The position numbers were made by a program, and so were the translations under genes. A stretch of 32,000 nt of DNA from Deinococcus radiodurans R1 = ATCC 13939 = DSM 20539 (lineage in GTDB: Bacteria; Deinococcota; Deinococci; Deinococcales; Deinococcaceae), in NCBI RefSeq assembly GCF_000008565.1, contig NC_001263.1, positions 571,213 through 603,212 on the forward strand, read 5' to 3'. This document shows, one piece after another, positions 1 through 32,000 of the stretch (the stretch's first letter is position 1; each line of letters begins with the position of its first letter). The notes below the pieces were generated by a model that made no database searches, was not told the DNA's origin, and was given only the letters and a program-made list of their open reading frames with translations.

Positions 1-699
<699 letters not shown>

Positions 700-726
700 G
701 CCCTTTTTTCCGGCGCGTCTCTCCGG

Positions 727-754
727 CCCCCTGCCTCAGTGGCGGGGGGTTTTT
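727..754 (+). terminator. Rho-independent terminator after the malG-like gene
   Basis: Stem CCCCCTGCC (727-735) / GGCGGGGGG (741-749), loop TCAGT, then TTTTT 750-754. Confidence 0.7.
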
Positions 755-927
755 GATGAGCAATCGCTCACCAGACAAAATCTGACCTTTCTTGTATTCT
801 TTTGCGGTTGCCGTGCCCGCGCTCCTTTTCCGAACGGAAGGAAAATACAGCCCCGGACGGCGTGGCATAGAGTTCGTGCCAGAGCAGTCTGTGTACGTGA
901 GTCACAAGGCCCCCGAGGAGGCCCCCC

Positions 928-1713
928 ATGAAAAAGTCATTGCTGAGTTTGAAGCTTTCGGGTCTGCTGGTTCCGAGTGTGCTGGCCCTCTCGCTGAGCG
1001 CGTGCAGTTCGCCGTCGAGCACCCTGAACCAGGGCACCCTCAAGATCGCCATGGAGGGCACCTACCCGCCCTTTACCTCCAAAAACGAGCAGGGCGAACT
1101 CGTCGGCTTCGACGTGGACATCGCCAAGGCGGTGGCGCAGAAACTCAATCTCAAGCCCGAGTTTGTGCTCACCGAGTGGAGCGGCATTCTGGCGGGGCTC
1201 CAGGCAAACAAGTACGACGTCATCGTCAACCAGGTGGGCATCACGCCCGAGCGGCAAAACTCCATCGGTTTCAGCCAGCCCTACGCTTACAGCCGCCCGG
1301 AAATCATCGTGGCGAAGAACAACACCTTCAACCCGCAGTCGCTCGCCGACCTCAAGGGCAAACGGGTGGGCAGCACGCTCGGCAGCAACTACGAAAAGCA
1401 GCTCATCGACACGGGCGACATCAAGATCGTGACCTACCCCGGCGCCCCTGAGATTCTGGCCGACTTGGTGGCGGGCCGCATCGACGCGGCGTACAACGAC
1501 CGCCTGGTGGTCAACTACATCATCAACGACCAGAAGCTGCCGGTGCGCGGCGCCGGGCAGATCGGCGACGCGGCCCCGGTGGGCATCGCGCTGAAAAAGG
1601 GCAATTCGGCGCTCAAGGACCAGATCGACAAGGCCCTGACCGAGATGCGCAGCGACGGCACCTTCGAGAAGATCAGCCAGAAGTGGTTCGGTCAGGACGT
1701 GGGCCAGCCCTGA
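928..1713 (+). CDS. Amino-acid ABC transporter substrate-binding lipoprotein, FliY/TcyJ (L-cystine-binding)-like
   Basis: SD GAGGAGG 915-921 lies 6 nt before the ATG. Signal peptide with lipobox 'LSLSAC'. 'LKIAMEGTYPPFTSKNEQGELVGFDVDIAKAV...NQVGITPERQ' closely resembles E. coli FliY. Confidence 0.9.
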   Translation: MKKSLLSLKLSGLLVPSVLALSLSACSSPSSTLNQGTLKIAMEGTYPPFTSKNEQGELVGFDVDIAKAVAQKLNLKPEFVLTEWSGILAGLQANKYDVIVNQVGITPERQNSIGFSQPYAYSRPEIIVAKNNTFNPQSLADLKGKRVGSTLGSNYEKQLIDTGDIKIVTYPGAPEILADLVAGRIDAAYNDRLVVNYIINDQKLPVRGAGQIGDAAPVGIALKKGNSALKDQIDKALTEMRSDGTFEKISQKWFGQDVGQP

Positions 1714-1748
1714 GTGAACTGGCTGAGTCCTGAAGAAAAAGAGGCCCG

Positions 1749-2429
1749 ATGAACACCGAGCAACTGCAATCCATTCTCCAGAGTGCCTGGCACGCGCTGC
1801 CCACGCTGCTGGCGGCGACGCCGGTCACGCTGGGCTTTGCGCTTGCCGCCATGGTGCTGGGGCTGCCGCTGGGCTTCGCGGTGGCGCTGGCGCGTCTTTC
1901 GCGGCTAGGGTGGCTGCGGACGCTGAGCGGGCTGTTCGTGTCGTTTATTCGCGGCACGCCGCTGCTGGTGCAGATTTTCGTCATCTACTACGGCCTGCCG
2001 AGCCTGGGGATTCAATTCAGCCCTGTCGTGGGCGGCGTGATCGCGCTGACACTCAACGCGGCGGCGTACCTCAGCGAAACGATTCGGGCGGCCATTCTCA
2101 GCATTCCGCCCGGCCAGCGCGAGGCGGCGACCAGCCTGGGGCTCAGCGGCGCGCAGACCATGCGGCTCATCATCCTGCCGCAGGCGGCGCGGGTGGCCCT
2201 GCCGAGCCTGAGCAACACCCTCATTGGGCTGGTCAAGGACACCTCGCTGGTGTCGGTCATCACGGTGGTCGAGCTCCTGCGCAGCGCCCAGCTCGTCATC
2301 GCCCGCACCTTCGAGCCGTTCGGGCCGTACCTCGCCGCCGCGCTGATCTACTGGCTGGTGTCGAGCCTGCTCGAAGTCGTGCAGCGCGCGCTCGAACGCC
2401 GCTTTTCGCGGGGCGCGGCGCGGAACTGA
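1749..2429 (+). CDS. Polar amino-acid ABC transporter permease (His/Glu/Gln/Arg/cystine family, YecS/TcyL-like)
   Basis: Follows the binding-protein gene by 35 nt. Multi-TM protein with EAA motif 'YLSETIRAAILSIPPGQREAATSLGLS'. Confidence 0.9.
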   Translation: MNTEQLQSILQSAWHALPTLLAATPVTLGFALAAMVLGLPLGFAVALARLSRLGWLRTLSGLFVSFIRGTPLLVQIFVIYYGLPSLGIQFSPVVGGVIALTLNAAAYLSETIRAAILSIPPGQREAATSLGLSGAQTMRLIILPQAARVALPSLSNTLIGLVKDTSLVSVITVVELLRSAQLVIARTFEPFGPYLAAALIYWLVSSLLEVVQRALERRFSRGAARN

Positions 2430-2489
2430 GCGCTGGACTTGAAGATAGTGGGGCGGGGGAGACTCCGCTCCTTTCTTTGTGTACGGCGC

Positions 2490-2495
2490 TAGCCT
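2490..2495 (+). promoter_or_regulatory. Candidate -10 box (TAGCCT) for a leaderless EVE-gene mRNA
   Basis: TAnnnT hexamer 6 nt before ATG 2502, with no SD in between. Confidence 0.35.
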
Positions 2496-2501
2496 CTCCC
2501 C

Positions 2502-2993
2502 ATGCCCGCTTTCTGGCTGCTCAAATCCGAACCCGACGTGTTTTCCTACGCCGACCTCATGCGGGTGGGCCGCGAACCCTGGAACGGCGTGCGGAACTAT
2601 CAGGCCCGCAATTTCCTGCGCCAGATGGAGGAGGGCGACCTCTGCCTCTTTTACCATTCCAATGCCAGACCGCCCGGCCTCGCGGGGGTGGCGCAGGTGG
2701 TGCGGGTCGCGTACCCCGACGACCTGCAATTCGACCCGGCGAGCGAGTATTACGACCCCCGCTCGGACCCCGAGAACCCGCGCTGGAGCATGGTGGACGT
2801 GGCGCCCGTGCTGGCGCTGCCCCGGCTGCTGCCGCTCGACGAGTTGCGCGAACTGCCCGAATGGCACGACTCGCCGCTGACGCGCAAGGGCACCCGCCTG
2901 AGCGTGTTTCCGGTCACGCCCGAGCAGTGGCGAGCGGCGCTCGCGGCGGTGGGGGTAGAACTGCCCCCGCTCGGTAAATTTCCTCCTGCCTAG
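2502..2993 (+). CDS. EVE (PUA-like) domain protein
   Basis: 'MPAFWLLKSEPDVFSYADL...EPWNGVRNYQARNFLRQMEEGDLCLFYHSN' is the typical EVE/DUF55 N-terminal signature. High GC3. Confidence 0.85.
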   Translation: MPAFWLLKSEPDVFSYADLMRVGREPWNGVRNYQARNFLRQMEEGDLCLFYHSNARPPGLAGVAQVVRVAYPDDLQFDPASEYYDPRSDPENPRWSMVDVAPVLALPRLLPLDELRELPEWHDSPLTRKGTRLSVFPVTPEQWRAALAAVGVELPPLGKFPPA

Positions 2994-3046
2994 CCGGCTG
3001 CATTCCCTGTCACGGTTGCGACAGACGGCGCCTGCCATAGTGCGCT

Positions 3047-3163
3047 ATGGAACTGCTGCTGGGAGCCCTCGTGATCGCTGTTTCGCTGCTGCTGGCCCGG
3101 CAAGGCCGCAAAAAACCCCAGCTTCAGCCGGTGCGGGTGCTGGCCCGCTCACCGCGCCGCTGA
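3047..3163 (+). CDS. Possible 38-aa small membrane peptide (MELLLGALVIAVSLLLARQGRKKPQLQPVRVLARSPRR)
   Basis: ATG 3047 to TGA 3161-3163, below the ORF-track size cutoff. One hydrophobic helix plus an R/K-rich tail. About three quarters of codons end in G/C. CATAGT lies 5 nt upstream and a hairpin 3185-3216 lies downstream. Confidence 0.3.
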   Translation: MELLLGALVIAVSLLLARQGRKKPQLQPVRVLARSPRR

Positions 3164-3184
3164 CTGTTAGGAACTTCAAACGAA

Positions 3185-3226
3185 CGACCGCCGAGAGCCC
3201 CATGCCCCGGCGGTTGTTCTCATTTT
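3185..3226. terminator. Hairpin between convergent small ORF and ilvA; candidate bidirectional terminator
   Basis: Stem CGACCGCCG (3185-3193) / CGGCGGTTG (3208-3216, two ends G-U or G-C), followed by TGTTCTCATTTT on + and CGTTCGTTTGAAGTT on -. Confidence 0.45.
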
Positions 3227-3230
3227 GCGG

Positions 3231-4793
<1,563 letters not shown>

Positions 4794-4825
4794 GAAAAAC
4801 CTCGGCAAAGAAAGGAGAACATACG

Positions 4826-4858
4826 GGCAAAAGTCGCAGCCCCCGCCAGCAGCGGGGG
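4826..4858 (-). terminator. Candidate terminator between the phosphoribosyltransferase gene and ilvA
   Basis: On the minus strand: CCCCCGC-TGCTG-GCGGGGG (7 GC pairs, + coordinates 4840-4858), followed by CTGCGACTTTTGCC. The T-run is offset by 7 nt, so confidence is only moderate. Confidence 0.3.
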
Positions 4859-4971
4859 AGGAGGGCTGGCCCAGGAAGCGGCCCGCGTCAGGCGTCGGAG
4901 CGCCGCTGTCTTGTGCCGAGAATAGGCCGGGGGGCAAAAGCCGCCGCAGGAATGTCTATGACGCCCAGCGG

Positions 4972-5502
4972 TTACAGGCGCCGGGGAAGGTCTTGCAGGT
5001 AGTGCAGCGGCAACTCGGTCTCGCCCTGCTTGAAGGCCGCCAGGTAGCCGCTGACCTGCCCGCCCGCGCGATCCACCAGCCTTGAGAGGGCCTGTGCGGT
5101 GCCGCCCGAGGCCACCACGTCCTGCACCACGGCGACCTGCTTGCCCCGCAGCCGCTCGGCGTGCGGGCCGTCGAGCCAAAGCGTCTCGCCCACGCCGAGG
5201 GTCATGCTCGGAACTTGTTGAATGAGCGGGTCTTGCATGTAGGTGCGCCGTTTTTTGCGGGCCACCACGTAGGGCAGCCCGCTGCGGTCACTGAGCTCGT
5301 GCACCAGCGGCAGCGCGTTGGTCACCACCGAGAGCAGCAGTTCGGTGCCGTCCGGAATCAGCGGCAGCATGGCCTGTGCCGCTGCTTTGGTCAGCTCGCT
5401 GTCGCCGATGAATTCCACCAGCGGCACCCGCCCGAGGTTGCCCACCCGGACCGTGGGCAGGGTCCGCGTCACGTCACCGACGGTGATGGTCAAGTTGTCC
5501 AT
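4972..5502 (-). CDS. Type I phosphoribosyltransferase family protein (purine/adenine PRT-like)
   Basis: PRPP-binding motif '[17 protein letters not shown]'. Start placed at ATG 5502 (MDNLTITVG...) because TATGCT sits 7 nt upstream. The alternative ATG 5514 lies inside that hexamer. Confidence 0.8.
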
Positions 5503-5509
5503 ACCTGCC

Positions 5510-5515
5510 AGCATA
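5510..5515 (-). promoter_or_regulatory. Candidate -10 box (TATGCT) for a leaderless PRT mRNA
   Basis: Reverse complement of AGCATA at 5510-5515, 7 nt from ATG 5502. Confidence 0.4.
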
Positions 5516-5565
5516 ACGGCGCCGCGCGGCTAAGAAGGCCAGTGTATGCACCCGCCGCGCACGGG

Positions 5566-5594
5566 TTTACACGCTGGCGGGGGCGTGCTACCAT
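5566..5594 (+). promoter_or_regulatory. Candidate sigma-70-type promoter for the tRNA-Cys/tRNA-Val unit
   Basis: TTTACA (5566-5571), 17-nt spacer, TACCAT (5589-5594), about 75 nt upstream of tRNA-Cys. Confidence 0.45.
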
Positions 5595-5669
5595 GCCTCC
5601 CGCTGGAGAGGAAAAGGCCCCCAGCCCCCGCGAGGGACACGCCCGAGCAGGAACGAGTACCACCCTTCC

Positions 5670-5745
<76 letters not shown>

Positions 5746-5769
5746 TCTGTACCCCGCAGTTTTCCTGCA

Positions 5770-5845
<76 letters not shown>

Positions 5846-5851
5846 AACAGG

Positions 5852-5875
5852 CTCCCGCTCAGGCGGGGGTTTTTC
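5852..5875 (+). terminator. Rho-independent terminator after the tRNA pair
   Basis: CTCCCGC (5852-5858) / GCGGGGG (5863-5869), loop TCAG, then TTTTTCTTT. Confidence 0.7.
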
Positions 5876-5893
5876 TTTGCTTGCCGTTTTCAC

Positions 5894-6001
5894 TTAGAGC
5901 ATTTGACAGAAAAAGACACCCTCACCCCTCGCTTCGCGAGGCCCTCTCCCATCAAGGTAGAGGGTCAAAACCAGAACGCATCATTTTGTCAAATGCTCTA
6001 A
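5894..6001. repeat. Deinococcus small noncoding repeat (SNR, MITE-like), full copy with 15-bp terminal inverted repeats
   Basis: TTAGAGCATTTGACA (5894-5908) is the perfect inverse of TGTCAAATGCTCTAA (5987-6001). The core 'CCCTCACCCCTCGCTTCGCGAGGCCCTCTC...GGTAGAGGGTCAAAA' recurs at 14349-14465 and 31876-32000. Confidence 0.85.
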
Positions 6002-6048
6002 CGTGGCTGACAGCAAGGCAAGTGAGGGAAATGTTAGAAGTGCTGCCC

Positions 6049-6054
6049 TATCCT
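6049..6054 (+). promoter_or_regulatory. Candidate -10 box (TATCCT) for a leaderless mRNA of the 6062 gene
   Basis: TATCCT lies 7 nt before ATG 6062. Confidence 0.4.
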
Positions 6055-6061
6055 GGGGGTC

Positions 6062-7090
6062 ATGACGAACCGTCGAAATAAGGCACTGCTGCTGGCCGGA
6101 TTCTGCGCCTCGCTCCTTTCGACCTCGGCGCTGGCCGCTACCCGGGTGCCGGGCACCTACACGTACTACTCGGTCATCAAGGACCCCATCACCGACCTCA
6201 ACAAGAGCATGGTGTCCATTGACGAGGTCAACGACACGGCGGGGCTGACGGCGCTGACGGTGCGCTGCTCTGACCGAGACAATGCGGCTCTTTGGATCAC
6301 GCTCAATTCCAAGAACATGCTGCTCAGCGAGGACGACGCCTACGCCGGGAACTTGCCCGCCCTGACAGTTCGGCTCGGTCAGGACGCCCCAGTGGTGCTG
6401 CGCAGCAGTGAAGTGGTGAGTGTTTCCGACAGCAGCGACAACTTCAAGGGCAAAGCCGTCGGATTTCAGGGCGCGGCGGCCCGCAGCATGGTCAGTGGCC
6501 TGCTCAGCGGCAAAAATGTCGTGGTCCGCGTCAACCGGCCTGCTGGCGGGCAACCGCTGACCTACACTTTCCCGGCGCAGGGGTTCTCGCAAGCGTGGAG
6601 CGCGGTGCGGGCCTGTGCGCCGTTTGGGACGGGGTCCGCCGCCCGTACTCCGGCACCGTTGCCCTCAGGAACGCGGGCTGCCGAGGCTCCGAAATTCACC
6701 CGCTGGTACTTCACCACCTGCCGGGACGCGAGCAGCGGCGCTGTGCGGACTGGCCTGCTGGCGGGCCGCGCCGCGCTGTGTGACTTGGTCATCGAAACGA
6801 TTCCCAACGGAGCGCGCCCGGTCAGTGCGACCTTCCACTACGAACTCGAATACCGCGAGGGCGGGCGCACAGGCAAACTCCCCCTGACCGCCGACGACCA
6901 CTGGCCGCCCGCTGGTGGACCCGTCACCCGCTTTCGCAACGAGGGCAGCAATCTGGTGTTTACCCTGCCGCTCAATGTCCGCGTCCGCTCCGAGCGCGTC
7001 TACACCAGCATCAACGTAACTGCCGAAATTACCTTCAACAACGGCAGCGTCAAGCGCGTCTACGAACCTCTGCCGGTGCGCCCCAACTGA
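6062..7090 (+). CDS. Hypothetical secreted protein (two domains, function unknown)
   Basis: Signal peptide 'MTNRRNKALLLAGFCASLLSTSALAA'. 342 aa with no family recognisable by eye. A strong terminator hairpin follows. Confidence 0.75.
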   Translation: MTNRRNKALLLAGFCASLLSTSALAATRVPGTYTYYSVIKDPITDLNKSMVSIDEVNDTAGLTALTVRCSDRDNAALWITLNSKNMLLSEDDAYAGNLPALTVRLGQDAPVVLRSSEVVSVSDSSDNFKGKAVGFQGAAARSMVSGLLSGKNVVVRVNRPAGGQPLTYTFPAQGFSQAWSAVRACAPFGTGSAARTPAPLPSGTRAAEAPKFTRWYFTTCRDASSGAVRTGLLAGRAALCDLVIETIPNGARPVSATFHYELEYREGGRTGKLPLTADDHWPPAGGPVTRFRNEGSNLVFTLPLNVRVRSERVYTSINVTAEITFNNGSVKRVYEPLPVRPN

Positions 7091-7113
7091 GGGAGCGCCG
7101 CTGACAGTCAAAA

Positions 7114-7160
7114 CGGTGCGGGCTTCCACGTGACTGGGAAGCCTGCACCGTCGCTCTTTT
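7114..7160. terminator. Bidirectional rho-independent terminator
   Basis: 14-bp stem CGGTGCGGGCTTCC (7114-7127) / GGAAGCCTGCACCG (7137-7150) with one G-U. T-rich tails on both strands (TCGCTCTTTTCTGCTTT on +, GTTTTGA on -). Confidence 0.7.
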
Positions 7161-7172
7161 CTGCTTTGCGCC

Positions 7173-7352
7173 TCAGCTGTGCCCCGGGTCACTGTCGTCG
7201 CTGGGGCGGCCATGCGTGCCGCTGCCGTCACGCGGCGTCTGGTCGTCCGACACTGGGGTCTGTGCTGGGGCGTCCGGCTGCCCGGTGTTGCCTGCGGGCT
7301 GCGCCGGGGCGGAGGTGGGGTCCTGGGGGGCCGGCTGGTCGTCGTGGGTCAT
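7173..7352 (-). CDS. Possible 59-aa acidic, Pro/Gln/Asp-rich small protein
   Basis: ATG at 7352 to TGA (+ TCA 7173-7175), translating to MTHDDQPAPQDPTSAPAQPAGNTGQPDAPAQTPVSDDQTPRDGSGTHGRPSDDSDPGHS. 52 of 59 codons end in G/C. TACTGT lies 6 nt upstream, and the ORF ends at the bidirectional terminator. It is just below the ORF-track cutoff. Confidence 0.4.
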   Translation of the reverse strand: MTHDDQPAPQDPTSAPAQPAGNTGQPDAPAQTPVSDDQTPRDGSGTHGRPSDDSDPGHS

Positions 7353-7358
7353 GAGGGC

Positions 7359-7364
7359 ACAGTA
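7359..7364 (-). promoter_or_regulatory. Candidate -10 box (TACTGT) for the small acidic ORF
   Basis: Reverse complement of ACAGTA 7359-7364, 6 nt from ATG 7352. Confidence 0.3.
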
Positions 7365-7419
7365 ACGGCCAGCGCCGCCGGAGCGCTGCGAACAGCGTGA
7401 AGCTCAATTCACCGTTGGC

Positions 7420-7425
7420 TAGACT
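7420..7425 (+). promoter_or_regulatory. Candidate -10 box (TAGACT) for a leaderless rhodanese mRNA
   Basis: TAGACT lies 6 nt before ATG 7432. Confidence 0.4.
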
Positions 7426-7431
7426 CAGAGC

Positions 7432-7713
7432 ATGTCTGAGCTGCCTGCCCACGTCATTGACCTGCGCCCCGTGGGAGAACGGGACGCCGCGCCGCTGACG
7501 GGCGCCCGCGTAACGGCGCTGACGCTCGCGCAGATCGAGGACGGGCAGCATGGCCTGACCCCGGCTGCTGGGCCATTGCTGGTCGTATGCAGCCGGGGCA
7601 CCCAGGCCGACCTCGCCGCCCGCTACCTGCGCAGCGATGGGCTGGACGCGCAGGCCTGGCGCGGTACGGTGGCGGAGTTGCGAGCGCACACCGAGTCAGG
7701 CGCCCAGGAATAA
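7432..7713 (+). CDS. Single-domain rhodanese-like protein
   Basis: 93 aa. The 'LLVVCSRGTQADLAARYLRSDGLDAQAWRG' arrangement matches the rhodanese active-site Cys loop. Confidence 0.75.
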   Translation: MSELPAHVIDLRPVGERDAAPLTGARVTALTLAQIEDGQHGLTPAAGPLLVVCSRGTQADLAARYLRSDGLDAQAWRGTVAELRAHTESGAQE

Positions 7714-7716
7714 TCC

Positions 7717-8910
7717 TCAGCCCGCGCTGACGCGCTGGGCCAGCTCATGCGCGGCGGCCAGCCCCAGCGTGTCGGCAAGCGGTCCCCCGAGTAAGAGGTG
7801 CAGGCCCGGGGCGAGTTCCTCGGCCTGCGGAGGCGCGTCGGGGCGGCCACCGGGCAGCGCCAGCCACGCGCCGGGCACGTCGGCGCTGGAGCGGCCCAGT
7901 TCCAGGCCCTCGCCGGCCAGCGCAGGCACGGCGTCCATCAGCCCCACCAGGTCTTCGAGCAGTTCGCGGCGCAGGCCGGTGGGCACGCCCGTCAGCGAGC
8001 CGCCCGCCGGGTGGTAGCCGTGGGGGTCGCGGTGGTGAATGGCCGGAACGAGTGTGTAGCCGCCATTTTGTGGGCGCAGGGTCAGGCCACTGGCACGCAG
8101 CACCGGCGTCTGCGCCCCACTCAGCAGGTCGAGGCGCGGAAACTGCCGGTAGGCGCGGCCATGCCGGGTGTGCAGGCCCAGTCCCTGCTCGACCAGCGCC
8201 GGACCCGCCGCCCCCGCCGCCACGATGATGACGCCCGCCCGAATCTGTCGCGTCTCGTGAACGACAATCTGGTGGGTGTTCGTCACCGTCAGGCGGTGCA
8301 GCCGCACGCCGCCGGGCACCAGTTCGGCGCGGGTGTTGAGCAGCAGCCCTGCCCCCTGCCCGATGGCCTGCTGCGCGGCGAGCAGCGCCAGGCTGCCGGG
8401 CCGGTAGGTCAGGGCGCGGGGGTCCACCCGGGCGACGGGCAACCGCGCCGGGTCGAGCAGCGCCAGCGCTTCGGGGAAGTCGGCGAGGGCGTCCAGCGTC
8501 GGCGTCAGGCCACTGCCCTCGCCAGCGGGAAGCAGGTGCAGCAGGGGCCGATCCTCCACCTCCAGCGTCTTGCCGCTGCCCAGAGCGCCGAGAAGTTGCT
8601 CGCGGGTCCATTCAGCCTGCGCTTCCTGACCCGCCGGAATGTCCTGCGCGGTCCACACGCCGGGGGCCAGGATGGTCGCGCCTTCCTCGTTGGGCAGGCC
8701 GCCTTCTTCAACGAGCAGCAGCGAGCGCCCGGGGGCGAGCTGGCGCAGGTAAAAGGCGCAGGCCGCGCCCATTCGCCCGGCGCCGATGACCACGATGTCG
8801 AATGCTTCTTCCGTAAAGTGCTGCCCCACATGCGCCCACACCGACCCGGCACGGCGCGGGGGAGTCGGGTCGGGCGGCGGGCCAGCGGGCACAGGCTCGG
8901 GTCCAGTCAT
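7717..8910 (-). CDS. FAD-dependent oxidoreductase (DAO / glycine-oxidase-like family)
   Basis: N-terminal Rossmann motif 'DIVVIGAGRMGAACAFYL...LLLVEEG'. 397 aa. Convergent with the rhodanese gene, with only 3 nt between the stop codons. Confidence 0.8.
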   Translation of the reverse strand: MTGPEPVPAGPPPDPTPPRRAGSVWAHVGQHFTEEAFDIVVIGAGRMGAACAFYLRQLAPGRSLLLVEEGGLPNEEGATILAPGVWTAQDIPAGQEAQAEWTREQLLGALGSGKTLEVEDRPLLHLLPAGEGSGLTPTLDALADFPEALALLDPARLPVARVDPRALTYRPGSLALLAAQQAIGQGAGLLLNTRAELVPGGVRLHRLTVTNTHQIVVHETRQIRAGVIIVAAGAAGPALVEQGLGLHTRHGRAYRQFPRLDLLSGAQTPVLRASGLTLRPQNGGYTLVPAIHHRDPHGYHPAGGSLTGVPTGLRRELLEDLVGLMDAVPALAGEGLELGRSSADVPGAWLALPGGRPDAPPQAEELAPGLHLLLGGPLADTLGLAAAHELAQRVSAG

Positions 8911-9003
8911 ATCCGCATGATGCCGCCGAATGCGCCGGACGAGAACCGGGTGTGTGGCGCCGGCCTCTCACCGCTCTGTCAGGCGGCGTACAGAGTGGCT
9001 CCC

Positions 9004-9009
9004 TATACT
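9004..9009 (+). promoter_or_regulatory. Candidate -10 box (TATACT) ahead of the SpoIID-family gene
   Basis: TATACT lies 8 nt before ATG 9018. Confidence 0.4.
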
Positions 9010-9017
9010 CGCGAACG

Positions 9018-10289
9018 ATGCGGAAACGAGTGCGGCGGCGGTGGGCGGCAAGTCTGGGGAGCCGGGCCCTAACAATTGGGGCCCTGGCGGGATGGGCGCT
9101 GACCGGGTGGAGCGGCCCGGCTCAGGCGCTCGACGTGCGGGTGCTGATCACCAGCGGCCCAGCGGTCACGGTGGCGGTGCTGCCCGTGGACCCGGCGGTG
9201 GCTGCTGCCCCGGCGTCCTCTGCACTGTCGCCCGCGCCGCTGGCTCCGGCGGCCTCGGTCCCGCTGCGCCAGAGCTGGCAGGTGGGCGTGGCTGGGGGCA
9301 ACCTTACCCTCGACGGGCGCGGCACCGGCAGCCCGGCCCTCTACCTGCCGCCCGCGCCCGGCAGCCGGGTGGAGCTCGGCGGGCAGACCTACCGGGGCGG
9401 CGTGCTGCTGCGGGTCCAGAACCAGGGCGTGCAGGCCATCAACGTGGTGGACATCGAAGATTACCTGCGCGGCGTCGTCGCCTCCGAGATGCCCGCGAGC
9501 TGGCCTGCCGCCGCGCTGGCTGCCCAGGCGGTCATTGCCCGCACCTACGTGGCGGCGCGCATCAACCCTGCCAAGCCCTACGACACCTGCGCCACCGAGC
9601 AGTGTCAGGTCTACCGGGGCGTGCGCGGCGAGCAGCCCGCCACCGACGCCGCCGTCGCCAAGACCGCTGGTCAGGTCCTCGCCTACGGAGGCCAACCCGC
9701 CCAGACGTATTTTTCCAGCGACTCGGGCGGCTACGTGGCGTCGAGCGACGAGGTCTGGAACACTCCGCTGCCCTACCTCGTCGCGCAGCCCGACCCTTAC
9801 TCAGTGTCGGCGGGCGGGCCGGGCGCGAAGTGGAGTGCCGAAGTGCCGCTCGCCCGCGTGGGGCAGCTTGCCGCCGGATACGGCGTGCGGGTGGGAACAC
9901 TGAGCGCGGTGGAAGTCACCCGCAAGAGCGCTTCCGGGCGCGCGCAGCAGCTCACCTTCCGGGGAACGGGGGGCAGCCGCACGCTCGAAGGCGCCGAGGC
10001 GGGCGGCTTTTTGCGCTCGCTGGGGGCCAAAAGCAGCCGCGTGAGCCTTTCGCGCCGGGGCACGGCACTGCAAGTGACCGGCGCGGGCAACGGGCACGGC
10101 GTGGGCCTCTCACAGTACGGTGCCCTCGGCATGGCGCGGGCAGGCTACGATCATCTGCGTATGTTGGGCTTCTACTATCCGGGCACGACCCTGGACCTGC
10201 TCGCCGGGCCGCCCGGAGCGGTGGGTCAGGTGGACCGGCACTCACTCCCTGCTCTCGCCCTTGCTCCCGCTGGTGAGGGGCAGCCGTGA
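9018..10289 (+). CDS. SpoIID/LytB-domain protein (peptidoglycan-remodelling, amidase-enhancer family)
   Basis: 'VVDIEDYLRGVVASEMPASWPAAALAAQAVIARTYV', 'YFSSDSGGYVASSDEVW' and 'GHGVGLSQYGALGMARAGY' are SpoIID hallmarks. Start set at ATG 9018 (MRKRVRRRWAASLG..., signal-like). The listed ORF begins at 8952. Confidence 0.88.
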   Translation: MRKRVRRRWAASLGSRALTIGALAGWALTGWSGPAQALDVRVLITSGPAVTVAVLPVDPAVAAAPASSALSPAPLAPAASVPLRQSWQVGVAGGNLTLDGRGTGSPALYLPPAPGSRVELGGQTYRGGVLLRVQNQGVQAINVVDIEDYLRGVVASEMPASWPAAALAAQAVIARTYVAARINPAKPYDTCATEQCQVYRGVRGEQPATDAAVAKTAGQVLAYGGQPAQTYFSSDSGGYVASSDEVWNTPLPYLVAQPDPYSVSAGGPGAKWSAEVPLARVGQLAAGYGVRVGTLSAVEVTRKSASGRAQQLTFRGTGGSRTLEGAEAGGFLRSLGAKSSRVSLSRRGTALQVTGAGNGHGVGLSQYGALGMARAGYDHLRMLGFYYPGTTLDLLAGPPGAVGQVDRHSLPALALAPAGEGQP

Positions 10290-13201
10290 AGGTCTGGTCA
10301 CCCCGGCGCCGCAGCCAGCTCAAGCACGGCGAACAAAAGCAGCGCCGCTCGCGGGGCCTGACGCGGCTTCTGCTCGCCGCCGGCTTTGCCTTCAGCACCC
10401 TGGGCGGACTCGCCGAGGCCCGCACCGTCAAGATCGTGACCGCCCAGACGCTCGAACTGCGGAATGTGGACGGGCAGGAACTCGTCATCATCGCCAGCCC
10501 CGACGCGGCGGGCGTCGAGTTGCAGGTGGACGACGACCAGGTGCGCGCCCGGCGCGTCGAGTTCAACCGCACCCGGCGCACCCTGACCCTCATCGGCGCG
10601 GCGAGCTACCGCACCGCCAAAGACGGGCAGACGCTGAGCGGCGACAACCTCGTGGTCAACCTCGGCGACGAGTCGCTGACCGGCCAGGACGTGCTCATCA
10701 GTGACCGCGAGCTCGAAATTCGCGGCCAGGAAGTCGAGCGGGTGCCGGGGCAACTGCGCGCCAAGAACGGCTATTTCACGCCCTGCGCCAAGTGCGGGCG
10801 CACGACCAACGACTACGCCTTCCGCGCCGAGCGGCTGGTGGTGTATCCCGGTGACCGCCTGATTGCCTACCGCGCCCAACTCCTGCTCGCCGAGGTGCCG
10901 GTGCTGTACCTGCCGGTGGTCGTGCTGCCGCTCAACGACGAGGCGCGGCAGCCCAAGGTGCAGGTGGGCCGCGACGCGCTCGACGGGCTGACGGTGGAGG
11001 CCGACCTCCCCTTCGCCGTGGGCAGCAGCGTGCTGGGCACCGGCCTGGTGCGCTACTACCAGAACCGCGCTCCCAGCCTGGGCGGCGGGGTGGACCTGCG
11101 GGCCTACGCGCCCTTTGCCGCCGTGGACCGCGCCGACCTGTACCTGCTGCTGCTGCCCAAGCCGCTCGACGCCCAGGGCAACGTGCGCGGCGAAGGCGGC
11201 TACGACACCGACCTCAACTTCAGCGTGCGCGGGCGCGTGCCGCTCAGCGAGGCCACCCGCGACCTCGACTACGCCTTCACCATGCAGCGGCGCGACATCG
11301 GGCGCAGTGAGACGGACCCCGAGCGCGGCGTGACCCGCAGCGAACTCAAGGCCAGCGTGGAGTATCCCCTCTACCGCGCCGAACTCAACGTGCTGGGGCG
11401 CAGCGGCCCGGAGCCCGAAACCGCCATCACCCAGCCTTACCGCAAGAAAGAAGTCGTGCTCGACCCCAAGCCCTTTTCGGTGGGCGGCCTCAGCGCCGAC
11501 TTCAAGGTGACGGCGGGCGAGTACAGCGCGGCGAGCAACCCCTTTTCGCCGAGCGCCGTGCGGGAGGGAGTGAACATCACGACCACCCGGCTCGAAGAAG
11601 CCCAGGAACTGCGCTACTCGCGGCCCCTGTGGACCGGGGCGACTTTCGAGTTCTCGAACTCGTTCGTCGGGCGCTACTACGGCACCGGGGCGCGCACGGT
11701 GCAGCTCTCGCTCGCCGGGCAGCTCACCCAGCGCTGGGGCGTGCAAAGCCGCCAGAGCCTGAGCCTGCGCCAGGAATACCTTCGCTACGAGGGCACCAGC
11801 CCCTTCGCCTTCGACGCCGTGTCGGGCCGCCGCCTCAACGCGCCGCTGAGCCTCAACCTCAACCTCGTGCCGGTGCCGGACACCACCTTCACGGTGGGCT
11901 ATGTCCGCGACCCCTTCCTCAAGACCGACACCCAGCAGCCCGCCCGCTTCGGCGTGACGGTCAACCGCCGCCCGGTGAACCTGACGGCGGCCCTCGCCTA
12001 CAACATCGGCACCGGCGAACTCGACAACTTCACCTACGCCGTCACTCTGGGCGACCCCGAATCGGGCAAGTTGCGTCTGGTGCCCGCCGTGCCCGCGCGG
12101 CCCGCCACGCCGACCACCCCGGCGCAGCCCGCCGTACCCGCCCACTACACCCGCAGCAGTGCTTGGCCCGCGCCGCGCCTGACGTTGGGCCTCAGCGGGG
12201 GCTACAGCCGGGTGACCAGCATCGGCACGCCGGGCAAGGACGCCCCGAGCGGCCTGCAACCCTTCACCGTGCGCGCTACCGTCGCGGGCGACGACCGCTC
12301 CAGCAATTTCAGCGTGGCGGCCACCTTCAACCCCGACCTCGACCCGCAGCTCAGCAGCGTGAACACCGAGTACACCCTGGCGCGCGGCTTCGACACGGTG
12401 CTCAGCCCGCTGACCGTTTCGGGCCGCGAGACACTGGGCGTGCAGTACCCGCGCCTGACCGGCAACCACACCGTGACGTGGCGCGACTACACCTTCACCC
12501 AGGCGCACGACCTCAACCTCGACCAATCGGAAACGGCGCGTGAGAGCGGCACCGTCACCTTCAGCGTGGGCAACCGCGCCGGGCGGGCGACCAACTGGCA
12601 GCTCGCTTACGGGGGCGCCTACGACCTGCGCCGCGGCGGCTTTACCCGGCCCGCGCTGACCGGCACGCTGACCACCAGCCGTCCGGGGCAGCGCCTGAAC
12701 ACCTCGCTGAGCTACAACCTGCCGGGCCTTGACCAGCCGTACTCCGAACTCGGGCGCGCCACCCTCGACGGCGAGTGGCAAAGTGGGCGCTTTTCGGTGT
12801 CGGGCTACGCCAGCTACTCGCGGGTCCGCACGGGCAACCTCACAGACGGTAATACGGCCAACGACAAGGCGACCGACACCTACACCTTCGAGCCTTTGCG
12901 GGTGGGCGTGGCGCTGGGCAAGGCCGAGCAGCCGAGCGTGTACCTGACCGCCGCGCTGCGCCAGCGCCTGATTTACGTGGACGGCGAGCGGCAGGGCGAC
13001 GACCCGCTTGCCCCGGTGCTGGGCTTTACCCTCGACCGCTGCTGCTGGGCGATGCAGGGCGAGTGGGACGTGGTGAAGGGCCGCTACCGCCTGACGGTGG
13101 GCCTGCCGGGGCAGTTCTACCCGCTGCTCGAAGGCGGGCCCGACGGCACCCGCGTGCCGCTGATTCCCTCGCTCTCGCGCCCGACCACCCCATCGCGCTG
13201 A
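10286..13201 (+). CDS. LptD/OstA-family outer-membrane beta-barrel protein homologue (971 aa)
   Basis: GTG 10286 overlaps the SpoIID TGA (GTGA). 'GYFTPCAKC...AFRAERLVVYPGDRLIAYRAQLLLAEVPVLYLPVVVLPLND...VRYYQNRAP' aligns with E. coli LptD 'AYFTTC...[23 protein letters not shown]...LPYYWNIAP'. C-terminal 'LDRCCWAMQ' matches the LptD 'SSCCYAIR' adjacent Cys pair. Confidence 0.8.
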   Translation: MKVWSPRRRSQLKHGEQKQRRSRGLTRLLLAAGFAFSTLGGLAEARTVKIVTAQTLELRNVDGQELVIIASPDAAGVELQVDDDQVRARRVEFNRTRRTLTLIGAASYRTAKDGQTLSGDNLVVNLGDESLTGQDVLISDRELEIRGQEVERVPGQLRAKNGYFTPCAKCGRTTNDYAFRAERLVVYPGDRLIAYRAQLLLAEVPVLYLPVVVLPLNDEARQPKVQVGRDALDGLTVEADLPFAVGSSVLGTGLVRYYQNRAPSLGGGVDLRAYAPFAAVDRADLYLLLLPKPLDAQGNVRGEGGYDTDLNFSVRGRVPLSEATRDLDYAFTMQRRDIGRSETDPERGVTRSELKASVEYPLYRAELNVLGRSGPEPETAITQPYRKKEVVLDPKPFSVGGLSADFKVTAGEYSAASNPFSPSAVREGVNITTTRLEEAQELRYSRPLWTGATFEFSNSFVGRYYGTGARTVQLSLAGQLTQRWGVQSRQSLSLRQEYLRYEGTSPFAFDAVSGRRLNAPLSLNLNLVPVPDTTFTVGYVRDPFLKTDTQQPARFGVTVNRRPVNLTAALAYNIGTGELDNFTYAVTLGDPESGKLRLVPAVPARPATPTTPAQPAVPAHYTRSSAWPAPRLTLGLSGGYSRVTSIGTPGKDAPSGLQPFTVRATVAGDDRSSNFSVAATFNPDLDPQLSSVNTEYTLARGFDTVLSPLTVSGRETLGVQYPRLTGNHTVTWRDYTFTQAHDLNLDQSETARESGTVTFSVGNRAGRATNWQLAYGGAYDLRRGGFTRPALTGTLTTSRPGQRLNTSLSYNLPGLDQPYSELGRATLDGEWQSGRFSVSGYASYSRVRTGNLTDGNTANDKATDTYTFEPLRVGVALGKAEQPSVYLTAALRQRLIYVDGERQGDDPLAPVLGFTLDRCCWAMQGEWDVVKGRYRLTVGLPGQFYPLLEGGPDGTRVPLIPSLSRPTTPSR

Positions 13202-13235
13202 TTTACTCTGCTTCGCTATTCCCAGGAGGGTTGCT

Positions 13236-14348
13236 ATGACTTCTACTTCCACTGCCCCGCGCCGCGCCCGCCCGCTGACCGCCGCCCTGCTCGCCGCCGC
13301 CTGCCTGGGCACTCTGACCGGCTGCACCGGCACCGAGGAACGCGCCCCTAACCTGCGCCTCGCCGTGCTGACGGACGGGGGACAGACCCTGAGCTACGTG
13401 GACACGGCGCCGCCCGAGAGTGCCAACACCACCACGCCCGCCGCGCCGACGCTGGTGGAAGCCGGCAAGGTGGAAGAAGGCCGTGACCTGCACACCGCCG
13501 ACGGGGGCCGCGCGCTGCTGCTCACCCGCCGCGCCGGGGCCGAGCGGCGCACGGCCGCGCTGACGCCCGGTACGGCCTTTGCCACACTCCCTTTTCCCAC
13601 CTGCCTGACCCGCTCGGCGGTGGACGCGGCGCGCACCCGGCTGCTCGTCCTGAGCGAGTGCCCCAACGACGTGCAGCGGCTGGCGCTTTACCGGCTCGAC
13701 GGCACGGTGGTCTGGACGGCGGCGCTCGGCACGGCGGTGCCGCCGCTGAGCACGCCCGACGCGCCGCCCGTCAATCTCGCCGTGGTGGGCGACGTGGCGG
13801 TGGTCAGCCGCCCGGCCCTCGGCGGCGGCAGCGAAGTCGTGCGGGCCGCGCCGCGCAACGTGGGCGACCCGGTGGCGGTGGCCTCGTTGCCCGAGCGGAC
13901 CATTGCCGTGCGTGACCTGGCGGCCTCGGTGGGTGGCACCATCTACGCGGCCACCGACAGCGGCGTGTATCCGCTGCTCGACACCGGCCTGCCCGACCTG
14001 ACCCGCCGGGTGGCGGCCTTCGGCGAGGGGCGACTCGACCGGCTGTGGAGTGAGCCGCTGGGCACCCGCACGCTGCTGTTCGGCTGGCACGACCCGGCGC
14101 TGTCGAGCGGCGACGCCTACCTGCGCGTCTGGGACGGCGTGGCGACGACCACCACGACCCAGAGCGTCAGCTACGTCACCGACCTGCGCGACCTGACGGT
14201 GGCGCCCGACGGCAACCTCTACGTGCTCTCGCGCACGGCGCTGACCCGCTTTGACGCCGTGCTCGGCGTGCAGAACAACAACTGGCAGTCGCGCACGCTG
14301 CTGAGCACCTTGAACGACGCCCGCGCGTTGACCTGGCTGGTGCCGTAA
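13236..14348 (+). CDS. Hypothetical lipoprotein (possibly beta-propeller-like)
   Basis: SD AGGAGG 13224-13229. Signal peptide with lipobox 'LGTLTGC'. 370 aa. Directly follows the LptD-like gene with a 34-nt gap. Confidence 0.8.
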   Translation: MTSTSTAPRRARPLTAALLAAACLGTLTGCTGTEERAPNLRLAVLTDGGQTLSYVDTAPPESANTTTPAAPTLVEAGKVEEGRDLHTADGGRALLLTRRAGAERRTAALTPGTAFATLPFPTCLTRSAVDAARTRLLVLSECPNDVQRLALYRLDGTVVWTAALGTAVPPLSTPDAPPVNLAVVGDVAVVSRPALGGGSEVVRAAPRNVGDPVAVASLPERTIAVRDLAASVGGTIYAATDSGVYPLLDTGLPDLTRRVAAFGEGRLDRLWSEPLGTRTLLFGWHDPALSSGDAYLRVWDGVATTTTTQSVSYVTDLRDLTVAPDGNLYVLSRTALTRFDAVLGVQNNNWQSRTLLSTLNDARALTWLVP

Positions 14349-14465
14349 CCAGAAAAGGCCCCCCTCACCCCTGCCTTCGGCAGGCCCTCTCTGCGGTGCA
14401 GCTCTTCGAGTCCCACCAGGGTAGAGGGTCAAAAATGCAAAACATTCTTATGTCGAATGCTCTAA
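14349..14465. repeat. SNR (MITE-like) copy lacking the left terminal repeat, long-core subtype
   Basis: Homology to copy A begins at 'CAGAAAA' immediately after stop codon TAA 14346-14348. The right end TGTCGAATGCTCTAA (14451-14465) matches the copy A TIR at 14/15. The core is nearly identical to the copy at 31921-32000. Confidence 0.8.
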
Positions 14466-14471
14466 CCAGAA

Positions 14472-14527
14472 CGGGGAGAGGGTGGAAAGCGGAGGAACAA
14501 CTCCCCCGACTCTCCACCCTCTCCCCG
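14472..14527. repeat. Long GC-rich inverted repeat / hairpin in the convergent gap before the secA stop
   Basis: CGGGGAGAGGGTGGA (14472-14486) pairs perfectly with TCCACCCTCTCCCCG (14513-14527). Inner GGAG/CTCC pairing. No flanking T-run. Confidence 0.6.
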
Positions 14528-14541
14528 CGCCCTGTCGCTGC

Positions 14542-17148
<2,607 letters not shown>

Positions 17149-17157
17149 GACCTCATA

Positions 17158-17163
17158 AGTATA
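17158..17163 (-). promoter_or_regulatory. Candidate -10 box (TATACT) for secA
   Basis: Reverse complement of AGTATA, 9 nt from ATG 17148. The spacer contains GAGG, so a longer leader from another promoter cannot be excluded. Confidence 0.3.
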
Positions 17164-17216
17164 GCCCGCCCGCATGACATCCGTCTGAACGATTTCAGTC
17201 GGGCCGGCGCAAGGGG

Positions 17217-17237
17217 CTTGAGTGGGGGAGGCTCAAG
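17217..17237. promoter_or_regulatory. HAIR-like (HspR-associated) inverted repeat CTTGAGT-N7-GCTCAAG
   Basis: Matches the CTTGAGT-N7-ACTCAAG consensus at 13/14 positions. Located in the divergent secA/trmJ intergenic region. Confidence 0.45.
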
Positions 17238-17357
17238 GAGCAGGGATGTTGCTGGGGGCCAGTTTCGCTGCGCTGGTGGGTGATGGAAGGGGTGTGGGAG
17301 CGTCAGGCCGGGAAAATGACCTCCCTTCGACTACCAACCATCAACCGGCCCTTGCGC

Positions 17358-17363
17358 TACGCT
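17358..17363 (+). promoter_or_regulatory. Candidate -10 box (TACGCT) for a leaderless trmJ mRNA
   Basis: TACGCT lies 7 nt before ATG 17371. Confidence 0.35.
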
Positions 17364-17370
17364 CGCCGCC

Positions 17371-18138
17371 ATGTCCTCCGCCGCCCCATCCCCCACGGCT
17401 CAGTCTCTCGCTGTCGTGCTCGTCTCGCCCAAAACGCCCGGCAACATCGGCGCCGCCGCCCGCGCCATGCTCAACATGGGGGCGAGTGACCTGCGAATCG
17501 TCGCGCCGCGCTGCGATTACCTCGACTCGCAGGCGGTGGCGATGGCGGTGCACGCGGGGGATTTGCTGCGCTCGGCCAAGATTTATCCCACACTGCGCGA
17601 GGCGCTGGCTGACCGCGACCTGAGCGTGGGCACTTCCGCCCGTATCCGCGCCGACCTGCCTGCGCCCCGGCACCCCGCGCAGGTCAGGGGGCTGGTGCGC
17701 GAGGCGGCGGCCCCCGCGCTGGTCTTCGGCCCCGAGGAAACCGGCCTCATCAACTCCGACCTGGAGCAGTGTCAGGTCACGGTCCGCATTCCGACCGGCG
17801 ACTATGCCAGCCTCAACCTCGCCCAGGCCGTCCTGCTCGTGTGTTACGAGTTCCTGCAAGGCCAGGACGACGTGCCCGAACACAGCCGTCAGACGGCGAC
17901 CCGCGAGGACATGGAAGCGATGTACGGCCACCTGCAAGACACCATGCACCTCATCGGCTACACCGACGCGGTGCGCGGGCGCCACACGATGCGGCTGTGG
18001 CGCGCGATGCTCGACCGCGCCCTGATGTCGAGCGCCGAAAGCCGCATGTTTCGCGGCCTGCTGCGGCAGGTGAAGTGGAAGGTGGAACAGGGCAGCGGGA
18101 AGGCGAGCACCGAGATCAGGATAGAGAGCGAAGAGTAA
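17371..18138 (+). CDS. trmJ: SpoU/TrmH-class RNA 2'-O-methyltransferase, TrmJ/LasT-like
   Basis: 'LAVVLVSPKTPGNIGAAARAMLNMG', 'LVFGPEETGL' and 'IPTGDYASLNLAQAVLLVCYE' are SPOUT motifs. The length and C-terminal extension fit TrmJ. Confidence 0.85.
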   Translation: MSSAAPSPTAQSLAVVLVSPKTPGNIGAAARAMLNMGASDLRIVAPRCDYLDSQAVAMAVHAGDLLRSAKIYPTLREALADRDLSVGTSARIRADLPAPRHPAQVRGLVREAAAPALVFGPEETGLINSDLEQCQVTVRIPTGDYASLNLAQAVLLVCYEFLQGQDDVPEHSRQTATREDMEAMYGHLQDTMHLIGYTDAVRGRHTMRLWRAMLDRALMSSAESRMFRGLLRQVKWKVEQGSGKASTEIRIESEE

Positions 18139-18202
18139 AGCCGCCTGAGCGCGGCAGCCCCAATCCAAATCCAGAGCAGAATGCCTCCCCCATGCCCCGG
18201 CC

Positions 18203-18208
18203 TATGCT
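18203..18208 (+). promoter_or_regulatory. Candidate -10 box (TATGCT) for a leaderless histidine-kinase mRNA
   Basis: TATGCT lies 7 nt before in-frame ATG 18216. Confidence 0.35.
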
Positions 18209-18215
18209 GGGGGTG

Positions 18216-19964
<1,749 letters not shown>

Positions 19965-20004
19965 GAAAGGCGACGTGACTCCATCAACGGCGCCACCCAG
20001 CGAA

Positions 20005-20036
20005 CTGACCTGAAGGCAGATAAGGTCAGGGGTTTT
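20005..20036 (+). terminator. Weak candidate terminator after the histidine-kinase gene
   Basis: CTGACC (20005-20010) / GGTCAG (20024-20029), 13-nt loop, then GGGTTTT. The 3' arm overlaps the stop codon of the convergent gene. Confidence 0.3.
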
Positions 20037-20463
20037 CGCAGGCGACCCGGAGGACGTTGGGGTCAATGGCTTTGGCAAGAGCACGGTTGGTGCTGACACG
20101 GGCGCCGCCAGACGACCGAAGGGCCTTGACGATTCCTGGGGTAGGCCGGTAGCTAAAAGAGGTGAACATCTTCAGCAGCGAAGCGTCAGCACCCAGCAGG
20201 TACGGGGCGCTGGAGCTGTAGTCATTGAACGCGCTTAGGCTGCCGTAGTCGCTTCCATATTGGCTGTAGGTGTTGAACATGCTGGTGGCGCTGTAGGCGT
20301 TACCGTACTTCCCGTAGTCGTTGGCGATGCTGGTGGCGCTGTACTTGCCGTCACATGTGCCTAGGAAGGTGCCATCAGAGGCCACGATCAGGGCGCCGCG
20401 CAGTGAGCCAGCAGAAGCGGTGGCAGTGACCAGCAGGAGGGCCAGACAGAGCAGACGTTTCAT
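20026..20463 (-). CDS. Secreted Tyr/Ser/Gly-repeat protein, function unknown
   Basis: Signal peptide 'MKRLLCLALLLVTATASA'. Three degenerate repeats: 'KYSATSIANDYGKYGN', 'AYSATSMFNTYSQYGS' and 'DYGSLSAFNDYSSS'. Cys near both ends. Hand counts of four 60-nt lines give 50-63% G+C, versus about 67% in neighbouring genes. Confidence 0.75.
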   Translation of the reverse strand: MKRLLCLALLLVTATASAGSLRGALIVASDGTFLGTCDGKYSATSIANDYGKYGNAYSATSMFNTYSQYGSDYGSLSAFNDYSSSAPYLLGADASLLKMFTSFSYRPTPGIVKALRSSGGARVSTNRALAKAIDPNVLRVACENP

Positions 20464-20524
20464 ACTTCTGAGTTACCACACCTGTGGCGGTCTTGCCTGA
20501 TGCTCTGTGCAGTCCCCTGCGACC

Positions 20525-21793
20525 TCAGCGCCGTTCCCGTATTTGCCGCGCTTCGTCCAGCAGCCGCCGCGCCACCTCGCGCTTGCTGATGCGCGGCCAG
20601 TCGGCGTGCGTACCATCGGCGCGGACCAGAGTGACCTGATTGTCGTCGCCACCGAACGCGGTGCCCTCGCGGGTGGGGTAGTTGAGCAGGATAAAATCGG
20701 CGTTCTTGCGCTGCGCTTTCAGGGCGGCCCGCTCGACTCCGGCGTGCGTCTCCATCGCAAAGCCGACCAGCACCCGGCCCGGATGCGCGGCCTGCTCGGC
20801 GCCGAGTCCGGCCAGAATGTCGGGGTTGGGCGTGAGGTGAATGGTCACGTCGCCCGGCGTCTTGGCCTCCTTCTCGCTCTTAGGCGCGGCGGCGCGGTAA
20901 TCGGCGATGGCGGCGGTCATCACCACCATGTCGGCGTCTCCGGCAGCTTCCATGATGGCCGCCTGCATCTCCAGCGCCGTCTCGATGCGGACGGTCTGCA
21001 CGCCGCTCAGGTCCGGCAGGTTCACCGGTCCCGTCACCAGCACGACCTCGGCGCCACGCGTGCGGGCTTCCTCGGCCACCGCGAAGCCCATCTTGCCGCT
21101 GCTGGGGTTGGAGATGAAGCGCACCGGGTCCAGATACTCGCGCGTCGGCCCGGCGGAGACGACGACCTTCAACCCGGCGAGGTCTTGCGGCGCGGCCTCC
21201 GCTTCTGCGTCTTGTTCATTCAGCAAGGCCAGCGCCCGCGCCGCGATGGCTTCGGGTTCGGCCATTCGCCCCGTGCCCGACCCCTCGCCCGGCGTGCCGA
21301 AAGCGCCCGTCTCCGGCCCGAGAAACAGGTGGCCCCAGCCGCGCAGCCGCTCGGCGTTGGCTTGCACGGCGGGGTGCAGCCACATCCGCTCGTTCATGGC
21401 GGGCACCCACAGCACTTGCCCTTCGGCGCTCAGCAGCGTGGCGGTGGCCAGCGTGTCCGCGTGCCCGTGAGCGGCGGCGGCGAGCAGTTCGGCGGAGGCG
21501 CCCAGCACCACCGTCACTCGGGCGCGGGCGAGCGACAGGTGCTGCGCTATGGGCTGCGGCGCGAACCACGTCTCGTCGGTGGCAACCTCGCAGTTGCCGG
21601 CGGTGGCGAGGCTCAGCGGCGTGATGAACGCGAGCGCCGCGCGGGTGGCGATAACGGCGGTGCTCGCGCCTCCCTCGCGCAGCCGGCGCAGGGCCGTGGG
21701 CGCTTTGACGGCGGCCATGCTGCCCCCCACGATGACGAGACAGTCAGGAACGCCAGCAAGGTCAGGGGCGCGCAGGGTGGGCGTGCGGTTCAT
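20525..21793 (-). CDS. coaBC: Bifunctional phosphopantothenoylcysteine decarboxylase / phosphopantothenate-cysteine ligase
   Basis: N-terminal flavoprotein domain '[20 protein letters not shown]'. C-terminal DFP domain '[32 protein letters not shown]...VVLVTGPV'. Confidence 0.92.
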
Positions 21794-21859
21794 GGCCCGA
21801 TGATGGCAGAGGCGCGGGCCACTCTCGACAAGTCCCCCTTTCTGGTGCGCTTTAAGAGT

Positions 21860-21865
21860 TAAAGT
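21860..21865 (+). promoter_or_regulatory. Candidate -10 box (TAAAGT) for a leaderless transcript starting at ATG 21872
   Basis: TAAAGT lies 6 nt before ATG 21872, in a locally AT-richer divergent region. Confidence 0.35.
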
Positions 21866-21871
21866 ATCCCC

Positions 21872-21993
21872 ATGACCTGGCTGGTGCCCATCTCCATCGC
21901 TTCCGACGCGCAGGCCGTGTTTGATCAGTTTCTGGCCGAGCTCGAGCGGCGGCTGGCCGACCCGCAGACCGACCGTACGCCCTGGCCCGCGAG

Positions 21994-22009
<16 letters not shown>
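21872..22009 (+). CDS. 45-codon ORF: either the frameshifted N-terminus of the downstream acetyltransferase or a coupled upstream ORF
   Basis: ATG 21872 to TGA 22007-22009, translating to [45 protein letters not shown]. The first 35 codons have high GC3 and the last 10 use rare-looking codons (AGG twice). The TGA shares its A with ATG 22009 of the acetyltransferase frame. Confidence 0.4.
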
Positions 22010-22761
<752 letters not shown>

Positions 22762-22773
22762 GCGCCGGGGCCG

Positions 22774-23271
22774 TTATTTCTTCGGATTGCGCTGGGCGTA
22801 ATCGTCTTTGAACATCTTGAAGAGGTCGCTGAGGACCGTATCGAACACCTTTTGTGCGTCCTGAGCGGAGTAGATGCCCTTTTGCGCCCGCCAGGTCCGG
22901 CCCTCCCACAGGGTCGGCAACGCCACGTCCTGATCGTTGTCGAGGGTCAGGTTGCTCAGCAGTTCCAGGCGGGCCACCACGATGCCGGGGGCGCCCTTGT
23001 TGTCCATTTCGTAGGTGAGGGACACGACGCGGTCACAGCGGTCGGCGGCGTCGAACTCGGAGGCTTTGATGCCCAGGCCGCTCAGCATGGCGCTCATGCG
23101 CGTCTCGGCGCTCTTGTTCAGCGTCTTGGACTCTTTGCCGTCCACCACGGCGTAGCCGTCGTAGCAGAGTTTGGCGCCGTCGTTGAGGACGACAAGATTG
23201 TTTCCCGGCGTGCTGGCAGCGGCGAGGGACAGCAGGCTCATGAAGGCGAGGGGCAGCGCAAACTTTTTCAT
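22774..23271 (-). CDS. Hypothetical secreted protein (165 aa)
   Basis: Strong SD GGAGG (+ coordinates 23277-23281) 5 nt from the ATG. Signal peptide 'MKKFALPLAFMSLLSLAAA'. Confidence 0.8.
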   Translation of the reverse strand: MKKFALPLAFMSLLSLAAASTPGNNLVVLNDGAKLCYDGYAVVDGKESKTLNKSAETRMSAMLSGLGIKASEFDAADRCDRVVSLTYEMDNKGAPGIVVARLELLSNLTLDNDQDVALPTLWEGRTWRAQKGIYSAQDAQKVFDTVLSDLFKMFKDDYAQRNPKK

Positions 23272-23291
23272 GGGTTCCTCCGGTGCGGCCC

Positions 23292-23297
23292 AGGATA
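23292..23297 (-). promoter_or_regulatory. Candidate -10 box (TATCCT) giving a short SD-containing leader for the 23271 gene
   Basis: Reverse complement of AGGATA, 20 nt upstream of ATG 23271. Confidence 0.35.
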
Positions 23298-23386
23298 CCG
23301 TCTTTTCGTCGGCTCCCGGCCGGTGACGCGGTGAAGTCGGACCGAGCGTTCAGAAGACGTTCACGCCTTGTGCCCGGAGCGGCACC

Positions 23387-23392
23387 TACAAT
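23387..23392 (+). promoter_or_regulatory. Candidate -10 box (TACAAT) for a leaderless mRNA starting at ATG 23400
   Basis: TACAAT lies 7 nt before ATG 23400. Confidence 0.45.
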
Positions 23393-23399
23393 CCCAGGC

Positions 23400-24014
23400 A
23401 TGACGAACCGTAAATCTTCGGGTGTGGGCACGGCTGTCCTCGTCACCGTGGCGACGGTCGGCGCGGCGGCGGGGGCGGCCCTGCTCGCGCGGCGGCGCAA
23501 GGGTGACATCAAGGAGTTCGTGGTCGCCAACGTGCTGGAAAAACCCGCCGGGCGCTCCAGCTTCACCGACCTCGGCCAGAACCTCGAGCGCGGCGGCACC
23601 TTTCTGACCGGGCGGGCCGAGCGCGCCGCCGACACCCCGGAAAACCGTGAAGTGCTCGCCCACATCATCGGCATCGAGCGCTGGGGCCAGAGCCGCATTC
23701 AGGTCGCCCTCGGCCAGCGCGAGTTCGTGCGCGACGAGTACCGCGGCTACCGCCCCGAGGGAGGTGCCACGCTGGGGCAACTGCGTAGCCTGCTCTCGCA
23801 AACCCGCGCCCGCACGGTGGACCTCGCCCGGCAACTGCACTTCAACCCGCCCGACGACGACTTCGTGGTCGAGCACAACGGCCTGGGGCCACTGACCGCC
23901 AAAGGCTGGCTGCGTTACCTCAACCAGCACGCCGACCTCGAAAGCCGCAAGCTGCGCGGCGCCGGGGGCACGGCAGTCCACGAGGAAGAGACGCAGCAGG
24001 CGCCAGCTTCCTGA
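23400..24014 (+). CDS. Membrane-anchored hypothetical protein, possibly DinB-superfamily
   Basis: Start moved to ATG 23400 (MTNRKSSGVGTAVLVTVATVGAAAGAALLA = N-terminal TM helix). The helical C-terminal domain has spaced His residues ('LAHIIGIERW', 'VVEHNG', 'LNQHADLE') reminiscent of DinB-like four-helix bundles. The family call is tentative. Confidence 0.6.
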   Translation: MTNRKSSGVGTAVLVTVATVGAAAGAALLARRRKGDIKEFVVANVLEKPAGRSSFTDLGQNLERGGTFLTGRAERAADTPENREVLAHIIGIERWGQSRIQVALGQREFVRDEYRGYRPEGGATLGQLRSLLSQTRARTVDLARQLHFNPPDDDFVVEHNGLGPLTAKGWLRYLNQHADLESRKLRGAGGTAVHEEETQQAPAS

Positions 24015-24029
24015 GCGAGAGGGCGCCTC

Positions 24030-24064
24030 AAAAAGGGGAGGGAACCGGTTGTGGCTCCCTCCCC
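24030..24064 (-). terminator. Rho-independent terminator of ftsH
   Basis: Perfect 9-bp stem GGGGAGGGA (24035-24043) / TCCCTCCCC (24056-24064). On the minus strand it is followed by TTTTT (+ AAAAA 24030-24034). It lies 13 nt past the ftsH stop. Confidence 0.8.
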
Positions 24065-24076
24065 ACCCGTTATCGC

Positions 24077-25933
<1,857 letters not shown>

Positions 25934-25965
25934 CGCCCGCTCTCCGCCCCGTAGGTCATGCCTCC

Positions 25966-25971
25966 AGTCTA
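25966..25971 (-). promoter_or_regulatory. Candidate -10 box (TAGACT) upstream of ftsH
   Basis: Reverse complement of AGTCTA. It lies 6 nt before an upstream ATG (25959) and 32 nt before the ftsH ATG 25933, which has GGAG about 8 nt upstream. Confidence 0.35.
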
Positions 25972-26191
25972 CGGCGGCGCCCGGAAACGCAGTGCAGTCA
26001 GAGCAGCAAATGGCAGGCGCCTGCGCTCAGGGGCGTCCCCCGCCCCCTCCCTCCGGTCGGATTTCATCCTGCTTTCAGCGGGGTTCAATCGCAAGCCGTC
26101 TCATACGGTTTTAATCCGATTCCCGAATATCCGGAAGAGGCGCCGGATGCTCGTCCATCTCCTTAGAACCGTATTTTTTTCCATGCGCTCC

Positions 26192-26220
26192 GCGCAAAAT
26201 TGCGCCCGGAGATGTCCGGG
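26192..26220 (-). terminator. Candidate terminator / structured element after purU
   Basis: On the minus strand: CCCGGA-CATC-TCCGGG, followed by the palindrome GCGCAATTTTGCGC. Confidence 0.3.
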
Positions 26221-26238
26221 ACTCAATTTGAAACCGTC

Positions 26239-27135
26239 TCAGAACACCACCGTCTTGTTTCCGTACACCAGCACCCGGTCTTCCACGTGCGCTTTGACGG
26301 CGCGGGCGAGCACCTGCCGCTCCACGTCGCGGCCCATCCGCATCAGGGTGTCGGGGGTTTCGCGGTGGGTGACCGGAATCACGTCCTGGGCGATAATCGG
26401 CCCGGCGTCGAGTTCCTCGGTCACGTAGTGGCTGGTCGCGCCGATGAGTTTCACGCCCCGGTTGAACGCGGCGCGGTAGGGGTTGGCGCCGATGAACGCG
26501 GGCAGGAATGAGTGGTGGATGTTGATGACCGGGCGCCCGAAGCCGCGCAGAAAGTCGCTGCTCAGAATCTGCATGTAGCGGGCGAGCACCGCGAAGTCGG
26601 CCCCCGCCTCGTGCATCAGCCGAACCTGCTCGGCCTCGGCCTCGGCCTTGTTGGCCTTCGTCACGGGAATGACGTGAAAGGGAATGCCGAACATCTCCGC
26701 GTCGCGGCGCAGGTCCTCGTGGTTGGACAGAATCAGCGGAATCTCCACGTTCAGTTCGCCCCGGCGCCGGCGCCACAGCAGGTCGAGAAAACAGTGGTCG
26801 TAGCGGCTGACGAGCACCGCCATCTTCTTGGGCTGCGAGGCGAGGTTCAGCCGCCAGTCCATGCCCAGGGGCCGCGCCACCACCTGCTCAAAGGCGCGCT
26901 CGAACGCCTCGCGGGTCAGGTCGAGGCCGCCCAGGAAAAACTCCATTCGCATGAAAAACTGCCCGCCCGCCGGGTCGGTGCTGTGCTGGTCGCTGTGGAT
27001 GATGTTGGCGCCGTGGTTGTGCAGAAACTGCGACACGGCGGCCACGATGCCCGGCTGGTCGGCGCAGGAAATGGTGAGGGTCGCGGTCTGCGAGAGGTCG
27101 GGCAACTCCGGAAGCGCGGCGTCGGGCGTCGTCAT
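26239..27135 (-). CDS. purU: Formyltetrahydrofolate deformylase
   Basis: N-terminal ACT domain '[19 protein letters not shown]'. Formyltransferase core '[48 protein letters not shown]'. Confidence 0.92.
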
Positions 27136-27141
27136 CCGGCC

Positions 27142-27147
27142 AGGATA
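27142..27147 (-). promoter_or_regulatory. Candidate -10 box (TATCCT) for a leaderless purU mRNA
   Basis: Reverse complement of AGGATA, 6 nt from ATG 27135. Confidence 0.45.
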
Positions 27148-27212
27148 CCGGAGCGGCCCCCCGGCACCGGGCGGTGCGGGGCGAGAGGGACGCCGGACAT
27201 GGCCTCATGCCG

Positions 27213-27218
27213 TACCCT
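27213..27218 (+). promoter_or_regulatory. Candidate -10 box (TACCCT) for a leaderless aminopeptidase mRNA
   Basis: TACCCT lies 7 nt before ATG 27226. Confidence 0.4.
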
Positions 27219-27225
27219 CAGCCTC

Positions 27226-28341
27226 ATGACCTCCACTTCCATGGCTTCGCTGCTCGCCTACGACCCCGAACGCCACGCCGAACTGCTCGCGCACTACTGC
27301 CTCTCCGCTCAGCCCGGCGAGCGGCTGCTGGTGGGCGCGAGCACCGCCGCCGCGCCCCTGGTGGCCGCCACCAGCCGCGCCCTGCTGCGGGCCGGAGCGC
27401 GTCCCGCCGTGCGCCTGAGCTATCCGGGGCAGGACGAGGACTTCGCGGCGCTGGCCGCCGACGCCGTACTCGACGAGGTGCCGCAGGGCGAACTCGACGA
27501 CATGCGCGGCATGGACGGCTCGCTGCGCATCCTGACGCCGGAAGCGGCCCAGCCCGCCGACGCGGCCCGCGCGGCCCGGCTGCTTGCCTCGCGCGCCGAA
27601 CTCGCCGCCCTGCGCTCGCAGAAAAAGTGGAGCCTGACCCTCTACCCGACCCCGCACGCCGCCGCGCAAGCGGGCATGACGCTCGCCGAGTTCGAGGATT
27701 TCGTCATGCGGGCGATGTTTCTGGACCGCCCCGACCCGGTGGCCGCCTGGGGCGAGGTGCGCGAGTTGCAGGCCCGGCTCATCGAGCGCCTGTCGCGCGC
27801 CGACGTGGTCCGCATCGAGGCGCCCGGCACCGACCTGACGCTGCGGGTGGGGGGGCGCATTTGGTCGAACAGCGACGGCAAACGCAACATGCCGAGCGGC
27901 GAGGTCTTCACCGGCCCGCTCGAAGACAGCGCCGAGGGCGTCGTTACCTTCACCGTGCCCGCCTCCTACCAGGGACAGACGGTGCGCGGCGCCCGGCTGG
28001 TCTTCCGTGCCGGGCAGGTGGTGGAAGCGAGCGCCGAGGAAGGCGAGGCGGTGCTGCACGCTGCCCTGGACACCGACCCCGGCGCCCGGCGACTCGGCGA
28101 GCTCGGCATCGGCACCAATTTCGGCATTCAGCGCGGCATCGGCAACATTCTCTTCGACGAGAAAATCGGCGGCACGGTCCACCTCGCCATCGGCAAGAGC
28201 TACCCCGAAACCGGCGGCCTGAACCGCAGCGCCGTGCACTGGGACCTCATCACCGATCTGCGGGCCGCGTCTGGGGCTGGGGGCGGGCGGCTGCTGCTCG
28301 ACGGCGAGGTGTGGCAAGAAGGGGGGCGCTTCCTGTCCTGA
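27226..28341 (+). CDS. M29-family aminopeptidase (AmpS/PepS/aminopeptidase T-like)
   Basis: '[22 protein letters not shown]', '[12 protein letters not shown]' and '[17 protein letters not shown]' are M29 signatures. The listed ORF (26512) runs antisense through purU. In-frame ATGs are at 27199, 27226 and 27241; 27226 was chosen from the -10 spacing. Confidence 0.85.
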
Positions 28342-28375
28342 AGTCGGCTGCACCTTTGGGCGGGGGTGCGCGGCC

Positions 28376-28381
28376 TATCCT
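28376..28381 (+). promoter_or_regulatory. Candidate -10 box (TATCCT) for a leaderless clpS-mrr-clpA transcript
   Basis: TATCCT lies 7 nt before ATG 28389. Confidence 0.45.
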
Positions 28382-28388
28382 CGGAGCC

Positions 28389-28730
28389 ATGACCCGCCCG
28401 ACCATCCCACCCGGCCCGCCCGGCGCCGAGGGCCGCACCCAGACGCTGGAACGCACCGAGACCAAAAAACCGAGGCTGTGGCGCGTGCTGCTGCTCAACG
28501 ACGACTACACCCCGATGGACTACGTGGTGCAAGTCCTTGAGCAGTTTTTCCGCAAGACCGAGCAGGAAGCTGAACTCATCATGCTCGCCGTTCACCACAA
28601 GGGGCAGGGTGTGGCGGGCGTGTATACCCGCGACGTGGCCGAAACGAAGGTCGCGCAGGTGACGGCCCACGCCCAGCGTGAGGGGCACCCGCTGCGGGTG
28701 GTGGCCGAGCCGGAGAGCGAAGGGGAGTGA
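28389..28730 (+). CDS. clpS: ATP-dependent Clp protease adaptor ClpS
   Basis: 'WRVLLLNDDYTPMDYVVQVLEQFFRKTEQEAELIMLAVHHKGQGVAGVYTRDVAETK' is the canonical ClpS core. 113 aa, embedded in a longer spurious listed ORF (27174..28730). Confidence 0.93.
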   Translation: MTRPTIPPGPPGAEGRTQTLERTETKKPRLWRVLLLNDDYTPMDYVVQVLEQFFRKTEQEAELIMLAVHHKGQGVAGVYTRDVAETKVAQVTAHAQREGHPLRVVAEPESEGE

Positions 28731-29647
28731 CCGTTCCCGACTTTCAGGCGTTCATGCGTCCGATGCTGGAGCAGATTTCCAGCGGTGAGCCGCAGAAAAT
28801 AGCCGAGCTTTACCGGCGACTGGCCGAATTTTTTGCCCTGACGCCGCAGGACACCGAAGAACTGCTGCCGAGCGGCAAACAGGCCAAGTACCACAACCGC
28901 ATTCTGTGGGCCAAGTTTCACCTGGACCGGGCGGGTGTCCTCACCACACCCAGTCGAGGCGTCGTACAAATCACGCCTCTGGGCCGCGAATTTCTGTCGC
29001 GTTATCCGGAACACATCGGGATGCGCGAGCTTCAGACCATTCCGGCTTACGCCGAGTTCACCCGCAGGAGCCGCTCACCGGCTCAGAGTCCTGCGCCCGC
29101 CGCACCGCCCCAGGCCGAATGTTCTGCCAGCGTGCCGCCTGCCGAGCAAATTGACGCTCTCTACGCCGAACTCACCGCCAACCTCGCCGAAGAATTGCTC
29201 GCGCAGGTCAAGGAGCTTTCGCCCGCGCAGTTCGAGCGGCTGGTGGTCGAGGTGCTGGTGGCGATGGGCTACGGCGGCAGCGTGCGCGACGCGGGGCAAG
29301 CACTCGGGCGCAGCGGCGACAACGGCATCGACGGCCTCATCAAGCAGGACCCGCTGGGCCTCGACCGCATCTACCTGCAAGCCAAGCGCTGGAAAAACAC
29401 CGTCCACAGCCCCGAAATTCGCACCTTTTCGGGCAGCCTGACCTACCACAAGGCGACCAAGGGCGTGTTCATCACTACGTCCGGGTTCAGCGACGGGGCA
29501 AAGGCCACCGCCGGGCAAATCGGCAACATCATTTTGCTGGATGGTGAAACGCTCGCCCACCTGATGATCGAGTACGGCGTGGGCGTGCTGACCCGCGAGA
29601 CCTACCAGATTCGCCGCTTAGACGCGGATTATTTCGAGGAGTTGTAA
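28727..29647 (+). CDS. mrr: Mrr-family type IV (modification-dependent) restriction endonuclease
   Basis: N-terminal Mrr_N winged helix ('VPDFQAFMRPMLEQISSGEP...YHNRILWAKFHLDRAGVL...ITPLGREFL'). C-terminal Mrr_cat with D...QxK ('DNGIDGLI...IYLQAKRW') and 'GVFITTSGFS'. GTG 28727 overlaps the clpS TGA (GTGA). Confidence 0.88.
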   Translation: MTVPDFQAFMRPMLEQISSGEPQKIAELYRRLAEFFALTPQDTEELLPSGKQAKYHNRILWAKFHLDRAGVLTTPSRGVVQITPLGREFLSRYPEHIGMRELQTIPAYAEFTRRSRSPAQSPAPAAPPQAECSASVPPAEQIDALYAELTANLAEELLAQVKELSPAQFERLVVEVLVAMGYGGSVRDAGQALGRSGDNGIDGLIKQDPLGLDRIYLQAKRWKNTVHSPEIRTFSGSLTYHKATKGVFITTSGFSDGAKATAGQIGNIILLDGETLAHLMIEYGVGVLTRETYQIRRLDADYFEEL

Positions 29648-29652
29648 GCCTG

Positions 29653-31875
<2,223 letters not shown>

Positions 31876-31878
<3 letters not shown>

Positions 31879-32000
31879 GTATTTGACGGCATGAGGTTTC
31901 GTCAGGGCTGGTCTGGACGCCCCCTCACCCCTTGCTGCGCAAGGCCCTCTCTGCGATGCAGCTCTTCGAGTCCCGCAAGGGGCGAGGGTCAAAAATACGC
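31876..32000. repeat. SNR (MITE-like) copy, long-core subtype, truncated by the window end
   Basis: 'TGAGTATTTGAC' (begins at the clpA stop TGA 31876-31878) matches the copy A left TIR 'AGAGCATTTGAC' at 10/12. The core 31921-32000 is nearly identical to 14361-14439. Confidence 0.75.

Follow-up and report, generated by a model that had tools for sequence, protein, structure and literature searches.

A very divergent LptD homologue of Deinococcus radiodurans and its neighbouring beta-propeller lipoprotein: candidates for an outer-membrane lipid exporter

In Proteobacteria (E. coli, Shigella, Klebsiella; PDB 4Q35, 5IV9, 4RHB), LptD carries a signal peptide, a jellyroll and a large beta-barrel, with the junction motif FTxC ... 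VPxxYxPxxxLP and prolines at the first barrel strand. Its partner LptE (193-aa precursor, alpha/beta fold) is a dedicated lipoprotein, co-encoded or co-occurring, and the system is linked to the permeases LptF/LptG. The cysteines of E. coli LptD are residues 31, 173, 724 and 725, forming inter-domain disulfides between C173 and C725 and between C31 and C724. LptM (YifL; PDB 8H1R, 9KN3), a short, peptide-like lipoprotein additional to LptE, docks its lipidated N-terminus at the jellyroll/barrel interface of LptD and has conserved residues right after the lipidated cysteine.

On what Lpt machines do in diderm bacteria without LPS, the literature is divided, naming glycolipids, surface lipoproteins, or stating that 'LptD/LptE are absent from atypical diderms'. 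Divergent LptD proteins of LPS-less diderms include Borrelia burgdorferi BB0838 and Treponema pallidum TP0515; their barrel is enlarged or their C-terminus extended, they have no LptE homologue, and a non-LPS cargo (surface lipoproteins or glycolipids) has been proposed for them. For one LPS-less diderm an effect of the Lpt system on surface lipoproteins was shown (bioRxiv 10.1101/2022.12.21.521298), and for others transport of glycolipids has been proposed (PMC10353723). In Thermotoga maritima, a deep-branching diderm also lacking LPS, an Lpt-derived machine takes the form of a fused permease, G4FGC1, with LptF/G, LptA and LptD-like domains (PMC10160955). Deinococci are likewise described as devoid of LPS (PMC10160955, PMC10665443). 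The presence of an LptD homologue in LPS-less Deinococcus and the idea of a non-LPS cargo are already in the literature, and the homologue also appears in database names. An LptD orthologue of LPS-less Deinococcus/Thermus with a glycolipid or lipoprotein cargo goes back to Putker 2015, as cited in bioRxiv 10.1101/2022.12.21.521298, and PMC10353723 presents the same idea of an orthologue with non-LPS cargo in an LPS-less lineage.

Here we describe a locus within a 32,000-nt stretch of D. radiodurans DNA (the window), in which a first-pass annotation had recognized three co-directional genes encoding a SpoIID-type protein, an LptD homologue (hereafter LptD') and a lipoprotein. Re-reading the sequence bore out this layout, including the GTGA overlap between the first two genes and the 34-nt gap with its AGGAGG between the second and the third (Table 1). 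One coordinate needed correction: position 9004, claimed as a start, holds no start codon; a TATACT box begins there. The likely start of the SpoIID/LytB gene is the ATG at 9018, from which the protein has a signal peptide and an N-terminal region rich in Pro and Ala. The box itself is likely the operon promoter, of the leaderless type. With a generic sigma-70 scan no complete -35/-10 promoter emerged, and ORF-adjacent -10 boxes are reported to be a common mode of expression in Deinococcus-Thermus (PMC12340547). For LptD', GTG 10286 is the sole in-frame start that retains a signal peptide.

Table 1. Features of the locus, in window coordinates
Feature	Position	Strand	Details
-10-like box TATACT	9004..9009	+	direct reading; 8 nt 5' of ATG 9018
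SpoIID/LytB gene	9018..10289	+	423 aa from ATG 9018; ORF open from GTG 8952
GTGA stop/start overlap, SpoIID/LytB and LptD' genes	10286..10289	+	translational coupling, from sequence reading
LptD' gene, 971 aa	10286..13201	+	starts at GTG of GTGA; TGA 13199-13201
N-terminal beta-jellyroll, OstA/LptD_N-like	10421..10930	+	residues ~46-215; aligns to E. coli LptD 43-226
CAKC (C167-x-x-C170), jellyroll end	10784..10795	+	C167 equivalent to E. coli C173, hhalign
Junction motif VPVLYLPVVVLPLND, jellyroll to first barrel strand	10895..10939	+	hhalign to E. coli VPIFYSPYLQLPVGD
Enlarged C-terminal barrel region	10955..13153	+	residues ~224-956; DSSP of AlphaFold2 model
Adjacent C919-C920 in RCCWA	13040..13045	+	E. 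coli C724-C725 equivalents, alignment
Shine-Dalgarno AGGAGG	13224..13229	+	6 nt 5' of lipoprotein ATG, sequence reading
Lipoprotein gene, 370 aa	13236..14348	+	ATG 13236; signal peptide, lipobox LTGC, Cys30
Lipidated Cys30 and C-T-G-T-E-E	13323..13340	+	conserved mature N-terminus

The homology of LptD' to LptD is visible only with profiles and structure. A Pfam scan, which covers LptD_N (PF03968), LptD (PF04453) and LptD_2, assigned it to no family; the NCBIfam LptD model (PRK03761) gave E 0.068, its 11.3 bits falling far short of the 683 cut-off; a profile search against PDB sequences returned no match, and Pfam LptD_N matched only below threshold, in 9 of the 21 family members. The first-pass annotation had named a missing LptD/OstA HMM hit as grounds for giving up its assignment, and formally this outcome, with no curated model reached, speaks against it. 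By profile–profile comparison (hhalign), however, the Deinococcus family matched E. coli LptD plus 34 intermediates with a probability of 100% (E 1.3e-45), residues 39-695 of LptD' aligning to 43-718 of E. coli LptD over 560 columns. A mixed alignment reached 99.2% against E. coli LptD, placing FTTC over FTSC(173) and CW over CC(724/725). The family profile retrieved 363 proteins among 1.8 billion representatives, and its distant matches carry Pfam LptD_N, LptD, LptD_2 or LptF_LptG. Transitive links run from LptD' to E. coli LptD via P0274, P0308, P0314 and P0331; P0274 matches the LptD' family profile with E 2.9e-14 and E. coli LptD with E 1.2e-17. Finally, the best 36 Foldseek PDB matches to the AlphaFold2 model are all LptD chains (top E 7.6e-17). 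At a sequence identity of ~10% to the E. coli protein, LptD' is a genuine, very divergent LptD homologue across its OstA/LptD_N-type jellyroll and its large barrel, in line with the first-pass annotation of an LptD homologue.

A large beta-barrel unrelated to LptD, with a generic barrel resemblance, would fit the missing curated HMM match, low TM-scores and an inconsistent database name. Such an explanation has next to no probability, as the 100% alignment also spans the non-barrel jellyroll and the junction motifs, the transitive sequence links reach E. coli LptD, and the first 36 PDB matches are only LptD, before any other barrel. Moreover, lptFG adjoins the gene in sister families; with the P0274 link and the hhalign result, this neighbourhood effectively refutes an unrelated barrel. 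Many LptD' orthologues are already named 'LPS-assembly protein LptD' in UniRef/NCBI. One NCBI record names an orthologue autotransporter barrel.

The AlphaFold2 model of LptD' (pLDDT 80.8, pTM 0.47) has a two-domain plan, a periplasmic beta-jellyroll and a very large C-terminal beta-barrel, and together with the signal peptide this repeats the organization of Proteobacterial LptD. DSSP assigned ~17 strands to the jellyroll within residues 48-215. LptD' is ~190 residues longer than E. coli LptD, and the DSSP string of this model of pTM 0.47 predicts ~38 barrel strands within residues 224-956, compared with 26 in E. coli (bioRxiv 10.1101/2022.12.21.521298). A variable Pro/Ala-rich loop lies at ~residues 589-631 of the barrel region. 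Global Foldseek TM-scores against LptD structures are only 0.2-0.3, consistent with a predicted barrel of different size; because of these scores and the pTM, barrel geometry and strand count are uncertain.

The motifs claimed for the barrel entry and the C-terminus could all be located: YFTPC at residue 163, VPVLYLPVVVLPLND at 204, YYQNRAP at 257 and LDRCCWAM at 916. In hhalign the second of these aligns with VPIFYSPYLQLPVGD, residues 208-222 of E. coli LptD, and its P205 and P210 are invariant in Deinococcus homologues, so that LptD' has the junction motif and first-strand prolines in common with the Proteobacterial proteins. It had also been claimed that LptD' has exactly four cysteines arranged as in E. 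coli. The number is right (167, 170, 919 and 920), and C167 and C919/C920 are equivalent to C173 and C724/C725; the arrangement holds only in part, as the N-terminal C31 has no counterpart and C170 is extra, making a CxxC in place of the single junction cysteine plus N-terminal cysteine of E. coli. Across 21 Deinococcus homologues none of the four residues varies, Thermaceae and Trueperaceae conserve them as well, and the pattern F(T/S)PCxxC is kept throughout Deinococcota. Disulfide(s) of C167/C170 with C919/C920 would probably staple the barrel to the jellyroll. Conserved inter-domain cysteines distinguish the LptD' family from BB0838 and TP0515.

In all 21 non-Deinococcus loci with upstream sequence (Thermaceae, Trueperaceae and others), lptF and lptG lie immediately 5' of the LptD' gene (Pfam E 1e-55 to 1e-72), matching the LptF/LptG link of Proteobacterial Lpt; in Thermaceae, 4-nt overlaps join the genes for LptD' and the lipoprotein to the operon. 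The operon lptF-lptG-lptD'-lipoprotein of Thermaceae and Trueperaceae appears to be new. The window contains no lptF, lptG, lptB or OstA-fold bridge gene, and none was found up to 8 kb away in any Deinococcus locus. Compared with the T. maritima fusion, the permeases and the outer-membrane protein of Deinococcota are encoded by separate genes, joined in an operon in Thermaceae/Trueperaceae and unlinked in Deinococcus, and the LptD' barrel is full-size. The LptD' family profile matches 1050-1200-aa representatives at the jellyroll/barrel junction, and four members of mixed alignment A3, two being such representatives, carry Pfam LptF_LptG.

An LPS-containing ancestor has been inferred for the phylum, with loss only in some members (Antunes 2016; PMC5007114), and the Thermaceae/Trueperaceae operon could therefore serve LPS there. 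The same ancestry would allow LptD' to be a relic of the LPS pathway, re-used as a large-pore channel or secretion conduit with no lipid transport; the barrel is much larger than LPS insertion requires, and in Deinococcus the gene lies outside an lptFG operon. We regard such a relic as very improbable, since the jellyroll, junction motif, prolines and inter-domain cysteines are the most conserved LptD' parts phylum-wide, these parts are specific to lipid hand-over and lateral release, and the lptFG linkage is kept in sister families.

The protein encoded downstream is of a different kind from LptE. Its AlphaFold2 model (pLDDT 87.1, pTM 0.84, 28 strands) folds after the N-terminus into a ~7-bladed beta-propeller, so that the partner of LptD' is a propeller of ~340 mature residues rather than a small alpha/beta protein; hhalign against E. 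coli LptE gave a probability of 0.2%, and with an all-beta model there is no homology between the two. Foldseek returned generic 7-bladed propellers (YVTN, WD40, AztD, TolB and BtuG). BamB, an 8-bladed PQQ-like propeller lipoprotein bound to the BamA POTRA domains, was absent among the best 50 PDB matches, and BamB-type lipoproteins have the general fold class alone in common with the LptD'-linked protein. In UniRef, one orthologue is recorded as a 'PQQ-like domain-containing protein'.

A homologue of this lipoprotein is encoded directly 3' of LptD' in ~65 of 78 Deinococcota loci from three families, and the Deinococcus and Thermaceae sets align with each other (hhalign probability 90.6%, 298 columns). 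The gene is not adjacent to LptD' in one Deinococcus clade (L032, L033, L034, L036, L038, L048 and L053). Mature N-termini share the motif CTGT-x-E: of the 62 downstream lipoproteins across the three families, 60 have T at +3 and 55 have E at +5. None of 19 other lipobox ORFs of the same loci carries CTGT, so the motif is no general lipoprotein feature. Its position recalls LptM, with the difference that here it belongs to a full propeller protein, and suggests by analogy a docking close to the lipid anchor comparable to that of LptM.

The first-pass annotation had offered the lipoprotein as a non-homologous LptE analogue, and a phylum-wide syntenic partner without LptE homology is what such an analogue would look like. 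By analogy to LptE and not by membership of its family, we consider the lipoprotein a dedicated co-occurring partner of LptD', comparable to the dedicated lipoprotein of Proteobacterial LptD, and one that probably takes the place of LptE. A ~7-bladed propeller lipoprotein unrelated to LptE, directly after the LptD' gene and with CTGT-x-E kept, appears to be new. For the spirochaetes no partner lipoprotein has been reported, in contrast to the strict synteny of the Deinococcota family.

The lipoprotein could instead be a periplasmic accessory (a BamB-/TolB-like scaffold, chaperone or regulator) or a mere co-transcribed neighbour, with LptD' acting alone and its own loops or strands closing the lumen. 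The generic propeller fold without a specific functional match and the clade lacking the adjacent gene would fit this, and the Borrelia and Treponema homologues appear functional without LptE (bioRxiv 10.1101/2022.12.21.521298). We find an accessory or neighbour doubtful, though worth serious thought: adjacency persists across three families though LptD' identity drops to 25-30%, with 4-nt overlaps in Thermaceae, and CTGT-x-E at the lipid anchor argues for a specific membrane-proximal contact. By our own estimates of both dimensions, the propeller is ~45-50 Å wide and the lumen of a 38-strand barrel ~55-60 Å.

In this partnership LptD' would rather probably sit at the outer-membrane end of a lipid export system of the Lpt type, in reduced form, with the propeller lipoprotein proposed in the LptE role. 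The periplasmic jellyroll would accept amphipathic cargo from an ABC extractor of the LptFG type and an OstA-fold bridge; the two further parts of LptD' would be the junction with its conserved prolines and the enlarged barrel of ~38 predicted strands. As plug, cap and/or assembly factor of this barrel the propeller would serve. The host reportedly makes no LPS, unlike the organisms of the Proteobacterial systems, and the cargo would therefore most likely be one of its abundant glyco- or phosphoglycolipids, set into the outer leaflet.

Alternatively, LptD' could flip lipoproteins to the cell surface, with the propeller lipoprotein as a substrate or surface-exposed cap. Borrelia BB0838, with its enlarged barrel and no LptE, provides a precedent, as its knock-down affects the display of surface lipoproteins (bioRxiv 10.1101/2022.12.21.521298); the LptD' family is known here from sequence and models. 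LptD' likewise has an enlarged predicted barrel without LptE, its co-encoded lipoprotein has an unusually conserved lipidated N-terminus, and BtuG-type surface propeller lipoproteins are among the Foldseek matches. Nevertheless, T. thermophilus has been argued to have no surface lipoproteins, a glycolipid being favoured (PMC10353723), and one strictly co-encoded lipoprotein per barrel resembles a stoichiometric subunit rather than a client. We find a lipoprotein cargo unlikely, although the present data fit both cargos.

Returning to lipid export, we tentatively extend the proposal to a possible, hitherto undescribed two-component outer-membrane translocon of Deinococcota, an LptD-derived barrel of ~38 strands with a 7-bladed propeller plug or cap in place of LptE, fed by LptFG and exporting the glyco-/phosphoglycolipids that are the signature of the phylum. 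The propeller would dock in or over the barrel through its lipidated CTGT-x-E N-terminus. If this is true, the Lpt architecture would be a general outer-leaflet lipid exporter independent of LPS. A definite partner protein emerges from the locus, and relatives of Thermus carry the compact four-gene operon. Organisms such as D. radiodurans and T. thermophilus are genetically tractable and favourable for structural work, and the ideas on cargo and plug replacement can be tested directly in them. An LptD' gene that exists yet escapes standard HMMs also bears on phylogenomic studies of outer-membrane origin which score LptD as absent from Deinococcus-Thermus.

The SpoIID/LytB family comprises enzymes cleaving peptidoglycan glycan strands, and the gene upstream of LptD' fits its domain model. 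It matches Pfam SpoIID (E 1.2e-29), with the domain at ~residues 152-415 of the 445-aa ORF 8952-10289, and scores above the cut-off of NCBIfam TIGR02669 SpoIID_LytB (267.8 versus 83.3 bits), a family known from sporulation engulfment. It stays under that of the sporulation equivalog TIGR02870 (145.9 versus 234.75 bits); unlike sporulation SpoIID, it is coupled to an outer-membrane protein gene, in a genus without sporulation. The coupling, taken earlier as a hint of coordinated wall remodelling and outer-membrane biogenesis, is conserved within Deinococcus, where ~35 of 51 loci have a start codon at -3 from the SpoIID stop as here, and not beyond it: the arrangement is confined to the genus, missing in the two closest relatives, and sister families have lptF-lptG in place of the SpoIID/LytB gene 5' of LptD'. 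The coupling is thus not intrinsic to the machine; the most plausible reading is that the genus Deinococcus co-expresses wall remodelling and outer-membrane growth, in an arrangement of its own in which a SpoIID-type wall-cleaving enzyme may open the unusually thick peptidoglycan for the translocon.

The three-gene plus-strand locus (see the table below) lies in a high-GC segment of the Deinococcus chromosome (65–73% GC across the window). Its middle gene encodes a divergent LptD homologue, called LptD′ here, and its third gene a β-propeller lipoprotein. The gene calls are secure because GC3 is high in the called frames (0.84–0.92, against 0.6–0.7 in overlapping alternative frames). Confirmed from the first-pass annotation were the GTGA overlap between the first two genes, the 34-nt spacer with AGGAGG before the third, the peptide motifs quoted for LptD′ and its total of four cysteines (positions 167, 170, 919 and 920). 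The start it had assigned to the SpoIID/LytB-domain gene turned out to be where a TATACT box begins; the likely start is a downstream ATG, which gives a signal peptide. This −10-like box, unaccompanied by a Shine–Dalgarno sequence, resembles the layout of leaderless-type promoters, described in PMC12340547 as common in Deinococcus-Thermus. The lipoprotein gene, unlike the SpoIID/LytB gene, is preceded by a strong AGGAGG. A generic scan of the operon found neither a sigma-70 consensus promoter nor a terminator, and the hairpin 3′ of the lipoprotein gene is no better than shuffled sequences (z −0.74). The closest species-representative genome is that of Deinococcus sp. VB343, with 73% amino-acid identity at LptD′.

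Features discussed in the text; positions are those of the window unless a retrieved Deinococcota locus (L number) is named
Feature	Location	Strand	Remark
tRNA-Cys and tRNA-Val genes	5671–5845		just before the 342-aa protein gene
342-aa protein gene	6062–7090	plus	signal peptide
FAD-oxidoreductase gene	7717–8910	minus	divergent flank of the three-gene locus
TATACT box	from 9004		ends 8 nt before ATG 9018
SpoIID/LytB-domain gene	ORF open from 8952; likely start ATG 9018, end 10289	plus	first-pass start 9004
GTGA overlap	10286–10289		SpoIID/LytB–LptD′ junction
LptD′ gene	10286–13201	plus	971 aa
Low-complexity insertion	~12050–12180		LptD′ residues ~589–631
AGGAGG	13224–13229		before the lipoprotein gene
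Lipoprotein gene	13236–14348	plus	370 aa
secA	14542–17175	minus	convergent flank
mrr-type restriction gene, then directly clpA	28727–31878	plus	Mrr_N + Mrr_cat
plsX	L069 12138–13277	minus	convergent, directly after lptF-lptG-lptD′-lipoprotein
Lipobox ORF after LptD′, without CTGT	L054 3714–5021; L056 10823–12022		LLTSC / LMTSC
N run just 3′ of LptD′	L055 ~10800–11100		D. pimensis
SpoIID-less region	L001 ~6600–8000; L022 ~240–1620		two closest relatives (73% identity)
Clade without adjacent lipoprotein	L032, L033, L034, L036, L038, L048, L053		D. radiomollis/D. altitudinis

Curated LptD/OstA models, the HMM search proposed in the first-pass annotation, gave nothing usable on LptD′: Pfam assigned no family, and the NCBIfam LptD model reached E 0.068 (11.3 bits, far under its cut-off of 683). 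A profile of 21 Deinococcus orthologues matched PDB sequences only by chance, and hhalign of the single sequence with E. coli LptD gave a weak match (E 0.03) that was nevertheless in register. That curated models miss LptD′ is probably the reason why lptD, together with lptE, was scored in one phylogenomic study as never found in atypical diderms, Deinococcus-Thermus included (PMC8871954). In a search of 1.8 billion representatives, the LptD′ family profile matched 363 proteins; the distant ones bear Pfam LptD_N, LptD, LptD_2 or LptF_LptG domains, above or near the cut-offs, and one of them (P0274) reaches E. coli LptD at 1.2e-17. When a Deinococcus-only profile was compared by hhalign with an alignment of E. 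coli LptD and 34 intermediates, the match had a probability of 100% (E 1.3e-45, 560 columns), LptD′ residues 39–695 covering residues 43–718 of the E. coli protein. The alignments put E. coli GSFTSC(173) in register with GYFTPC(167) of LptD′, and E. coli VPIFYSPYLQLPVGD with LptD′ VPVLYLPVVVLPLND; in the mixed-family alignment, E. coli CC(724/725) falls in register with the C-terminal CW. The AlphaFold2 model (pLDDT 80.8, pTM 0.47) consists of a jellyroll of ~17 strands (residues 48–215) and a very long all-β region. Every one of its best 36 Foldseek matches in PDB is an LptD chain (lowest E 7.6e-17), with TonB-dependent receptors and other barrels ranking below them. UniRef and NCBI name many orthologues "LPS-assembly protein LptD", and LptD orthologues are listed for D. 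radiodurans and T. thermophilus by Putker et al. 2015, as cited in bioRxiv 10.1101/2022.12.21.521298. The 971-aa protein can therefore be placed firmly in the LptD superfamily, which is no new finding; the OstA-like N-terminal region claimed from the sequence is likewise supported, by both the hhalign match and the modelled jellyroll.

The names of LptD′ orthologues are inconsistent, ranging from hypothetical protein and LptD to [quoted passage not shown] (NCBI, P0010) and "galactokinase family protein, partial" (NCBI, P0117 of Deinococcus sp. 6GRE01); the latter chimera is apparently an artefact of gene fusion in a draft assembly. Seven matched proteins (P0275, P0276, P0278, P0285, P0287, P0294 and P0320) are 1050–1200 aa long and are hit by the LptD′ profile in their middle (residues ~520–800), at the region of the jellyroll/barrel junction. 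Four members of the mixed-family alignment, which takes in P0275, P0276 and P0285, contain an LptF_LptG domain. These long proteins are probably fused LptF/G-LptA-LptD-like permeases, as described for Thermotoga (PMC10160955).

LptD′ differs from its E. coli counterpart in size, with 971 residues against 784, and residues 224–956 of the model contain ~38 strands by DSSP, a provisional count, against 26 in LptD. TM-scores to LptD structures are only 0.2–0.3, a value that barrels of unequal circumference would give. The four cysteines had been described as arranged like those of E. coli LptD (C31, C173, C724 and C725). Equivalents of C173 and C724/C725 are indeed present, but LptD′ has an additional cysteine in a CxxC motif at the jellyroll end (C167, C170), combined with CC (919, 920) near the C-terminus, and lacks the N-terminal one (C31 in E. 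coli). F(T/S)PCxxC and RCCWA are both kept in Deinococcaceae, Thermaceae and Trueperaceae. In E. coli LptD, C173 is bonded to C725, and by analogy at least one jellyroll-to-barrel disulfide would be likely in LptD′. A predicted barrel loop carries a Pro/Ala/Thr-rich low-complexity insertion (VPAVPARPATPTTPAQPAVPA...), which differs between species and is larger in some. LptD′ proteins of 1000–1040 aa (e.g., P0054, P0060 and P0072) align to the query in fragments, and those of two basal Deinococcales MAG loci (L054 and L056) have 8–9 cysteines rather than four.

Gene order outside the genus Deinococcus connects the family to the Lpt pathway independently of sequence similarity. Two LptF/LptG permease genes (Pfam LptF_LptG, E 1e-55 to 1e-72) lie immediately 5′ of LptD′ in all 21 non-Deinococcus loci with upstream sequence, from Oceanithermus, other Thermaceae, Trueperaceae and unclassified Deinococcota, forming an lptF-lptG-lptD′-lipoprotein operon. 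The pathway indicated by this adjacency is ABC-driven and of the Lpt type; for the phylum as a whole, retention of lptA, B, C, F and G is described in the literature (PMC8871954). In the genus Deinococcus, no lptFG genes occur within 8 kb of the LptD′ locus or in the window: the LptD′–lipoprotein pair has left the lptFG operon. When an LptG alignment was used as query, Trueperaceae saturated the result, with no Deinococcus among the matches listed. Our literature search for lptFG/YjgP in Deinococcus, the Leonard 2022 supplement included, found nothing, and the T. thermophilus Tn-seq paper is silent on Lpt. No lpx or other lipid genes flank the Thermaceae and Trueperaceae operons except plsX (phospholipid synthesis protein; Pfam FA_synthesis), downstream in Trueperaceae. 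It was identified in locus L069, and other Trueperaceae loci have ORFs of similar size and orientation at the equivalent position. Genes for a DUF4388 protein and a CN_hydrolase protein are divergently oriented upstream of the L069 operon.

The downstream gene encodes a protein with a classical lipobox (LTG-C30) and no Pfam family. It was modelled (pLDDT 87.1, pTM 0.84) as an all-β propeller of 28 strands, and the structures closest to the model are 7-bladed propellers of a generic kind (YVTN, WD40, AztD, TolB and the BtuG surface lipoprotein). Homology to LptE is rejected (hhalign against E. coli LptE, probability 0.2%), in agreement with the first-pass view of a non-homologous protein. A word-based search found relatives in Deinococcus only. 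A related lipoprotein is the ORF directly 3′ of LptD′ in ~65 of the 78 Deinococcota loci that a search with the LptD′ profile gave, and the Deinococcus and Thermaceae sets match each other by hhalign (probability 90.6%, E 1.3e-6, 298 columns). Thermaceae lipoproteins are ~325 aa long, and the Trueperaceae ORFs ~460–470 aa. The mature N-terminus is strikingly conserved as C-T-G-T-x-E, with T at +3 in 60/62 and E at +5 in 55/62 downstream lipoproteins; LptD′ identity to the window protein drops to 25–30% in the same loci. CTGT as a generic lipoprotein N-terminus was rejected, as it occurs in none of 19 other lipobox ORFs of these loci, a small control. In Thermaceae, the LptD′ stop overlaps the lipoprotein start by 4 nt. 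Adjacency, the conserved anchor motif and this overlap together read as the signature of what would be a dedicated subunit.

An LptE-like plug or cap role for the propeller appears sterically plausible, since by our own geometric estimates the propeller is ~45–50 Å wide and the lumen of a ~38-strand barrel ~55–60 Å. The anchor-proximal CTGT-x-E motif seems to recall the docking of the LptM lipopeptide on LptD. In the D. radiomollis/D. altitudinis clade, neither a lipoprotein homologue nor a CTGT lipobox ORF follows LptD′, which retains all four cysteines; there, the lipoprotein gene was either relocated or lost. L054 and L056, from lower-GC MAGs with neither lptFG nor SpoIID adjacent, carry a lipobox ORF without CTGT after LptD′. 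In D. pimensis (L055), a weak and tentative 26-bit lipoprotein match lies at the N run.

With moderate confidence, we propose that an Lpt-like exporter of a non-LPS amphiphile ends, at the outer membrane, in LptD′ together with the propeller lipoprotein, as Deinococci are described as being without LPS (PMC10160955, PMC10665443). Glycolipid or phosphoglycolipid cargo has been proposed for Thermus, Thermotoga and Treponema (PMC10353723), and for Borrelia BB0838 an effect on surface lipoproteins was shown (bioRxiv 10.1101/2022.12.21.521298). The data fit either cargo, though we favour lipids because the jellyroll and its junction are conserved and Thermus reportedly has no surface lipoproteins. 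LPS was inferred in the ancestor of the phylum (PMC5007114), so some members may still use this operon for LPS.

The product of the upstream gene matches the SpoIID/LytB domain model and fails the sporulation equivalog. The order FAD-oxidoreductase (minus)/SpoIID/LptD′/lipoprotein is the rule in Deinococcus, and the LptD′ start codon keeps the same 4-nt overlap position in ~35 of 51 loci, with an 11-nt overlap in 4 more; translational coupling of SpoIID and LptD′ is therefore conserved in the genus. In VB343 (L001) and a related MAG (L022), which are the two closest relatives, LptD′ follows the FAD-oxidoreductase gene with no SpoIID gene in the interval, and the lipoprotein, secA and SpoU-methylase genes are still syntenic with the window. 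SpoIID is also missing before LptD′ in L043, and never stands beside LptD′ outside Deinococcus among the loci examined. The SpoIID link is thus a genus-level co-expression arrangement and not a component of the machine. We speculate that SpoIID could open a way through the thick peptidoglycan of Deinococcus for assemblies that span the envelope.

That LPS-less Deinococcus has an LptD homologue, probably with other cargo, is already known. Four points appear to be undescribed: a propeller lipoprotein as partner across the phylum, with CTGT-x-E at its anchor, the operon of four genes in Thermaceae and Trueperaceae, the enlarged LptD′ barrel with CxxC...CC, and the genus-wide SpoIID translational coupling. 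Targeted full-text searches on LptD/LptE in Deinococcus and Thermus yielded nothing on partner, operon, barrel or coupling. A long-standing question thereby becomes a defined experiment in tractable organisms, which merits a specialist's follow-up.

Elsewhere in the window, the 342-aa protein, which carries a signal peptide, belongs to neither a Pfam nor an NCBIfam family. Housekeeping genes encode an amino-acid ABC transporter, an EVE-domain protein, threonine dehydratase, a GAF histidine kinase, CoaBC, FtsH, PurU and an M29 aminopeptidase, and an Mrr-type restriction endonuclease gene directly precedes clpA.
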